Virus genome (UHGV): UHGV-0214218
Length of the DNA: 43,834 nt
From: a virus
Strand: one strand, 5' to 3'
Shown here: positions 1-43,834 of the stretch, in pieces
How positions within the stretch are numbered: the first letter of the stretch is position 1
How the letters are laid out: the number at the start of each line of letters is the position of its first letter
The notes under the pieces: generated by a model
Seen by the model: the letters and a program-made list of their open reading frames with translations, nothing else
What the model was told of the DNA's origin: nothing
Databases searched by the model: none
Position numbers and translations under genes: made by a program

Positions 1-49
1 ATTTTTTTTGAGTTCATTATTGCTGCATACAGATAGCAGAGGTAAACAC

Positions 50-292
50 ATGAAAAGCATCGCAGAACAGATAAGAGAAATGGAACAGACGAAGCTGTCA
101 GAGCTGATTGATTATGTTGGAGGGCAATCACAACTGGCAAGGTTTCTTGGTGTGTCAAAACAGGCTGTTAATCAGTGGGTATCAAGAGGAAGAATTAGCG
201 CTACAGCAGCAATTGATGCCGAGAAACTTACTGGCGGAGTTTTCAGAAAGGAAGATTTAAGGCCGGCTGTCACAAAATGGATTGTTAAATAA
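50..292 (+). CDS. Cro/YdaS-like helix-turn-helix DNA-binding protein
   Basis: Uses the frame of track ORF 8-292. The first ATG is at 50 and is preceded by GAGG. It carries the HTH signature QSQLARFLGVSKQAVNQWVS and is followed by a hairpin terminator. Confidence 0.6.
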   Translation: MKSIAEQIREMEQTKLSELIDYVGGQSQLARFLGVSKQAVNQWVSRGRISATAAIDAEKLTGGVFRKEDLRPAVTKWIVK

Positions 293-295
293 TAA

Positions 296-320
296 AGCCC
301 GCGTTTGCGGGCTTTTTGTT
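296..320. terminator. rho-independent terminator (AGCCCGC-GTTT-GCGGGCT followed by TTTTT), bidirectional between converging genes
   Basis: 7-bp GC stem with a 4-nt loop and a T-run. There is an A-run on the other side. Confidence 0.7.
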
Positions 321-714
321 ATGCTCCTTTTGAGCTTAAACTATCTTTCTCACGCCTTCCGCTATACTCTTTGCTTACATCCTCATACAAAACACCAAAC
401 GCCTTACAGAAATTAAATAGTGCGTCGCCCGCAAAAACTTCGCTTGGATGCCATCTTCCTGAATGTCTTGCAACATCCCTGTATGAAGCTGTCACTATGC
501 CGACATTGTTTTTGTATTTTATCCTGCAAAACAAAACGTCATCATCAATGCAGACTCCCATATTGCAACGGAACACAGGGAACTTCCAGTAGTAAACCTC
601 CATCAGGTGTTTACCTGTCATCAGAGAGATTGCGTTGTGATGCCCACCTTCAGGTTCTTCAGATTCAAAGTAGTCAAACAACCCTTTCATTACAATGAAC
701 TTGTAGTTAATCAT
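319..714 (-). CDS. hypothetical protein (131 aa), distal gene of the primase operon
   Basis: Six-frame ORF. Its start overlaps the primase stop in an ATGA configuration at 711-714. Confidence 0.45.
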   Translation of the reverse strand: MINYKFIVMKGLFDYFESEEPEGGHHNAISLMTGKHLMEVYYWKFPVFRCNMGVCIDDDVLFCRIKYKNNVGIVTASYRDVARHSGRWHPSEVFAGDALFNFCKAFGVLYEDVSKEYSGRREKDSLSSKGA

Positions 715-3044
715 ATTTCAACCTCATCATTTGTTAATTTGTAAATAACTACAGCATTACTTGTTCTTTTTGCGCTTTCATCTTTCTCAATAACACCATC
801 TTCAATAAGTTTCTCTATGCATCTTTTCACATCATCGCGTTTATACCCACCTTCTTTTGCAACGCCTCTAACTATTGCGGTCTTAGTCATTCCGCGCTTA
901 ACATATTCTTTAACCATGGAGAAAATACCCTCAATTCGTTCTTCCATAGCTTTAGACTTCGCTCCGGAGATACTGTCAGCACGCATCATCAGGTCGCTTG
1001 TTGATTTAATCGTTAATGCTACCGCATATCTCAGGTGCTCCATGGTTATGACGCCAGTATCGCACGCGAGAATGCCAGCAATCTTTGCCACCTTCACAGC
1101 GCATCTGTTTATCAATGGGTGATAACCAGTACCGTTTTCTACATGCTTTCTTGCAACGGTTTTAATCCATGAGAAGAACTCCTTAGCGAGCTGAGAAACC
1201 TCAGGCGTAGCTTTTATAATCCGTCTTTCTTTTTTACTGATGATTGAGTCTGTCCAGTTTTTGTGCCCTGCCGTTCCACCATTTATTATCGTTTTTATGG
1301 TCAGTTGCATATCCATAGGGAGATCACAGTAATTGACGTTTTCGTTTTCGTCAGCAATCTCCTGTAACTCCTGCATAATCATTGCACGACCCATAAGACC
1401 TGACTTAATGTTTTCTTCAGTGATAAGTCGCTTAAACTGATCATCAGTAGACACACCAAAGATTGAAAAAAATGGATTCCTTATAGCTCCGTCAATTCTG
1501 TTTATCACATCATCAAACTGACACTTAATGTCAACGGGGTCTGCCTGTATTTCATTTTCCTCAATAGCAATCAACAGCATAGCCTTTCTCTTTTCGAAAG
1601 ACTTAATGAAATCCTCAGTAACACGCTGGTCACAATAAAGAACTTCTGACGTGTAAGCCTCCATGATGGCACCAGCGGTTGCCATGTTGTACTCGCTTAC
1701 TTTCTGACCAACAACACTACCAAGTTTTATGCCAATCTCATCCATGATGATATTAAACATCTGGTTAGCGCAAAGACCTTCATATATCGCACGCTCTGAA
1801 CGTATCTTGCCAGCAACAGTCTTACTTAATCCTGAGCAATCAATTATCTTTTGTAGCGCTGCAAGAACATCACCTTTACCTGAACCAGAGCCTGCAATGC
1901 CAACAGCAAACAGGTTTGGCAAAGCCTTCCTGTTTGTAAGGTAAATATCAGATGACGCCCCGCAAATCATGGATGCGGCGTACAATGCGGCAAGTGCTGC
2001 AATATTCTCTCGCTTCTCTGCACAGTTCTTATTAATCCAGGCGGCAAGGCGACCAACAAACCCAGGGGGATAACGGACATCAACGCTTTTGTACTCTACA
2101 GGGCATTCACCAACACCCATTGCCATTTCTCGCTCGAAAGACTCAAGTTTTTCAATTTCCTCTGGCGTAGCCTCAAAAGTTACTTGCCTTACCCACCCAC
2201 CCTCTTGCGCCAGATAAACAAGAGTGCCTGCGGTTATCTTGTCGTCAATTCCATCTTTACCAAAGGAATGCCATTTGGCATCCATCTCCTCTGGCCGGTA
2301 TTTGCTGAACTGTGATGACCAGTTATTCCACAGGTCAAACCCATTACCGTCAGTTGCTTCATGGATAGCCATCCCCACATTTATCCACGGATTGTACTCA
2401 TCACCATCATTGATGTATTTGAGCATGTCTTCCATTTCAGCAATGCTGTAATTTTTACTATCAAGCGTGAAAACCTCATCTTCCGATCGCTCAGGACGAA
2501 GAAGAAGTTCAATAAGTTGATATGGAGCTTCAGTTATCTCAGAAGGAGAACCATGCTCGGCTTCATAAAAATTACCTGACTTATGGAAAGAGCCGCAGCC
2601 AATAACGAAACCAGATGATTTAAAGTCAATGCCATTAAATCTCCTGTCATGAGATCGCAGCTTTATTCCTTCAGGAAGTTTGTAATAGATATGGCGACCA
2701 CCGCCACCAGTCTTTACCGTAAAACCAGCTTCATCAGCAAGTTCAACATCTAACGCATCACAAAGCGCATCGTATCCATCATTACCACCATTTCTTGGGT
2801 CAATATCAACAACAAGATACCCATTAACAAGAACGCCGAATGACTGTAACTTGCCATACTTAGCCATGCTTTCAATCTGCTCATCATCCCACTGGACACC
2901 AAGCTGCCAGTTACTCATAATCGGATGCTTTCCCGCAGCCTTACATTCCTGATCGCCACAAGTACAGTTGCGCTCCTCATCCATTGGATGAATGTCGATA
3001 ATAGGGAAACCGCATTTGCGATAATCTTCATAACCAATCATCAC
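711..3044 (-). CDS. replicative primase-helicase: N-terminal bifunctional primase-polymerase (DIDPRNGG), D5-N-like region, P4/SF3-type helicase with Walker A GIAGSGSGKGD
   Basis: 777-aa ORF with motifs read directly from the translation. Gene order and length are typical of a phage primase/helicase. Confidence 0.85.
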   Translation of the reverse strand: MMIGYEDYRKCGFPIIDIHPMDEERNCTCGDQECKAAGKHPIMSNWQLGVQWDDEQIESMAKYGKLQSFGVLVNGYLVVDIDPRNGGNDGYDALCDALDVELADEAGFTVKTGGGGRHIYYKLPEGIKLRSHDRRFNGIDFKSSGFVIGCGSFHKSGNFYEAEHGSPSEITEAPYQLIELLLRPERSEDEVFTLDSKNYSIAEMEDMLKYINDGDEYNPWINVGMAIHEATDGNGFDLWNNWSSQFSKYRPEEMDAKWHSFGKDGIDDKITAGTLVYLAQEGGWVRQVTFEATPEEIEKLESFEREMAMGVGECPVEYKSVDVRYPPGFVGRLAAWINKNCAEKRENIAALAALYAASMICGASSDIYLTNRKALPNLFAVGIAGSGSGKGDVLAALQKIIDCSGLSKTVAGKIRSERAIYEGLCANQMFNIIMDEIGIKLGSVVGQKVSEYNMATAGAIMEAYTSEVLYCDQRVTEDFIKSFEKRKAMLLIAIEENEIQADPVDIKCQFDDVINRIDGAIRNPFFSIFGVSTDDQFKRLITEENIKSGLMGRAMIMQELQEIADENENVNYCDLPMDMQLTIKTIINGGTAGHKNWTDSIISKKERRIIKATPEVSQLAKEFFSWIKTVARKHVENGTGYHPLINRCAVKVAKIAGILACDTGVITMEHLRYAVALTIKSTSDLMMRADSISGAKSKAMEERIEGIFSMVKEYVKRGMTKTAIVRGVAKEGGYKRDDVKRCIEKLIEDGVIEKDESAKRTSNAVVIYKLTNDEVEI

Positions 3045-3256
3045 TTAATTCTCCGAACAGATACTTCACCAAACCCAGCCTTTCTTGTTACAAAAACCCA
3101 TGAGTTATCTTTCGCAACACAACACAGACTTGCCCTGAATTTTTCAATACTGCTATTGGCGCGGAAATCATCAACAACAAAAAAACGCACATCACCAACA
3201 GACATACCATTAACAAACTCATACGCCTCAGCCATCGCACTACCAAAACGATACAT
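3041..3256 (-). CDS. hypothetical small protein, first gene of the primase operon
   Basis: 71-aa ORF overlapping the primase start by ATGA. Confidence 0.35.
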   Translation of the reverse strand: MYRFGSAMAEAYEFVNGMSVGDVRFFVVDDFRANSSIEKFRASLCCVAKDNSWVFVTRKAGFGEVSVRRIK

Positions 3257-3347
3257 AACAACCCCCTCTCCAATAATCTAAACTCAATATACCAACATTC
3301 CTATAATCAGGCAACACACTCAATACACACAAAACAAATGAACAGCG

Positions 3348-3376
3348 TTGACAATAAAAAACAAAAGGTGTATCAA
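3348..3376 (+). promoter_or_regulatory. sigma70-like promoter TTGACA-17-TATCAA reading into the iteron region
   Basis: Perfect -35 TTGACA at 3348-3353 with a 17-bp spacer. The -10 is weak. Confidence 0.3.
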
Positions 3377-3421
3377 TACAGGTGCGTTGTTTAAGTGGTT
3401 GTTTTGAAAGAAAAAGAATCC

Positions 3422-3631
3422 GATTTGCCAGCTATTTGCCAGCTATTTGCCATGTATAAGTTACTGATTTTTAACTATTTTACCTAATTCCCTATTTGAC
3501 ACGGCTCTAAAAGACATTTGATGACCGGGAATAAAAATTAGAAGCCACCCGTGGCAAATAGGGCAAATAGAAAATAGAAAAAAACAAAAGCAAAAACAGA
3601 AACTTAGAAACAAACAAGTCTGGCAAATAAG
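3422..3631. repeat. iteron-like cluster: three tandem GCTATTTGCCA units (period 11, 3422-3452) plus a degenerate copy at 3491, facing three TGGCAAATAG units in the opposite orientation (3551-3631) and four AAAATAGA repeats
   Basis: Repeats read directly from the sequence. The region is non-coding in all frames and AT-rich, and lies next to the primase operon. Confidence 0.55.
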
Positions 3632-3673
3632 AAGAAAATAGAGAAAATAGAAAACATAAAATAAATCACAAAT

Positions 3674-3702
3674 AACCAGCTTAACTGCTGGTTTTCGTTT
3701 TT
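3674..3702 (+). terminator. rho-independent terminator (AACCAGC-TTAACT-GCTGGTT followed by TTCGTTTTT)
   Basis: 7-bp stem with a 6-nt loop and a T-rich tail, inside the non-coding origin-like region. Confidence 0.5.
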
Positions 3703-3858
3703 CTGCAGCGTAAGGTATTAATATCTATAATAAATATAAAGAAGATCTTAATATACTTTATAGAGGTAATAAACAAAGGTTACTATTAGTAATACATGTA
3801 ACTATATATGTGAGCTAGCGTTAACTAACATTTAGTCGTGTTTTTTCTTTCTCTGTGT

Positions 3859-3887
3859 GTTGACGTAGAATCATCATTGATGTAGAT
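3859..3887 (+). promoter_or_regulatory. early promoter TTGACG-17-TAGATT (contains the 12-mer TTGACGTAGAAT)
   Basis: -35 at 3859-3864 and -10 at 3882-3887. A GAGGGTGAAGAG RBS and an ATG at 3919 follow. Confidence 0.5.
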
Positions 3888-3918
3888 TGAACCCATCGAA
3901 ACAAACGAGGGTGAAGAG

Positions 3919-4065
3919 ATGAGAATCAAAGACCGTGAAGAATTTGAAGATGCACAGGCTATGGCACGAATTGCAGTTGAGCGCAAAAACAACAGCATTC
4001 CTGCCGAAGCATTCTGGAATGCAGCAATGCAGGCTTTAATCTCGGCGTATGGGTTAAGCAAATGA
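3919..4065 (+). CDS. small early protein (48 aa)
   Basis: ATG preceded by GAGGGTGAAGAG. Below the ORF-track cutoff. Its stop overlaps the next ATG. Confidence 0.45.
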   Translation: MRIKDREEFEDAQAMARIAVERKNNSIPAEAFWNAAMQALISAYGLSK

Positions 4066-4157
4066 CAGGCGCAACATTAGAACTCATAGCCAGTATGGTT
4101 ATCGTAGCATTCATCATTATCGCAGTGGCAGTTTCTAAATCAGGGTATAAGGAGTAA
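4062..4157 (+). CDS. small hydrophobic peptide (31 aa, one TM helix)
   Basis: ATGA-type overlap with the preceding ORF. Hydrophobic core VIVAFIIIAVAV. Confidence 0.35.
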   Translation: MTGATLELIASMVIVAFIIIAVAVSKSGYKE

Positions 4158-4159
4158 CA

Positions 4160-4240
4160 ATGAGCAACTGGCATAACGAACACATCATGCAGTGGTATCG
4201 CCGTCGCATTAAGGCAATCATTAACTCTTATGAGAAATAA
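4160..4240 (+). CDS. small basic peptide (26 aa)
   Basis: GGAG RBS 6 nt upstream of the ATG at 4160. Confidence 0.3.
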   Translation: MSNWHNEHIMQWYRRRIKAIINSYEK

Positions 4241-4243
4241 CAA

Positions 4244-4426
4244 ATGGCAAAGACAATCTATCGTCGCGAGAAGCTGGAACCAGAACTCGGTCCCGTTGGC
4301 GCGCAAAACTTTATGAGCAAGCAGGCACGCAATGCAATTGAATCTATCCGCGTAAATCGCGTTGTGCGCGTGTTTAATGGTGAAGGTAAGCGCAGAGTAA
4401 TGGATGAGCTGATTATCGTGTTCTGA
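4244..4426 (+). CDS. hypothetical early protein (60 aa)
   Basis: Six-frame ORF in the early + strand cluster. Confidence 0.45.
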   Translation: MAKTIYRREKLEPELGPVGAQNFMSKQARNAIESIRVNRVVRVFNGEGKRRVMDELIIVF

Positions 4427-4461
4427 CCTCGATTCGGCGCTCTTATTTTAATAGTGATGAT

Positions 4462-4695
4462 ATGGCAAAAGTGAAAACATACGAGTTCTGGATAGTGCAG
4501 AACAAAATGTATGACAGCAAAACAATCAGGCGAGTCCGCTGGTGGAACAAGTGGTTAATCATGTCCGGCAGCATCGTGCTGGCAAGGTGCAAATTCAAAG
4601 CGATTGACATCACAGATGAGGATGCGCTCAAAATCGCGAAGATTGAGTTTGAAGAAGATGGCTATTACGAAGAAATTATGGGTGTCAGGATATGA
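4462..4695 (+). CDS. hypothetical early protein (77 aa)
   Basis: Six-frame ORF whose stop overlaps the next start. Confidence 0.5.
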   Translation: MAKVKTYEFWIVQNKMYDSKTIRRVRWWNKWLIMSGSIVLARCKFKAIDITDEDALKIAKIEFEEDGYYEEIMGVRI

Positions 4696-5018
4696 GCGAA
4701 GAACAACGCGGAACAGTAAAAGCAAAAACATATTCAGTTCAAAGAAGCGCAATCCCTCATGCGCCTGATGGTGATGGGTATTATGTCACTGTTGTTGAGC
4801 TTGCAGACTACATGGCCTGCCTCAACAGAATCACAGAAATGAGCGTTGAGAACTATCACATGAAGAATCGCATTGCAGAACTGGAGTCTGCATTAAATCG
4901 CCATTATGAGTTGCCTGACGTTTACGATATGGCGATAAAGCAATTCGAAAGCCTCAGCAATAACAAGCATCACTTCATCAACGGCACTTGCGTAGAGTGC
5001 CTGGCTAAAAGTGAATAG
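4692..5018 (+). CDS. hypothetical early protein (108 aa)
   Basis: Six-frame ORF followed by a weak hairpin. Confidence 0.55.
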   Translation: MSEEQRGTVKAKTYSVQRSAIPHAPDGDGYYVTVVELADYMACLNRITEMSVENYHMKNRIAELESALNRHYELPDVYDMAIKQFESLSNNKHHFINGTCVECLAKSE

Positions 5019-5081
5019 CTACCCGTTCATATTAATTATCAGTGCGCTCTATGTGGCGCACGTTTTAGTGGAGATGTATGG

Positions 5082-5189
5082 ATGATCAGAAACCAAAGAC
5101 GCCGATACACCACTGGCGCTAAAATCTTCCTTGCTGTTTATGCGCTGGCACTGGTAGTGGCTATTGCAGGAGTGGTGCATTATGTTTAA
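5082..5189 (+). CDS. small membrane peptide (35 aa)
   Basis: ATG at 5082. Hydrophobic segment IFLAVYALALVVAIAGVV. Its stop overlaps the next ATG (ATGTTTAA). Confidence 0.4.
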   Translation: MIRNQRRRYTTGAKIFLAVYALALVVAIAGVVHYV

Positions 5190-5361
5190 CGACATCAAAA
5201 CCGCAATGGAATTTATGTGGAAGCGATACTGGGACGGCATGATGACCTGCCATTACATGATGGTGCAGCTCGACAACCGTATTGAGGTTGTGCCTGATAA
5301 CGGTGTGCACAACATTAAGTGCATGTGTTCAACGAGGGTCTTCGTAAATGCAAACCACTAA
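5182..5361 (+). CDS. hypothetical protein (59 aa)
   Basis: Internal ATG of track ORF 5164-5361, coupled to the upstream peptide. Confidence 0.45.
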   Translation: MFNDIKTAMEFMWKRYWDGMMTCHYMMVQLDNRIEVVPDNGVHNIKCMCSTRVFVNANH

Positions 5362-5521
5362 ACAAAAAGTCTGGCAACTCGCAAAACAGCACGAATTGGA
5401 TGATTTTATCGCGAAGGTTGCCAAGACATTCCCTGATGCGCTTGAAATCGTTCATGTGCAGACTCGTGATGAAAACGCATGGTGCTATGCTGGCAAGCGT
5501 GATAATCATGGTGTACAATAA
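5348..5521 (+). CDS. hypothetical protein (57 aa)
   Basis: The protein-like translation MQTTKQKVWQLAKQHELDDF is preferred over the overlapping R/S/L-rich track ORF 5319-5567. Confidence 0.4.
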   Translation: MQTTKQKVWQLAKQHELDDFIAKVAKTFPDALEIVHVQTRDENAWCYAGKRDNHGVQ

Positions 5522-5565
5522 GCACATAACCACCATTGCTTCACTCATATCATCACCCAACCTTT

Positions 5566-5591
5566 AACCCGCCTTGTGCGGGTTCTTTTTT
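5566..5591 (+). terminator. rho-independent terminator (AACCCGC-CTTGT-GCGGGTT followed by CTTTTTT)
   Basis: 7-bp GC stem plus a T-run, placed between the early cluster and terS. Confidence 0.75.
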
Positions 5592-5598
5592 GCCTTTG

Positions 5599-5607
5599 TG
5601 ATAGAAT
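5599..5607 (+). promoter_or_regulatory. extended -10 element TGATAGAAT upstream of terS
   Basis: TGnTAGAAT lies 26 nt upstream of the GAGGTG RBS. It belongs to the late-promoter family GTGATAnAAT. Confidence 0.4.
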
Positions 5608-5632
5608 AAACATAAATATCAAGAGGTGAATT

Positions 5633-6088
5633 ATGTCAGATAAACCAATCGGGCGACCGACAGAATACAAACCTGAGTACGACGAGCAGGCGTACAACTA
5701 TTGCCTGCTTGGTGCTACCGATAAACAGCTTGCTACTTTCTTTGATGTGAGCGAACAAACAATAAACGCATGGAAACACAAACATCCGTCGTTTCTTGAG
5801 TCCTTAAGGCGAGGAAAGGAAATTGCAGACGCAAGGGTTGCTCAAGCATTATTCAGTAGGGCTACCGGGTATGAGCACCCAGAAGACGATATCAAGGCGG
5901 TTAATGGTGAAATAGTAATCACACCAACAATAAAAAGGTACCCTCCAGACCCCACATCAATGATTTTCTGGTTAAAGAACAGGCAACCAAAACTGTGGAG
6001 AGATAAGCCTGAATCTGAAGGTGCAGATGGCGATGGGGCAATCCATAAGGTGCAGATAGAGGTGATTAGTGCAGATAAGAGTAAGTAA
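5633..6088 (+). CDS. terS: terminase small subunit
   Basis: 151 aa. N-terminal HTH-like region PIGRPTEYKPEY...LLGATDKQLATFFDVSEQTINAWK. Sits immediately upstream of terL and has a GAGGTG RBS. Confidence 0.7.
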   Translation: MSDKPIGRPTEYKPEYDEQAYNYCLLGATDKQLATFFDVSEQTINAWKHKHPSFLESLRRGKEIADARVAQALFSRATGYEHPEDDIKAVNGEIVITPTIKRYPPDPTSMIFWLKNRQPKLWRDKPESEGADGDGAIHKVQIEVISADKSK

Positions 6089-6133
6089 AACGCGAACCTT
6101 TGTGATATGATTGAGTAAATCGCGGAGGTTCAT

Positions 6134-6646
6134 ATGCATGAAGATTATTTTAGTTACGCCAATGGTAAGCTGTATTGGGTTTTACGCAATGAGGAATCAT
6201 TCAAAACCAAAAGAGGATACTCAGTACACAAAAATAAATATGCTGGTAAGGAGGCTGGCAACATTGGAAGGAATGGTTACAGGTATGTGCGCGTTTATGG
6301 GAAGCTGCTACTTGCGCACCGCATTATATGGGAGATGTTTAACGGACCAATCCCGGAAGGTATGGAGGTCGATCATATAGATACAAACCCATCAAATAAC
6401 GACATATCAAACCTGAGATTGGCAACGTCATCTAACAATAAATGGAATATGAATATACCATCACATAATACTTCCGGATTTAAGGGTGTGAGCCTTTTCA
6501 AGGCTACCGGGAAGTACGAGGCTTACATAAAATTTAACGGCAGGAAGATTCACCTTGGTTTTTTTGATACGCCGGAACTTGCACATGAGGCGTATAAGTT
6601 AGCGGCTGATAAGATGTTCATGGAGTTTAGCAATCATGGAAATTAA
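6134..6646 (+). CDS. HNH homing endonuclease with AP2 DNA-binding domain, inserted between terS and terL
   Basis: HNH_3-like core LAHRIIWEMFNGPIPEGMEVDHIDTNPSNNDISNLRLAT plus an AP2-like GFKGVS...YEAYIKFNGRKIHLGFFDTPELAHEAY. Overlaps the terL start by 11 nt. Confidence 0.85.
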   Translation: MHEDYFSYANGKLYWVLRNEESFKTKRGYSVHKNKYAGKEAGNIGRNGYRYVRVYGKLLLAHRIIWEMFNGPIPEGMEVDHIDTNPSNNDISNLRLATSSNNKWNMNIPSHNTSGFKGVSLFKATGKYEAYIKFNGRKIHLGFFDTPELAHEAYKLAADKMFMEFSNHGN

Positions 6647-7943
6647 GATGACACTAACCGAGCCTCAGGCAAGGTTCATGAACCTCAATTGTAAATTCCC
6701 TGCTTTTATCGCTGGCTTTGGTACTGGGAAGTCAGAGACTATGTGTAACTCTGCATTGCTTGATAGTCTCGAAGGTGGTTCTGACTCACTTATAGCCATG
6801 TATCAGCCGACTTATGATCTTGTGCGCCTTATTCTTGCTCCCCGCATGGAAGAGAAGTTGATCGACTGGGGTATTCGATATAAATATAACAAGGCAGAGA
6901 ACATAATCTACACGTCATCAGGGCAGATGGGGGATTTTGTTCTCAGGACTCTGGATAATCCGGCGCGAATAGTTGGTTATGAGTCGTTCCGTGCAAAGAT
7001 TGACGAAATTGACACACTTAAGCAAGAACACGCATCTGAGGCGTGGATAAAAATAATCGCCCGTAACCGTCAGCGCCCGAGAACATATACTGACACGTCA
7101 GGCAAGCCTATGAATACCGTTGGCATATTCTCAACCCCAGAGGGGTTCCGGTTTGTTTATGACAGATGGGTAAAGAACAAAAAGGATGGGTACGAAATGG
7201 TGCAGGCAAGCACTATGAGCAACCCTTTCCTGCCTGATGACTACGTTCAGTCACTGCGCGATAGCTATCCACCGCAACTCATTGAAGCCTATCTGCAGGG
7301 TGAGTTTGTAAACCTTACGTCTGGCACTGTTTATCCTCAATTCGACAGGAATCTTAATCACAGCGACGAGGAATACAAGACTGGTGAACCAGCCCATGTC
7401 GGTATGGACTTCAACGTGGGCAAGATGTCTGCGATTATTCATGTTGAAAGGGATGGCGACCCGATCGCAGTTGGCGAGATACTTGGTGCTTACGATACTC
7501 CAGAAATGATTCGGTTAATCAAGCAGCGTTTATGGCGTGAGACATCAAATGGTGAGTTTGAGAAGCTGTGTGAAATTTACGTTTATCCTGATGCGTCAGG
7601 TGGCAGCCGCAAGACCGTGAACGCTGGCACGTCAGATATAGCTTTGTTGAGAGATGCTGGCTTTCATGTTATGGCTGACAGTAAGAACCCACCAGTCAGG
7701 GACCGCATCAACTCTGTTAACGCGATGTTCTGCAATGCTGAAGGAGAGCGCAGATACAAGGTAAACACAAAGCTGTGTCCAGTCTACACTGAGGCGAGAG
7801 AGCAGCAGATTTACAACAAGCAGGGCGAGCCAGACAAAACTCACGATAAGGACCACCCGAACGATGCGGCTGATTATTACATTTATAATAAGTTCCCGCT
7901 CGTACGACCAATGGCAGCAATGCTAATCCGGCGCAGGCGATAA
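6636..7943 (+). CDS. terL: terminase large subunit
   Basis: 435 aa. Walker A FIAGFGTGKSE, then a C-terminal nuclease-like region with conserved acidic residues. Confidence 0.9.
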   Translation: MEIKMTLTEPQARFMNLNCKFPAFIAGFGTGKSETMCNSALLDSLEGGSDSLIAMYQPTYDLVRLILAPRMEEKLIDWGIRYKYNKAENIIYTSSGQMGDFVLRTLDNPARIVGYESFRAKIDEIDTLKQEHASEAWIKIIARNRQRPRTYTDTSGKPMNTVGIFSTPEGFRFVYDRWVKNKKDGYEMVQASTMSNPFLPDDYVQSLRDSYPPQLIEAYLQGEFVNLTSGTVYPQFDRNLNHSDEEYKTGEPAHVGMDFNVGKMSAIIHVERDGDPIAVGEILGAYDTPEMIRLIKQRLWRETSNGEFEKLCEIYVYPDASGGSRKTVNAGTSDIALLRDAGFHVMADSKNPPVRDRINSVNAMFCNAEGERRYKVNTKLCPVYTEAREQQIYNKQGEPDKTHDKDHPNDAADYYIYNKFPLVRPMAAMLIRRRR

Positions 7944-7976
7944 AAATAAAGCCCTCATTCGAGGGCTTGTTTCTCT
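7943..7976. terminator. bidirectional rho-independent terminator (AAGCCCTC-ATTC-GAGGGCTT) flanked by A-run and T-run
   Basis: 8-bp stem. The stop codons of terL and of the converging DpdA-like gene lie in or next to the hairpin. Confidence 0.75.
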
Positions 7977-8740
7977 ATCCACTCATCTATCGTCGGTGGC
8001 TTAACTGACTCTACAGCTCCTTTAAGCACCGCTGCCCTGCCGCGCAATATAGTTTGCTTCAATTCTCTGTCATCAAGACCATTGCAATAATCCGCCTCTC
8101 TTATTGCGCGCGTCAGTTCTGGATACTTGACCTCGAATTTCGGTATGTTGCACGCCAGATTGGTGCTGTCTGCCGTGTGTAATGGGTAATTACCCAGCAC
8201 GCGACCATCAAGCATGCGCAGACCGTGAATCTTCGTTTTTAGTCCACGTTTAATATAAATCTCCGTGAGTGCCTCCTTCATTCTGGCATGCCATAATTTA
8301 GTGCGAATTGTTGCGTATTGCCCTGATGAGCCAAAGCAGACTTTAGGCCAGTTCTGGCACAGTTCAACCAGCCTGTCGATGCTTTCGTGAAGGTGCCATG
8401 TTGGTACGGCTTTACCCCTGAACATAGAAGGAAGTTCACGGATGAGTCTATCGTTATCTTCCTCGCTACCATCAATAACATCAGGGATGATAAAGAAATC
8501 AAGTTTTTCATTGTGGTAATGTTGCATCAGCCACTGATAAAAAGGAGTCCAGTCGCGAACAGGGTTTCCGCTTCTCCATGCGCTGAAGGCACCATTATCA
8601 AAAGCAACACTTCCAGATAATTCAAGAGCTTTCTTTGTTTGTTGAGGCCATGCGTGAGAAACGAAAGCGCCACTTCCCCGTGTGGCTATTTGCATAACTC
8701 CATCACCCCATATCGGCAGACCGTGATAATGATGTATCAT
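7955..8740 (-). CDS. DpdA-like protein, tRNA-guanine-transglycosylase (TGT) superfamily; putative DNA 7-deazaguanine transglycosylase
   Basis: FDNGAFSAW aligns to the TGT substrate motif DSGGFQ. HTADSTNL aligns to the catalytic FD(C/S) region. The CxCxxC zinc subdomain is absent. The ATG at 8738-8740 overlaps the stop of the adjacent YhhQ-like transporter gene as ATGA, with a GAGGA RBS. Confidence 0.5.
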   Translation of the reverse strand: MIHHYHGLPIWGDGVMQIATRGSGAFVSHAWPQQTKKALELSGSVAFDNGAFSAWRSGNPVRDWTPFYQWLMQHYHNEKLDFFIIPDVIDGSEEDNDRLIRELPSMFRGKAVPTWHLHESIDRLVELCQNWPKVCFGSSGQYATIRTKLWHARMKEALTEIYIKRGLKTKIHGLRMLDGRVLGNYPLHTADSTNLACNIPKFEVKYPELTRAIREADYCNGLDDRELKQTILRGRAAVLKGAVESVKPPTIDEWIEKQALE

Positions 8741-9201
8741 TTTGCTTTCCTCAAAATTAATGACCATGCAGCGCCGCCGAAAACTTTAGCCACAAATTGA
8801 CCAGCGACAACTAGCGGCATAAAGTAACCAAAGGCAATAAGCGGAAAAATTACCGAATCAACAGCTGACGCTGCTATATTGCTTGCGTTGGACTTTATCA
8901 GCCAATGCTTTTTGATTAGTAACTGGTATACAGACGCATCAGCTAGAGCTGCGATAGCGAACGAAGCAACACTTGCGATGGCGATCATATCGGTGGCTGG
9001 GTTAATCAAATAACTCAACACACCAGCGATACATATAAGAACTATTATTTTCCTGACACCGACCCTCTCATGCAGCTTATCCCTTACAACAAAATCAAGG
9101 CCAATAAACAGAAACGCGTTTACTGGAGTGATTGCCGGTCCAAAGAAATGCACCGAGAAATTTGCTGCGCATATTGCTGCTATATAAATTACTGAAAGCA
9201 T
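8737..9201 (-). CDS. YhhQ/DUF165-family membrane protein (queuosine-precursor preQ0/preQ1 transporter family), short form
   Basis: The 154-aa polytopic protein aligns to E. coli YhhQ: LFIGLDFVVRDKLHERVGVRKIIVLICIAGVLSYLIN versus IFLATDLTVRIFGAPLARRIIFAVMIPALLISYVIS, and NIAASAVDSVIF versus LFGNVSDTLAFF. CAGGAG RBS. Confidence 0.6.
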   Translation of the reverse strand: MLSVIYIAAICAANFSVHFFGPAITPVNAFLFIGLDFVVRDKLHERVGVRKIIVLICIAGVLSYLINPATDMIAIASVASFAIAALADASVYQLLIKKHWLIKSNASNIAASAVDSVIFPLIAFGYFMPLVVAGQFVAKVFGGAAWSLILRKAK

Positions 9202-9228
9202 GTTAACTCCTGTTTGTTATTCATTGCC

Positions 9229-9257
9229 AATCTACATCACTAGCATATTTACGTCAA
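9229..9257 (-). promoter_or_regulatory. leftward promoter TTGACG-17-TAGATT for the YhhQ-like/DpdA-like operon
   Basis: On the - strand, TTGACG is the complement of 9252-9257 and TAGATT is the complement of 9229-9234, with a 17-bp spacer. Same architecture as the promoter at 3859. Confidence 0.5.
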
Positions 9258-9295
9258 CATTTATTATTGTTGTTGATAAATCAGCATCAACGCAC

Positions 9296-9324
9296 TTGAC
9301 CAATCTACACCGGGCGCATAGTAT
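9296..9324 (+). promoter_or_regulatory. rightward promoter TTGACC-17-TAGTAT for the early cluster starting at 9355
   Basis: -35 at 9296-9301 and -10 at 9319-9324. Three ATCTACA motif copies lie in the same 150-bp divergent region. Confidence 0.55.
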
Positions 9325-9354
9325 ATCTACATCAGGCTTACCGGAGATATCACT

Positions 9355-9561
9355 ATGCGCAGCTATGCAGGATTTACACAGGAGGAAAAAGAGCAGGTTT
9401 ACTCACTGGCACGAGCTGGGGTGCCTGATGATGTGATTTGCCGTCGGTATGATATCGACGAGGATTTTCTACTGCGCGTTATTGATGATGTTTTCGTTAA
9501 CCTGCAAGAGAAGCGCGGGTACAAGGGTATCTGCTGCAAGAATGATTTTTTGAGAGGGTGA
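9355..9561 (+). CDS. hypothetical early protein (68 aa)
   Basis: Six-frame ORF with GGAG 10 nt upstream. Confidence 0.5.
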   Translation: MRSYAGFTQEEKEQVYSLARAGVPDDVICRRYDIDEDFLLRVIDDVFVNLQEKRGYKGICCKNDFLRG

Positions 9562-9562
9562 T

Positions 9563-9748
9563 ATGATGATTATTGAAAAATCAAATGGCAATGTGGAAAT
9601 TGAGGTTTTCTCATATAAGATGGCTGGGTATGATGATGATATTAAATTCATTCAGGGTGACGCTGATGAACTTAATATAAGCAAACGTCAGGCGATGGAG
9701 TTGATTGATATTTTGCGGAAGTTTGTTAATGGTGAGGAAATTGAGTGA
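9563..9748 (+). CDS. hypothetical early protein (61 aa)
   Basis: Six-frame ORF, tightly packed. Confidence 0.45.
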   Translation: MMIIEKSNGNVEIEVFSYKMAGYDDDIKFIQGDADELNISKRQAMELIDILRKFVNGEEIE

Positions 9749-9954
9749 TGAGCGTTTATTTTTGCTGCGGACACATAGAACGACAAGGTAGCGTTGCCAG
9801 TGTCGGTAGTTTCTGCGGATTATCTATTGGCACTGATGCTGTTAGCGCATATGAGGACGCCATGATAGCGCAGGTGAAAGAAATTCAGTCAATAACTGAG
9901 AGTGGTGCTTTTAATCTTTCTGTTATTTTTGATAAATTCGAAAAGGTGGAGTGA
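9745..9954 (+). CDS. hypothetical early protein (69 aa)
   Basis: Six-frame ORF with ATGA overlap. Confidence 0.45.
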   Translation: MMSVYFCCGHIERQGSVASVGSFCGLSIGTDAVSAYEDAMIAQVKEIQSITESGAFNLSVIFDKFEKVE

Positions 9955-10115
9955 TGGCACTATTCTGGTCGTTCTGGATTCCATTTAACTTTATGTTCTG
10001 GTGGGCTATGGCTGCAGGAGTGAGTGAGCCAACCAGGCTACACTTCATGATTGGCTCATTTTTCGCTGTGGTGACTGGCGTCGTGCCATGTTTACTGTAT
10101 CAATATTTCAAATAG
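9954..10115 (+). CDS. small membrane protein (53 aa, two hydrophobic segments)
   Basis: ATG overlapping the upstream TGA. FWSFWIPFNFMFWWAMAAGV and FFAVVTGVVPCLL. Confidence 0.35.
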   Translation: MALFWSFWIPFNFMFWWAMAAGVSEPTRLHFMIGSFFAVVTGVVPCLLYQYFK

Positions 10116-10125
10116 AGGTGGAGTA

Positions 10126-10329
10126 ATGGACAGAAAACATCTTCACGAGATGGCTGTTGAACTTAGAAAAAGATTTGAGAGCATCTGGCTTGATAACCGT
10201 CATGAATATAATGATAAGCGATACCAGATTTACGCAAAATGCAGAGGGTTGGTTGTCGGGGATAGGATGGAAAATGCTGTATTCCATCACAGTAACGCCA
10301 CGATTCACAGGCGAGCTTTCGACTACTGA
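10126..10329 (+). CDS. hypothetical protein (67 aa)
   Basis: AGAGGTGGAG RBS then the ATG at 10126. Confidence 0.5.
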   Translation: MDRKHLHEMAVELRKRFESIWLDNRHEYNDKRYQIYAKCRGLVVGDRMENAVFHHSNATIHRRAFDY

Positions 10330-10334
10330 TACCG

Positions 10335-10343
10335 TGATATAAT
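10335..10343 (+). promoter_or_regulatory. extended -10 TGATATAAT upstream of the portal gene
   Basis: CGTGATATAATCC, a member of the GTGATAnAAT late-promoter family. Confidence 0.45.
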
Positions 10344-10372
10344 CCCCTTAATTGGGAATTTTTTATTGGTGA

Positions 10373-12704
<2,332 letters not shown>

Positions 12705-12719
<15 letters not shown>

Positions 12720-12737
12720 GGGCTTTGATTTATTTCG
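12705..12737. terminator. bidirectional rho-independent terminator (AAGCCCTC-TAAGT-GAGGGCTT followed by TGATTTATTT)
   Basis: 8-bp stem. The head-morphogenesis stop codon lies inside the loop. An A-run precedes it. Confidence 0.7.
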
Positions 12738-12808
12738 ATGACTTATCGCATTTTCTGCACCAACTTGTAAGGCACATGCGACCGCAATGATTACATATGG
12801 GCCACATA

Positions 12809-13351
12809 TCAACCCTCCAGTTTAACGCCGGGAATTTTGCCTGCTGCGATGGCGTCGTAAATAATTTCGTATTCACTATAAATCCAGTTGTCACCCTCAT
12901 CAGACTCCCTCTGCATTGCCTCTATTGCTGCATCGCGCCTCCTTTCTGCTTCTGTGCGCAGCGGTTTTATGCGCCCTGAGTTGGCTTGAATGGAGAAGTA
13001 TTTTCTTGCGGGTACGTTGCGCATCACAACAGCTTTCCCATCAAAATCATAACCAACCACAACACAATGAATAATGCCTTCATCAACATAACACTCACAT
13101 TCACACCCAACTGACGGCAAGCCTTCGCCGTTCCATGCTGGCTTTTGCGATGCTGCGAGTGCGGATTCGTATTGCTGCTTAGTAACCACATCCGCAATCC
13201 AGTCATCGCATTTTTTGAGCTTAAAGTCACTGCAATAGTCAGATTCCATTTCAAACAACTGGCCCTCACTATCCTGCTCTACAGCATCAACTCCCTCAGG
13301 CCACCCACCACGCTTAGGCAATTCTTGAACTAACAGGTCGATAAGTTTCAT
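12809..13351 (-). CDS. hypothetical protein (180 aa, Cys-rich CECECY segment)
   Basis: Six-frame ORF, distal gene of the leftward operon starting at 14104. Confidence 0.5.
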   Translation of the reverse strand: MKLIDLLVQELPKRGGWPEGVDAVEQDSEGQLFEMESDYCSDFKLKKCDDWIADVVTKQQYESALAASQKPAWNGEGLPSVGCECECYVDEGIIHCVVVGYDFDGKAVVMRNVPARKYFSIQANSGRIKPLRTEAERRRDAAIEAMQRESDEGDNWIYSEYEIIYDAIAAGKIPGVKLEG

Positions 13352-13629
13352 TTTGTTTCTCCCAAAGCCTTATTAACCGCCGCACGCGCATTATCCAGAG
13401 CGCGGCGCTTGCTTGATGTTGTCCAGACTTTGCCTGAGTTGTCGTCGTAGATTTCCAGTAGTTGCTGGAGTGCTGATAGCATGGTCTTGTTATTGTCGTG
13501 ACAATAGCCCACGGAGAACCCAAGCCAAATCCAGTCCTTTTCCATATCAGTCATGCCGACAAAACCAACGGAATCGAACCATTTGCTAAATAACTGGTAA
13601 ACTTCGCGCTGAGTCATCATCAACCTCAC
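13348..13629 (-). CDS. hypothetical protein (93 aa)
   Basis: Six-frame ORF with ATGA overlap to the downstream gene. Confidence 0.45.
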   Translation of the reverse strand: MRLMMTQREVYQLFSKWFDSVGFVGMTDMEKDWIWLGFSVGYCHDNNKTMLSALQQLLEIYDDNSGKVWTTSSKRRALDNARAAVNKALGETK

Positions 13630-13769
13630 TTAATATATTCAATAATTTTGCATTCACGCATCTGCACCAGACCAAATGGCGCAACCACCTTACCGCACGG
13701 ACGGATTTTGATTTGCTCAAGTCTGAACACTCCGCAACGTCCGTTTTCTTTGAATTTGACCATTACCAT
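13626..13769 (-). CDS. small protein (47 aa) with a CxxxC...C pattern
   Basis: GAGGTG RBS. Starts 2 nt after the upstream stop. Below the track cutoff. Confidence 0.35.
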   Translation of the reverse strand: MVMVKFKENGRCGVFRLEQIKIRPCGKVVAPFGLVQMRECKIIEYIK

Positions 13770-13771
13770 AA

Positions 13772-14104
13772 TTACACCTCGAATGACTTTGTTAAATGAT
13801 TAAGTGGCTTACCTATAACTCCAGTTATCACCCCTTGATATGACAACCTGATCTCATTCAGGAAGCATGGGTGAGTTTGCGTAAATTCAATGCAGTCAAA
13901 CCACATTGAAAAGCCAGCGTTCTTCAGTGTGCATAGATTGCAATACCATTCAATACGAAATCTTGCGCCATCAGGCGTCTCTATGCGTATATCACGCAAG
14001 CTAAAATCATCAATTGACTTCAAAGCGCCTTTTTCTTTCGCTAACTCCAGCAGTTTAATTAATTCTTCTCTATTGTTAATTTTCATCTTCATCACCTCAT
14101 TCAC
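13772..14104 (-). CDS. hypothetical protein (110 aa)
   Basis: Six-frame ORF, first gene of the leftward operon, with a GAGGTGATGAAG RBS. Confidence 0.5.
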   Translation of the reverse strand: MNEVMKMKINNREELIKLLELAKEKGALKSIDDFSLRDIRIETPDGARFRIEWYCNLCTLKNAGFSMWFDCIEFTQTHPCFLNEIRLSYQGVITGVIGKPLNHLTKSFEV

Positions 14105-14107
14105 CGT

Positions 14108-14165
14108 TTGATGTAGATACTATGCACCACCACTCAATCTACGTCAATACCTGTTGTGATAGAAT
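14108..14165. promoter_or_regulatory. divergent promoter region: inverted pair TTGATGTAGATA ... AATCTACGTCAA, leftward TTGACG-19-TAGTAT, rightward extended -10 TGATAGAAT
   Basis: The 12-mers sit at 14108-14119 and 14136-14147 in inverted orientation. The extended -10 is at 14157-14165, ahead of the AGGAGG RBS of the lysis cassette. Confidence 0.45.
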
Positions 14166-14191
14166 TAGTTATTATTTGAACAGGAGGCAGA

Positions 14192-14470
14192 ATGAAACTA
14201 TCGCAACGCGGCATGGAAACGCTTGGGATCACCGATGCCGTAGATATATCGCCTTACATCACCACCGAGACAACGCAGAATCAGTTTGATGCACTGACAA
14301 GCCTCGCCGCCGACATCGGCATTGACACGTTCCGCAAGTCAACACTCCTGAAGAAACACAATCTTCGCTGCTTCTCGTGTGTCGTCGCGCATTTCATCGT
14401 GTGGGGCGAGAAGACCGACAACAAAGTAAAACGCAAAGCTGAAAAAGAGGTTTACTGGTATGGCTATTAG
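14192..14470 (+). CDS. 92-aa protein resembling only the C-terminal lobe of GH24 phage lysozymes (no catalytic N-terminus)
   Basis: QNQFDALTSLAADIGIDTFRKSTLLKKHN resembles the conserved C-terminal QFDAL...STLLKK region of P22/T4-type lysozymes. Strong AGGAGG RBS and no TM segment. Confidence 0.45.
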   Translation: MKLSQRGMETLGITDAVDISPYITTETTQNQFDALTSLAADIGIDTFRKSTLLKKHNLRCFSCVVAHFIVWGEKTDNKVKRKAEKEVYWYGY

Positions 14471-14924
14471 CAAAAACATGAAGGCATTTCTGGATATGCT
14501 GGCGTACAGCGAGGGCACGGATAACGGACGGCAGAAAACCAATAATCATGGCTATGATGTGATTGTTGGTGGATCGCTGTTTACTGATTACTCAGACCAT
14601 CCGCGCAAGCTGATTAGTCTGCCTAAGCTGGGTATCAAATCCACTGCAGCCGGACGCTATCAGGTGCTGGCTAAGTTTTATGACGCGTATAAAAAGCAGC
14701 TGCGCCTGCCTGACTTCTCCCCCGCATCGCAGGACGCCATTGCAATACAGCTAATCCGTGAATGCAAGGCCACTGCCGATATTGAGGCTGGGCGCATTGC
14801 TGATGCCATTCATAAATGCCGCTCCCGCTGGGCTTCATTGCCGGGCGCTGGCTATGGTCAGCATGAGCAGAAGCTGGATAAGCTGATTCAGGTATATAAG
14901 GATGCTGGCGGAGTTGTGGCATGA
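14460..14924 (+). CDS. R: endolysin, lambda R-type lytic transglycosylase
   Basis: Near-colinear match to lambda R over most of its length (KAFLDMLAYSEGTDNGRQKTNNHGYDVIVGG...HPRK...WASLPGAGYGQ), including the catalytic Glu in the SEGTD motif. Confidence 0.9.
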   Translation: MAISKNMKAFLDMLAYSEGTDNGRQKTNNHGYDVIVGGSLFTDYSDHPRKLISLPKLGIKSTAAGRYQVLAKFYDAYKKQLRLPDFSPASQDAIAIQLIRECKATADIEAGRIADAIHKCRSRWASLPGAGYGQHEQKLDKLIQVYKDAGGVVA

Positions 14925-15151
14925 AAAAGCTAAGCAACTGGCTGCTCGGCGCGTGGATTTCGTTCTGCTCACTGTTGCAACTATGGCCTGACGCAATGAT
15001 GCATGTGTGGGTAATGATGCCGGACGACCTGAAAGCGGCACTACCGCCAATCGTGGTCAAAGGTGTGAGCTACTCCATCATGCTGGTTGGTATTCTCAGC
15101 AAGATGCACGGCATGAGGAAGGAAAACCGGAGGCTGCGCAATGGTGAGTGA
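14921..15151 (+). CDS. holin-like membrane protein (76 aa, 2 TM helices, basic C-terminus RKENRRLRNGE)
   Basis: ATGA overlap with the endolysin. Topology and charged tail resemble class II holins/pinholins. Confidence 0.45.
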   Translation: MKKLSNWLLGAWISFCSLLQLWPDAMMHVWVMMPDDLKAALPPIVVKGVSYSIMLVGILSKMHGMRKENRRLRNGE

Positions 15152-15311
15152 GCAAAGAGATGCATTAGCACAGGAATGGGCGCGCATAACCAGCGGGGGA
15201 GGTGATATTGAGTCGGCGTGGCTTGAGCTTAAGCATCGCGCTAAGCTGATTCAATTCGCAACTCGTCGGTGTTTTATATGGAGGCTGCGCAATGATGTCG
15301 ATTCTCGCTAA
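15141..15311 (+). CDS. possible small soluble protein (56 aa) between the holin-like gene and Rz
   Basis: ATG at 15141 overlapping the holin end. Weak support. Confidence 0.25.
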   Translation: MVSEQRDALAQEWARITSGGGDIESAWLELKHRAKLIQFATRRCFIWRLRNDVDSR

Positions 15312-15783
15312 ATACTGGCGACCGCTGGCAATTATTATAATTGTTGTTATCTGCGCGCTGTGGGTTGTCGGCAAAGTGTCCAGTTATGGTGAGCAACAAT
15401 ATAACGCAGGATATGCAAAAGCAATCGCCGAACAGAAGGCCGCAGATGAACAAGAGGAGCAACGACGCAATGCAGAACTGCAAAAGATTCAGGCCGACGC
15501 ACAGCAAAGGGTTGATGCTGCGCGCAATGATGCTGTCAATGCTGCTACTAAGTCTGGCAGGTTGCAGCAACAACTCGCAAATATCCGCAAGCAGCTCGTC
15601 GGATATTCCACCTCTGAGTCCATTGGCAATCCAGCCGCAGAAACCGGAGTTTTGCTTGCCGACGTGCTCAGCAAATCTGTCGAAAGAAATCGACAACTGG
15701 CAGATTACGCTGACAGGGCAAGAGAAGCAGGATTAGCGTGTGAGGCGCAGTACAATTCGCTGCGCAATAAAAAAGCCCCGTAA
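15292..15783 (+). CDS. Rz: i-spanin (Rz-like): N-terminal TM anchor plus periplasmic coiled coil
   Basis: TM segment LAIIIIVVICALWVV, then a Q/A/E-rich coiled coil. An embedded +1-frame lipoprotein gene follows the classic pattern. Confidence 0.75.
   Translation: MMSILAKYWRPLAIIIIVVICALWVVGKVSSYGEQQYNAGYAKAIAEQKAADEQEEQRRNAELQKIQADAQQRVDAARNDAVNAATKSGRLQQQLANIRKQLVGYSTSESIGNPAAETGVLLADVLSKSVERNRQLADYADRAREAGLACEAQYNSLRNKKAP
15515..15736 (+). CDS. Rz1: o-spanin (Rz1-like outer-membrane lipoprotein) embedded in the +1 frame of Rz
   Basis: MLRAMMLSMLLLSLAGC signal with an LAGC lipobox. Pro-rich mature part. Fully embedded in Rz. Confidence 0.65.
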   Translation: MLRAMMLSMLLLSLAGCSNNSQISASSSSDIPPLSPLAIQPQKPEFCLPTCSANLSKEIDNWQITLTGQEKQD

Positions 15784-15800
15784 TGGGGCTTGCGTTTAAT
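15774..15800. terminator. bidirectional terminator (AGCCCC-GTAAT-GGGGCT followed by TGCGTTTAATTTGTTTG)
   Basis: The Rz stop lies in the loop. It also ends the converging leftward operon. Confidence 0.7.
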
Positions 15801-15951
15801 TTGTTTGTTCGGTGTTTTCTCTCTGCTTCCACATTTGCTTCAACTGAAAATAAGCATAAGCCTCATCACCATCCTTCGCATTGCGTTCCATTTGCTCACA
15901 CCATGCAGATGGTTTTGGTGGCTCACTCTGCTGGCAATGTTGTTGGCTCAT
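15796..15951 (-). CDS. small hypothetical protein (51 aa from the internal ATG)
   Basis: Part of track ORF 15796-16014. Its start was chosen after the upstream gene end. Confidence 0.3.
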   Translation of the reverse strand: MSQQHCQQSEPPKPSAWCEQMERNAKDGDEAYAYFQLKQMWKQRENTEQTN

Positions 15952-16231
15952 CAACAGATTCCTCGACCGTAGCTTCAACGATGCGCACCAGCGAGCACTC
16001 AAGGTTAGGCGCATTGTAATTACCCGCCAGAAACAGCACGCTACCAGTGCTAATCAGCACCTGCTTTGCGTTTGCCTGTGACAGATTCTGCACGATGAAT
16101 TGCGCTGTCTCAGTGCCTATTTTCAGCACTGCACTACCGTCGCTGTTTAGTGATACCAGTTGCGCGGAAGTGTCAGCAATATTGGTGTAGTTCGCGTTTC
16201 GTTGCGCGATGGTGATATCGCAGAATGCCAT
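15923..16231 (-). CDS. hypothetical protein (103 aa)
   Basis: Internal ATG of track ORF 15923-16378, preceded by an AGGAG RBS. The upstream 70-aa gene ends at 16233. Confidence 0.5.
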   Translation of the reverse strand: MAFCDITIAQRNANYTNIADTSAQLVSLNSDGSAVLKIGTETAQFIVQNLSQANAKQVLISTGSVLFLAGNYNAPNLECSLVRIVEATVEESVDEPTTLPAE

Positions 16232-16232
16232 T

Positions 16233-16445
16233 TTATGCTCCTGTAGTGATGTGGATTTTGCCGTTTTCGCCATATGTTGCCGATTCGATTGTCGCGGTGA
16301 TTGTAGATACTCCATCAAAAGATGCGTCGAGATTGAAGTTAACCACGCCAGCAACCCTGCGTCCGTCCTGATCAACAATCATGCTTCTGCCATTAATTTG
16401 CTCAACATGGAGATGCACTGACTCGTCATTTTTGGGTGGTGCCAT
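16233..16445 (-). CDS. hypothetical protein (70 aa)
   Basis: Six-frame ORF with ATGA coupling to the upstream gene. Confidence 0.5.
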   Translation of the reverse strand: MAPPKNDESVHLHVEQINGRSMIVDQDGRRVAGVVNFNLDASFDGVSTITATIESATYGENGKIHITTGA

Positions 16446-16747
16446 TATTTAATCTCTCCATTCAGTTCATTAACAATTAACGTCGCATAGCCAGCAATAT
16501 CTTTCCAGCTATCATCATAGGTCGGGTCGCCATTCAGAATTCGCCCAATCTTGTGCTGAATCATGTCGAGTGCCTCGCGTTGGCTTGGCGTCAGGTTGTG
16601 CCAGCCATCCACTTCGCGCATCACATCTTTCAGCTCCTGCATGATTTCAGCACCGTCTTTGAATTTACCGTATCGACTGCCGCGCTCTGTGATGAGTTGC
16701 TCTGTTGCATTAGTATGGCGCTTATCGCCCGTGATTTGTGAACTCAT
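16445..16747 (-). CDS. hypothetical protein (100 aa)
   Basis: Six-frame ORF. Confidence 0.5.
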   Translation of the reverse strand: MSSQITGDKRHTNATEQLITERGSRYGKFKDGAEIMQELKDVMREVDGWHNLTPSQREALDMIQHKIGRILNGDPTYDDSWKDIAGYATLIVNELNGEIK

Positions 16748-17234
16748 TGTGATGCATTCTCCTAAATTCTTTTATTTTTGCTTCCGCTTCTCTTATGTCA
16801 GAAAAGTAACCAACTGTAACTCTTTTGCCATTTACTCCAACTCTTGCATGCCACTTGTTGTGCGATGAACTCCAGTTAACCCCCTTGACACCGCTAGTGT
16901 TGTTTTTGTTCATTGCTTTGTTGTGGCTATTCTCAAATTTACTGGCCGCCCTTAAATTGCACGCCCTGTTGTCATTGCGAATGCCATTGATGTGATCAAT
17001 CATTTCACTTGCTGATGAGCCATGAATGCATATCCATGCTAATCTATGAGCAAGAAAAGCCCTGCCACAAAGAATTATTTGCACATATCCATCTGGCTTT
17101 AAGTGGCCCGCCACGCTCCCTTTTTCTGCAATCCTATTCCTTGTCTTTAGCCATTTAAATTCCCCAGTTAGTGGATTGTAGTCAAGGTAACTCAATATAA
17201 ACTCCCTACTCGGCTCCTCCCTCCTATGTCTCAT
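16722..17234 (-). CDS. HNH homing endonuclease with AP2 domain (paralogue of the terS/terL-inserted one)
   Basis: FLAHRLAWICIHG...IDHINGIRNDNRACNLRAAS plus GVKGVNWSSSHNKWHARVGVNGKRVTVGYF aligns with the 6134-6646 protein. Confidence 0.8.
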   Translation of the reverse strand: MRHRREEPSREFILSYLDYNPLTGEFKWLKTRNRIAEKGSVAGHLKPDGYVQIILCGRAFLAHRLAWICIHGSSASEMIDHINGIRNDNRACNLRAASKFENSHNKAMNKNNTSGVKGVNWSSSHNKWHARVGVNGKRVTVGYFSDIREAEAKIKEFRRMHHNEFTNHGR

Positions 17235-17437
17235 TTCTCCCCCTCTTTCATCGTCACCCGATTATTTTCATCAACATTAAAATTCTCACGAATCAAATCG
17301 TACATATCATCCTTATACATATCAGCCAGCGCCACATAGCAACGGGCAAAGTAGCGAACATCACGGAGTGTCAGCGGCTGCCGCTTCTCCACGATGCTGG
17401 TGATAATGTCCATCGGCTCGCGTCGTGGTCTTGGCAT
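17231..17437 (-). CDS. hypothetical protein (68 aa), first gene of a leftward early operon
   Basis: Six-frame ORF with GAGAAGGAG upstream. Confidence 0.5.
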   Translation of the reverse strand: MPRPRREPMDIITSIVEKRQPLTLRDVRYFARCYVALADMYKDDMYDLIRENFNVDENNRVTMKEGEK

Positions 17438-17536
17438 ATTTACTACTCCTTCTCGAAAAACATCTTGACGTTTCTACATCACTTAGTCAATACTTATTGA
17501 CGTAGATTGTATCACAACGAAAGAGGTGATGTGGAA

Positions 17537-17734
17537 ATGCGATACAAAGAAATAGCAGCAAGATATCAGAAAGAGGTGCGCGAGGTTATGGAAATCCTTA
17601 ACGTTCGCGAAGATACCATTAAGTATGTGGAAACTGCCATGTGTTCACTGGCGCTTGAAGCGGAGGTTGCAGGTCGTGAAAAGGCTGACGAACTTATATC
17701 TGCGGTGGTTTATAGTTCAACCAGTAACGGTTGA
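17537..17734 (+). CDS. hypothetical protein (65 aa)
   Basis: GAGGTG RBS 7 nt upstream of the ATG at 17537 (internal to track ORF 17507-17734). Confidence 0.5.
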   Translation: MRYKEIAARYQKEVREVMEILNVREDTIKYVETAMCSLALEAEVAGREKADELISAVVYSSTSNG

Positions 17735-17794
17735 GGATGAAGGTTATCTGTGCGTTGAGCACGTTGTTATCAAATTCTACGGGAGAAATTACAA

Positions 17795-17989
17795 ATGGCG
17801 CATGACGATCTGTACGAAAAATCGCTAATCCAGCGACTGAATGAAGTTGAGCGCACTCGCGAATGGCTGGAGTGCGAGCTGAGAGAAGTGCGCAACCGCC
17901 TGCAACGCAAACGCAGTCAGCAGAAAGATGTTATCGACTGGTCAGGTGATACGCCTAAATTTAATAATCTTGGGGAGTGGATAAAATGA
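17795..17989 (+). CDS. hypothetical coiled-coil protein (64 aa)
   Basis: Six-frame ORF. Confidence 0.45.
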   Translation: MAHDDLYEKSLIQRLNEVERTREWLECELREVRNRLQRKRSQQKDVIDWSGDTPKFNNLGEWIK

Positions 17990-18231
17990 GCGCGCCGCAT
18001 ATGCCGATGATGAATGATGAATCGCTATTAACATGCCCGTTCTGCGGTGGTCACCCTGAAATAAATGAGACCAGATATGGATATTACATCTCATGCGAGG
18101 ATTGCAATGCAGAAACTGATGCATGGCTTCATCAAGCATCAGCAGTGAAATCATGGAATACCAGAAACGGACATCTATACAATGCAGAAGACTTCAATCA
18201 GGCAGCAGAGGAACGCGAACATGGACTATAA
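17986..18231 (+). CDS. lar: Lar-family restriction alleviation protein
   Basis: CPFCGG...C..C...A...WN.R zinc-ribbon pattern (LLTCPFCGGHPEI...SCEDCNAETDAWLHQASAVKSWNTRNG). GGGGAG RBS. Confidence 0.65.
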   Translation: MSAPHMPMMNDESLLTCPFCGGHPEINETRYGYYISCEDCNAETDAWLHQASAVKSWNTRNGHLYNAEDFNQAAEEREHGL

Positions 18232-18709
18232 ATCGCAAATCATGCGCGTGATTGTCAATCATCCAGGGGCAACGCGTGCATACATTGAGAAGCATTGCGG
18301 AGGAAAGCATTCAAGCACCACAACGCATCGTTTGCATGAGATGCTTGCGCTTGGATTCATTCGCCGCGAGAAGTCCGTGATTCGTGGCGGGAAGTGGCAG
18401 TATAAATATTTCATATCTGATGATGCGGCAGGTATTGATGATGCAATTAAGTGTCACCTGATTGATAACGCTGGCGCAGAGGTAAAAGAAATCAGCATAG
18501 CAACTAGCATTGATTATCGCATCGTGAAAAGCCGAATACGCATTATGTTTCATAACGGTGATGTAACGCGAAGCTATGACCACCACAAGAAGCTATGGCG
18601 TTACTCATGGAAGGATAAGGAAGTAAATGTGAGCAACCTGTTTAATTCACTTCTTCGCAACGCAAGAGGTCATCATGGGAAAAGCGAAACGCAAGAAGCA
18701 GGAGTATGA
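18221..18709 (+). CDS. hypothetical protein (162 aa)
   Basis: Internal ATG of track ORF 18182-18709, overlapping the Lar-like stop. Confidence 0.5.
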   Translation: MDYKSQIMRVIVNHPGATRAYIEKHCGGKHSSTTTHRLHEMLALGFIRREKSVIRGGKWQYKYFISDDAAGIDDAIKCHLIDNAGAEVKEISIATSIDYRIVKSRIRIMFHNGDVTRSYDHHKKLWRYSWKDKEVNVSNLFNSLLRNARGHHGKSETQEAGV

Positions 18710-18851
18710 GCCGCTACCACCATGCGAAATGTCAGGAATGCCGCAGCATGAGGATGTGATTCTAACCGAGGCCGAGTGGCGCAAGGTGGCAAGAGTGCAA
18801 ATCATGTTCCGCAAACTTGCTGAGGACGTACTAAATGAGATGGGCTATTAA
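18675..18851 (+). CDS. possible small basic protein (58 aa)
   Basis: ATG 18675. Below the track cutoff. Overlaps both neighbours. Confidence 0.3.
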   Translation: MGKAKRKKQEYEPLPPCEMSGMPQHEDVILTEAEWRKVARVQIMFRKLAEDVLNEMGY

Positions 18852-19239
18852 GCATAAATCAGGCAGAACTCTGTTTGTGACATCGGATGAGTTTATTGCC
18901 AATAACCGCAGAAAAATGGGATGGCTAGTGGAGGAAGTGAAGATGACGAGTAGAGAGCGGTTTGAAGAAGAAATGAGCGATAAATACGAGTGGTTCAGTG
19001 ATGCGATCGCTTGTGCTGATTTTTGCGGTGACGATGATGATGGCTACTATGTTGGCGGTGATTATCTCTATTATGGAAAATCATGTTCAGAGGCTTTGTT
19101 CTGGTTATGGCGAGGATGGCAGGCATCACGCTTAGCTATTGAGATTCAGGCATGCCCATACCCAAACAACCACGGACCACATGTTGATGACTATTACCTC
19201 GACCAAATTAACAACGCAGGCTTAAAGGTGAAAAAATGA
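18835..19239 (+). CDS. hypothetical protein (134 aa)
   Basis: Six-frame ORF. Confidence 0.55.
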   Translation: MRWAIKHKSGRTLFVTSDEFIANNRRKMGWLVEEVKMTSRERFEEEMSDKYEWFSDAIACADFCGDDDDGYYVGGDYLYYGKSCSEALFWLWRGWQASRLAIEIQACPYPNNHGPHVDDYYLDQINNAGLKVKK

Positions 19240-19562
19240 TTATCCCATTAAACGACATTATGAAGGCAGACATCATTCAACTCGAAGATTATGACATGCA
19301 ACTGGCGTTTGAAATTGAAACCGTTGAGCGTCAACTGCAATATGCGGATAAGAAGAACGACCGCGTCTGGCATGAGAAAGCACTTAAAGCGCGCGACCAC
19401 ATGAAGCTCACGCGAGCACTCATCAAAACGCGACTGGATAAGCTGTATTTTGGTGAGGAAAGGATGTTGCATGGCGCTATTCTGGCACAAATCCGTAAGG
19501 AAATGCCAATTGGCAAGTTTATGTCATACGTCCACCGGGCAAAGCAGGAGGCTGGGTTATGA
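19236..19562 (+). CDS. hypothetical protein (108 aa)
   Basis: Six-frame ORF with ATGA overlap. Confidence 0.55.
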   Translation: MIIPLNDIMKADIIQLEDYDMQLAFEIETVERQLQYADKKNDRVWHEKALKARDHMKLTRALIKTRLDKLYFGEERMLHGAILAQIRKEMPIGKFMSYVHRAKQEAGL

Positions 19563-19705
19563 TTCCATTGCTTTGGATATTATCAGCATACGCATTCGTC
19601 AGAGTATTGGAGGCCGATACTCTGTACCAGATGATTTGCTATGGCGCCCTGTTTTGTCTTTCAGGTGCTGCGCTTGCAGTTATGGATGATGTAATTTCAG
19701 ACTAA
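19559..19705 (+). CDS. small membrane protein (48 aa)
   Basis: ATGA overlap. Hydrophobic segments LLWILSAYAFV and ALFCLSGAALAV. Confidence 0.35.
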   Translation: MIPLLWILSAYAFVRVLEADTLYQMICYGALFCLSGAALAVMDDVISD

Positions 19706-19760
19706 CACCGTATATCTTTTGTTCATCATGGGCTGCTATCATTTAATCAGGAGGTAGCCC

Positions 19761-19883
19761 ATGAACATAATCCCTATCACTTACTTTCTCACGCTCTACG
19801 CACTCACCAATTCACCATTGTTTGCACTGGCTACCGCCTCATGGTGCTACATCTCCCTGTGTTATAATTCGACCACAAACTAA
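19761..19883 (+). CDS. possible small hydrophobic protein (40 aa)
   Basis: Strong AGGAGG RBS 6 nt upstream of the ATG. It overlaps the promoter of the head operon. Confidence 0.3.
   Translation: MNIIPITYFLTLYALTNSPLFALATASWCYISLCYNSTTN
19860..19868 (+). promoter_or_regulatory. extended -10 TGTTATAAT upstream of the head protease/scaffold gene
   Basis: TGnTATAAT preceded by GCTACATCTCC. The RBS GTGGAGAG and the ATG at 19900 lie downstream. Confidence 0.45.
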
Positions 19884-19899
19884 CCGTGGAGAGTTAACC

Positions 19900-21779
<1,880 letters not shown>

Positions 21780-21781
21780 TA

Positions 21782-22852
21782 ATGGAAAAGATTATTTTTA
21801 CCAAAGACTTGGTAGCCAACTCCGCAGTAGTGGCTGACCAGTGGAAACATCTCACCATCGACCGCAAGGTGTTCTGCAATGCAGAAGCTGAACTGGCGAA
21901 AACCTATGGCGTTAACGCCACCGCACTGGTAACGAAAGATTACTGGCGCGACGTGGACAACGTCACCACCCGAGTTTTCCGCAATGAAGCTGGTCAGGAC
22001 ATGATGGCTGACCTGATGGGTATCGCGGCAAACATCAACATCGGCAAGACTGTGGCAATCAGCCGCATTGCTTCCGATGCTGGCAAGGTCGTCCGCACTC
22101 TGTCTGGTCAGGAGCCGGAAGATCTGGATAAAACTCGCTACGATTACACTGGCGATGTGATTCCAATCTTCAAGACTGGCTACAGCCGCGAATGGCGTGA
22201 ACTGCTGGGTATGCAGTCTGAAGGTTTTGACCCACTGCTGGACGATCAGGCTAACGTCACCTTCAACCTGCGTTCCGACATGGCGCAGTACCTGCTGACT
22301 GGCGACCAGACTCTGAACGTGAACGGCGTTTACACTGGTTACGGTATCACCAACCACCCGAACACTGTTCAGGTTAACCTGAACGTTTCCGGTGGCCTGA
22401 ATATCGACCTGCAAACCGCAACGCCAGACGAAATCGTGACCTTCTTCAATCAGGATTTCCAGGCTATTCTGGATGCGCAGAACGTATTTGAGCAGGTAAC
22501 TCTGTGGGTTTCCCCGGCAGTACGCCGCAGCTTCATGCGCCCGTATTCTGATGCGGCAGGTTTCAAAGGCGGCACAGTTGAGCAGTACATCACACAGTTC
22601 GGCAACGGTCGCATCGGCAAGATTGGCACCAACTTCCTGCTGACTGGCAACCACTTTGTTGGCTATGTTCGCAACGACATGTACATCCGTCCGCGTGTTG
22701 CTCAGCCTGTTTCCACCTATGCGGCAGCCCGTGTCAACCCGCACGATAACTTCAACTTTATGGTATGGTCTGCTTACGGAATCCAGATACGCAAGGATTT
22801 CGCTGGTCGTTCGAAAGTATTTAACGGCTATGGGACGCAAACTCCGAAGTGA
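21782..22852 (+). CDS. major capsid protein
   Basis: 356 aa with strongly optimised E. coli codons. Position after the scaffold and decoration genes, and a strong terminator follows. Confidence 0.7.
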   Translation: MEKIIFTKDLVANSAVVADQWKHLTIDRKVFCNAEAELAKTYGVNATALVTKDYWRDVDNVTTRVFRNEAGQDMMADLMGIAANINIGKTVAISRIASDAGKVVRTLSGQEPEDLDKTRYDYTGDVIPIFKTGYSREWRELLGMQSEGFDPLLDDQANVTFNLRSDMAQYLLTGDQTLNVNGVYTGYGITNHPNTVQVNLNVSGGLNIDLQTATPDEIVTFFNQDFQAILDAQNVFEQVTLWVSPAVRRSFMRPYSDAAGFKGGTVEQYITQFGNGRIGKIGTNFLLTGNHFVGYVRNDMYIRPRVAQPVSTYAAARVNPHDNFNFMVWSAYGIQIRKDFAGRSKVFNGYGTQTPK

Positions 22853-22870
22853 TAAAAAAAAGGGGCTTCG
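22844..22870 (+). terminator. rho-independent terminator (AGGGGC-TTCG-GCCCCT followed by TTAT) after the capsid gene
   Basis: 6-bp GC stem with a GNRA-like tetraloop, preceded by A8. Confidence 0.75.
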
Positions 22871-22895
22871 GCCCCTTTATGAATTGAGGTGAATA

Positions 22896-23093
22896 ATGGC
22901 TAAATACGAAGTCATCGCACGAGGCATCTTTGTAAAAGAAAAGGGCAAGATTCGTGAATTGCAGCTTGGCGAGGTTATCACTGAGCCAGCTGAACATCTG
23001 ATGTCAAAACTGCGCATCATGCCAGAACTGGAAAAGTCTTTCGAGGTCGCAACCCCGCAAGAAAAGACGACAAAGAGAAAGAAAGCAGAGTAA
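22896..23093 (+). CDS. hypothetical protein (65 aa)
   Basis: GAGGTG RBS. Lies between two terminators. Confidence 0.45.
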   Translation: MAKYEVIARGIFVKEKGKIRELQLGEVITEPAEHLMSKLRIMPELEKSFEVATPQEKTTKRKKAE

Positions 23094-23096
23094 ACA

Positions 23097-23122
23097 AAAC
23101 CCGCATGATGCGGGTTTTTTAT
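23097..23122. terminator. bidirectional terminator (CCCGC-ATGAT-GCGGG followed by TTTTTT), A-rich on the other side
   Basis: Separates the rightward head operon from the leftward methyltransferase operon. Confidence 0.75.
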
Positions 23123-23124
23123 TG

Positions 23125-23661
23125 CTACAGACGCATCGGCATAACAACAATCTTCGCAGTCTCGCCAGATGGCGCGCTAAGGCAGCAAACTGCGGCATTT
23201 GTGTTTCCATTCAGTTCAAATTTAACACCACAGAATTTAGGATTAAACAGCTTCGCCACTTTCTCAATATCAACAAGGTATCCAGCATTGAAGCCAATTT
23301 CCTCTGTTGGCAAGGTCTGCTTCGGTATCACGCGATCAATATCAGGGAATCGACCATCAATCTCTTCGCAGATACCAGCGCCAACCATCGCGCCAGCTTC
23401 ATCATGATACGTTGCAATTTTCGACTTGGTATCAATGATGGCGTACTCATAGCGTTTTGTTGGAGATTTACCAATCTTGATAATCACATTTTCTGTCAGC
23501 TTATTGTCATGACTGCAGCCAATGAATGCGCGATGACCATCAGTTGAGGCAATGCGACCATCAAGCATAAAGCAGATTCCGTTCAGGTAGTAGCGGACAT
23601 CATTGCGAGCCTGAAATATTAATGCCGATTCAAGTAATAATTTGCTGATTTTTAGTTTCAT
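23125..23661 (-). CDS. hypothetical protein (178 aa). The N-terminal pattern faintly resembles domain I of DNA polymerase sliding clamps.
   Basis: ATG at 23659-23661, taken in preference to the GTG track start. The pattern is LLESALIFQARNDVRYYLNGICFMLDGRIASTDGHRA. Confidence 0.45.
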   Translation of the reverse strand: MKLKISKLLLESALIFQARNDVRYYLNGICFMLDGRIASTDGHRAFIGCSHDNKLTENVIIKIGKSPTKRYEYAIIDTKSKIATYHDEAGAMVGAGICEEIDGRFPDIDRVIPKQTLPTEEIGFNAGYLVDIEKVAKLFNPKFCGVKFELNGNTNAAVCCLSAPSGETAKIVVMPMRL

Positions 23662-23834
23662 CACTTCACCTTAATCATGTGCTGTTTTGCAACTTTCAGG
23701 CATTCTTCAAAAATGCCGCCCTTCTTTGCACTCTGATTGCGCTTGTAATACTGGATTGCCGCATCAATTGCCATCTGGTCAATGTCAGGTAGCTTGGCGC
23801 GCAGCTGTTTTTCGATGAATTGTTCGGGACTCAT
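23661..23834 (-). CDS. small protein (57 aa)
   Basis: ATGA overlap with the methyltransferase stop. Its stop overlaps the next ATG. Confidence 0.35.
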   Translation of the reverse strand: MSPEQFIEKQLRAKLPDIDQMAIDAAIQYYKRNQSAKKGGIFEECLKVAKQHMIKVK

Positions 23835-24550
23835 CCTAAAATCCTATTTTTTGCTATTTCAAAATACACATCATCTTTTTCAATGCCGATGAACCTACGC
23901 CCTGTGTTTATGCACGCCACGCCAGTTGTGCCGCTGCCCATAGTGAAATCGAGAACCGTTTCACCCTCATTGGTGTAGGTCTTGATTAGGTACTCCATGA
24001 GGGTGACTGGTTTTTGTGTCGGGCGAACTGTTTTCCCTTCGCTTGGAAACCTTTGAATTGTCTTTGGGTAGTTTGTGTGAGTTTGAAGGTACTCTGTTTT
24101 CCTCACCCCGCCGCCATTGTTATCTGTAACCTTTGAGCCTTGCTTTGTTATTTTGTTGCACTCGATAAGACCTTGAGGATAGTAAGCTGGAGAACTCGCA
24201 GAAAAAACGATTACATCTTCATGTATTTTTAAAGGCTGTTTTTTAGCGAGCATCTGGTTTGCGAATCTGGTTTTCTCCCAAACCCAACAATACTTAAACA
24301 TCTTCATGTTGCTTGCAATGAGTGTTGTAGTAAACGGCTGGCTTGCAGTCATCACAATAGCGCCGTTCGGCTTTATGATGCGCTTCAATTGTTCCCACAT
24401 TGGCTCAAGAGGGATGATGGAGTCCCATTTACAGGCGGTTGTACCATAAGGTGGGTCGGTAAGCACCAGATCAACGCTACCACCTGGAATAGACTTCATA
24501 ACTTCCAGACAATCACCATGAATTAATTGCACACCTTTATTTATAATCAT
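23831..24550 (-). CDS. DNA methyltransferase, beta-class amino-MTase (motif IV DPPY precedes motif I FTMGSGTT); N6-adenine (Dam-like) or N4-cytosine
   Basis: DLVLTDPPYG comes before DFTMGSGTTGVA, the circular permutation typical of the beta class. Confidence 0.85.
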   Translation of the reverse strand: MIINKGVQLIHGDCLEVMKSIPGGSVDLVLTDPPYGTTACKWDSIIPLEPMWEQLKRIIKPNGAIVMTASQPFTTTLIASNMKMFKYCWVWEKTRFANQMLAKKQPLKIHEDVIVFSASSPAYYPQGLIECNKITKQGSKVTDNNGGGVRKTEYLQTHTNYPKTIQRFPSEGKTVRPTQKPVTLMEYLIKTYTNEGETVLDFTMGSGTTGVACINTGRRFIGIEKDDVYFEIAKNRILG

Positions 24551-25359
24551 TACATCTTCTCCAGAATTGCCATAACCTCGTGAATGTCAGCAACAGGAAT
24601 CTGGATAAATTCCTCATCCTCTGCCACCACATGACCAGCGGGAAGAATCACATGGTCTGCCGGCTTCAATAACTCAATCAAACGGTCTACTGGCTTAATC
24701 TTTTTCGACTTCAGCACCTTTGCCGTGACCTTGTCCTTGCCCTGCGCCTTCGCTTCTTCGACTGCCTCGTCGATAACTTTTACCGCATCATCACCATGCT
24801 CACGCGTTACTGCTACGGCATTTGCATAGCTGATTTGCCCGGCGCTGATTCGCGCTTTTACTTCCGCTGGAACGTCACCCAACGACAGATGCATCTGCAC
24901 GTCAGACACTGAACGCCCTACCTTCTTGGCGATTTCTTCATTCGTCCAGCCAAAGCCTTTCAGTCGCGTGTAAGCCTTTGCGCGCTCAAACGGGTCAAGT
25001 TGCTTGCCCTGACTTGATGACACCATGAATGCGATTTTATCCGCCTCGTCGCCAGTGAAATCTTTGCACTCAATGCGAACGATTGGTGCTCCGCGCTCAA
25101 TGGCACGCAATGCGCCGAGATAGCGGTGCTGACCATCAAGAATGCGGATTCCTTTCTCGTCAGGAATAACTGTTAATGCTGGTAATGGCTGACCTGATTC
25201 CCAGCACTGCGCGAAATATTCCACATGCTGCTCATCTGCTTCACGGATGTTATATCCCGGCTCCAGATAGATTTGTTCCACTGGTACGATATAGGTTTTG
25301 TTAACAGCGATGCCGTTGCGCGTTTCTTTGTCTGAATAGATTTTACTGAGTGTTTTCAT
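24550..25359 (-). CDS. ParB-like nuclease domain protein
   Basis: ParB/Srx-fold N-terminal motif ILDGQHRYLGAL. Start overlaps the methyltransferase stop by ATGA. Confidence 0.7.
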   Translation of the reverse strand: MKTLSKIYSDKETRNGIAVNKTYIVPVEQIYLEPGYNIREADEQHVEYFAQCWESGQPLPALTVIPDEKGIRILDGQHRYLGALRAIERGAPIVRIECKDFTGDEADKIAFMVSSSQGKQLDPFERAKAYTRLKGFGWTNEEIAKKVGRSVSDVQMHLSLGDVPAEVKARISAGQISYANAVAVTREHGDDAVKVIDEAVEEAKAQGKDKVTAKVLKSKKIKPVDRLIELLKPADHVILPAGHVVAEDEEFIQIPVADIHEVMAILEKM

Positions 25360-25362
25360 TGT

Positions 25363-25554
25363 TTATCCTTGAAATCCATGTGAGTAAGCATAGTTATATG
25401 CATCTTCTGAGTTATCAAAATATTCATAACCAGTCCATCCATCGCGAATAAACTGGCAGCACCAGTGAGCTGGAATGCCTTCATCGGATGCCTGATAAAA
25501 AACATCAACAACCACAACTTCTGTTTCACCTTCCATCTTCATCACCTCTAACAT
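25363..25554 (-). CDS. hypothetical protein (63 aa), first gene of the ParB/methyltransferase operon
   Basis: Six-frame ORF with GAGGTGATGAAG RBS. Confidence 0.5.
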   Translation of the reverse strand: MLEVMKMEGETEVVVVDVFYQASDEGIPAHWCCQFIRDGWTGYEYFDNSEDAYNYAYSHGFQG

Positions 25555-25577
25555 TTATTGTTGTTTCTACGTCACTA

Positions 25578-25606
25578 ACTATAAACTCACCGTCAATCTA
25601 CGTCAA
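25578..25606 (-). promoter_or_regulatory. leftward promoter TTGACG-17-TATAGT (contains the 12-mer TTGACGTAGATT)
   Basis: -35 is the complement of 25601-25606 and -10 the complement of 25578-25583. A second CGTCAA/TCTACGTCAC copy lies 30 bp away. Confidence 0.55.
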
Positions 25607-25653
25607 CAGGAATATGCTAAAATCATGCTAATCAAACAACAGGAGATTTAAAC

Positions 25654-25773
25654 ATGGGCTCCACCAATTCGCCCTCTCGTTCACGCGCTGCTGGCAACAC
25701 AAAAACTGGTAGTAAAACTGGCACAGTGAAGCCAAACGGTTCCACTCGTTCACCATCGCGTGGTAAGAAATAA
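25654..25773 (+). CDS. small basic Ser/Thr/Gly-rich peptide (39 aa)
   Basis: AGGAG RBS. Stop overlaps the next ATG. Preceded by an extended -10 TGCTAAAAT. Confidence 0.3.
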   Translation: MGSTNSPSRSRAAGNTKTGSKTGTVKPNGSTRSPSRGKK

Positions 25774-26213
25774 TGTTCGGCGCAGATATTGCCATCATAA
25801 TCATGTATGTGTTGGGTTTCGCCTGCACAGGCATGGTTGCGTTTCTGGTGTTCATTCCGGCAATGGTGATGTCTGCGTATCTTGGATGGGTGCTTATTGA
25901 TTCATTTCCCGCCGAATATCTGTATTACCTTGCGCAGTCTATGGTCTGGTTGTTTCCGGCTATTGCGCTGCAAAAAAGTACAAAGATGGCGCTCTGCGTG
26001 CTGACGATGAGCCTTTACGAATGGCTGGTTGCGATAGAGTCATTCGTATGGGAATTTATCACGCCTGTAGAAACGCCGCTTCATGCGCAGTACGCATTTA
26101 TTATTATCGGCATCCATCTGTTCATCCTTTCCATCACTTTTAAATGGGGCGGCGAAATTGGACATTATTCTTGGCGTGGTCGCCATTGTTTTTTCGCTGA
26201 TTCAAATCTATAA
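25773..26213 (+). CDS. polytopic membrane protein (146 aa)
   Basis: Four or more hydrophobic helices. Confidence 0.5.
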   Translation: MFGADIAIIIMYVLGFACTGMVAFLVFIPAMVMSAYLGWVLIDSFPAEYLYYLAQSMVWLFPAIALQKSTKMALCVLTMSLYEWLVAIESFVWEFITPVETPLHAQYAFIIIGIHLFILSITFKWGGEIGHYSWRGRHCFFADSNL

Positions 26214-26245
26214 GTGCTGGAAACATATCATCAGCGAGACACGCA

Positions 26246-26530
26246 ATGAACGGAGCACTAAGGCAAGTCGCAGAGCAGATTATAAGCGGAACGGCAGGGC
26301 AGGTGATTGATAAGGCTGGATATGCTTCTATTGGCACTGGCATCGGCCTGAAAGTCGCAGAGCAAACACCTGTCACGCAATCTTATTTTGAGGCTATGAT
26401 TCCACACAGTCTGACAGAGTGGGCGGCAGTAGCGTCAATACTTGGTGCGCTATCTCTGGTAATAAAAAACCTCTTTGAAATGTGGTGGAAGATACGGGAG
26501 TCGAAAAAAAATGGCAGCACCAACACCTGA
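26246..26530 (+). CDS. membrane protein with C-terminal TM helix and basic tail (94 aa)
   Basis: AAVASILGALSLVIKNLFEMWW followed by KIRESKKNGSTNT. Confidence 0.45.
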   Translation: MNGALRQVAEQIISGTAGQVIDKAGYASIGTGIGLKVAEQTPVTQSYFEAMIPHSLTEWAAVASILGALSLVIKNLFEMWWKIRESKKNGSTNT

Positions 26531-26903
26531 AGAATTAGTAAGCCAAATGGCATCCCGTGGAATGACTATCACCACGACGGATGCGTCTGGTATTCTGTGC
26601 CTTGTGGCGTTAATCAGTGAATGCCTTGAGCTGAACTATCCAAACGATGAATGCCGACAAAATGCGATCATGTTGTGGGCTTCCATCCTGATTAGCGCAA
26701 ATACCGCTGGTCGCTACGTTACCAGTCAGAGCGCACCGTCTGGCGCATCACAATCATTCGCGTATGGCAGTAAGCCGTGGGTGGCGCTGTACAATCAGAT
26801 GAAGCTACTGGATACGGCAGGATGCACTGGAGATTTGGTTGAAGACCCTGACGGTGGTAGTAAGCCGTGGTTTGCGGTTGTGCGTGGGAGAAAGTGCAAA
26901 TGA
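26511..26903 (+). CDS. putative head-tail connector / adaptor protein
   Basis: Internal ATG of track ORF 26475-26903. First of four short, tightly coupled genes ahead of the tail module. Confidence 0.4.
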   Translation: MAAPTPEELVSQMASRGMTITTTDASGILCLVALISECLELNYPNDECRQNAIMLWASILISANTAGRYVTSQSAPSGASQSFAYGSKPWVALYNQMKLLDTAGCTGDLVEDPDGGSKPWFAVVRGRKCK

Positions 26904-27241
26904 CTTCACTGGCTAACTGGAGTTACACGCAGTCATGCACCATCTGGCACAAGAGCGGCACCGACAAGTACGGTAAGCCGACTTTTGACGCACCAGTGAG
27001 CATCATGTGCGATTATGGATTTAACGATGATGTATCGACCGATGCGAAAGGTAATGAGATTGTGCAGAAGAATACCTTCTGGACAGAATACACTGCCGCT
27101 AAGGTGGGCGACTACATCATGATTGGCACGGTAACAGATGCTGACCCGTTGGCAGCTGGCGCTAACCAGATTCTGAATGTGATTAATTATGGCAACACCC
27201 TGAATAGGGCTGAGCCACCTGATTTCGCACTGGTGACATAA
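26900..27241 (+). CDS. putative head closure / head-tail joining protein
   Basis: Internal ATG. The W..YTQ...W.K...D.YG motif is typical of head-tail joining proteins. Confidence 0.4.
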   Translation: MTSLANWSYTQSCTIWHKSGTDKYGKPTFDAPVSIMCDYGFNDDVSTDAKGNEIVQKNTFWTEYTAAKVGDYIMIGTVTDADPLAAGANQILNVINYGNTLNRAEPPDFALVT

Positions 27242-27639
27242 TGCCAGCGAAATTAAGAGGCGTACGTCAGGCCGTAGAGAGAACTTCGCAGATTGTGGAT
27301 GAGATAATCGCCACGAAAGCCGTGCGTGCGGTCAAGTCAGCTGCATACATCATCCGCACCGAATCAGCCACACTAACGCCAATTGACACGTCAACGCTGA
27401 TTAACAGTCAGTTTGATACTGTGGAAGTTAGCGGGACGCGAATCACTGGCAAGGTTGGCTACTCTGCAAAATATGCGCTGTACGTCCATAACGCCAGCGG
27501 CAAACTTACAGGGAAACCGCGCAGTAACGGCAATGGCACGTATTGGTCGCCTGGTGGTGAACCACAATTCCTGACCAAAGCAGCGCAACGCACAAAAGAC
27601 CTTGTTGATAGCGTGATTAAGAAGGAGATGACACTCTAA
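27241..27639 (+). CDS. HK97 gp10-family neck/tail-completion protein
   Basis: TVEVSGTRITGKVGYSAKYALYVHNASG matches the gp10-family core. ATGA coupling. Confidence 0.5.
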   Translation: MPAKLRGVRQAVERTSQIVDEIIATKAVRAVKSAAYIIRTESATLTPIDTSTLINSQFDTVEVSGTRITGKVGYSAKYALYVHNASGKLTGKPRSNGNGTYWSPGGEPQFLTKAAQRTKDLVDSVIKKEMTL

Positions 27640-28013
27640 TGAATATGCTTGAACTGGTTGATGCATATCTTCAGGATGCAGGATTGTACGATGGCTGGAC
27701 TTCGCAGTTGCAGTTCTGGAATGACACCGGAGATGGCAACGAGCAATTTATTGTTCTGCAATCCAACGGCGGCACGCAGGTGATGGATGGCATCGGCGGT
27801 GACTTCTATTTCTCGCTGTATGTTGTCGGCAGGCATGGTCAATACAACGTTGCCGATGTTGATGCGAAAGCCAATGAGATTATCGAATACATCAAGACGC
27901 ATCCGATTGATTCATGCGTTAACTATATCCAGTTGCAAGCGCCACTCGGTAGGCCGATGTTGACTGAGGAGAAGAGACCAGTGCATGAGTTGCTTTTGCT
28001 GGTTGTGAAATAA
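27639..28013 (+). CDS. putative tail terminator / neck protein
   Basis: Last of the four small coupled genes before the major tail gene. Confidence 0.35.
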   Translation: MNMLELVDAYLQDAGLYDGWTSQLQFWNDTGDGNEQFIVLQSNGGTQVMDGIGGDFYFSLYVVGRHGQYNVADVDAKANEIIEYIKTHPIDSCVNYIQLQAPLGRPMLTEEKRPVHELLLLVVK

Positions 28014-28016
28014 ATA

Positions 28017-28040
28017 AAGCCGCACTTGGCGGCCTTATTA
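28017..28040 (+). terminator. weak terminator-like hairpin (GCCGC-ACTTG-GCGGC followed by CTTATTA)
   Basis: 5-bp stem and a poor T-run. May act as an attenuator ahead of the long leader. Confidence 0.3.
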
Positions 28041-28068
28041 CTGGTTTAAGCATTGCCAGCGTGCTTTC

Positions 28069-28132
28069 TTAATATCCAGCCCCGTAACCCATACATACCC
28101 CTACATATGATTGCGATAATGCTGGATATTAA
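28069..28132. repeat. perfect 12-bp inverted repeat TTAATATCCAGC / GCTGGATATTAA separated by 40 nt inside a 430-bp non-coding leader
   Basis: Arms at 28069-28080 and 28121-28132. Partial extension of the stem on both sides. Confidence 0.5.
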
Positions 28133-28426
28133 GTGCTGTGGCGTCTCGCGATTAACTGAGACCGGCATAACAATGGATGCAAACCTATCCAAATAATCAA
28201 GATGGCATTACCACAACGGCAAGAGCACTCCCACTTTAACCCGCACGACCCATTAATACGCCGTCGGCTGCTCTGAAATGCTCTTACCTGTTGTGTGCCG
28301 GTTACGCGTCCGGCGTCTCTCGACCGCTAATTGCAATTGAAGAATTGTCTGTAATTAAATGAAATCAGGGAACCAATCTCTGTTAAATCCAAATCTACAC
28401 CACAAAATAATCACTGTCAACACCTG

Positions 28427-28435
28427 TGATATAAT
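28427..28435 (+). promoter_or_regulatory. extended -10 TGATATAAT with AATCTACACCAC at about -40, promoter of the major tail gene
   Basis: CTGTGATATAATCACC with the AATCTACACCAC motif at 28392-28403. GGAG RBS and the ATG at 28472 follow. Confidence 0.5.
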
Positions 28436-28471
28436 CACCACGTTAGCAGCTAACACAATTCGGAGATCGAA

Positions 28472-29191
28472 ATGGCTATTTGTGCAAATGATAAAGGCGT
28501 TCTGGTCGGTCGCATGACCCGACTGTTCCTTGCTGAAGGGTGCGGTGACGCAGTTCCGGCAGCAGAAGACTGGAAGTATTTAGGCTCAACCACCAGTAAA
28601 GGAGTTGACTACTCGCCGCAGACTACCACGTCGGAAGCTGATACCACTGGCGGTTTTGTCTCCACTCTCGTTACCAGCTCTGATATGACCATCAGTGCAG
28701 AGGTTGAAATCCGCAAGAATGACCCTAGCGATGAATTTGGCTTCCATCGTCTGGTTGAAATTTACACCACTGAACTTAAAGCGCGTCGCCAGCCTTCCTT
28801 GTGGGTGCGCGAGGTGACTGGTGCAACCATCGTTACTGCGTACTGCAACATCACCAGCATCAGCTACGAAGGCGGCACGAACGACATCGTAACTGGCAGC
28901 CTTGAATTCAAGGTTTACGATTCTGACAGTGTCACCGTCGAAAGCCTTGAGCCTCTGAAGTTCACTACCGACCTATCACCAACCGGCACCGCTAGCAGCC
29001 CGTTAACCGTTGCTGTTGAAGGTGGCGTCTCTCCTTACACCTACGTGTGGCGCAAAGATGGCGTAGTTGTCGGCAGCGAATCAGGCGCAACACTGGCAAG
29101 CCCTACCGCTGGTGTGTATACCGTAACTGTCACAGACTCGTCCACTGACCCTGAAATCATCATCAGCACGGCTTGCACTGTATCAGGATAA
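28472..29191 (+). CDS. major tail protein with C-terminal Ig-like domain
   Basis: 239 aa with highly optimised codons. The C-terminal roughly 80 aa have a Big_2-like pattern. A strong terminator follows. Confidence 0.75.
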   Translation: MAICANDKGVLVGRMTRLFLAEGCGDAVPAAEDWKYLGSTTSKGVDYSPQTTTSEADTTGGFVSTLVTSSDMTISAEVEIRKNDPSDEFGFHRLVEIYTTELKARRQPSLWVREVTGATIVTAYCNITSISYEGGTNDIVTGSLEFKVYDSDSVTVESLEPLKFTTDLSPTGTASSPLTVAVEGGVSPYTYVWRKDGVVVGSESGATLASPTAGVYTVTVTDSSTDPEIIISTACTVSG

Positions 29192-29193
29192 AG

Positions 29194-29222
29194 AAAAAGC
29201 CCCGAAAGGGGCTTTGTTTTAT
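29194..29222. terminator. bidirectional terminator (AAGCCCC-GAAA-GGGGCTT followed by TGTTTTATT)
   Basis: GNRA tetraloop hairpin serving both the rightward tail gene and the leftward moron cassette. Confidence 0.8.
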
Positions 29223-29419
29223 TCTTGTGGTGGTTCTGGTGGATTGGCCCAATGGGTAGCTGGAATGCCGTGACAGCGGTCTAATTCACTAACAAAAATC
29301 TTACTGCCAATGTTGTCGATAACTTTACATACCGCAGTTCTAACGACACCACGAAATGCTGTGATAACCATCTCGCCTTCTTCAGGCATCCTATCACTAC
29401 ACTTAATCCACTGGCTCAT
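29219..29419 (-). CDS. DUF551-family protein
   Basis: WIKCSDRMPEEGEMVI...THWANPPEPP matches the DUF551 signature (SERLPE...HWMPLPEPP). Confidence 0.65.
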   Translation of the reverse strand: MSQWIKCSDRMPEEGEMVITAFRGVVRTAVCKVIDNIGSKIFVSELDRCHGIPATHWANPPEPPQE

Positions 29420-29559
29420 ATCACCTTATCCTCATCAAAAATCACACCAATCACACGAAGCAAATCTTTCGCCATGCGTTCCGATTCTTCGTAGTCGTAA
29501 CCTGCATCAACATATAGTTCAGTGTAGAAAATCAGGTCAGCTTTTGTTTGTTCGTTCAT
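29416..29559 (-). CDS. small acidic protein (47 aa)
   Basis: ATGA overlap with the DUF551 gene. AAGG RBS. Confidence 0.35.
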   Translation of the reverse strand: MNEQTKADLIFYTELYVDAGYDYEESERMAKDLLRVIGVIFDEDKVI

Positions 29560-29568
29560 GGGCAAGCC

Positions 29569-29862
29569 TTACATACCTTGCTTTTCACATAAAGCAACAG
29601 CCACATCACGCAATTGCTCTTTGGTCATATCCTTGCGTGCATAAACCATTTCTACGATAGCAATGCCGATTATTTCTGCTGATTCGTTGTTTTTTGCGGA
29701 ACCTTTAACTACCACCTCGGCAAGATTCTTGCTGATACCATTATCGCGAACATCAGCAGTGTTCATGGCGATTTCTCCAATGTTCTTGCACACCTCTGAT
29801 GTTGCTACAGCAGAGAAAGAAGAAACCAATAGTGCAGATGCAATCAAAATTTTAATTTTCAT
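29569..29862 (-). CDS. secreted (Sec signal, signal peptidase I site AVA-TSE) small protein, moron
   Basis: MKIKILIASALLVSSFSAVA signal peptide without a lipobox. AT-rich relative to neighbours. Opposite strand inside the tail module. Confidence 0.55.
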   Translation of the reverse strand: MKIKILIASALLVSSFSAVATSEVCKNIGEIAMNTADVRDNGISKNLAEVVVKGSAKNNESAEIIGIAIVEMVYARKDMTKEQLRDVAVALCEKQGM

Positions 29863-29937
29863 AACTCACCTCATTTATATCTCGTTTCGATGACTTGAAT
29901 CTACATCACCACCTAGCAGGTGTCAACACCACTGAGA

Positions 29938-29946
29938 TGATATAAT
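29938..29946 (+). promoter_or_regulatory. extended -10 TGATATAAT with AATCTACATCAC at about -40, promoter of the tail chaperone/tape-measure operon
   Basis: GAGATGATATAATCAAC with the AATCTACATCAC motif at 29898-29909. Confidence 0.5.
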
Positions 29947-29966
29947 CAACATCAGTCAAATTCAGG

Positions 29967-30713
29967 ATGCAAAACATGAGCAATCGCACGCCACTAACAG
30001 AAATCGGAGAGATGCGCATCTCGCTTTCCGACAGGAGTTTTTTCTTTAAGCCATCATTCCGCGCCATGAATGAAATCGGCACACCAAAAGAAATCGTCGA
30101 GGTGTACGCTAAGCTCAATGGCATTGATTATGTTGCGCCATTGCAGCACGTCGAATACCTGCCATTTGGCGCACAGATGCAGGTTATGAAAACCATCAGC
30201 AAGCCTGTGTATGGTCGCCATGTGCTGAGCGCGGCCTATATTGTCATGCAGTCATGCTGTGAAGATGATGTTTCCGTGCTGATTGGTGGATGGAAGCCAA
30301 CGCCGCGCGGCGTGCGATATGTGCCGGGAGTAATGCCAATTGGCGGCACTGGTCATTTGCCAGGTGGAACAGGTGGCATTATTGAGATTGCCCGCTCATT
30401 AATGGAGCACGGCATCATCGGCAAGTCACCACTCAAAGTGCCTGAGCGTCTGGAAGAGCAGGGCAAGAAAACCACAAATGAGTTTCATGCGTCGCAATAC
30501 ATCATCTCGGCGCGCACGCATTTCGACATGACGCGCGATGAGGCAGAAAACCTATCTATGACAGAGTTTCAGATGATGATTAAGAATAAATATCCAGAGC
30601 CGAAAGGGTTAACGAAAGAAGAGCGCGCGGCAGAGTACGATCAGGCTAAAGCAGACCGTGAGCGCATGAAGGCACTGGCTGAACGCAAAGCGAAAAAAGC
30701 GAGGAATACATAA
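29967..30713 (+). CDS. tail assembly chaperone (single 248-aa ORF preceding the tape measure)
   Basis: Its position immediately upstream of the tape measure gene. No separate -1 frame T-like ORF is present. The likely start is ATG 29976. Confidence 0.45.
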   Translation: MQNMSNRTPLTEIGEMRISLSDRSFFFKPSFRAMNEIGTPKEIVEVYAKLNGIDYVAPLQHVEYLPFGAQMQVMKTISKPVYGRHVLSAAYIVMQSCCEDDVSVLIGGWKPTPRGVRYVPGVMPIGGTGHLPGGTGGIIEIARSLMEHGIIGKSPLKVPERLEEQGKKTTNEFHASQYIISARTHFDMTRDEAENLSMTEFQMMIKNKYPEPKGLTKEERAAEYDQAKADRERMKALAERKAKKARNT

Positions 30714-33162
30714 TGGCTGAAGAAGTCGGCGGAATTGTCTATGAAGTCGGGATGGATGTATCCGGACTGACTACTGGTGGACAAAAGGTAAACAAGGTTC
30801 TTCAGGAGATTGAGAAGTCAATTGATGAGTCAATTGCCGGGATAAATAAACTTGATACCGGATTAAAAAACACCGCATCGACAGCTGAGAAATCTGGCAG
30901 GAGTTTCTCCAGTTTAAATAACGCTATGAGACAGGGCGGCTACCAGATTCAGGACTTTGTAGTTCAGGTACAGAGCGGACAATCAGCACTTGTTGCTTTA
31001 AGTCAGCAAGGTAGCCAGTTATTGAGCGTCTTTGGTTCAGGCGGTGCGGTTGCCGGTGCATTGCTAACCATCGGTACGGTAATCGTTGGCTCATTAATTG
31101 CTGGCATGGATAACGCAGCTGTTTCCACAAAGGCACTGACCGCCGCACAACAGCGTCTTGCCGACATATTCCAGCTTTCTGCTAATGGTGTTGTGGTTCT
31201 CTCTGACAAGTTCGCAACACTGGCTAAGCAGTCAGAAAACGCCGCAAGAGCACAGTTAACAATGGCTCTAATTGATGCAAACAACATCATCAAGGCTTCA
31301 GTACAGGGCGTCAATGAGCTTGGCGACGCACTTGGCTCATGGAAAGCGCCACTATCCGCCGCCATCAGCCAGCTTGACACACTGAAAGCAAGAGGCATTG
31401 ATGTAAACACAGCACTCAAGAATCTTGGCGGGACATATGAGGGTAATATTCTCGGACTAAACCAGCTTAATCAGGTGGTAAAAAGTCTGGCAGATGAGTT
31501 TGGCATAAGCGCCGATGATGCTTTGAAGCTGGTTGAAGCTCTGGCGGCGGTGAGAAAAAACGCCAATCCTGAAACAATAGCAGAATTACGTGACCTGACT
31601 GTTGACCTTAGTCAGAAATATGGATATGCAAACAAGTCGCTATCTGAACTGACTGGCAAGGTTGGCGAATATTCCATTTCAGCAGATCAGGCAGCAGAAT
31701 CTACAAAAATGGCTACCGACATGCTTAACGGTCACAAGGTAGCTTCAGAAGAGGATGCGAGAGCAACTGAAGAAAACACGAAAAGGCTTCAGGCTTACAT
31801 CCAGTCAATCAAGGAAGAAGGTGAAACCATCGCCTTTACCGCCAGGCAAAAGGCTCTGTACAGAGCTGAGCAGCTTGGAGCAAGCGATGCAGATAAGCAA
31901 ACAATCAACTCGTCGTTCGACAAAATAGAGGCTTACAAGGCTGAACTTGCCGCAAAGAAAGAGCAGGAAAGGCAAGATAAAAAACGCATAACTGCATCAA
32001 CAAAACAGGCCAATCTTGAAGAGTCTGTAGCGCAGAAGCTGGAAAAATTACGCCAGCAAACCATGCTCAATGCCACATCTACCAGCGAACTATCACGCGA
32101 GCAAGCAATTCTCAACGCGCAACAATCGCTTGGCAAGGCGGCAACTCAGGAGCAGATAAAACTGGCTGGTGAGTATGCTGCGAAGATTTGGGAACAGAAG
32201 AATGCATTGAAGGAACAGGCGGCGGCGGAGAAGAAAAGAATAGATGCCGTAAAAGGATACAGCGCACTAAAATCGCAAACCTCACCAATGTTTGCTGTAG
32301 AAACATCCTATCAGAAGGATATGGCTGACCTTGAAGCATACGCCGCAGCATATCCACAAAAAATCACGGAGATTGAGCAGACTCGCGCAGCAATTGAAGC
32401 GCAATACCGCCAACAGCGACTTGAAGCAATGTGGCAGGAGTGGAGTCAGCAAAACGCAGCCACACAAGCGGCGGCAGCGGCGTTTGATGCTTTCGGGCAG
32501 ACGGCTGGTAATGCTTTAACTGGCATCCTTACTGGCTCAATGTCTGTATCAGAGGCGTTGCGATCAATTGGTTCAAATATTCTGTCGAGCGTTATCAATG
32601 CGTTTGTGCAAATGGGCATAGATTGGGCCAAATCAGCCATCATGGGTGCTGCAGGAATGACAGCAGCCTCAGGCATGGCAGCGGCTCAGGCGCAAATTAT
32701 TGCAGCGGCTATGGCACCAGCAGCGGCAATGACCTCACTTGCTACAGCTGGGGCCAACGCGATGCCAGCGCAGGCTGGCATTGCTTCAACCGTTGGTCTT
32801 GCAAAGACATTATCCATTGCTGGCGCACTGAAAAACGGCGGCCCAGCACAGGCTGGTTCAATGTATCAAGTAGGCGAGAACAACCTCCCTGAGATATTCC
32901 AGGCATCAAACGGTCATCAGTACATGATACCGGGCGATAGTGGTCGTGTCATCAGCAATAAAGACCTGACAGGCGGCAGCAGTGGCGTTGTAGTTTATAA
33001 TAGCATTATCAATAACAGCTCAGCTCAGGTTAGCAGCAGCGCCAGAGATAACGGTGACGGAAGCGTGACAATTGAGACGATTGTGAGTGATATCGAAAAC
33101 AACGGTCCTATCGGGCAAAGCATTGGAAGAAACTACTCAGCAAGCCGGAGGGCAACTGAATA

Positions 33163-33163
<1 letters not shown>
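30713..33163 (+). CDS. tail tape measure protein
   Basis: 816 aa, a long coiled-coil/Ala-Gln-rich protein with an A/G/M-rich C-terminal hydrophobic region. ATGA coupling on both sides. Confidence 0.9.
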
Positions 33164-36961
<3,798 letters not shown>

Positions 36962-36964
<3 letters not shown>

Positions 36965-36970
36965 TACAAT
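36962..36970 (+). promoter_or_regulatory. extended -10 TGATACAAT upstream of the tail fibre gene
   Basis: CGTGATACAAT overlaps the stop of the J-like gene. AAAGGAG RBS and the ATG at 37004 follow. Confidence 0.4.
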
Positions 36971-37003
36971 ATACATCAAATTCACAAAGGAGCATTTATT
37001 ATA

Positions 37004-38839
37004 ATGGCTACCACCCCAACTAATAAACCAATTCCGTCAGAAGACCCTCGCGACCTTAAATTTAATGCTGGGAAAATTGACGAGGTAGTGACATCTGAAT
37101 CGCATTACTATACCGATCGTTTCGGTGTGCGCCGCTGGACTATTGCTGGATTCCAATACACCGCAGAAGAAGCGATTCGCAACTATGGCTATATCACAAT
37201 GGATAGCTTCGAAGATGGGGCGACACTGACACTACCAAATCAGGTTTTGCGATATGAGGCTACTGGCGAATATTACCGCTGGGATGGCGATCTGCCAAAA
37301 ACAGTGCCTGCTGGTTCAACTCCAGATAGTACTGGCGGTGTTAAATTAGGAGCATGGGTTAGTGTTGGTGATGCATCACTGCGTCAGCAACTCTCTAGTA
37401 AACTAGGGTCGCTGATGGTAGGTTTTTCTCGCGTTGATGATGTTCCTCGCACTGTAGGAGATAAGCTAAAAGACGTCCCAACAGCCAATGACTATATGCT
37501 ACCGTCTGAGACGAATCTAACACTCGCAATTAACCGTGCTGCTGCTGACGGTGTCAAATCACTGTTCGTGACGAGCGACCGCTCCTACAACATATCGTCG
37601 ATTATGGAACTACCTGACGATTTCGAGCTGCTTGGTTATGGCCGCCCGTCTGTCGTTTGCGCGGACATTGCCAGCATTATCAGGATGAATTCTCGGACGA
37701 CCGTTTCTGGGCTCAAGTTTACTGGCTTATCACCTGCCGTCCTTTCTCCGCACAACGGAGCTGTGGATGTTTGTATATCTGGTAACTTTTTCACTGGGCA
37801 AAACCAAATTGTGCTATTGCTGACATGTTCAGATGTGACCGTGGCCAACAATGTGTTTGATGGTACAGGGTACGGTATTATACAGCAGGCTGGATATGCT
37901 AGTAATAATGTTCGCGTAGTTAGTAATAACGCCAGAAATATGAAATTTGACTTTGTTGAAGCTAACTCTGCATCTATTGGCACCAGATCGTGGCAGATTT
38001 TGTCTAATATATACGACGGGGCTGATAACTGGAACTCTCTAGCTACGGAACAAAGATTCGTTGGAATCACTGAGCTTGAAGACGTCACCATCTCAAACAA
38101 CTTAGTTCGAAGGACTGCTGGCGATAGCGCGATCCATCTTGAAGATTTGCTTGGTCGTACAACTATATCTGATAACTTTTTTGTTGATTCTTTTGCTGGT
38201 GAAGGTTGCATATACAACCTTTCATCTGACGATGATATGCTGGTGTGTGGGAATTGGTTTGTTATGACTGACGACTACACCGGAGTTAACACTACAGCAA
38301 TACGTACAGATTCTAGAGAATACACACATCGATGCAAAATAAGCTCTAATATATTTTTCGATGCGACTTCTATTGGTAAAAAGCTCAGACCTGTCTTTCT
38401 TGCATATGGTGGGACGTTCGATTACGAAGACAATCTATGTGTAAACACTTTCGATATTGCTAGGTTTGCCTCCATTAACACACCCCGGTTCTCCAGAAAC
38501 AGAGGCGTTGGTCAGCTCCAGCGCGGGATATGGGCGGATGTCGGTTCAACAGGAACCTCCGGGTCTGGAGCTATCTATGACGGAAATATAATACCATCCC
38601 TGGTAGAGACTGATTACGGCATCCGAGCAACTACGAACTCCCAGGGTACTGGCGGACCTAAACGTCATGTTGCATACAATAACCATATCGGGGGGGATAT
38701 TAGGTTAGAAGATCCTAATGGGAATCCAGGTCAAACAGCTGAAAATGCAGCGTGGGGTAACAGGGTTACAGGGGAGATAGTTGTCACCAATCGGATAACC
38801 GCTGACTCATTTGGTAATTACAGTGTCACTGCGATTTAA
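37004..38839 (+). CDS. tail fibre / tailspike with right-handed parallel beta-helix (pectate-lyase-like) domain
   Basis: 611 aa. The N-terminal roughly 150 aa form an adaptor-like region. Repeated beta-helix rungs (ISNNLVRRTAGDSAIHLE, CGNWFVMTDD). A strong terminator follows. Confidence 0.65.
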   Translation: MATTPTNKPIPSEDPRDLKFNAGKIDEVVTSESHYYTDRFGVRRWTIAGFQYTAEEAIRNYGYITMDSFEDGATLTLPNQVLRYEATGEYYRWDGDLPKTVPAGSTPDSTGGVKLGAWVSVGDASLRQQLSSKLGSLMVGFSRVDDVPRTVGDKLKDVPTANDYMLPSETNLTLAINRAAADGVKSLFVTSDRSYNISSIMELPDDFELLGYGRPSVVCADIASIIRMNSRTTVSGLKFTGLSPAVLSPHNGAVDVCISGNFFTGQNQIVLLLTCSDVTVANNVFDGTGYGIIQQAGYASNNVRVVSNNARNMKFDFVEANSASIGTRSWQILSNIYDGADNWNSLATEQRFVGITELEDVTISNNLVRRTAGDSAIHLEDLLGRTTISDNFFVDSFAGEGCIYNLSSDDDMLVCGNWFVMTDDYTGVNTTAIRTDSREYTHRCKISSNIFFDATSIGKKLRPVFLAYGGTFDYEDNLCVNTFDIARFASINTPRFSRNRGVGQLQRGIWADVGSTGTSGSGAIYDGNIIPSLVETDYGIRATTNSQGTGGPKRHVAYNNHIGGDIRLEDPNGNPGQTAENAAWGNRVTGEIVVTNRITADSFGNYSVTAI

Positions 38840-38844
38840 AATAT

Positions 38845-38876
38845 AAGCCCCTCAATCGAGGGGCTTTTTCGTTTTG
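38845..38876 (+). terminator. rho-independent terminator (AGCCCCTC-AATC-GAGGGGCT followed by TTTTCGTTTTG)
   Basis: 8-bp GC stem followed by a T-run. Confidence 0.8.
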
Positions 38877-39021
38877 CAGTATTCCATCAGCTTTACCTTC
38901 AACACAAACACCTCCTGCTGCCGGGAGACATCGTGGTATTTCCCTGGTCTATGACGTCAACTACGACTACTGGTGTGTTGTTGGCATGTCTACATCTGAC
39001 GAGTTGAGTGCTTAATCACGA

Positions 39022-39050
39022 AAAACCCCGCTTCTGCGGGGTTAGTTTTA
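39022..39050. terminator. bidirectional terminator (AACCCCGC-TTCT-GCGGGGTT) ending the leftward helicase/nuclease operon
   Basis: A5 upstream and TTAGTTTTA downstream. Lies 3 nt from the TGA that closes the SSB-tail-like extension. Confidence 0.75.
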
Positions 39051-39056
39051 TCATCA

Positions 39057-39170
39057 GAATGGTATTGAATCATCAAAGTCCATCGGCGGCTCACCTCCTC
39101 CTTGTGGGCTTTGTTGTTTTGGTGGCTGTTGTTGTCTTTGTGACTGCTGGCCTGATTGCTGGCGTGGTTG
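39057..39170 (-). other. 38-codon in-frame extension downstream of the VRR-NUC TAG stop: QPRQQSGQQSQRQQQPPKQQSPQGGGEPPMDFDDSIPF (SSB C-terminal linker plus acidic tip mimic), terminated by TGA at 39054-39056
   Basis: Triplet-by-triplet translation of the - strand in the frame of the VRR-NUC gene. There is no stop between the TAG (complement of 39171-39173) and the TGA (complement of 39054-39056). Confidence 0.5.
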
Positions 39171-39638
39171 CTAAAAACCATCAAATATCAATGGCTCTGA
39201 TGGTTTTTTATAGTTTGGGTAATTTATTGCTCTCCAGTCGTTAAATGCCATCATTGCAGCTTCCCAACCAAGGCATACACACGCGAAGGAACCTAATTCT
39301 TTTGCCGCCTTTAGGTATGCCATTTGACCGGGCTGCCATTTTGATAAAGTATGATCCATTCTTTTCATCTCCATAACGAATGATTGCTTTCCTATGATGA
39401 TGATGTCTGACGCCCCGAAGTTTAGCGCGCCTTTTTTCTTCAGGTTTTCAACTTCATACCCTTTACGCTTTCCTTCATTTGGCACATGAATCATAACTCT
39501 TGCAAAGTCAGGATATAGCTTCCTTATCTGATTAACAAAAGTCTCCAGGTCAGCATCTTCTGACGGGCACTTTTTGTTTCTGTAATCTAAATCACCATAT
39601 ACCTTAACGCCTTCTGGAAAAATCATAATACCCCCCAA
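39171..39638 (-). CDS. VRR-NUC domain nuclease
   Basis: Motif pattern IHVPNEGKRKG...GASDIIIIG...VMEMKRMD...SKWQPGQ (PD-(D/E)xK type, VRR-NUC family). Confidence 0.8.
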   Translation of the reverse strand: MGGIMIFPEGVKVYGDLDYRNKKCPSEDADLETFVNQIRKLYPDFARVMIHVPNEGKRKGYEVENLKKKGALNFGASDIIIIGKQSFVMEMKRMDHTLSKWQPGQMAYLKAAKELGSFACVCLGWEAAMMAFNDWRAINYPNYKKPSEPLIFDGF

Positions 39639-41488
39639 TACATGCCTTTAACGTTGAAATATTTACTTCCTTTATCTCTTCTGAACATGATCACTGATGG
39701 CGCGACAGCCTCATCTCTTCTTGCTATTGCATCCTCAATTGACATGTCAGATTCACCAAAGCACTTCCCGCAAAACTCTTCCCACTCCTTCTTCATCCAT
39801 TCCTTTTCAGAGTTTGGATTGTAGAACTTGCTAACAAAAAATGGCTTCTGGTCAATAGCAAATTTTACGTGCACCAAATCTTCACCACTTGAAACGTAAT
39901 GCTTCATGATGCTCATCATGGTTACGCTTGATTGCTTTGTTGCATAAGGAGAAGAATCAAGCCTGTCAGCTTCTTCCTTTAGCTTTTGGTTTGGGTCAAT
40001 GATTTCAGCTCCGCAGGATGTGCAGTTTCTTGCCGCTATATCATTTTCAAACCCACAATCAGGACACTCTTTTACCGACCATTTATAAGTACATCTGTGT
40101 ATTTCCCTTAGTGGACCTTGCATAACGTAGTTTTTACATCTTCTGCCAAAATGAGCAGGCATAGGTTTGCTTCCAATTTTTTCACCTGACTTATCAAAAA
40201 TATCAATCATCACCCTGTCACCAGCCAAATCAAGCCAGTAGCCTTCTTTGTCAACTTCCAGATTTTCCGGATTTGGGCGCACGCCAAATTCATTGATAAA
40301 ACCACACAACGGGCATTTTACATCCATTGGTACTGATGGTTTTTTCCTTGTTGCTTTTATTTCTGGAGTGAACAAGTCACCAGTCTCAGAAAAGTGGCGC
40401 TGAATGTTGCCTGCATAATCGCTGACAAGAAAGTCTTCCTTTCCTTCATAAAGACGCGTCCCCCTACCAATTATTTGCTGGTAGAGTCTTGGTGATTCTG
40501 TAGCTCTCATTACTGCTATGTGATCACAATGCGGAACATCAACCCCTACAGTAAGGATATTTTGGTTAACGATGTATTTAACTTTTTGTGCCTTGAAGTC
40601 TGATATTGCCTTGTTGCGATCTGCTGTTGGCATATCACCAAAAACATAACTATAAGAACCGGGAGGAAGTGACTCCATTATCTCCATAGCGTGTTTCTTT
40701 GTGCTGGCAAAAATCATCGTTCCGCGCCGATTAACAGAGCGACGGATAATATCTTCAACAATGCGTGATGTTTTCCTTCCCTTTCCAACCATCGCCTTTT
40801 CAACTGAAGCTGTCGTGTACCGACCTAACTTATCCTTTTCAAGACAAGACGTATCATACTCGTCAAAAACAGGCTCTGTTACTGGAGGCGTAAGGTATCC
40901 GTTTTCGATGAGAAATTTAGCTTCAAGCTCATAAACGACTTTGTCGTAATATGGGTCTATGGCTGTTTCTTCATCTGTAGGACCGTCGAGGTAGTGATCT
41001 TTGTAGATGTATCCAGTTCCAAGTCGGTAAGGCGTAGCGGTCATTCCAATAACGCGCAGTTTTGGATTGCGACGCTTCATCTCATTAATAATAAATTTAA
41101 TGGTTGGCGTTATTCCATCACATTCATCAATAATGACAGCGCCATACTTATCACCAAACATCTCTATTGAGTTCTTTATGGTTACTGGTGAACCAAATAC
41201 TACAGGATGACGCAGGTTCTTTGGTCCAGCCTTTGCACTGAACATGCTGGCTGGTTCTCCTGTAAGAAGATATTTAGCGCGATTTTGTGTGACGAGTTCA
41301 GCTGTCGGAGCAATGCACAAAACTCGCTTTTTGCTCATACCATAAATACGAGATGCAAGTTCTGCTACAACCATAGATTTTCCTGCACCTGTAGGGAGGA
41401 TGATAACGCATGATGAGATGGTGCTGCGAATGTGTGCCATAGCTGAATCAACAGCTTCCTGTTGGTATGGCCTTAGTGTGTATTTCAT
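39623..41488 (-). CDS. SF2 DEAD/DEAH-box DNA helicase with C-terminal zinc-ribbon region
   Basis: Walker A PTGAGKS and DECD box (AVIIDECDG). The C-terminal third has CPLCG, CPDCG and CTSCG pairs. Confidence 0.85.
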   Translation of the reverse strand: MKYTLRPYQQEAVDSAMAHIRSTISSCVIILPTGAGKSMVVAELASRIYGMSKKRVLCIAPTAELVTQNRAKYLLTGEPASMFSAKAGPKNLRHPVVFGSPVTIKNSIEMFGDKYGAVIIDECDGITPTIKFIINEMKRRNPKLRVIGMTATPYRLGTGYIYKDHYLDGPTDEETAIDPYYDKVVYELEAKFLIENGYLTPPVTEPVFDEYDTSCLEKDKLGRYTTASVEKAMVGKGRKTSRIVEDIIRRSVNRRGTMIFASTKKHAMEIMESLPPGSYSYVFGDMPTADRNKAISDFKAQKVKYIVNQNILTVGVDVPHCDHIAVMRATESPRLYQQIIGRGTRLYEGKEDFLVSDYAGNIQRHFSETGDLFTPEIKATRKKPSVPMDVKCPLCGFINEFGVRPNPENLEVDKEGYWLDLAGDRVMIDIFDKSGEKIGSKPMPAHFGRRCKNYVMQGPLREIHRCTYKWSVKECPDCGFENDIAARNCTSCGAEIIDPNQKLKEEADRLDSSPYATKQSSVTMMSIMKHYVSSGEDLVHVKFAIDQKPFFVSKFYNPNSEKEWMKKEWEEFCGKCFGESDMSIEDAIARRDEAVAPSVIMFRRDKGSKYFNVKGMYWGVL

Positions 41489-41862
41489 AATTCAAATCCC
41501 TCACACCATGCAACAACATACTCACACTGCTCAACATTGAACATGCCAATGTGACATTTCTCTTTGTAAATACCCATGCTTTTAGCCAGGGCGGAATAAG
41601 CAGCACCACGCGTCATTTTCCCTGATTTCCATAATGGATCAAAAGCGGAGTGTGCTTTACTTTTTGCCTTCCTTAATTCTTCATTAGCCACCCTTCCAAG
41701 AGGTCTTTTGCCATCACCATTTTTATGGCAACCAACATAAGCACCACAAGAATCACATAGATAAAAATTAAGAGATGAAAGGTCTGGTCTGTGTGGGTAA
41801 ATTTCACTCCCTTTAGCTAGTCTTGTCGCAATATTGCAGTAATCACAGATAACTTCGTACAT
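41485..41862 (-). CDS. zinc-ribbon protein (CDYC...CDSC) of unknown function
   Basis: ATG 41862 preceded by a GGGGG RBS (internal to track ORF 41485-41874). Confidence 0.45.
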   Translation of the reverse strand: MYEVICDYCNIATRLAKGSEIYPHRPDLSSLNFYLCDSCGAYVGCHKNGDGKRPLGRVANEELRKAKSKAHSAFDPLWKSGKMTRGAAYSALAKSMGIYKEKCHIGMFNVEQCEYVVAWCEGFEL

Positions 41863-41876
41863 ATAAACCCCCAATT

Positions 41877-41903
41877 AAAAGCCCCTTAACGGGGCTTTAT
41901 TTA
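41877..41903. terminator. intra-operon hairpin (AGCCCC-TTAAC-GGGGCT) flanked by A-rich and T-rich runs; possible attenuator
   Basis: 6-bp stem lying between the SSB-like gene and the Zn-ribbon gene. Confidence 0.35.
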
Positions 41904-41919
41904 AATAAACATCAAATCA

Positions 41920-42441
41920 TTAAAACGGAATGTCATCATCAAAGTCCATCGGCGGCTCGTTAGATGGCGCTGATTGCTTATGAGCAGGCGCTGCTTTTGT
42001 CTGTTGACGACCGAAAACACCAGCCACATAGTTACCAGTTTTTTGCTTATCCTCAGACTCCCAAACTCGCAGAAGAAGAATCATTGGGCGATTTGCAAGC
42101 GCACTGGCGATAGCAAAATCAGTCGGCTCTTTCCCTGATGCCATCAGCTTACCACCAGCGTTTGCGTCAATTGCTGCAAGCATAGTGATAGCATTGTCGC
42201 GCTGCTTTTCTTTTGAGCTAAATACTTTCAGCTTCTGGAAGATGATGCGATTTTTATACTCACCCTCAAGGATTCGCCACTTAAGATTGAAGAATCGCTC
42301 ACCTTCCCACTGATCGTCTTTACATTCTTCAACTGCAGCAAGAACGCGACTGCCATCAGGAATTACTTCGAAACCACCACCCAGTTCAAATTCAGATTTA
42401 GATTCAACAGCTTTACCGTCAGAAAGATTCCAGAAACCCAT
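41920..42441 (-). CDS. SSB-like protein: divergent N-terminal domain joined to an E. coli-SSB-type C-terminal tail (…KQSAPSNEPPMDFDDDIPF)
   Basis: The last 19 residues (…QSAPSNEPPMDFDDDIPF) match the E. coli SSB C-terminus. ATG 42441 is preceded by GAGAGGA. Lies next to the Sak4-like and Gp157-like genes. Confidence 0.6.
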   Translation of the reverse strand: MGFWNLSDGKAVESKSEFELGGGFEVIPDGSRVLAAVEECKDDQWEGERFFNLKWRILEGEYKNRIIFQKLKVFSSKEKQRDNAITMLAAIDANAGGKLMASGKEPTDFAIASALANRPMILLLRVWESEDKQKTGNYVAGVFGRQQTKAAPAHKQSAPSNEPPMDFDDDIPF

Positions 42442-42458
42442 TTTTGTGTCCTCTCGAT

Positions 42459-42938
42459 TTATTTGATGATCAGTTTTGGTTTGCCGTCGGTGATGGCGCA
42501 ACCCTTAATTTCAACCCCGGCTTTAATCGCATTTTTAATCGCTGCGTTATCTGCCGATACTTTCACAACGCGGTACTGCTCAGGAAGCTGCTCAACAGGA
42601 ACAAACACATCAAGAACTGGTGACGGTTTGCCAAGAGTGATACTGAACAACTTACCTTTGATATTTGTCTTTCCTGACGCCATCATGTTTTGACGAAGAT
42701 AATCTTTAAGGTTATCAATCTTCGCAACTAAAACACGCTTACGCTCAGAAAGACGGTCAATCTCGGATTTAAGCCCAGCCTCATCAGCTTCAAGCTCACG
42801 AATGTAAGCAGCAACCATTTCAGCCTTTCCTTCAAACTCCTCTTCAATAAGATTGATGGTATCTTCAATCTGCTCCCGCGGAATATCCTCCATCGCCAGC
42901 AGTTCATTAAGCTGTTTTGTTATCTCGTAGAGATGCAT
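42459..42938 (-). CDS. Siphovirus Gp157-family protein
   Basis: MHLYEITKQLNEL...KDYLRQNM...LPEQYRVVKVSADNAAIKNAIKAGVEIKG follows the Gp157 family pattern. This protein is typically associated with Sak4. Confidence 0.65.
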   Translation of the reverse strand: MHLYEITKQLNELLAMEDIPREQIEDTINLIEEEFEGKAEMVAAYIRELEADEAGLKSEIDRLSERKRVLVAKIDNLKDYLRQNMMASGKTNIKGKLFSITLGKPSPVLDVFVPVEQLPEQYRVVKVSADNAAIKNAIKAGVEIKGCAITDGKPKLIIK

Positions 42939-43749
42939 AATATTTAATCTCACTCAAAAGTGGGTTCTCACCTTTTTCAAAAGGAATTTCAGGTTCAAGG
43001 TTGTATCTGTTTTTTGCATTAACATATCCAACTCGACCATCACCAGAGGTAATAAGAACTCGTTGACCAGTCTGAACAACCTTTCCAAACTTGGTTACCT
43101 GCCCTTTCTTATCAGTCTCAGTTCCTTTCACGAACTCCTCATTCCTGATGTAAATAACAGCATCACTAAGATTCACATAGCCAGAAACAGAAGCATCATG
43201 CATGTCAAGTGTGTAAACGGTGTATTCATCAGCATCAGGGCGATTCTTCATCTTTTTAACACCTGCGTGTGCAAGATAAATAATGCTCATCCCTTTTTCT
43301 TTGCGAAGATACTTACATGCATTTATTATTTCAGCGTGCATTTCAGAAACAACAATATATCCTTTGTTGTAACCACCAGCCGCAGAACCTACGTTGTCAA
43401 CACCGTAATTTTCACAAACCTCATGCTCAAACATTGAATGCAGGCTTGTGATTGAGTCAATTACAAGCGTTTTGTAATTATGTTCCTCAGTAATTAATGC
43501 GCGTAGCTGTGACAGCAAATCATCCTTTGTGCTTGTTTTGCGTTTAGCGTCAGCGCGCTTCAGAACAGGAAATGAATCAGGTTTCTTTTCATCATCCCAG
43601 TCATCAAAAACACCAGTGATCTCTTCAGCCTGAATAAACACTGGGTTTGGGAATAGCGCCGCAAGAGTTGTCTTGCCTACACCTGGAGTACCAACCAATG
43701 TTATGATTGGCGCTGCTGGTTTTGGTTTTTGAATCATTGATAAGCTCAT
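42907..43749 (-). CDS. Sak4-like RecA-core ATPase (AAA_24 family recombination protein)
   Basis: Walker A LVGTPGVGKTT. It has a RecA-like core without the N- and C-terminal RecA extensions. Sits in an operon with the Gp157-like and SSB-like genes. Confidence 0.75.
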   Translation of the reverse strand: MSLSMIQKPKPAAPIITLVGTPGVGKTTLAALFPNPVFIQAEEITGVFDDWDDEKKPDSFPVLKRADAKRKTSTKDDLLSQLRALITEEHNYKTLVIDSITSLHSMFEHEVCENYGVDNVGSAAGGYNKGYIVVSEMHAEIINACKYLRKEKGMSIIYLAHAGVKKMKNRPDADEYTVYTLDMHDASVSGYVNLSDAVIYIRNEEFVKGTETDKKGQVTKFGKVVQTGQRVLITSGDGRVGYVNAKNRYNLEPEIPFEKGENPLLSEIKYYASLRDNKTA

Positions 43750-43834
43750 AGTGTCCTCTCGATTTAACTCAGCATATCGCTGGTGTGACTTAAAGATACG
43801 TCAACGTGACGGTAAACGCAATACCTTGACGAAA

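Follow-up and report, generated by a model that had tools for sequence, protein, structure and literature searches.

The window analysed here is the 43,834-nucleotide virus genome UHGV-0214218. Since the Cro-like gene at its start (8-292, plus strand) and the RecA-like gene at its end adjoin each other in relatives, the window is probably all, or nearly all, of the genome of a virulent siphophage of the Sf11/Sa179lw group. To the right of the Cro-like gene, the minus strand carries a leftward primase operon. Its first gene is a 71-aa ORF (3041-3256), which is a homologue of Sf11 gp1 and has no Pfam match; this is followed by the gene for a 777-aa primase-helicase (711-3044), the proposed initiator of replication, downstream of which lies a 131-aa ORF (319-714, minus strand). 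The Pfam matches of the primase-helicase comprise Prim-Pol, PriCT-2 and DUF3987 domains; the last is listed only as a 'protein of unknown function', and we take it to be the SF3 (D5-like) helicase region. A promoter scan placed a sigma-70-like promoter (TTGCCT-17-TATATT, with TG upstream) for the primase operon at 3286-3314 on the minus strand and a conserved rightward promoter (TTGACG-17-TAGATT), which serves an operon of small genes and terminase genes, at 3860-3888 on the plus strand.

Between these genes, the initial annotation had described about 650 bp free of ORFs, AT-rich and rich in repeats, as a candidate replication origin. The gap indeed spans 662 bp (3257-3918), from the start of the leftward 71-aa ORF to the first rightward ORF, and contains only short, unconserved ORFs of 30-50 aa. 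The block together with its flanks (3000-4300) is 90% identical to Escherichia phage Sa179lw (genus Buchananvirus), and of the 147 phage records that match, most begin to align only at about position 3855 and continue rightward; the promoter at 3860-3888 marks the right boundary of the replication module. The cumulative GC skew, which had been suggested as a check, does reach its global minimum in the 3001-4000 bin, but this minimum coincides with a switch in gene orientation and is therefore not independent evidence for an origin.

Elsewhere in the window, the terminase module region (5633-6088, 6134-6646 and 6636-7943) holds a module that is common to the window and Sa179lw and absent from Sf11, YX3973 and gmqsjt-1. 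It consists of a 151-aa protein and a 435-aa Terminase_6 large subunit, and in the window an ORF for an HNH/AP2 endonuclease is inserted between these two genes. A ParB/KorB-type helix-turn-helix protein, found here in a virulent phage, is encoded at 24550-25359 (minus strand).

Repeats and flanking elements of the block

No other part of the window has a short-repeat cluster as strong as that of the block. Allowing at most one mismatch, the repeat TGGCAAATAG has seven matches in the window, and all seven lie inside 210 bp (3421-3630), four of them pointing rightward and three leftward; under uniform placement, such clustering has a probability of about 1e-13. Similarly, TATTTGCCA occurs four times in the 43.8-kb window, every time within 3433-3629. 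The three tandem 11-bp units reported earlier are found at 3420-3452 (plus strand) as CCGATTTGCCA-GCTATTTGCCA-GCTATTTGCCA, two of them perfect and one imperfect, and the reported degenerate copy is CCTATTTGACA at 3491-3501 (plus strand), which forms the inner rightward site and the left arm of a central inverted pair. The three units in the opposite orientation were confirmed as well: TGGCAAATAG at 3552 and GGGCAAATAG at 3561, which together with a decayed copy, TAGAAAATAG (3568-3577, two mismatches), make up the leftward group at 3552-3577, and TGGCAAATAA, the outer leftward iteron, at 3621-3630 (all on the minus strand). The four rightward-pointing sites (3421-3501) thus face the three leftward-pointing ones (3552-3630), giving two opposed sets around a centre, with a central spacer at 3505-3548. 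Only one count had to be corrected: instead of four AAAATAGA repeats, the block holds three (3571, 3635 and 3644). This motif is not significantly enriched on its own, and its copies look like decayed AAATAG halves of the main repeat.

The right half of the repeat-bearing segment (3550-3673) is A-rich on the top strand, with 76 A and 15 T in 124 nt. Short-repeat scans of the whole window detected no second repeat cluster elsewhere in the genome, and the two matches to the DnaA box TTWTNCACA in the window are both away from the block. A DnaA-dependent origin was rejected, as no DnaA box lies in or beside the A+T-rich region described below.

The repeats are framed by two transcription signals, both of which had been pointed out in the initial annotation. 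On the left, the hexamer TTGACA (3348-3353) is followed by a 17-nt spacer and TATCAA, and we read this sequence as a rightward promoter-like element (3348-3376, plus strand); the strict promoter scan missed it because of the A at position 6 of the -10 hexamer. On the right, an intrinsic terminator (3674-3702, plus strand) with a 7-bp stem, a 6-nt loop and a T run was called on both strands. Its stem is invariant in eight relatives, in which the loop alone varies, and it forms the conserved right edge of the segment, which we refer to as the cassette (3348-3702).

Beyond the terminator lies the A+T-rich stretch (3715-3830), whose A+T content was given as over 75 percent and is in fact 77.6%. 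No 116-bp segment of the window is richer in A+T than 3718-3833 (78%), which is located beside the repeats, not between them. The element as a whole (3716-3833) begins with an imperfect palindrome of about 47 bp (3716-3762; TATTAATATCTATAATAAATATAAAGAAGATCTTAATATACTTTATA), which is followed by the palindromic GTTACTATTAGTAA (to 3795). The palindrome at 3716-3762 is near-invariant in eight relatives that carry completely different cassettes, and its conservation exceeds that of the flanking genes.

Cassettes of related phages

Among the phages with this primase, only Sa179lw has the same cassette as the window (92% identity). An exact search of IMG/VR for the tandem iteron likewise returned Sa179lw only, a comparison of the block with plasmids and E. 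coli genomes revealed no homologue (one chance A+T-rich match), and the only usable new cassette locus from a metagenome scan for the primase was L024. In the remaining phages with this primase, the same spot is occupied by unalignable sequence, each phage having its own short repeat in both orientations: TGGCATTTAG in YX3973; TCGGGAAGC in Sf11, L006 and L016; CGGGAAGC in L007, L024 and ECO95; CGGGAAATAG in gmqsjt-1 and ECO111; GACTTTAG in Klebsiella phage 6991, L010, L017 and L026; and GACTTTCG in L008 and L030. Grouping by global alignment against shuffled controls gave three cassette families with no similarity between them, represented by the window and YX3973 (type A), by Sf11, L007 and gmqsjt-1 (type B) and by 6991 and L008 (type C). 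The repeat is TGGCA(AA/TT)TAG in family A, CGGGAAGC or CGGGAAATAG in family B, and GACTTTAG or GACTTTCG in family C.

The architecture of the cassette recurs in families A and B, where TTGAC[AG]-N17-TAnnnn is present on the left and the same terminator follows 265-301 nt later (five cassette types). Counted from the -35 hexamer, the inner opposed sites of all A and B cassettes fall at about +133 to +146 and +196 to +218, and the A bias of the top strand in the 3' half is seen in every cassette type. Past the terminator, the sequence is again common to the relatives. In the skateviruses, a DnaB-like helicase module replaces the prim-pol gene at the same place, and the layout there is iterons, 140 bp of A+T-rich DNA and more iterons, with the repeat GGGATAA. 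From the presence of these iterons at the same place, we infer that this position probably holds the replication-specificity DNA of the whole group.

Several minor differences among the cassettes and their surroundings were also recorded. Homopolymers of 7-10 G or C are found near the cassette centre in gmqsjt-1, Sf11-like phages and Klebsiella phage 6991 (L003 3925-3985, L016/L006 and L037 42990-43050) and are absent from the window and YX3973; the G10 and C8 runs of gmqsjt-1 could pair with each other. Instead of the palindromic element, the type C phages have a different one, which is also conserved and contains AGTAAC...GTTAC. In the interval between primase and cassette, YX3973 (L002) has two leftward ORFs of 138 aa and 82 aa (3042-3458 and 3455-3703) that are unannotated in its record; gmqsjt-1 and the L007-type phages have ORFs at the same place, and the window has the 71-aa ORF only. 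In Klebsiella phage 6991, the annotated hypothetical gene 6991_0070 (L037 42891-43169) sits on the iteron block, with six copies of GACTTTAG, and is probably not a real gene.

The near-constant distance between the promoter-like element and the terminator in five cassettes argues that RNA polymerase crosses the iterons, and a transcript of about 320 nt is thus plausible from the sequence. Of the two roles that had been offered for it, activation of the origin or a small RNA, a free-standing small regulatory RNA is the weaker. The latter idea, in its full form, holds that the block encodes a non-coding RNA of about 320 nt (3384-3702) with the fold of a long hairpin, that this RNA is the functional product (a regulator, decoy or primer) and that the repeats are its stems. 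Besides the frame of promoter-like element and terminator, such a gene would account for a predicted RNA fold better than that of shuffled sequences (z = -3.2), the nesting of three helices, two or three both-side changes between the window and YX3973 outside the core repeats, and the A-rich transcribed-sense strand of every cassette. However, the fold predicted for the opposite strand is no worse (z = -3.8), as expected for inverted repeats at the DNA level, and the pairing scheme is not conserved, the Sf11-type cassettes giving two separate hairpins. There is no sequence similarity between the cassette families, and the type C and skatevirus blocks have iterons without the terminator. In YX3973, moreover, TT has become AA in the inner and outer helices together, although independent stems would not have to change in step. 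The -10 hexamers are weak, most of them ending in a base other than the conserved T, no Rfam family was found (a search with 3200-3950 gave only sub-threshold microRNA-type hairpin matches), and no complementary target is present in the genome. Overall, an RNA gene is a quite unlikely explanation of the block. The both-side changes outside the core repeats do suggest, weakly and from three sequences, that the long hairpin is of importance in its RNA or DNA form.

Co-variation of the repeats with the primase C-terminus

A single-sequence AlphaFold model of the last 142 residues of the primase predicts the order helix-helix-helix-strand-wing-strand, with a pLDDT of about 85-90 in this part and a mean of 71, and its third helix comprises residues 736-748. 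The top Foldseek matches of this model are all winged-helix DNA binders (MarR, Fur, replication terminator protein and Orc1/Cdc6), with weak E-values of 0.01-0.09; a sequence search of the primase against solved structures found no relative. The variable residues of the primase fall in the predicted recognition helix and wing. Based on the model and on co-segregation, this part corresponds to residues 720-770, encoded at 735-887 on the minus strand, with the predicted recognition helix at about 736-748. Three versions of residues 720-770 exist and match the three cassette families, type C having the third version.

Next, five complete genomes were scanned for sites at which the window, Sa179lw and YX3973 are identical and both Sf11 and gmqsjt-1 differ from them. 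Of the 139 such sites, 26 fall in 150 bp at 753-902, the densest cluster, which encodes primase residues of about 715-765; the next region has eight. Judged from these alignments, no alignable stretch of the genome other than the primase patch co-segregates with the repeat type. The same pattern is seen when the patch is set against the rest of the gene. Compared with the window, gmqsjt-1 differs at 14 of the 51 residues in 720-770 and at 13 of 725 elsewhere (p=5e-11; nucleotide identity 73% in the patch versus 95%), and Sf11 at 13 of 51 and 41 of 725 (p=1e-5; 76% versus 91%). In contrast, YX3973 differs at none of the 51 patch residues and at 8 of 725 elsewhere (100% versus 97%), and Sa179lw at 1 of 51 and 45 of 725 (95% versus 89%). 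In phages of the window's family, the patch is thus better preserved than the remainder of the gene, and in those of another family the gene is very similar except for a patch that has been replaced. We propose that residues 720-770 may be the determinant of repeat specificity. The co-variation covers only three or four module types, and these modules are physically linked.

None of the other candidate proteins follows the repeats in this way. The Cro-like protein, which had been proposed for footprinting, does not co-vary with them, being 98% identical to that of Sf11, whose repeats are unrelated. The same comparison led us to reject the 71-aa ORF (87% identical to Sf11 gp1) and the ParB/KorB-like protein (99% identical to Sf11 gp33) as repeat binders, and the iteron block is, on this evidence, not the binding site of the ParB/KorB-type protein. 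The 131-aa ORF was rejected for want of co-variation with the repeats.

These observations bear on the idea that the repeats are not an origin and are instead operators for a regulator of the divergent primase and rightward operons. The block does lie between divergent promoters, one repeat of the Sf11-type cassettes falls in the spacer of the cassette promoter, and Cro-like and ParB/KorB-like proteins are encoded in the genome. On the other hand, most sites lie downstream of the cassette promoter, by 70-290 bp, and are separated from the other two promoters by 100-300 bp; the candidate regulators and the 71-aa ORF are conserved in Sf11, whose repeats are unrelated, as just described; and the sole co-varying segment is in the primase. 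We therefore regard operators as very unlikely. The iteron in the Sf11-type promoter spacer suggests that the initiator may control this promoter.

We likewise weighed whether the block could be a pac or cos site at which the small terminase recognises DNA for packaging. In its favour, the block heads an operon with terminase genes, the window and Sa179lw share both the cassette and a distinct terminase module (5633-6088 plus 6636-7943), and the GenBank record of Sf11 breaks inside its cassette. Nevertheless, the small-terminase-like proteins of YX3973 and gmqsjt-1 are near-identical and the repeat families of these phages differ, for which reason these proteins were rejected as repeat binders; conversely, YX3973 combines window-like repeats with a different terminase, and the block is more than 2 kb from the terminase genes. 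The Sf11 record (L019, MF158038.1) has the same ~330 bp at both ends (1-330 and 46125-46454), with the break in a poly-A run inside the cassette. Such an overlap breaking at a homopolymer is typical of an assembly artefact, and we rejected the break as a physical genome end, since it is probably an assembly overlap and not a terminal repeat. A packaging site is, in sum, extremely improbable.

Although the winged helix follows the cassette families, it is not the whole specificity story, because sub-variants of the repeats occur with identical winged helices. The window and YX3973 differ at none of 285 C-terminal primase residues, yet every repeat copy has TT in the one and AA in the other, at conserved positions, and the type C cassettes have A and C sub-variants of the repeat with the same winged helix. 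No protein change was found that fits the TT/AA split between the window and YX3973. The sole candidate cluster, at 321-394 in the 3' end of the 131-aa ORF, was rejected as the TT/AA determinant, for it groups the window with Sf11. This stretch is a mosaic patch that sets the window, Sa179lw and Sf11 against YX3973 and gmqsjt-1, a grouping that the rest of the module does not show. To account for the sub-variants, either the positions concerned are tolerated by the winged helix and something else, such as arm pairing or gene conversion, homogenises the copies, or there is a second reader of the repeats.

A candidate origin of replication

Taken together, the co-variation of the iterons with the predicted winged-helix tip of the adjacent primase-helicase supports the initial suggestion of an origin. 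We consider it probable (roughly 0.7) that the block at 3348-3855 is the replication origin of the phage, used by a self-loading primase/SF3-helicase initiator. This reading is further supported by the match between the opposed repeats, the A+T-rich element and the initiator gene alongside, and the origins of self-loading SF3 helicases (PMC9371898).

The closest parallels are the staphylococcal pathogenicity islands and related elements (SaPI/PICI), in which the C-terminal winged helix of Rep or Pri-Rep reads iterons on both sides of the origin in opposite directions (PMC9371898). As proposed here, an SF3 helicase whose C-terminal winged helix reads short iterons serves as the initiator (with a fused primase in SaPI5), six to twelve iterons in opposed sets lie next to the initiator gene, and the specificity differs between related elements (PMC9371898). 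There are, however, differences: the SaPI origin is located just downstream of rep, whereas the block lies upstream of the operon; the A+T-rich region of SaPI is between the iteron sets, whereas the strongest one here is outside the iterons, beyond the terminator; and SaPI iterons are 5-6 bp long, compared with 10-11 bp here. Comparison of the primase with solved structures found no sequence homology to the SaPI Rep proteins.

Phage P4 offers a second parallel, as its ori and crr contain type I iterons, short repeats in both orientations as seen here. P4 needs crr, a second and distant repeat cluster, which has no counterpart in this genome. Like the present protein, P4 alpha joins a primase, an SF3 helicase and a C-terminal winged-helix origin binder in one polypeptide, but its primase domain is of the DnaG type and not a Prim-Pol. 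The domain logic of P4 alpha, whose origin-binding winged helix is PDB 1KA8, and of pRN1 ORF904 fits the present primase-helicase (PMC2777425). 1KA8 was absent among the 50 fold matches listed in a PDB search with the model of the primase C-terminus. ORF904 shares with the present protein a prim-pol, an SF3 helicase and a C-terminal winged helix that is proposed to recognise a gene-adjacent origin (PMC2777425, PMC4234260). It is an archaeal plasmid protein whose cognate site was never identified, whereas here a candidate site is evident and co-varies with the domain.

In iteron plasmids and in the ori/O-protein systems of lambdoid phages, the iterons and the DNA-binding part of the initiator swap together and an A+T-rich region lies alongside, as in the phages studied here. 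Initiators of these two kinds bring in a helicase that is a separate protein or belongs to the host, and DnaA boxes are common in their origins; in contrast, the present block has no DnaA box and the initiator includes the helicase. The lambda origin is activated by transcription nearby.

In this reading, the candidate origin would consist of three pieces. The first is the variable cassette (3348-3702), with 7-8 copies of the 10-11-bp iteron TGGCAAATAG in two opposed sets; the winged helix at the C-terminus of the adjacent prim-pol/SF3-helicase would bind these iterons, and the opposed sets would allow two helicase rings to load themselves facing each other. The second is the conserved intrinsic terminator that closes the cassette, and the third is the near-invariant A+T-rich palindromic element (3716-3833), which may act as a melting, loading or priming site. 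The DNA would open either in the central spacer or in this invariant element, after which the prim-pol domain would prime synthesis. According to the twin-domain model, divergent transcription leaves the region between the promoters negatively supercoiled. Transcription from the promoters of the primase operon (3314-3286) and of the rightward operon (3860) could therefore help strand opening here, to which the ~320-nt transcript across the iterons may also contribute.

The A+T-rich element at 3716-3833 is accordingly named only as a candidate unwinding or helicase-loading/priming site. Its near-invariance is more than a plain unwinding element needs and appears to count against the origin reading in this form; the palindrome at 3716-3762 may be where the conserved part of the primase protein specifically loads or primes.

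A further possibility, which we regard as unlikely, is that the origin is a swappable transcribed cassette with fixed promoter and terminator joints, whose A-rich hairpin RNA of about 320 nt is active in initiation or in competition between co-infecting relatives. Unrelated iteron sets may then be exchanged together with the 150-bp patch of the primase gene 2.5 kb away, and the iteron RNA could serve as an R-loop, a primer or a decoy for the winged helix of the initiator. The concerted TT-to-AA and A-to-C changes would in this case reflect a second repeat reader, which might be hairpin pairing, in RNA or in single-stranded DNA, or a different region of the protein.

The self-loading origin proposed above is of a kind already well known, and comparative evidence supports its presence in a phage group where it is unannotated: no origin is annotated in the Sf11-, Sa179lw- and Skate-like virulent enterobacterial siphophages, several of which are under development for biocontrol and genome reduction. 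The seszw genome-reduction paper (PMC9825161) contains neither 'intergenic' nor 'non-coding', and its sole 'origin of replication' is that of the plasmid. The block offers a concrete candidate origin and a testable pairing of 10-bp repeats with a winged-helix patch of about 50 residues, which would tell genome engineers what must not be deleted or mismatched. It would also explain a recombination hotspot in these genomes, and the cassette families make up a natural series of initiator/iteron specificity variants from which it may be learned how self-loading SF3 helicases read origins. In the skateviruses, direct GGGATAA repeats lie beside the operon of the DnaB-like helicase at 4130-4430 in Seszw_1 (L022) and at 4140-4420 in VSt472 (L023), and, judging from its layout, this region is likely the origin of the skatevirus replication module, also unannotated.

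Follow-up and report, generated by a model that had tools for sequence, protein, structure and literature searches.

A minus-strand cassette pairing a short YhhQ-family transporter with a phage-type DpdA in an enterobacterial phage: a predicted module for DNA modification with salvaged 7-deazaguanine

Introduction

Phages that carry DpdA but no precursor pathway constituted the largest group of the 2019 census (76 phages). Among these DpdA-only phages, Hutinet 2019 listed Salmonella phage 7-11, PEAT2, HK106, SfI, SEN1, SPN3UB and BTP1, as well as phages in which a YhhQ is adjacent, namely Clostridium phage CDKM15, halophage eHP-6 and Sinorhizobium phage phiLM21, which appear in Supplementary Data 1 of that study with consecutively numbered YhhQ accessions. 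The same authors noted YhhQ homologues in phages and proposed that such phages use host preQ0 or take up an exogenous precursor. In phage CAjan (Queuovirinae, DpdA1), which has yhhQ and dpdA together (PMC7544227), DpdA has been genetically proven to put preQ0 into DNA (PMC7544227; PMC6884629). Bacterial DpdA (PDB 7ui4), which is 413 aa long, contains insertions (Ins1-3 and Ins8), conserves a zinc site of the form CXCX2CX22H and depends on the ParB-like ATPase DpdB (PMC10164549).

Here, we describe a two-gene cassette in an enterobacterial phage (UHGV virus genome UHGV-0214218); the window referred to below is the whole stretch of DNA that was analysed, 43,834 nucleotides in length. The cassette has the DpdA clade in common with the DpdA-only phages and, like them, is accompanied by no preQ0 or G+ synthesis genes; with PEAT2, it further shares a short transporter of the same type directly upstream of DpdA. 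It departs from the DpdA-only phages in that a short importer of 154 aa is translationally coupled to DpdA, the two forming, with a promoter and a terminator of their own, a cargo cassette that lies between the terL and portal genes. Similar to the present locus, CAjan combines a short YhhQ-like protein (159 aa, annotated 'preQ0 transporter') with a zinc-less DpdA, which carries a DSGAF motif. In contrast to the present locus, however, CAjan encodes FolE, QueD, QueE and QueC, swaps ~32% of its G, can dispense with yhhQ and does not have its transporter and dpdA genes adjacent to each other. The bacterial system differs in the size, insertions and zinc site of its enzyme and in its need for DpdB, whereas the cassette has no linked partner.

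Results

The preliminary description had placed two translationally coupled genes on the minus strand between terL and the portal gene, and both open reading frames were found there (Table 1), with terL, small ORFs and the portal gene as neighbours. The stop codon of the transporter gene and the start codon of the dpdA-like gene overlap as ATGA (tcat on the plus strand, 8737-8740), and the Shine-Dalgarno sequence of the latter gene lies inside the upstream gene. A longer form of the dpdA-like protein (270 aa, start at 8767) is less likely, because most homologues begin at the Met at 8740, where the strong Shine-Dalgarno sequence and the ATGA overlap are also located. Homologues of the two genes number in the thousands (best E values, 2e-173 and 3e-83). 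The transporter gene has a dN/dS of ~0.1, and the dpdA-like gene has a dN of 0.12 with saturated dS. Both are genuine genes on which purifying selection acts.

Table 1. Features of the cassette and of its insertion site, in window coordinates
Feature	Position	Strand	Remarks
Cassette of two genes, ~1.3 kb		minus	between terL and portal gene; enterobacterial phage
dpdA-like gene, 261 aa	7955-8740	minus	phage DpdA family; predicted DNA guanine / 7-deazaguanine transglycosylase
Short VUT/YhhQ-family gene, 154 aa	8737-9201	minus	predicted importer of 7-deazaguanine bases (preQ0/preQ1)
Shine-Dalgarno GAGGAAAG of dpdA-like gene	8745-8752	minus	within 3' end of transporter gene; sequence reading
Shine-Dalgarno AGGAG of transporter gene	9207-9211	minus	5 nt upstream of ATG; sequence reading
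Sigma-70-type promoter TTGACG-N17-TAGATT	9257-9229	minus	predicted to serve the cassette
Bidirectional intrinsic-terminator-like hairpin AAGCCCTC-ATTC-GAGGGCTT	7949-7968	both	8-bp stem, 4-nt loop
Direct repeat GATAAA, left copy, 6 bp	7939-7944		left edge of inserted segment
Direct repeat GATAAA, right copy	9275-9280		right edge of inserted segment
Inserted segment, ~1.33 kb	7945-9274		terminator, two genes and promoter; absent from phage NX263

A dedicated promoter and a bidirectional terminator had also been claimed for the cassette, and both were recovered. Taken singly, the promoter is a 9/12 match to the consensus, and such sites occur nine times in the region against 4.3 expected. The complete architecture, however, is well above expectation, with four exact matches to TTGACR-N17-TAGATT in the window versus 0.38 expected. 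Another copy (29898-29926, minus strand) precedes three stacked minus-strand ORFs amid plus-strand ORFs, and the promoter sequence is kept in phage Akira, in which the cargo is different, and in one further locus (L006). In this phage, the predicted cassette promoter thus shares a conserved architecture with three other copies. The terL and dpdA-like genes converge on the hairpin, which includes the last codons of the latter and is predicted to be a terminator on either strand; it is likewise kept in Akira and L006 but is missing from NX263.

Phage NX263 (L020) is free of the cassette, and its sequence runs on unbroken as GATAAATC at the corresponding site. When window positions 7600-9700 were compared with L020 by blastn, 7600-7944 corresponded to 2400-2744 and 9275-9583 to 2739-3047, and the stop codon of terL (7941-7943) falls within the left GATAAA copy. 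The cassette occupies a swappable cargo slot.

The assignment of the upstream gene product to the YhhQ/DUF165 family held. The 154-aa protein scores 37.0 bits against Pfam PF02592 (Vut_1/DUF165; gathering cut-off 27.2, E 5.5e-9), with only residues 70-141 aligned; it belongs to COG1738, and a precomputed PF02592 match is present in 120 of 120 homologues among the matches listed. It also matches CAjan gp41, the "preQ0 transporter" (31% identity, E 2e-11). An AF2 model (pLDDT 84) contains helices at residues 2-20, 22-46, 49-66, 68-94, 100-124 and 129-149, the hydropathy profile agrees with six helices, and the top BFVD matches have a probability of 1.00, one of them being named 'putative vitamin uptake transporter'. 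E. coli YhhQ shares the Pfam family and the six helices, and its intramembrane residues D57/R61, D126 and D153 align with D36/R40, D88 and D115 of the phage protein. However, it has 221 aa rather than 154, and the profile similarity is weak (hhalign probability 34.7%). The best NCBIfam matches of the phage protein, TIGR00697 and PRK11212, are both below cut-off (YhhQ equivalog cut-offs missed with 25 versus 50.95 bits and 20.5 versus 252 bits), and its PHROG is annotated 'unknown function'. Taken together, these matches place the protein as a member of the VUT/YhhQ family, not as an orthologue-level YhhQ.

Because the transporter falls below the equivalog cut-offs, its substrate could differ. 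It might carry another small molecule (queuine, a purine analogue, a vitamin, or guanine by efflux), in which case the pair would not use preQ0/preQ1. The low equivalog scores, the 67 residues by which the protein is shorter than E. coli YhhQ, the weak hhalign result and the uninformative PHROG annotation all point in this direction, and a chlamydial member of COG1738 transports queuine. To our knowledge, however, all characterised COG1738 members move a 7-deazaguanine base; moreover, the transporter adjoins a DpdA-like gene in all loci checked and is homologous to a transporter within the preQ0 cluster of CAjan. We therefore consider a substrate other than preQ0/preQ1 very unlikely.

The downstream gene had been described as encoding TGT signature motifs without the zinc subdomain, in agreement with our results. 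The DxGxF motif of the 261-aa protein is D48-N-G-A-F52, the Asp on the C-terminal side is D191, and no CxCxxC zinc motif is present in the protein, the only cysteines of which are residues 128, 135, 197 and 219 (in E. coli Tgt, CxCxxC is found at residue 302). The motif and this Asp recur throughout 42 divergent family sequences, down to 19% identity; D48, A51, H116, H172, D191 and S192 are invariant in this set, and D87 (at least 90%) and G137 are nearly so. The modelled protein is a TGT-like (beta/alpha)8 TIM barrel, in which the conserved residues each sit at the C-terminal end of a barrel strand, and their order agrees with D95/F99, D130, H181, the Gly loop and D256 of bacterial DpdA (PMC10164549). 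In this model, the three active-site aspartates and the aromatic gate of phage DpdA are present.

The proposed TGT-superfamily placement also held, through homology to phage DpdA: the protein matches PHROG 887 (E 7e-76), is 38-63% identical to the DpdA proteins of 7-11, PEAT2, HK106 and SEN1 (38% for 7-11) and is related to CAjan DpdA (BLASTP E 7e-8, 25% identity across 155 aa; hhalign probability 89.9%), in an alignment that pairs DNGAFS with DSGAFS and ADSTN with CDSSS. The TGT models themselves were not matched: Pfam and NCBIfam scans of the protein returned no match, and none of the 42 family members matched PF01702 (canonical TGT) in a Pfam scan. For one family member, bacterial DpdA was the best model in PADLOC (E 0.0013) and in NCBIfam (NF041059, E 0.0022). 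Alignment of the family profile with the single E. coli Tgt sequence by hhalign gave nothing (probability 1.9%), and PDB searches gave chance matches only, whether run with the single protein, with profile A1 or A2, or with CAjan DpdA. The kinship with canonical TGT rests on the modelled fold and on the bridge through CAjan. The 261-aa protein is a phage-type DpdA with a minimal TGT-like barrel that has no zinc subdomain, and a predicted transglycosylase.

The zinc-less state had been taken as the profile of DpdA enzymes in general. This applies to phage DpdA (CAjan, 7-11) and also to Cap10, but not to bacterial DpdA, in which CXCX2CX22H is conserved (PMC10164549). Cap10 of type IV CBASS (PDB 9ntn) binds a deazaguanine-conjugated protein N-terminus and is encoded in an operon with Cap9 and a CD-NTase. 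The phage enzyme might similarly be a reader or transferase of deazaguanine on a non-nucleic-acid partner, for example as a counter-defence that removes or intercepts the NDG-protein conjugate of type IV CBASS or QatABCD. We give this very little credence. The cassette has no Cap9 (QueC-like)/CD-NTase context, and no sequence similarity to Cap10 was detected.

A further alternative is that the enzyme targets RNA, such as host tRNA, and, together with the importer, raises tRNA 7-deazaguanine so as to adjust translation in the infected cell. The ancestral target of the superfamily is tRNA, RefSeq names homologues 'queuine tRNA-ribosyltransferase', and Hutinet 2019 floats the boosting of host tRNA Q, in that case for phages with preQ0/G+ pathway genes and without DpdA. 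Nevertheless, the 261-aa protein is without the zinc subdomain and the insertions by which TGT/ArcTGT hold tRNA, no tRNA gene is encoded in the window, and the closest validated relative, CAjan DpdA, works on DNA (PMC7544227; PMC6884629). In addition, the DpdA-like gene of P2/186-like prophages directly follows a Dam methylase gene. An RNA target is thus highly improbable.

Across phages, the pairing of the two genes is strict. A transporter homologue directly adjoins a DpdA-like gene in 13/13 IMG/VR loci, including those in which identity of the DpdA-like protein drops to ~40% and the terL and portal genes differ, and in nine of these loci the two matches abut without a gap, sharing a boundary base. 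The transporter is also present in 13 GenBank phage records, among them T1-like, Akira-like, PEAT2 and Acinetobacter phages; adjacency could be read from the coordinates in 12 of these, a count that leaves out LHE71. The table in Hutinet 2019 overlooked the short transporter of PEAT2 and gave 'no correlation', whereas we found this subfamily beside a DpdA-like gene wherever this could be checked. The pairing of importer and transglycosylase had been called unusual for a phage, a view that has to be abandoned, as CAjan has both and DpdA-only phages with YhhQ were listed in 2019; phage modules of this type have been catalogued before, and the present cassette adds another member.

As previously claimed, no homologue of folE, queD, queE or queC was detectable in the window, and these genes are also absent within 6 kb of the transporter/DpdA loci. 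Weak tblastn matches at 15463-15651 on the minus strand, obtained with QueD (E 0.011) and FolE (E 0.22) of CAjan, were rejected as composition noise; the plus strand has a 163-aa ORF there (15292-15783), which is located downstream of a lysozyme-like ORF and, by its translation, resembles an Rz-type spanin. A ParB-like gene at 24550-25359, 15 kb from the cassette, was likewise rejected as a cassette-linked analogue of DpdB, because it is also kept in relatives that match only the cassette flanks, such as Bas81.

Without synthesis genes in the phage, the base must come from the host queuosine pathway, the medium, or both. In CAjan, deletion of dpdA abolishes dPreQ0 (PMC6884629; PMC7544227), but folE and queC mutants retain ~1/12 of the modification (PMC7544227), which indicates that a phage DpdA can use preQ0 from the host. 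Deletion of CAjan yhhQ left modification unaffected, though CAjan makes its own preQ0 (PMC7544227).

DNA modification by the cassette is not assured, as phage 7-11, the sole analysed member of this DpdA clade, carries only 50 dADG per 10^6 nt (~0.02% of G), and the DpdA-only phage Orion has none (PMC6884629). Bacterial DpdA and DpdA2 also modify <0.1% of G (PMC10516641). These levels would fit a reading in which the module gives only trace or sparse site-specific modification and no broad anti-restriction hypermodification, its value lying, for example, in marking a few sites or in depleting or diverting the preQ0/preQ1 of the host. Because the phage also carries a variable N6/N4 DNA methylase, its protection need not hinge on DpdA. 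However, the transporter is missing from 7-11, and both cassette genes are under purifying selection. Moreover, the strict coupling of transporter and DpdA in the IMG/VR loci and in the GenBank records that could be checked points to a precursor supply that is limiting and important. We consider modification at trace levels only to be unlikely.

Discussion

Our analysis suggests, with a probability of roughly 60%, that the two genes of the cassette work as a self-contained and horizontally mobile module, which modifies phage DNA with salvaged 7-deazaguanine. Host RNA polymerase would transcribe the cassette from its sigma-70-type promoter, and the transporter and dpdA-like genes would be translated as a coupled pair. 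The 154-aa six-helix protein is predicted to enter the inner membrane and to raise the uptake of free 7-deazaguanine, most likely preQ0 and possibly preQ1. The 261-aa DpdA would then swap guanine of replicated phage DNA for the imported base by the double-displacement mechanism of TGT, with D191 as the likely nucleophile, D48 as the likely general acid/base, F52 as the putative gate and D87 as the residue that likely reads the base. DNA modified in this way may withstand restriction in the next host.

It is possible, and we put this forward only tentatively, that the short-VUT/DpdA pair represents a minimal 'import and insert' module, by which environmental 7-deazaguanine hypermodifies DNA (at least 1% of G) without biosynthetic genes. 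The scavenged base might in that case be gut preQ1 or queuine rather than preQ0. Such a module would explain why we did not encounter the transporter subfamily away from DpdA, and the restriction resistance of the phage would vary with the nutrients of its habitat.

For the salvage-based modification of phage DNA that we propose, the cassette and its relatives provide a clean test with only two genes: they are found in coliphages and Salmonella phages that are easy to grow, and queC, queD and yhhQ mutants of the hosts exist. If modification is only trace, as in 7-11, the conserved pairing calls for another explanation. If the module works, it would be a compact and transferable anti-restriction device, and two genes would suffice to predict deazaguanine-modified DNA; the predicted modification would then matter for the host range of phages in therapy, for cloning and for nanopore base-calling.

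Organization of the cassette and its insertion site

The genes for a 154-aa transporter and a 261-aa DpdA-like protein lie between terL and a 470-aa ORF that shares 96% identity with the same-position ORF of the comparison locus L006 and 63% identity with a Tbat1_6 gene annotated DUF1073, which occupies the position of the portal gene of phage Akira. As read from the sequence, the transporter stop overlaps the DpdA-like ATG at 8740 (ATGA), GAGGAAAG sits 4 nt 5' of this ATG, and AGGAG is located 5 nt ahead of the transporter ATG; the Met at 8740 is the start used by most DpdA-like homologues. The layout in the preliminary description, two translationally coupled opposite-strand genes between terL and portal with their own TTGACG-17-TAGATT promoter and a bidirectional terminator, is thus borne out.

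Coordinates of the cassette, its surroundings and compared loci
Feature	Position	Strand	Basis or remark
Transporter ORF, 154 aa	8737-9201	-	ORF call
DpdA-like ORF, 261 aa (start 8740) or 270 aa (start 8767)	7955-8740/8767	-	ORF call
Terminator hairpin	7949-7968	both	terminator call
Cassette promoter TTGACG-17-TAGATT	9257-9229	-	promoter call
terL	6636-7943	+	left neighbour of cassette
470-aa ORF	10376-11788	+	right neighbour of cassette
TTGACR-N17-TAGATT copies	3860-3888, 9229-9257, 28392-28420, 29898-29926	+, -, -, -	exact pattern search
N6/N4 DNA methylase	23831-24550	-	PF01555, E 5.6e-32
ParB-like gene	24550-25359	-	stop overlaps methylase start
HNH_3 + AP2-domain endonuclease genes (two paralogues)	6134-6646, 16722-17234	+, -	
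Akira slot: two unrelated small ORFs	L019 2774-3129	-	alignment
NX263 terL-portal slot: empty	L020 2744-2819		alignment
DpdA-like gene, P2/186-like prophages	L021-L023 5001-5822		after Dam methylase gene, ahead of replication gene A
DpdA-like gene, lambdoid prophage	L024 5001-5810		between holin and endolysin

Taken singly, the cassette promoter is unremarkable (9/12 match). Four exact matches to the pattern TTGACR-N17-TAGATT lie in the window versus 0.38 expected, and its -10 side, AATCTACAYC, is found five times versus 0.14 expected; the spacer ends in GTG or GATG. Behind the copy at 29898-29926, a TTGACA-17-TAGATT promoter, sits a second opposite-strand cassette (29219-29862) of three stacked small ORFs (97, 49 and 66 aa), the first with a signal-peptide-like N-terminus (MKIKILIASALLVSSFSAVA). 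Because of the four exact copies and these minus-strand ORFs, the pattern appears to be a recurring promoter type in UHGV-0214218 that drives opposite-strand cargo, and the set resembles a promoter family that belongs to the phage itself and is read by host RNA polymerase, with several members driving such cargo. The plus-strand ORFs around the second cassette are, by position, probably tail genes, and the overlapping plus-strand ORF 29310-29660 is probably spurious. The copy at 28392-28420 faces a 459-bp gap between plus-strand ORFs (28013-28472); in the minus-strand stretch 28046-28420 the sole ORF encodes 48 aa from a TTG start, so this copy could give rise to a small protein or to an RNA product.

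UHGV-0214218 is a member of the Akira/Sa179lw/LPST10-like phage group; among 141 related GenBank records, the cassette was found at the DNA level in just one, ECO111 5-P. Relative to phage NX263, 7945-9274 is an insertion with a GATAAA direct repeat at its edges, the terL stop codon falling inside the left copy. Because Akira keeps the same terminator and promoter around two unrelated small ORFs, the terL-portal site is a swappable cargo slot. Since relatives keep only the ParB half of the methylase/ParB-like pair, the methylase is a second variable DNA-modification cargo of UHGV-0214218. The two HNH_3 + AP2 genes are probably homing endonucleases; the plus-strand one overlaps the terL start.

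Identity of the two proteins

The 154-aa protein scores above the Pfam Vut_1 (PF02592) cut-off (37 versus 27.2 bits); its top NCBIfam matches are two YhhQ equivalogs, both far under cut-off, and its PHROG, 4899, is unannotated. It shares 31% identity (E 2e-11) with gp41 of Escherichia phage CAjan, a 159-aa 'putative preQ0 transporter' within that phage's deazaguanine cluster. The AlphaFold model (pLDDT 84) has six helices and three significant BFVD matches (TM 0.62-0.70), one named 'putative vitamin uptake transporter', and D36/R40, D88 and D115 align with E. coli YhhQ D57/R61, D126 and D153. On these grounds the protein is placed in the YhhQ family as a short form, in line with the YhhQ/DUF165 proposal, and is not an orthologue-level YhhQ. 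A different substrate for this transporter, to be weighed beside both the sub-cut-off equivalog scores and the likeness to gp41, is second in weight among the rivals to salvage-fed DNA modification.

For the 261-aa protein, Pfam, NCBIfam and PDB sequence searches gave no match; the proposed TGT-superfamily placement stands instead on PHROG 887 ('queuine tRNA-ribosyltransferase', E 7e-76) and on hhalign to CAjan DpdA (89.9% probability), deletion of whose gene abolishes dPreQ0 (PMC6884629; PMC7544227). BLASTP against CAjan DpdA (E 7e-8) places DNGAFS on DSGAFS and ADSTN on CDSSS. Among phage proteins named DpdA by Hutinet et al. (2019), tblastn identity is 38% for Salmonella phage 7-11, 41-63% for PEAT2, HK106 and SEN1, and ~40-44% over 75% of the protein for SfI, SPN3UB and BTP1. 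AlphaFold (pLDDT 90.8) predicts a beta/alpha barrel of eight strands plus helices at the C-terminus. Across 42 DpdA-like relatives (down to 19% identity), D48, A51, H116, H172, D191 and S192 are invariant, which upholds the claimed DxGxF motif (D48, in DNGAFS) and putative catalytic Asp (D191), and D87 and G137 nearly so; all lie at strand C-termini, in an order matching bacterial DpdA D95/F99, D130, H181, Gly loop and D256 (PMC10164549). CxCxxC is absent, in contrast to E. coli Tgt and as in CAjan and 7-11 DpdA, consistent with the suggested lack of a zinc subdomain. Taken together, these features identify a phage-type, zinc-less DpdA, neither a canonical TGT nor a bacterial DpdA. Action on RNA ranks third among the rivals, and a Cap10-like non-nucleic-acid target ranks fourth.

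No tRNA genes were found in the window. As claimed for queC/queD/queE/folE, tblastn with CAjan FolE, QueD, QueC and QueE across the window gave no credible match; weak matches, opposite a plus-strand ORF resembling an Rz-type spanin gene, were rejected.

Synteny and distribution

In 13 of 13 IMG/VR loci the transporter homologue directly adjoins a DpdA-like gene (tblastn matches abut without a gap in nine; gene order is reversed in one), even at only ~40% DpdA-like identity and with different packaging genes, and no preQ0 genes lie within 6 kb in any of them. In two IMG/VR phages (L011, L012), positions 2230-2418, which lie 3.6 kb upstream of the pair, match the C-terminal part of CAjan gp40 as a homologue with 55% identity across 72 aa; gp40 is a gene of unknown function in the CAjan deazaguanine cluster. 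The transporter is present in 13 GenBank phage records, among them T1-like Opt-719, Sadiya and Phleasolo as well as PEAT2, Tbat1_6, Lg3, RCIP0319 and Acinetobacter AB3P2. Adjacency is readable from coordinates in 12 of these; the other, LHE71, is absent among the DpdA-like matches listed. The DpdA-like gene occurs in ~107 records, mostly without the transporter, and transporter-less homologues are common in enterobacterial prophages. In the lambdoid prophage L024, the DpdA-like gene is followed at a distance of 0.8 kb by a ParB_N-N6_N4 methylase fusion.

Both cassette genes are under purifying selection. The module is internally mosaic: its transporter shares 95% identity with that of L006 and 71% with that of Tbat1_6, against 85% for the DpdA-like protein in either comparison, which implies that the two genes have been separated by recombination.

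Discussion

The best reading of the cassette is salvage-fed DNA modification, in which the importer would raise the level of a 7-deazaguanine base inside the cell and DpdA would swap guanine in phage DNA for the imported base through TGT-type double displacement. Of the new evidence, the strict synteny speaks most strongly for joint action of the two proteins. In CAjan, yhhQ is dispensable while the phage makes its own preQ0, and host preQ0 sustains ~1/12 of the modification in synthesis mutants (PMC7544227). The weightiest rival is that modification is only a trace: phage 7-11, without the transporter, has ~0.02% of G as dADG, and phage Orion has none (PMC6884629).

The importer/DpdA annotation is correct, and such modules were known before, since Hutinet et al. 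(2019) described a DpdA-only group of 76 phages, proposed host supply or uptake of precursor, mentioned YhhQ homologues in phages 'with no correlation', and in Supplementary Data 1 gave consecutively numbered DpdA and YhhQ accessions for CDKM15, eHP-6 and phiLM21; PEAT2, entered there with DpdA only, now has a RefSeq 'VUT family protein' and 'queuine tRNA-ribosyltransferase' pair. What is modestly new is the obligate coupling of a short transporter subfamily to DpdA, the packaging of the pair in a cargo cassette with promoter and terminator, and its spread over unrelated phage backbones.

Follow-up and report, generated by a model that had tools for sequence, protein, structure and literature searches.

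An asymmetric 12-base motif at the predicted -35-dependent sigma70 promoters of Skatevirus/Buchananvirus-type phages, and its possible second role as an operator

The middle promoters of phage T4, which constitute a temporal class, combine a MotA box in the -35/-30 region with a host-type -10. In mycobacteriophage L5 and the cluster A phages, the repressor site is asymmetric, about 13 bp long, and present in more than 20 genomic copies located in promoters and intergenic DNA (PMC9283540). In the KorB-OB system of RK2, and for other regulators of the ParB family (VirB, DndB), a short site found at many promoters serves global repression (PMC11790492; PMC12704722). Coliphage T1 and the Citrobacter phage Stevie carry a 22-bp asymmetric repeat in 16 to 20 copies, mostly intergenic and oriented with transcription, whose role is unknown (PMC4319613).

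The window analysed here, of 43,834 nucleotides, is the genome of a small tailed phage, a siphophage of the Skatevirus/Buchananvirus type, complete and circularly permuted, and it carries a 12-base motif, TTGAYGTAGATT, in which a -35-like half (TTGACG) is joined to a -10-like half (TAGATT), with the asymmetric logo t-TG(A/g)(C/T)GTAGA(T/a)(T/a). Searches of the literature returned no paper dealing with this 12-mer or with transcription in Skatevirus, Buchananvirus, or Roufvirus, and the sites of the host transcription factors CRP, FNR, IHF, MetJ, NarL, and LexA are not known to match it. The word ATCTACRYCA showed 9 matches in the window against 0.24 expected, and TTGACGTAGAWT, with up to one mismatch, 5 against 0.34. 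The initial annotation had described the motif as recurrent and confined to intergenic regions and had proposed a genome-wide count of intergenic against coding copies; this was carried out, and the description was borne out, with all 11 copies of TGAYGTAGA being intergenic in a window of which intergenic DNA makes up 7.9% (binomial p = 8e-13). A 15-column matrix, trained on three distant genomes only and applied with a cut-off of at least 12 bits, gave 13 matches in the window in comparison with 1.35 in shuffles, all 13 of them intergenic (p = 5e-15). An unbiased k-mer test also placed GATGTAGA, TTGACGTA, and GTAGATT among the top intergenic-enriched words, the other top words being terminator stems. 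The genome holds 13 to 14 copies, all of them intergenic, and their location in divergent promoter regions was confirmed as well. A generic promoter scan of the window detected no overall enrichment (29 matches, with 31.7 expected by chance), so scanning for the consensus is by itself uninformative here. On sequence grounds, we read the 12-mer as a family-specific cis-regulatory module that marks the predicted -35-dependent sigma70 promoters of these phages.

The 12-mer resembles the L5/cluster A operators in being asymmetric, 12–14 bp in length, intergenic, and present in many copies, and the complement of the L5 site, CTTGACAGCCACC, includes a -35 hexamer, as the 12-mer does. However, L5 is temperate and its sites keep the prophage silent, many of them lying inside operons, where they stop elongation in an orientation-dependent manner, whereas the 12-mer is found almost only at promoters, supplies the -10 as well, and has candidate repressors only, discussed below. 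As in KorB-OB, the element encodes a ParB-family HTH protein, and copies of the 12-mer are found at several promoters, including that of this candidate; in contrast, OB is a 13-bp palindrome, whereas the 12-mer is asymmetric and is no palindrome of 13–16 bp, the scanned phage proteins and the annotations of relatives revealed neither a ParA/IncC nor a KorA partner, and the phage protein is a putative binder. Chromosomal ParB sites, like those of KorB, are palindromic, and the 12-mer is not. The repeat of T1 and Stevie (VWATAGCAYKWWTTGYTAAAAV), like the 12-mer, belongs to lytic small siphophages and is asymmetric and mostly intergenic; however, its sequence is unrelated, being closer to the extended -10 class of this phage than to the 12-mer, and no dual use as -35 and -10 has been described for it. 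The T4 MotA box replaces the -35 and needs AsiA, whereas the 12-mer keeps the -35 consensus and is found also at -10 and +1 positions, and reversed; neither for MotA nor for AsiA was a homologue detected in the phage. Finally, lambda PR' too has a -35-like and a -10-like hexamer in near juxtaposition (PMC4604602), but this is a single site downstream of one promoter, in comparison with 14 sites here, mostly at promoter hexamers.

Copies acting as a putative -35 are followed by TAGATT, TATAGT, or TAGTAT at 17–19 bp, copies acting as a putative -10 are preceded by TTGACA or TTGACG at 17 bp, and two copies 17 bp apart make up a complete promoter. The first of these roles had been anticipated in the initial annotation, which placed the TTGACG half 17–19 bp upstream of a -10, correctly so at 3860, 9257, 14147, 25606, and 17465. 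As an account of the motif this is incomplete, since the use as -10 is equally frequent: at 3877, 9229, 28392, and 29898, the TAGATT half is the -10, with TTGACG or TTGACA 17 bp upstream. The genome has seven intergenic TTGAC-N17-19-TAnnnT promoters, each with one or more copies, and a perfect TTGACA was found 17–18 bp upstream of TAGATT in eight cases in five genomes (two copies in the window and six in relatives). Tandem pairs with the 17-bp offset are kept in all five genomes, and the copies nearest to genes lie 22–40 nt upstream of a Shine-Dalgarno sequence and start codon, in the same orientation. As judged from these hexamers and spacings, the 12-mer is found at nearly all classical host-type promoters of the phage and its relatives.

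A tandem arrangement is found at the rightward promoter of the small-gene operon starting at 3919, where the copy TTGACGTAGAAT at 3860..3871 (+ strand, 20.0 bits) provides TTGACG as the -35 and the copy TTGATGTAGATT at 3877..3888 (+, 22.4 bits), 17 bp away start to start and 30 nt upstream of the ATG at 3919, provides TAGATT as the -10. The gap at 9202–9354 contains four copies, all on the - strand (9229–9240, 9246–9257, 9302–9313, and 9324–9335), rather than the three first reported at 9228–9335. The degenerate copy TTGACGTAAATA at 9246..9257 is the -35 of a leftward promoter for 9201..7955, and GTGATGTAGATT at 9229..9240 (15.4 bits), 17 bp after 9257 and 27 nt upstream of the start codon at 9201, provides its -10, TAGATT. 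The region 9201..7955 comprises a Vut_1-like gene and a gene without assigned function. The other two copies lie reversed on the rightward promoter TTGACC-17-TAGTAT (9296..9324, +), which would drive a gene encoding a 68-aa HTH-like protein (9355-9561): a weaker one, CCGGTGTAGATT at 9302..9313 (8.4 bits), kept in relatives, lies in the spacer abutting the -35, and CTGATGTAGATA at 9324..9335 (13.0 bits) covers approximately -7 to +5. As these are 22 bp apart, they do not form a leftward -35/-10 pair.

The interval 14108–14165 contains a convergent pair of copies plus an extended -10 promoter. The perfect copy TTGACGTAGATT at 14136..14147 (-, 23.2 bits) is the -35 of a leftward promoter for 14095..12809, with TAGTAT at 14122-14117 (spacer of 19 bp) or, alternatively, CATAGT (spacer of 17 bp) as the -10. 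It also lies where the extended -10 promoter of the lysis cassette, the rightward TGATAGAAT at 14157..14165 (+), would have its -35. Facing it, the copy TTGATGTAGATA at 14108..14119 (+, 18.5 bits), which has no T at the position equivalent to -7, corresponds on the opposite strand to the -10/+1 region of the leftward promoter. At 17465..17494 (+), a candidate rightward promoter TTGACG-18-AATACT has a reversed copy adjoining its -35 and a forward copy across its predicted start. The former, GTGATGTAGAAA at 17471..17482 (-, 12.2 bits), is located 33 nt ahead of the start codon at 17437 without a usable upstream -35, and the latter is a perfect copy of TTGACGTAGATT at 17497..17508 (+, 21.5 bits), 22 nt before the Shine-Dalgarno sequence and ATG of 17537, with no -35 found 16–18 bp upstream and no -10 downstream.

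A third perfect copy of TTGACGTAGATT, at 25595..25606 (-), provides the -35 of TTGACG-17-TATAGT (-10 at 25583-25578), the promoter of the operon encoding the ParB/KorB-like protein; a second copy, GTGACGTAGAAA at 25564..25575 (-, 17.0 bits), covers approximately -4 to +8 of this promoter, 27 nt before the start codon, and is kept together with its leader in 52 distinct relatives. The copies GTGGTGTAGATT at 28392..28403 (-, 12.3 bits) and GTGATGTAGATT at 29898..29909 (-, 20.1 bits), the second 35 nt upstream of the start codon at 29862, both provide TAGATT as a -10, with a perfect TTGACA 17 bp upstream (28420-28415 and 29926-29921, respectively). The promoter at 28392..28403 is directed into a gene-free stretch of 458 bp; no tRNA or known RNA family was found in the gene-free gaps. 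Every strong copy lies in a promoter region, and stoperator-like copies inside operons were not encountered, the sole intra-operon candidate being a weak, reversed, and doubtful variant at 36968..36979 (TTGATGTATATT, -, core G changed to T, 13.9 bits), which overlaps, on the opposite strand, the extended -10 promoter of the gene for the tail fibre, TGATACAAT. The sequence at 38990–39000 (CAGATGTAGACA), which had been counted as a copy, scores below threshold, lies between convergent genes, and is probably a chance match. Another doubtful sequence, TTGACGTATCTT at 43793..43804 (-, 7.7 bits), matches at 10 of 12 positions in the divergent Sak4/cro region and is possibly a -35 box only.

The structural and lysis genes have a second promoter class (class II), with the extended -10 TGATAKAAT, of which nine rightward members were found (14157, 5599, 10335, 19860, 25615, 28427, 29938, 34383, and 36962); those at 14157, 25615, 28427, and 29938 are located back to back with leftward promoters carrying the motif. 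Where the motif promoters are called early and the others late, we infer this from gene content only.

The relatives from Klebsiella, Citrobacter, and "Vibrio" contained 10–13 copies each, and even in relatives sharing just 12–19% of the genome (at about 77–83% nucleotide identity) the copies are at orthologous promoters. Comparison of 37 distinct TTGACR-17-TATAGT promoters gave 1.8–2.0 bits for each of the six spacer bases adjacent to the -35 (TAGATT) and mostly 0.3–1.1 for the last nine spacer positions, with one at 1.5, values that overstate independence because the aligned sequences are phylogenetically related. In 24 distinct TTGACA-17-TAGATT promoters, the final six spacer bases (gTGRYG) carried 1.6–2.0 bits each, except for the R position with 0.8, and the positions further upstream 0.5–1.1. 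The half of the motif with no sigma70 use is as conserved as the half in use. Copies ending in TAGAAA or TAGATA, which have no T at -7, are also conserved, and none of 17 has a good -35 box, whereas all 15 copies with a good -35 box end in TAGATT. In addition, the two reversed copies located 22 bp apart in the spacer and across the +1 of the 9296 promoter are conserved, K1M included. In the clade L194–L196 (contigs IMGVR_UViG_3300013022_000001 and 3300013104_000007), whose ParB-like protein is 68–72% identical and for which no cultured relative was found, the 5' half of the motif is altered (TGGAG or TGTCG), and here alone the GTAGAT core forms a close inverted pair, which overlaps a promoter. 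A scan of IMG/VR for the 14-mer detected multiple copies in relatives of the phage only; about half of the loci were single-copy ones outside the family, probably due to chance.

Conservation of the 12-mer as a whole unit beyond the needs of sigma70 makes it probable that a regulator of the phage docks there as well, and the conserved unused half, the copies without the -7 T, and the reversed copies over spacer or start point to an operator as well as a promoter module. We give an even chance to the explanation that the 12-mer is both a sigma70 promoter module and an operator recognised by a conserved DNA-binding protein that the phage encodes, for which the ParB-like protein and gp9355, the product of 9355..9561, are candidates, and which would occlude its promoters. 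Host RNA polymerase would read either half of the 12-mer, as -35 or as -10, and the extra conserved copies, in either orientation, over the spacer, -10, or start of motif promoters would be operator sites. Occlusion of the motif promoters, presumably early, by the phage protein would then lead to their shut-off or autoregulation and may free the overlapping late promoters. A bolder form of this proposal, which we hold to be rather unlikely, is a bifunctional "promoter-in-a-box", in which sigma70 region 4 would read one half and region 2 the other, while the ParB/KorB-like protein or gp9355 would read the whole in competition with sigma70, such that a ParB-family global repressor would run the early-to-late switch of a virulent siphophage on about 14 monomeric, non-palindromic sites located back to back with -35-independent late promoters. 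The idea of an operator had already been put forward in the initial annotation from palindromic pairs; an operator is indeed plausible, given the conservation of the unused half and the reversed copies across other promoters, but palindromic pairs are not its defining form, as the motif is asymmetric and paired copies vary in spacing and orientation. Copy orientation is in itself uninformative, because almost all copies lie in divergent gaps.

It is unlikely, though worth weighing, that the 12-mer is nothing but a promoter consensus, with strong sigma70 promoters resembling each other through common descent, module exchange, or unrecognised contacts of RNA polymerase, and with no dedicated regulator. 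Its halves do match the sigma70 hexamers with exact -35/-10 spacing, the gene-nearest copies are at promoter distance from start codons, and T1 and Stevie likewise have long conserved intergenic repeats with promoter-like sequence (PMC4319613). However, the positions -29..-24 and -17..-13 are nearly invariant while the remaining spacer drifts, and a mere consensus gives no role to the conserved copies without the -7 T, to the reversed copies in other promoters, or to perfect copies without a partner hexamer (17497 in the window, 6332 and 36314 in the relative L002). We know of no base-specific reading of -29..-24 or -17..-13 by sigma70. Another clade, moreover, keeps the core but arranges it differently, as an inverted pair.

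The conservation as a whole unit is equally compatible with a positive factor reading the 12-mer, and it could be argued that TGAYGTAGAWW is read by a phage activator, or by a sigma-appropriating or sigma-like factor, gp9355 being a candidate, so that each copy would be a self-sufficient promoter. Perfect copies without a -35, 17–30 nt before start codons, are present in all five genomes, as this would predict, and gp9355 is confined to the family, acidic, and predicted to adopt a three-helix fold of the sigma-region-4/LuxR type, its homologue having been labelled "sigma-70 region 4" by the annotators of K1M. We still regard a positive element as quite improbable: it is evident from the conserved 17-bp tandems and the perfect TTGACA partners that ordinary reading by sigma70 is important, a scan of about 55 proteins detected no sigma domain and none like MotA or AsiA, two copies 10–31 bp apart would be redundant promoters, and transcription from the reversed copies at 9302 and 9324 would run into a stronger promoter.

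Far less probable, in our opinion, is a sigma70 trap or promoter-proximal pause of the lambda PR' kind, with sigma70 being held on the early elongation complex for pausing or antiterminator loading. Nickels et al. reportedly found in 2002 that sigma region 4 binds at the lambda PR' element. The juxtaposition TTGACG|TAGATT is indeed like the TTGACT-c-AACGAT of lambda PR' (PMC4604602), and the copies 25564–25575 and 17497–17508 lie at about -4..+8 of predicted promoters with the -10-like half on the non-template strand. However, most copies are at -35/-10 positions rather than beyond a start, several of those that do lie downstream are reversed, which places the -10-like half on the template strand, no gene for a Q-like antiterminator was found among the Pfam matches of the proteins scanned, and the copies without the -7 T would be poor for binding of sigma region 2.

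Finally, the Cro-like HTH encoded at 50..292 (+), a genuine Cro/YdaS-type protein that had been named as the obvious candidate for the regulator, is hardly tenable as the binder, although one convergent pair does exist, at 14108–14147. The phyletic pattern largely refutes this model, and the protein was rejected because its gene is missing in most of the motif-bearing relatives: no homologue was found in the three distant genomes BUCT541, K1M, and pYD38-A, all with an identical motif, and it appears in 29 phage records compared with about 200 for the family (approximately 206 and 192 for two family-wide candidates). The motif is, moreover, asymmetric, lacking dyad symmetry, and the cro-Sak4 gap has the weak 10/12 match alone.

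As for which protein might bind the 12-mer in the operator reading, the sequence data weakly suggest the ParB/KorB-like HTH protein (24550..25359, -) as the first candidate and gp9355 (9355..9561, +) as the second. The former has a ParB N-terminal domain plus an HTH, with matches to HTH_ParB (2.5e-11), KorB (7e-6), Spo0J 1vz0 (7e-13, residues 41–202), and KorB 8qa8 (3e-3), and shows DGQHRY where the CTP-binding box has GERRxR. It was found in all genomes examined, being 80–87% identical in distant motif-bearing genomes with an invariant HTH segment, and the promoter of its operon has two motif copies in all five genomes. Homologues at 43–47% identity (L199–L203), with a near-identical HTH helix, showed no GTAGA-type motif nearby. 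The 68-aa gp9355, with a predicted three-helix HTH-like fold, is a candidate binder or RNA polymerase-directed factor; it is net acidic, has about 206 records, all in this phage family, and its own promoter has the two reversed copies described above. A profile-based locus search recovered close relatives only, its fold matches were weak (E of at least 0.27), and no Pfam or PDB sequence match was obtained.

Other proteins were considered as well. The phrog_1687 "MarR-like" protein (18221..18709, +), with marginal MarR Pfam matches and no PDB relative, is disfavoured, as phage Akira has a truncated version of about 54 aa and nevertheless four motif copies in the 12 kb examined. Both HNH+AP2 proteins (6134–6646 and 16722–17234) are missing in L001, which retains the motif, and the gene for the DNA methyltransferase (23831–24550) is missing in L001–L004; both links were discarded.

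These data provide a predicted regulatory map for a large, little-studied set of enterobacterial siphophages, with about 200 sequenced phages of Salmonella, E. coli, Shigella, and Klebsiella, many of them proposed for therapy or biocontrol, and outline two back-to-back promoter classes, one -35-dependent and carrying the 12-mer and the other with an extended -10 for structural and lysis genes. The 12-mer should be useful for annotating transcription units and for designing promoters and reporters in these phages. If the ParB-like protein is the binder, a widespread family of phage ParB-HTH proteins whose function is unknown would gain a role in transcription, and global control of the KorB type would then include a virulent phage and a site that is asymmetric.

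The recurrent 12-mer, t-TG(A/g)(C/T)GTAGA(T/a)(T/a), is strongly enriched in the window and confined to the DNA between genes, as the initial annotation had proposed. ATCTACRYCA was found nine times in the whole window against 0.24 expected, the 12-mer with up to one mismatch five times against 0.34, and all 11 copies of the core TGAYGTAGA were intergenic (p = 8e-13), in a map of 79 genes (from Sa179lw homology plus ORFs) that leaves 7.9% of the genome between genes. When all 6- to 8-mers were ranked by intergenic enrichment as an unbiased test, motif words came out at the top, beside terminator stems. Moreover, with a matrix derived solely from three distant genomes, 13 sites in the window scored 12 bits or higher (1.35 in shuffles), every one of them intergenic (p = 5e-15). 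Two details were corrected: the 9202–9354 gap holds four copies instead of three, and the site at 38990 scored below the threshold and is probably a chance match.

The window amounts to an essentially complete genome, circularly permuted, of a small Skatevirus/Buchananvirus-group siphophage; across 55–80% of its length it is ~90% identical to E. coli phage Sa179lw, Shigella phage Sf11, and Salmonella phages Skate and Akira. Its ends meet within the Sak4/cro divergent gap with a junction exactly matching Sa179lw, so positions 1–49 and 43750–43834 are contiguous and the genome is circularly permuted. The short inverted repeat of the cro leader reads CTGC..GCAG in the window and CTAC..GTAG in Sa179lw, a change on both sides that keeps the pairing. 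Two HNH_3 + AP2-domain genes missing from Sa179lw, one between terS and terL (6134–6646, plus strand) and the other in a leftward operon (16722–17234, minus strand), are apparently inserted homing endonucleases.

Comparison with relatives indicates that the entire phage family shares the motif. The core was present in 11 copies in Sa179lw, 10 in Klebsiella phage BUCT541, 13 in Citrobacter phage K1M, and 10 in “Vibrio” phage pYD38-A (Roufvirus), located at orthologous promoters, the last three phages having just 12–19% of the window in common at 77–83% nucleotide identity. The logo of 175 distinct contexts, t-TG(A/g)(C/T)GTAGA(T)(T)-(g/c)-a-a, describes a non-palindromic site with flanks devoid of information. 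In a more distant clade (L194 to L196, ParB-like protein 68–72% identical), the GTAGAT core persists with an altered 5′ half, the motif being replaced by TGGAGTAGATTA / TGTCGTAGATAA, and a close inverted pair GTAGAT-N4-5-ATCTAC lies over promoters (sites at 5940–5990, 9090–9120, and 11440–11490 in L194, also in L195 and L196). In two IMG/VR contigs that show no evident link to the family, L009 (20,973 bp) and L011 (76,291 bp), the same 12-mer forms an inverted pair, AAATCTACATCAAatattggTTGACGTAGATTGA, at 6950–6995 and 6460–6500, respectively; in L009 the pair is ~220 bp from a serine-recombinase gene. These pairs could have arisen by chance (p of roughly 0.05 over the scan) or represent an unrelated operator.

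The motif reads as TTGACG, which resembles a -35 box, joined to TAGATT, which resembles a -10 box, with both halves in predicted use. The proposal that TTGACG acts as a -35 box held, with TAGATT (3860 and 9257), TAGTAT (14147), or TATAGT (25606) found 17–19 bp downstream. Conversely, TAGATT is the putative -10 box at 28392 and 29898, each with a perfect TTGACA 17 bp upstream, as also seen at the orthologous sites of the four relatives (Sa179lw, BUCT541, K1M, and pYD38-A). In the tandem pairs 3860/3877 and 9257/9240, two copies 17 bp apart provide the -35 box and the -10 box, in this order, a design found in the same four phages. All seven intergenic matches to TTGAC-N17-19-TAnnnT in the genome include the motif, and the gene-nearest copies are 22–40 nt upstream of a SD and start codon.

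Some of these promoters lie beside other features. The strong predicted leftward promoter formed by TTGACA (28420–28415) and TAGATT (28397–28392) points into a 458-bp gene-free stretch (28014–28471); its BUCT541 ortholog is upstream of a tRNA-Ser/Arg/Met cluster, a tRNA and Rfam scan of the window gave no tRNA and no Rfam match. As its target here, a remnant, a small ORF, and an ncRNA are all conceivable. The 9257/9240 tandem promoter precedes a leftward module (7955–9201) of two genes absent from the four relatives, encoding a Vut_1/YhhQ-like membrane protein (8737–9201, minus strand) and an unknown 270-aa protein (7955–8767, minus strand), which could have a queuosine-precursor or DNA-modification accessory function. 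Finally, the 662-bp gene-free region adjoining the primase-polymerase operon (3257–3918) is a likely replication origin, containing iteron-like repeats CTATTTGCCA(G), three of them in tandem at 3421–3455 with a period of 11 bp and inverted copies at 3553–3570 and 3622–3630, followed by an AT-rich stretch (~3700–3800).

Recognition by sigma70 alone leaves the motif unexplained, and the 12-mer is probably also a protein-binding site. Across 37 distinct TTGACR-17-TATAGT promoters, the spacer reads TAGATT in the six positions adjacent to the -35 box, at 1.8–2.0 bits, with 0.3–1.1 bits for most of the remaining spacer; across 24 distinct TTGACA-17-TAGATT promoters, the spacer ends in gTGRYG, and five of these six bases reach 1.6–2.0 bits (0.8 at the R position), with 0.5–1.1 bits upstream. 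This conservation of the unused half was repeated in a 52-sequence alignment of the 25606 promoter. In the window and the four relatives, a good -35 box accompanies 15 copies, every one of which ends in TAGATT, and none of the 17 conserved copies ending in TAGAAA or TAGATA; lacking the -7 T, the latter are poor -10 boxes, and they lie over the start site (25564–25575) or, reversed, over -10/+1 (14108–14119). The 9296 promoter (TTGACC-17-TAGTAT) bears two reversed copies, conserved also in K1M, one abutting the -35 box and the other at around -7 to +5; as they are 22 bp apart, they form no leftward promoter. A reversed copy likewise abuts the -35 box of the candidate promoter at 17465, and perfect copies without a partner hexamer are found just 5′ of genes at 17497 in the window and at 6332 and 36314 in BUCT541. 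In most motif-bearing gaps, a pair of copies whose spacing and orientation vary overlies one promoter (direct, 17, 22, and 31 bp; convergent, 28 bp; divergent, 25–26 bp), which fits independent protein occupancy of -35 and -10/+1. That the motif is a promoter consensus and nothing else is the alternative that survives best, but we consider it unlikely, since the unused half, poor -10 copies, reversed and partner-less copies, and a rearranged core are all conserved or present.

A second promoter class, the extended -10 TGNTANAAT, mostly TGATAKAAT, has 11 matches in the genome, 10 of them intergenic (including 36962, which straddles a gene end) and one of these on the minus strand (17506–17514). 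Nine, on the plus strand (5599–5607, 10335–10343, 14157–14165, 19860–19868, 25615–25623, 28427–28435, 29938–29946, 34383–34391, and 36962–36970), are directly upstream of terS, portal, endolysin, the capsid module, the head-tail module, major tail, tail assembly/tape measure, tail protein, and tail fibre; every structural or lysis block has such a promoter just 5′ of it. The class is kept in BUCT541 and K1M. In rightward operons, a motif promoter and small genes come first, then an extended -10 promoter with structural genes, with a terminator between both parts (5566–5584) in the one case checked; from this gene content, motif promoters would be early and extended -10 promoters late. Several of the latter are back to back with leftward motif promoters, and thus the -35 regions of the two overlap. 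Located 3′ of the extended -10 promoter at 25615 is an ORF of 39 codons (25654–25773, plus strand) that lacks an annotation, is preceded by a good SD, and gave no match in a Pfam scan; its stop overlaps the ATG of the next gene.

We give roughly even chances to a mechanism in which host Esigma70 would initiate transcription at the motif promoters and a conserved phage protein would then bind the 12-mers, blocking the -35, the -10, or the start site; the binder would autoregulate its own operon, and the back-to-back extended -10 promoter, where present, would be freed from competition. What the sequences show are the statistics and conservation of the motif, the geometry of its hexamers, its conservation as a unit, and the exclusion of Cro on phyletic grounds; protein binding, repression as its sign, timing, and protein identity are inferred. 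A positive factor reading the motif is improbable, as no sigma-like or MotA/AsiA-like domain appeared in about 55 proteins scanned. For a lambda-PR′-like sigma trap or pause element, the nearest sequence analogy is PR′ itself, where TTGACT is juxtaposed with a -10-like hexamer (PMC4604602), but such an element is very improbable, no Q-like domain being found in the same scan.

Given that the motif is identical across the family, the protein that binds it should be conserved along with it. The Cro/YdaS-like HTH protein (50–292), candidate regulator in the initial annotation, was rejected: its gene belongs to a swappable primase-polymerase module, with homologues in 29 phage records only and none in BUCT541, K1M, or pYD38-A, and a Cro operator is hardly credible when motif sites and Cro do not co-occur. 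The phrog_1687 “MarR-like” protein is disfavoured too, being reduced to ~54 aa in Akira, which keeps its motif copies. We tentatively rank first the ParB/KorB-like protein (24550–25359), with a ParB N-terminal domain and an invariant HTH segment, 80–87% identical in distant genomes, far above most non-structural proteins, and present, with at least 60% identity, in about 192 records. Second, with similarly low confidence, is gp9355 (68 aa, 9355–9561), a net acidic protein with 206 records, every one from this phage family, modelled as a three-helix bundle (pLDDT 82) whose best structural matches, all weak (E >= 0.27), are HTH DNA-binding domains (NarL/GerE, CENP-B, ArdK). The own promoters of both genes have two motif copies each in all five genomes. 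Immediately downstream of the ParB-like gene, an N6/N4 DNA methyltransferase (23831–24550, minus strand; PF01555, 5.6e-32) is missing from the four relatives, BUCT541 having a C-specific methylase in the same location.

Closest in kind are the repressor sites that mycobacteriophage L5 has across its genome, likewise asymmetric (PMC9283540), although its intra-operon stoperators were not found here, and the intergenic repeats of T1 and Stevie, which are asymmetric and unexplained (PMC4319613). In possible mechanism, the closest are the KorB-OB regulon of RK2 (PMC11790492), from which the 12-mer differs in not being palindromic, and other ParB-family regulators (PMC12704722); no ParA or KorA partner was found among the proteins scanned or in the annotations of relatives. 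We regard the motif as a phage-specific promoter/operator motif, the unusual feature of which is that a single module supplies either promoter hexamer.

Follow-up and report, generated by a model that had tools for sequence, protein, structure and literature searches.

Organization of the lysis cassette

The window analysed here, a 43,834-nucleotide stretch of the virus genome UHGV-0214218, encodes at 14192-15783 a lysis cassette with the order 92-aa GH24-derived protein, lambda R-type transglycosylase, two-TM holin, variable 56-aa ORF, and Rz with embedded Rz1. A check against the ORF list returned the same positions as an earlier sequence-only reading of this DNA.

The cassette may start from a late promoter in a conserved divergent intergenic region, as suggested by an extended -10-like motif, TGATAGAAT (14157-14165, + strand). 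D10, Skate, and Klebsiella phage 6991 have almost the same sequence here as the window; a consensus scan did not call a + strand promoter. The ribosome binding site of the first gene, AGGAGG (14182-14187, + strand), lies 4 nt 5' of the ATG and is the same in D10 and Skate. The other genes of the cassette have GAGG or GGAGG, so that the first gene does carry the strongest site, as had been claimed. The operon ends at a bidirectional, intrinsic-terminator-like hairpin (15773-15791), at the site where a terminator is annotated in Skate.

The predicted functional endolysin is a lambda R-type lytic transglycosylase of 154 aa (14460-14924, + strand), which starts 11 nt inside the previous ORF (14192-14470). 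It matches lambda lysozyme (PDB 1AM7/3D3D) over its full length (residues 3-153, E 1e-61) and PHROG 90, is 66% identical to lambda R, and keeps the catalytic-Glu motif SEGTDNG (as AYSEGTDNG). The intact R-like enzyme overlapping the 3' end of the first gene, as originally described, is therefore confirmed. In every clade of relatives that we discuss below, the next gene, that of the endolysin, begins before the short ORF has ended, and in the cassettes with a GH108 endolysin this junction is a plain ATGA overlap. Fusion of the 92-aa ORF to R by frameshifting was considered and rejected by reasoning, based on the lack of a slippery sequence at the overlap and on the plain ATGA of the GH108 cassettes.

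An ATGA overlap with the R stop codon leads into the candidate holin (14921-15151, + strand), a 76-aa protein matching PHROG 13249 “holin” (E 1.6e-49) and Pfam DUF7940. Its hydrophobic segments (residues 7-22 and 42-60) and C-terminal tail of charge +4 bear out the two-TM topology with a basic tail read from the sequence, and together with its size and its place in a lysis cassette they have the character of a class II holin. The swi2 homologue was inactive when produced as a trigger-factor fusion (PMC8185280). The position downstream of the endolysin, pointed out in the sequence-only reading, is not an anomaly of the window; this order is conserved in all relatives examined, including those with a full-length GH24 lysozyme.

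Between holin and Rz lies a variable insertion slot, occupied in the window by a 56-aa ORF (orf56, 15141-15311, + strand) for which Pfam and PHROG searches gave no family match. This ORF occurs in only two of 32 related loci, while at this junction the others have either small ORFs unrelated to it or no ORF. A 15-nt direct repeat, GGAGGCTGCGCAATG, is present on the + strand once across the holin end and orf56 start (15129-15143) and once across the Rz ribosome binding site and start (15280-15294).

The spanins are of the two-component embedded type. The 163-aa Rz-type inner-membrane spanin (15292-15783, + strand; DUF2514, E 2e-32; PHROG 312) has an N-terminal TM segment at about residues 8-30. 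Wholly inside it, as recognized from the start, the +1 frame encodes an Rz1-type outer-membrane lipoprotein (15470-15736, + strand) with a signal-like hydrophobic segment, the lipobox LAGC, and a match to PHROG 11621 (E 2e-36), in the position of the annotated Skate o-spanin.

The R-type transglycosylase, the holin, and the embedded spanin pair are common to this cassette and to S-R-Rz/Rz1 of lambda. The order differs, being (pseudo-lysozyme)-endolysin-holin-spanins; the first gene and the variable slot for small ORFs are additional, and the two-TM DUF7940 holin has no dual-start motif.

Origin of the 92-aa protein

The first gene (14192-14470, + strand) encodes a 92-aa derivative of a GH24 lysozyme, consisting of an N-terminal helix and the C-terminal subdomain, without the catalytic lobe. 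It matches PHROG 10457 and Pfam PF00959 (Phage_lysozyme; 39.8 bits at a cut-off of 22.3, E 6.7e-10), the latter through residues 19-78, which correspond only to profile positions 55-114 of 125. GH24 lysozymes in the PDB likewise match in their C-terminal halves only (E down to 1e-8). The derivation from a GH24 lysozyme and the loss of its catalytic lobe, both proposed in the sequence-only reading, are thus upheld. The description as a C-terminal lobe only needs correction, as the N-terminal start is also present and is homologous to the D10 gene.

The first ~9 codons, the ribosome binding site, and ~100 nt upstream match the beginning of D10's full-length GH24 gene with 94% nucleotide identity. 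Protein and DNA alignments with the 146-aa lysozymes of D10 and Klebsiella phage 6991 place a 54-residue internal gap in the 92-aa protein, which covers the catalytic E/D/T. The missing segment comprises the beta-hairpin, helix B, and most of helix C, along with two triad residues, Asp and Thr. Compared with full-length GH24 proteins, there is also a further 5-residue deletion and a Y-x-Y-G-Y tail. Because codons 1-9, the ribosome binding site, and the upstream DNA are homologous to the D10 gene, this is an internal deletion and not a 5' truncation. As read from these alignments, the 92-aa gene is the product of an in-frame internal deletion of ~54 codons, in which the catalytic lobe was lost and the original putative promoter, ribosome binding site, and N-terminal helix were kept. 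It is not a fragment left by an endolysin replacement that removed the 5' end, as first suggested: the natural C-terminus is intact, with the R gene placed cleanly after it, and a separate internal deletion took away the catalytic lobe.

All short forms that have helix A carry exactly 31 residues ahead of the F/I-D/E-A-L motif, and this shared spacing favours a single deletion event. Helix A is also missing in some members of one clade (clade iii).

The endolysin position behind the lysozyme-derived gene is exchangeable, in line with the mosaic nature of the cassette noted earlier. Relatives carry GH24 alone, GH24 plus R, the short gene plus R, or the short gene plus GH108. In clade iii, the gene behind short proteins that share about 90% identity encodes either an R-type enzyme (L052) or GH108+PG_binding_3 (L050, L053, L055, L056). 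Two loci could possibly represent intermediates, one with a full GH24 followed by R (L059), and one in which GH108 comes after a full GH24 with the changes E->Y and T->R (L060). The degenerate N-lobe of the latter favours the persistence of a full-length pseudoenzyme.

Predicted fold and loss of catalytic residues

An AF2 model built on an 86-sequence alignment, which replaced a shallow family alignment that gave a pLDDT of 57, predicts a single compact all-helical domain (pLDDT 95.7, pTM 0.88). Its top Foldseek matches are GH24 endolysins, with a TM of 0.82 to 7m5i covering the N-helix and the C-lobe only; the similarity to lysozyme C-lobes on which the original assignment depended is borne out by this comparison. 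A BFVD model of the homologue from KFS-SE2, obtained independently, superposes on it at TM 0.99. The model lacks the two-lobed GH24 fold with its active-site cleft. Such a domain may well be stable alone, as the C-terminal subdomain of T4 lysozyme (residues 75-164 + 1-12) folds autonomously (bioRxiv 10.1101/353649). The T4 fragment joins the same discontinuous parts that make up the natural 92-aa protein, namely helix A, the end of helix C, and the C-lobe, but it is a laboratory construct without biological role, whereas the 92-aa protein is the product of a natural gene under selection.

The GH24 triad, E-x8-D/C-x5-T, is not present, since the Asp/Thr segment is deleted. The catalytic Glu, found in 51 of 52 full-length homologues, corresponds to D15 in the 92-aa protein and varies between D, N, G, and E across the short family (mainly D in 15, N in six, and E in five of 34 short proteins). 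The Asn of the Y/F-N-I-G motif is likewise kept in 51 of the 52 full-length homologues and in none of the 34 short proteins. Judging by sequence and predicted fold, the 92-aa protein cannot be a conventional endolysin. A split enzyme is not indicated either: a GH24 N-lobe was not found elsewhere in the window, where the best tblastn match (E 0.03) lies inside the portal gene. The protein has no signal peptide, and its C-terminal half has a charge of +7.

GenBank, RefSeq, and PHROG 10457 nevertheless label the protein “endolysin” or “lysozyme”, and two enzybiotic studies (swi2, LPST10) treat it as a second endolysin. The GenBank note for Skate gives a motif, “Ex5Dx8T”, whose spacing is wrong compared with that of GH24; it falls on positions without a catalytic role, and clades ii and iii do not have it. 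The swi2 homologue, lysin2, had an EDTA-independent antibacterial effect of about 1 log as a 52-kDa trigger-factor fusion (PMC8185280). For the homologue LysWL60, lytic or antibacterial activity is mentioned in reviews, and the LPST10 authors continued with LysWL59 only.

Selection and spread of the short gene

In all 33 loci compared, the ORF is intact and exactly 92 aa long, with no frameshifts or stops, a dN/dS of 0.11, and a dS of 0.36. Variable sites are distributed over the codon positions as 27/17/72, a strong third-position bias. Elsewhere in the cassette, dN/dS is 0.096 for the holin and 0.035 for R. The dS values of the compared sequences exclude a single recent clone.

Clustered at 90% identity, the short forms (85-98 aa) make up about 55 groups. 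They divide into three clades, with 37-60% identity from one to another and saturated synonymous sites between them. Each clade is under purifying selection (dN/dS 0.02-0.13, in clades ii and iii at a dS of 0.2-1.3). An alignment of nine sequences across all three, with 37-52% identity to the window protein, has 25 invariant residues. In all members examined, on 45-48 kb contigs, the short gene heads syntenic cassettes. The window's R allele (at least 90% identity) is found in 140 phage records, and the short gene in 140. A point against a conserved function is that between clades i and ii, the short protein changes about four times faster in amino acids than R (51% versus ~87% identity, the R value being estimated by eye from two sequences). 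The remnant is maintained by purifying selection in three diverged clades, with interchangeable partner endolysins.

Two further homologues, 66-80% identical to the 92-aa protein (P0033 and P0029), were tried as a sign of deep conservation and discarded, because their assemblies are indel-ridden, with compensating frameshifts and fragmented neighbour genes. Another short GH24, possibly of independent origin (P0062), has no recognisable lysis genes on its 2.8-kb contig. In seszw, the short gene is present in all ~69 genome-reduced mutants, from a CRISPR library that left out genes presumed essential.

Discussion

We propose that the 92-aa protein is a non-catalytic accessory or regulatory lysis protein, and not a scar. 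An accessory lysis function is probable because selection has kept the remnant in three lineages while the adjoining endolysin was swapped. The regulatory role that the sequence-only reading offered as one alternative for the fragment is compatible with this proposal.

Lysis by this cassette would proceed through murein degradation by the lambda R-type transglycosylase, after its release by the two-TM DUF7940 holin, and disruption of the outer membrane by the embedded Rz/Rz1 spanins. With the arrival of a second endolysin gene downstream, the ancestral GH24 endolysin may have become superfluous, and may then have lost its catalytic N-terminal subdomain by the in-frame deletion. What was left would be the autonomously folding C-terminal subdomain, in the window's clade together with the N-terminal helix. 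This folded cytoplasmic protein would contribute to lysis without catalysis and irrespective of the endolysin fold. Its most likely partner would be a constant component of the cassette, at a guess the holin or the spanins, through which it may influence the timing or the efficiency of lysis. The gene would at the same time be a highly translated leader ORF, to which translation of the endolysin is coupled.

An antiholin or holin-binding function was considered, based on the constant co-occurrence with the DUF7940 holin and the independence from the endolysin type; the 92-aa protein is not homologous to any known antiholin. A point against a need for the short protein comes from phage D10, whose holin is 98.6% identical to that of the window and which manages without the short gene; its full GH24, however, has a C-lobe that could take over the role of the short protein. 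More speculatively, these proteins might represent a new class of lysis accessory pseudoenzymes acting on holin or spanins, with the full-length GH24 endolysins of this phage group being bifunctional and carrying the same role in their C-lobe, a possibility that we advance only tentatively.

Several other explanations have to be weighed. The gene could be a pure cis-acting leader, its frame kept open only for ribosomes to reach the overlapping endolysin start and its polypeptide functionless. The strong ribosome binding site would fit, as would the overlap of the R or GH108 start with the short ORF stop in all clades, and any endolysin plugged in shares the same junction. Yet coupling requires an open frame and not a conserved sequence, and a functionless phage leader would be expected to shrink or drift, while the short proteins stay at 85-98 aa with their low dN/dS and 25 invariant residues, and keep an E-x-E-x-Y-x-Y-G-Y tail even where it does not overlap a used start codon. 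We therefore regard a mere leader as improbable. No better are the chances of a second active lytic protein, either a minimal muramidase or a non-enzymatic membrane-active lysin. The database labels, the positively charged C-terminal half, and the activity reports for swi2 lysin2 and LysWL60 speak for it, and even a weak activity of homologues, if real, would point to a direct lytic role. Against it, the catalytic subdomain is absent, the Glu position is not conserved, and the Y/F-N-I-G Asn is gone in 34 of 34. Moreover, the swi2 effects were small, obtained with large fusion proteins, and independent of EDTA (PMC8185280), the LPST10 authors pursued LysWL59 alone, and the Skate motif is neither that of GH24 nor conserved in other clades.

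A functional protein could also ride in the late operon with a role outside lysis, for example in countering a host or competitor factor or in superinfection exclusion. GH24 domains have been co-opted elsewhere, and the SpmX muramidase domain is among the structural and NCBIfam matches. But the gene is the first of the lysis cassette and coupled to the endolysin in every context of the three clades, and a protein without signal peptide would reach the periplasm only at lysis, so that we consider such a role unlikely. Least credible is the alternative also given in the sequence-only reading, that an endolysin replacement left the gene as a recent scar, now in decay. A lysozyme-derived gene adjoining an acquired endolysin is what such an event would leave, but 33 loci without frameshifts or stops at a dS of 0.36, the bias towards third codon positions, and the same short architecture under purifying selection in three clades, with synonymous sites saturated between them, contradict this. 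Weighing all of this, we favour, with a probability of roughly 0.7, the joint reading of 14192-15783 as a canonical, translationally coupled late lysis operon of the Skatevirus type, in a Skatevirus-like siphophage, headed by a pseudo-lysozyme that selection keeps for a non-catalytic role in lysis.

Known systems offer partial parallels. In sequence and predicted fold, the 92-aa protein is homologous to the C-terminal subdomain and N-terminal helix of GH24 lysozymes such as P22 gp19, T4 E, and the 146-aa endolysins of D10 and 6991, and it differs from them by the absence of the ~54-residue catalytic subdomain. The GH24 genes of D10 and 6991 also head their cassettes, and a KHN..C..C motif is common to both forms. 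A precedent for a non-lytic, binding-type role is SpmX of Caulobacter and Asticcacaulis, a phage GH24 co-opted as a localisation factor. SpmX is a cellular membrane protein of larger size that has kept both lobes; its muramidase domain, on which the structural match falls, has 148 residues, compared with 92 aa and one subdomain in a free phage protein. Small lysis proteins acting by binding the holin or endolysin include the cytoplasmic antiholin RIII of T4 and the endolysin chaperone Gp1 of mycobacteriophage Ms6, whose gene lies directly upstream of its endolysin gene. Both resemble the 92-aa protein by functional analogy only, with no sequence or fold relationship.

Database and enzybiotic labels treat the 92-aa protein as a second endolysin, while its sequence and predicted structure speak against a conventional one. 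Direct tests are feasible, since cultured members of the group exist (the BASEL phages Bas77-80, Skate, and seszw), and CRISPR/Cas9 editing has been achieved in seszw. Few phage modules are as well understood as lysis cassettes, whose parts list of holin, antiholin, endolysin, and spanin or disruptin is short. A half-lost lysozyme that is conserved over a long time, while the endolysins next to it are exchanged, suggests that there may be an unrecognised accessory function in these cassettes, or a hidden second function in the C-lobe of GH24 lysozymes.

The lysis cassette and its relatives

The operon in the window is a complete, canonical holin-endolysin-spanin set, headed by one additional gene. 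This first gene (14192-14470, + strand) follows an AGGAGG ribosome-binding site and encodes a 92-aa GH24 derivative, matched over its full length by PHROG 10457 and, in the C-terminal part of the profile only, by Pfam Phage_lysozyme (residues 19-78 on positions 55-114 of 125, E 6.7e-10). The second (14460-14924, +), starting 11 nt ahead of the stop codon of the short gene, encodes the 154-aa R endolysin. R is an intact enzyme whose homology to lambda lysozyme (PDB 1AM7/3D3D, E 1e-61) extends along the entire protein, and it carries the catalytic SEGTDNG motif. It is followed by a 76-aa candidate holin (14921-15151, +; Pfam DUF7940, PHROG 13249 “holin”) with two hydrophobic segments and a C-terminal tail of charge +4, a 56-aa ORF without family match (15141-15311, +), an Rz-type i-spanin (15292-15783, +; DUF2514) and an Rz1 lipoprotein (15470-15736, +; lipobox LAGC). 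Each gene start overlaps the stop of the gene before, and a bidirectional terminator-like hairpin (15773-15791) ends the unit. The ORFs that the sequence-only reading listed lie where it placed them, with the Rz1 wholly within Rz. It had also noted the holin's position behind the endolysin. In all relatives compared, those with only one full-length GH24 among them, the endolysin precedes the holin; this order is the ancestral layout of the phage group, not a rearrangement in the window.

About 20 complete genomes of Skatevirus-like siphophages, among them Skate, 64795_sal3, LPST10, C1, swi2, seszw and BASEL Bas77-80, share 88-92% identity with the 2.4-kb region, which partially matches 202 phage records. 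In the phage collection, the short gene (at least 80% protein identity) and the R allele of the window (at least 90%) are each found in 140 records. The Skate genome announcement reports a class II holin, a transglycosylase endolysin and embedded spanins, and leaves the short gene uncommented (PMC6606912).

Between holin and Rz (15129-15294), a 151-nt segment with the 56-aa ORF is flanked by a 15-nt direct repeat, GGAGGCTGCGCAATG (15129-15143 and 15280-15294), which duplicates the junction of holin end and Rz start. In 32 related loci this junction is either empty, with Rz starting there, or occupied by a small ORF of one of at least four unrelated kinds (MVSEQR..., MINNAW..., MKARMREIHK..., MRRNKEK...), all using the same ATG start. 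The junction resembles a cassette-style slot where small genes insert within the lysis operon.

A GH24 lysozyme without its catalytic lobe

The references for the origin of the short gene are Salmonella phage D10, a Skatevirus, and Klebsiella phage 6991, in which a 146-aa full-length GH24 is directly followed by holin and Rz, and the R gene is absent from the lysis cassette. The short gene shares with them about 100 nt upstream, the ribosome-binding site and the first ~9 codons (MKLSQRG.E), the 5′ part being 94% identical to D10 at the nucleotide level. In the alignment, it then lacks 54 residues, a block that includes the beta-hairpin on which the catalytic Asp and Thr sit, and resumes at the last turns of the inter-lobe helix. 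The catalytic Glu position is Asp15, and the natural GH24 C-terminus is complete. By this alignment, the 92-aa protein derives from GH24 by an internal deletion and is not a C-terminal stub. The earlier description as a C-terminal lysozyme fragment was thus right about the missing catalytic lobe, but not about the N-terminus, as the original start, ribosome-binding site and ~9 codons are kept. No GH24 N-lobe is coded elsewhere in the whole window.

The AlphaFold2 model of the 92-aa protein, from an 86-sequence alignment, is a compact six-helix domain (pLDDT 95.7, pTM 0.88). Its best PDB matches are GH24 endolysins, led by 7m5i (query-normalised TM 0.82), in which the N-terminal helix and C-lobe are aligned and the catalytic lobe is skipped; 9kbs, phage 21 R21, P22 lysozyme and the SpmX muramidase domain also match. 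The proposed likeness to lysozyme C-lobes holds at the level of predicted structure. The KFS-SE2 homologue, modelled independently in BFVD, superposes with TM 0.99. In T4 lysozyme, the retained parts correspond to residues 75-164 together with helix A (1-12), a discontinuous C-terminal subdomain which folds autonomously once isolated (bioRxiv 10.1101/353649).

An old gene under purifying selection

The short ORF is intact and exactly 92 aa long in the window and 32 IMG/VR loci (clade i). Mean pairwise dN is 0.041 and dS 0.363, a ratio of 0.11, compared with 0.096 for the holin and 0.035 for R in the same loci. Variable columns number 27, 17 and 72 of 93 at the three codon positions (chi-square ~44). 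Exhaustive HMMER and profile searches retrieved two further clades with the same short architecture: clade ii, with 93-aa proteins 47-60% identical to that of the window (P0037, P0187-P0209, L041-43, L057), and clade iii, with 85-98-aa proteins at 37-45% identity (P0039, P0191, P0194, P0207, L050-56). The large gap is common to all three clades, as are a further deletion of 5 residues and an E-x-E-x-Y-x-Y-G-Y tail at the C-terminus. Comparisons inside clades ii and iii give dN/dS values of 0.02-0.13, with dS of 0.2-1.3. The short gene is old and under purifying selection. The possibility that it is a recent scar of endolysin replacement, as previously suggested, is rejected because of the low dN/dS within clades and the saturation of synonymous sites between them. 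Two “homologues” at 66-80% identity, seemingly of intermediate divergence, proved to be products of frameshifts in error-prone assemblies and were set aside.

H56, C60 and C63 (K-H-N-x-x-C-F-x-C; 14357-14380) are invariant in 34/34 short proteins and common to the D10/6991 GH24 subfamily, and rare in other GH24 lysozymes (7, 4 and 5 of 52). They may form a metal site or structural cluster.

Exchangeable endolysins and a possible path of loss

All short-gene members with readable context, on syntenic 45-48 kb contigs, have the layout portal, Mu-F-like gene, a few minus-strand small genes, short GH24 gene, endolysin, DUF7940 holin and Rz. The endolysin is of R type in clades i and ii. In clade iii it is of R type in L052, and in L051 as judged from the first codons, and a GH108 + PG_binding_3 muramidase in L050, L053, L055 and L056; the short proteins of the two locus types are ~90% identical to each other. 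Retention of the short gene is independent of which endolysin comes next. The GH108-linked genes still carry the R gene's initial 8-9 nt (ATGGCTAC) within the conserved ...YYYGY codons. The R start with its first codons (TTATTATTATGGCTAC...) lies in these codons at L053:3250-3297 and in L055, L056, L050 and L060, at the 3′ end of the short or full GH24 gene that precedes GH108. Because the R start is retained there, the sequences suggest that GH108 replaced the R gene just after its start, leaving a molecular fossil. Between D10 and 6991, GH24 identity is 80% and holin identity only 67%, and the D10 and window holins are 98.6% identical; therefore, whole endolysin modules are exchanged between conserved flanks.

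An HNH_3 (+ weak AP2) homing-endonuclease gene lies ~1 kb downstream of the cassette (16722-17234, - strand). In relatives, HNH genes flank the cassette variously: LPST10 and L053/L054 have them upstream, seszw and L056 downstream. Such endonucleases could drive module swapping at the endolysin slot.

Two further loci, each a single ~1.1-kb contig in which sequencing error or recombination is possible, carry full-length GH24 genes with clade-specific, short-family C-termini. In L059 (P0210, 332-763), the GH24 has E, D and T, is apparently active, and is followed by R. In L060 (P0211, 95-538), the catalytic Glu is replaced by Tyr and Thr by Arg, and GH108 follows; P0211 would be a full-length pseudo-lysozyme. 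The path may have led from GH24 alone to GH24 with a second endolysin, then to loss of the catalytic residues, and finally of the catalytic lobe, with helix A also lost in some clade iii members. These four steps fit the observed states, through one deletion event or several, with a polarity that is uncertain because of recombination.

Two other proteins resemble the short one. P0062 (L058:120-425), a 101-aa GH24-like protein on an unrelated 2.8-kb metagenome contig without recognizable lysis genes among its neighbours, joins the N-terminal helix (MQLNEKGKQFIAE) straight to the inter-lobe helix end and C-lobe, with different boundaries, and may have lost its catalytic lobe independently. P0038 (894 aa), a hit of the representative-protein search, consists of a ~59-aa unit repeated in tandem ~15 times, each copy having weak similarity to residues 50-87 of the short protein (overall E 8e-18), and is probably an assembly or translation artefact.

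Possible roles of the short protein

The first gene product is a foldable, non-secreted GH24 derivative without the catalytic lobe, kept by selection. That it is a residual lysin is one of the less likely readings. The swi2 “lysin2” (orf51), as a trigger-factor fusion, gave a reduction of ~1 log, whether or not EDTA was present (PMC8185280). LPST10 gp60 is “LysWL60”, as locus tags agree; according to reviews, it was “characterised” together with the R-type LysWL59, and only the latter was pursued afterwards. The catalytic Glu occurs in 51 of 52 full-length homologues, and so does the Asn of Y/F-N-I-G. None of the 34 short proteins has this Asn, and at the Glu position they mostly carry D, N or E. 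Conventional muralytic activity is unlikely. The “Ex5Dx8T” of the Skate GenBank record spaces its residues the opposite way round from the real GH24 motif and is unconserved in other clades.

That the gene is a pure leader ORF, or that the protein has a function outside lysis, is also less likely. We favor a non-catalytic role in lysis, in which the short protein would act on a constant partner; the only constant neighbours of its gene are the DUF7940 holin and the Rz/Rz1 spanins. With its strong ribosome-binding site and the overlapping starts, the gene would also be the leader of a translationally coupled endolysin expression. In D10-type phages, the C-lobe of the full-length GH24 may hold the same second role, which would be why they need no short gene.

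The gene family is already in databases as “endolysin” or “lysozyme”, and the “two lysins” arrangement has been remarked on (PMC8185280). In relatives' records, the first two genes are labelled “endolysin (x2)”, “lysozyme | lysin” and the like. The short gene is uniformly “endolysin”, “lysozyme” or “muraminidase” in Skate, LPST10, swi2, seszw and others, and in PHROG 10457, likely a propagated mis-annotation of a non-catalytic protein. Our literature searches found no description of it as a pseudo-lysozyme lacking the catalytic lobe, of purifying selection on it in three clades, of its pairing with swappable endolysins, or of full-length intermediates. In this reading, the lysis cassette carries an extra, pseudoenzyme component.

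Follow-up and report, generated by a model that had tools for sequence, protein, structure and literature searches.

The question raised by this locus is whether a nuclease gene that is followed, in frame, by a sequence resembling the C-terminus of a single-strand DNA binding protein (SSB) makes use of that sequence, or whether the sequence is left over from another gene. In the virus UHGV-0214218, whose whole analyzed stretch of 43,834 nt is referred to here as the window, the nuclease frame stops at a TAG (c39173..39171) and then continues for 38 sense codons (c39170..39057) up to a TGA (c39056..39054), as an earlier note on this DNA had reported and as the sequence confirms. The 38 codons encode QPRQQSGQQSQRQQQPPKQQSPQGGGEPPMDFDDSIPF, at the end of which lies the acidic tip EPPMDFDDSIPF. 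The headline of the earlier note was that leaky or supE-dependent readthrough of the TAG would yield a tip-bearing nuclease or a decoy, and its fallback was that the region is the fossil 3' end of a displaced ssb gene. We found strong support for the fallback in DNA-level homology and in synteny with intact ssb genes, and none for the headline, as the stop, the frame, and the presence of the tail all vary among relatives. Very probably, the post-stop tail is an untranslated fossil, the ~114 nt with which an OB-fold ssb gene once ended, left at a module boundary.

Organization of the locus

The relevant features of the window are listed below with their coordinates, strand, and supporting evidence. 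Group A refers to a set of related phages described in the next section.

c43749..42907, minus: Sak4-like AAA_24 ATPase, recombination gene of the putative swapped-in module (domain match)
c42953..42459, minus: Sipho_Gp157, recombination gene of the putative swapped-in module (domain match)
41920..42441, minus: intact SSB of the DUF669 type, 173 aa (PF05037; phrog_9002 "single strand DNA binding protein," E = 2e-69)
39623..41488, minus: SF2 helicase (ResIII/Helicase_C), part of the putative swapped-in module (26% amino acid identity to the group A helicase)
39174..39626, minus: nuclease CDS (VRR-NUC family), 151 aa, ORF ending in ...PLIFDGF (phrog_824, E = 1e-38)
39171..39173, minus: nuclease stop TAG, the putative module junction (ssb homology starts at its AG; intact ssb genes have CAG, Gln)
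39057..39170, minus: putative fossil ssb 3' end, 38 codons for a Gln/Pro-rich linker and the acidic tip EPPMDFDDSIPF (ssb genes annotated in ASO78B, Akira, ZCEC08, S192, and C1 are 85-93% identical at the DNA level in their last ~38 codons)
39048..39056, minus: triple in-frame stop TGA TGA TAA, apparently inherited from ssb (same TGATGATAA after intact ssb genes)
39021..39043, both strands: bidirectional intrinsic terminator AACCCCGC-AGAA-GCGGGGTT with a minus-strand U-run (G+C-rich stem-loop at 39024-39043)
38872..39015, plus: second putative fossil, a 3' remnant of an earlier tailspike gene, ...PPAAGRHRGISLVYDVNYDYWCVVGMSTSDELSA* (the GZMU_E2010 tailspike gene matches in its last ~100 nt at 88.8% DNA identity)
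38845..38866, plus: terminator belonging to the present tailspike cassette (terminator scan)
37004..38839, plus: present tailspike gene (N-terminal ~370 nt shared backbone, the rest a cassette without a close relative)

On the minus strand, the order is Sak4-like AAA_24 ATPase, Sipho_Gp157, DUF669-type SSB, DUF3268, SF2 helicase, nuclease, tail stretch, and terminator. The likely start of the nuclease is an ATG at 39626 whose overlap with the helicase stop reads ATGA and which yields a protein of 151 aa, in agreement with the annotation of relatives; we prefer it on these grounds to the TTG at 39638, from which the earlier note had begun the ORF. The TGA that ends the tail, which had been placed 3 nt before the terminator, is the first of three stops, and the hairpin starts 10 nt past it.

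Nothing at the locus points to separate expression of the tail. Its upstream sequence is the nuclease CDS, with neither a start codon nor an OB fold, and the acidic D-F-D-D-x-I-P-F motif lies behind a stop codon without an initiation signal of its own. A promoter scan found no sigma-70-like site in 38700-39800 and so gave no hint that the stub has a transcript of its own, and an Rfam search of 38700-39700 returned no match near the gathering score.

The VRR-NUC label given to the nuclease in the earlier note holds for the family, but not through a direct Pfam match. By itself, the window protein matched no Pfam family and, using phmmer, no entry of the PDB. A profile built from 18 nuclease homologues does reach the phage VRR-NUC whose structure has been solved (4qbl, E = 2.1e-5), with the match extending across the D...ExK core, PF08774 matches four of the 18 members (best E = 6e-5), and D74, E86, and K88, invariant in all 18, align to the 4qbl core in the manner of PD-(D/E)xK nucleases. 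The protein is predicted to be a VRR-NUC family member, and a nuclease activity is suggested, from sequence, at the family level. Compared to phage VRR-NUC nucleases (PF08774; 4qbl), it has the same size of ~150 aa and the same D...E-x-K core and is likewise encoded just behind an SF2 helicase gene, but it is divergent, and its subgroup adds a C-terminal extension of ~15 aa ending in an invariant Phe.

Homology of the tail to intact ssb genes

We compared the region to 50,697 phage records using megablast, and the relatives fell into two groups. Group B (Sa179lw, Sf11, ECO111 5-P, YX3973) is laid out like the window. In group A (ASO78B, Akira, ZCEC08, C1/S192), the match is confined to the sequence downstream of the nuclease stop, which in these genomes forms the 3' end of a gene annotated as OB-fold ssb (PF00436); their gene order is helicase, small (VRR-NUC) nuclease, exonuclease, ERF recombinase, OB-fold ssb, and terminator, with a tail-fibre gene converging from the opposite strand. 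The 150 nt at 39021-39170 match the 3' end of ssb and the terminator of ASO78B with 92.7% identity (E = 1e-53) and those of Akira with 90.6%; DNA identity of the tail and terminator to the ssb 3' ends of Akira, ZCEC08, S192, and C1 was 84-91%. The homology begins at the AG of the window TAG, where intact ssb genes read ...GGT CAG CAA CCA CGC..., and, as judged from the terminator and the converging tail-fibre gene, the tail lies where an intact ssb gene ends. The terminator is common to both converging transcription units, is conserved in groups A and B, and is annotated on both strands in ASO78B. The resemblance of the tail to ssb is evidently no chance match.

The tail can also be compared to the E. 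coli SSB C-terminus (...PPMDFDDDIPF). Its tip EPPMDFDDSIPF is a phage-ssb variant, in which the D-to-S change is also found in intact phage SSBs, but the tail has no OB fold or start of its own, stands behind a stop, and bears no sign of purifying selection in the remnant lineages.

The similarity between the window and ASO78B changes abruptly on either side of this patch. Positions 35543-37374, covering a tail gene and the N-terminus of the tailspike, are 87% identical at the DNA level, and no similarity to ASO78B was found for 37375-39020, the rest of the tailspike cassette. Beyond 39170, the helicase and nuclease share 26% and 27% amino acid identity, respectively, with their group A counterparts, and group A genomes contain no Sak4, Gp157, or DUF669 genes. 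This sharp switch, from ~93% DNA identity in the tail to such low protein identity in the module, together with the absence of those three genes from group A, argues that the tail is the edge of the shared backbone. A simple deletion of the exonuclease, ERF, and ssb genes from a group A genome was rejected on the same evidence.

In these respects, the tail is similar to the gene fragments known from mosaic junctions of tailed phages, where modules are exchanged by illegitimate or short-homology recombination. The switch from 26-27% amino acid to ~90% DNA identity falls sharply within a gene, the orphan 3' end keeps its original stops and terminator, and a second stub, from a tailspike gene, lies across the same terminator. 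The window stub differs from the usual fragment in being in frame and flush with the upstream stop, by inheritance as we propose below.

Proposed replacement of the replication module

We propose that the ancestor of the window had the structural backbone that is common to its sister phages carrying a module of helicase, VRR-NUC, exonuclease, ERF, and OB-fold SSB genes. Its replication/recombination module would have been replaced by one with Sak4, Gp157, DUF669-SSB, DUF3268, helicase, and VRR-NUC genes, the right-hand breakpoint falling in the ssb linker at CAG CAA CCA. After such a swap, the ssb tail, triple stop, and terminator would directly follow the stop codon with which the new nuclease gene ends, and the present role of the stub would be that of the 3' untranslated end of the nuclease transcript, nothing more. 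That the stub is still recognizable may be a result of its age, as young as that of the surrounding backbone, and of repeated overwriting from the functional ssb genes of co-infecting relatives.

The window encodes another SSB, and its DUF669-type gene adjoins the Sak4-like ATPase gene as in phage HK620. In HK620, the DUF669 protein encoded beside sak4 is a genuine SSB, and its six C-terminal residues are required for the stimulation of Sak4 (PMC5928155). The window has the same pairing and an SSB-like C-terminal hexapeptide, although the HK620 protein ends in NDYPPF (PMC5928155) and the window protein in DFDDDIPF. The full C-terminus, ...SNEPPMDFDDDIPF, thus has a complete tip with the exact E. 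coli sequence, and the last ~60 nt of the gene are 91-99% identical to host ssb. We take this protein to be the working SSB that would have made the OB-fold ssb gene dispensable.

Junctions in related phages

Junctions were gathered from phage records, IMG/VR, metagenomes, and Logan contigs. Most nuclease matches in the metagenomes were distant homologues, with only three close loci of use, and cluster P0001 was found in one place. The close relatives form four subgroups, with counts given as distinct loci.

B1 (window type), 11 loci: stop TAG in 9 and TAA in 2, then 38-40 codons, interrupted in L023 by a further in-frame TAG
B2 (nuclease ~65% identical, mostly Klebsiella phages), 12 loci: stop TGA in 11 and TAA in 1, followed by ATG (ATT in one) and 22-24 codons
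B3 (L016, VLCpiS13b), 2 loci: stop TGA in both, tail shifted to the +1 frame, its tip degraded (PPMEDDIPF)
B4 (gmqsjt-1, ECO95), 2 loci: stop TAA in both, no tail, the stop leading straight into the same terminator

More distant nuclease homologues (130-146 aa; Yersinia P400, Enterobacter ST22, and ~65 IMG/VR loci) have no tail. The junctions read TTT TAG CAA CCA in B1, TTT TGA ATG (A/C)AA CCA in B2, and TTT TGA C CAA CAA CCA in B3. Because all subgroups share the junction at the CAG CAA CCA of ssb, one ancestral junction with small local changes would be the simplest history for all of them, and the in-frame relation of the tail to the nuclease would be inherited from this junction rather than kept by selection.

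The tail of B2 is the 3' end of an OB-fold ssb of the Klebsiella-phage type (98.9% identical to VLCpiS13e, including the terminator). The ERF stop of group A is in frame with the ssb start (TTT TAA TAA ATG); the ATG of B2 may be the old ssb start, and its mini-ORF would then be an ssb gene with the OB fold deleted in frame. Candidate explanations for the different ssb-type linkers of B1 and B2 at the same junction are short-homology crossovers at CAGCAACCA or independent events.

Two frameshifting sites were considered at these junctions and rejected. A prfB-like +1 shift at TTT TGA in L016 and L201 is unlikely, as no Shine-Dalgarno-like stimulator lies upstream and the tip is degraded, and in the window a -1 slip at G GTT TTT AG would put the ribosome in the wrong frame.

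Substitutions in the remnants

We compared the last 22 codons of 28 intact ssb genes and 22 remnants. Variants private to the remnants comprised 3 synonymous and 20 non-synonymous changes (87% non-synonymous, against a neutral expectation of ~80%), and those private to intact genes comprised 5 and 6, respectively; with small samples and kinship ignored, this contrast is marginal (Fisher p = 0.079). The private variants behind the stop are thus close to neutral and do not point to purifying selection. Variants common to both classes, in contrast, are almost all synonymous and include the linked tip haplotypes GAT TCA ATA CCC and GAC GAC ATT CCG. These shared variants evidently arose under purifying selection and were exchanged between intact ssb genes and remnants.

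Of 27 remnant loci, 13 have an altered, disabled, or lost EPPMDFDDxIPF box, compared to 3 of 63 intact SSBs (p = 4e-6, kinship ignored). The nine-residue acidic tip is intact in most remnants, and the tip-codon variation that remnants share is also present in functional ssb genes. A two-codon deletion (delta-DF, PPMDDDIPF) and a P-to-T change were set aside as marks of remnant decay, as both are also found in intact ssb genes (L219, L105). Relaxed selection, as expected of a pseudogene fragment, is seen in the stop of L023, the frameshift of L016 and L201, the loss in L200 and L007, and, in small samples, the private variants. Taken as a whole, the variants suggest that the stub drifts neutrally and is frequently re-imported from functional genes.

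The earlier note had named frameshifts or multiple stops among relatives, with no conservation of the tip codons, as findings that would speak against its proposal. The first part was borne out by the frameshifts, extra stop, and losses, but the DFDD[DS]IPF codons are conserved in most remnants.

Recombination at the tip

Exchange at the tip can be seen directly in YX3973 (L022), a phage that has a B1 nuclease 98% identical to that of the window, yet infects Klebsiella. Against the B2 phage L029, its nuclease and linker reach 40-70% identity; identity rises to 100% at GAGCCGCCGATG, stays there across the tip, terminator, and spacer, and is 72-98% over the tail-fibre gene. This switch places the crossover of the Klebsiella tail-fibre cassette in the tip-coding patch. 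Crossovers would land there because the conserved tip codons and the terminator are the only homology on this side of the cassette.

The tail-fibre or tailspike gene on the far side of the terminator differs in every relative. In the window, the former tailspike fossil is flanked by the present tailspike's terminator (38845-38866) on one side and by the shared bidirectional one on the other, and its translation aligns to the C-terminus of the GZMU_E2010 tailspike. Both genes that once converged on the shared terminator were apparently replaced, each leaving a 3' stub.

These observations bring up the possibility that second-order selection keeps the stub as a non-coding recombination linker, that is, as the left homology arm for the exchange of tail-fibre or tailspike cassettes with ssb-bearing relatives, thereby changing host range. 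The similarity switch exactly in the tip of L022 and L029, the synonymous tip haplotypes common to groups A and B, the different tail-fibre gene past the terminator in every relative, and the fossil of the previous tailspike adjoining that terminator are all in keeping with such a role. Crossovers in the sole available homology are, however, expected without any selection for keeping the stub, and gmqsjt-1 and ECO95 keep the terminator alone and still have a tail-fibre cassette. The stub (90-93%) also appears no better conserved than would be expected of backbone DNA of the same age (85-87%). We consider selection for a linker improbable and a passive fossil the better account.

Readthrough and independent translation of the tail

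That the stub is expressed at a low level, whether by readthrough or by reinitiation or internal initiation, and gives a tip-bearing nuclease or a free SSB-tip peptide acting on host SSB partners, is very unlikely in our view, since neither route is supported by conservation.

Programmed or leaky readthrough, or supE suppression, would produce a minor nuclease isoform with an SSB linker and tip, which could tether the enzyme to SSB partners or compete for them. TAG-C and TGA-A are not the strongest terminators in E. coli. The tail is in frame and flush with the nuclease stop in 23 of 25 remnant-bearing loci, all indels inside the tail are multiples of three, and the tip is intact in the window. 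Against this, the stop is not conserved: it is TAG in 9, TAA in 3 (Sa179lw, Sf11, RSU-F4K5), and TGA in 13 of these 25 loci, the last being typical of the Klebsiella-phage subgroup. L023 would require two readthrough events, the tail is out of frame in L016 and L201, and it is absent from L200 (gmqsjt-1) and L007 (ECO95). In a search of 5.8 billion proteins with the hypothetical readthrough product as the query, none of the 56 nuclease homologues, all 119-152 aa long, was fused to the tail. The alignment that the earlier note had proposed as a check therefore yielded TAA and TGA in place of a conserved TAG, and neither a sense codon nor a fused ORF among the 56 homologues. The predominance of non-synonymous changes among the variants private to remnants (87%) is a further argument against a translated extension.

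The stop context had been likened to the leaky UAG-CAR-YYA type, and UAG CAA CCA does fit it literally. However, this readthrough context was defined for plant viruses and yeast, not bacteria (PMC3159437), and CAA CCA are the Gln-Pro codons of the ssb linker, identical inside intact ssb genes. The likeness to the Q-beta coat-to-A1 extension at UGA and to the tobamoviruses (UAG-CAR-YYA) extends to an in-frame, open extension past a single stop; in those viruses, the identity of the stop and the extension are conserved and required, whereas all three stops are found here and the extension is frameshifted, interrupted, or absent in some relatives. Readthrough thus has very little to recommend it as an explanation of the tail.

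Translation of the tail alone, as a small SSB-tip peptide that would serve as a decoy for host SSB-interacting proteins, could follow either of two possible routes. In B2, termination and reinitiation at the post-stop ATG, present directly after the stop in 11 of 12 loci, would give MKPSNTSKPPANEPPMDFDDDIPF; in the window, an internal ATG (c39083..39081) behind GGAGGTGA (c39098..39091, 7-nt spacer) would give MDFDDSIPF. The window-private change of AAT to GGT creates this 8-nt match to the Shine-Dalgarno consensus (GGAGGTGA) before the tip Met codon, and the peptide is, except for D to S, the SSB-Ct nonapeptide commonly used in binding studies. Such a decoy is nonetheless extremely improbable, as the B2 ATG has no Shine-Dalgarno sequence, is ATT in L031/L210, is absent in B1 and B3, and may be the old ssb start codon; AAGGAGG before the Met codon also occurs in intact ssb genes, where it comes from Gln-Gly-Gly codons, and so did not evolve for initiation; the tail is lost and hence dispensable in L200 and L007; and the substitutions look neutral.

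Implications of a probable fossil tail

A readthrough device or an SSB-tip decoy, if true, would be a new phage route into the host SSB interaction hub, but the evidence says otherwise. A fossil at a module boundary would make the feature an ordinary recombination scar, a new instance of the well-known mosaic scars of phages. It would also be a clean example of modular exchange, with one breakpoint placed to the nucleotide inside a gene. The ultra-conserved codons of the SSB tip would act as a short patch of homology for tail-fibre, and thus host-range, crossovers among phages of E. coli, Shigella, Salmonella, and Klebsiella. The stub looks functional because it encodes a recognizable protein-interaction motif, and it may serve as a warning to annotators and motif hunters that an interaction motif found perfect and in frame past a stop codon may be no more than a recent scar. 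In Sf11, the ORF annotated over the tail as gp12 is probably spurious.

Repeated SSB tips and overlapping reading frames

The fossil ssb tail downstream of the nuclease stop and the intact SSB of the window share a 24-nt sequence at their tips. The two copies of this perfect direct repeat, GAGCCGCCGATGGACTTTGATGAT, lie 2.9 kb apart at c39092..39069 and c41958..41935 (c, minus strand). Recombination between them could delete the genes for DUF3268, the helicase, and the nuclease, or could lead to gene conversion of either tip by the other. The intact SSB is a DUF669-type, non-OB-fold protein, and a comparison of the last ~60 nt of its gene (window 41920-41980, minus strand) with complete E. coli genomes shows 91-99% identity to the host ssb 3' end in 5425 of 5426. 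The DUF669-type tip may be a capture from the host ssb or from a host-like ssb.

An AAT to GGT change (Asn to Gly), found in the window alone, creates GGAGGTGA 7 nt 5' of the Met codon of the fossil tip (window c39098..39054), and would thereby provide for a potential 9-codon micro-ORF, MDFDDSIPF. Intact ssb genes also carry a weaker AAGGAGG. An ORF of 61-64 aa in another frame overlaps the fossil tail and extends across the terminator hairpin (window c39184..38990; 3520-3702 of the Sf11 locus, L002). Annotated in Sf11 as hypothetical protein gp12, this ORF is probably a spurious gene call.

Replacement of the tailspike gene

The opposite side of the shared bidirectional terminator holds a second gene remnant:

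38872-39015, plus strand, 3'-terminal fossil of a former tailspike gene (...AAGRHRGISLVYDVNYDYWCVVGMSTSDELSA*), with 88.8% identity to the corresponding end of the GZMU_E2010 tailspike gene

This stub lies between the terminator of the current tailspike gene and the shared terminator, which therefore has a stub of a replaced gene on each side. The shared backbone reaches only ~370 nt into the tailspike gene, and no close DNA relative of the receptor-binding part (window 37375-38839, plus strand) was found among 50,697 phage records.

C-terminal extension of the nuclease

Nucleases of the 151-152-aa subgroup have a C-terminal extension of ~15 aa with an invariant terminal Phe (window c39221..39174; L003:3054-3128 and L116:2984-3058 in related loci), ending in ...LIFDGF, ...IQIDSF, ...TINNF, or ...IIKEF. 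Similar C-termini (...PTPIEGF, ...QQNIENF) occur in the recombinases encoded upstream of ssb in group-A phages, the sisters with an intact OB-fold ssb. This likeness may reflect a common docking motif or inheritance from the recombinase gene. In ECO95 1-6-1 (L007:4075-4530), an in-frame TAG takes the place of the GAG of relatives within the extension, which reads ...NYPKQN*PSSPITISHF*, and metagenome contig L119 (115-560) has a 1-nt deletion in an A-run close to the nuclease 3' end. Both are either errors of assembly or signs that truncation of the extension is tolerated.

SSB tips in other phages

Sashavirus BDX09P1 (L009:~3560-3620) has an in-frame TAG (AGC TAG CAA GGA) 16 codons from the end of an otherwise intact group-A ssb. 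This stop would strip the tip from the functional SSB and may be either a true truncation or an artefact of sequencing. In two PHROG families of unknown function, phrog_2544 and phrog_4477 (362 and 393 aa), the match to SSB tails is confined to the extreme C-terminus, suggesting that translated SSB-like tips do occur on some phage proteins other than SSBs.
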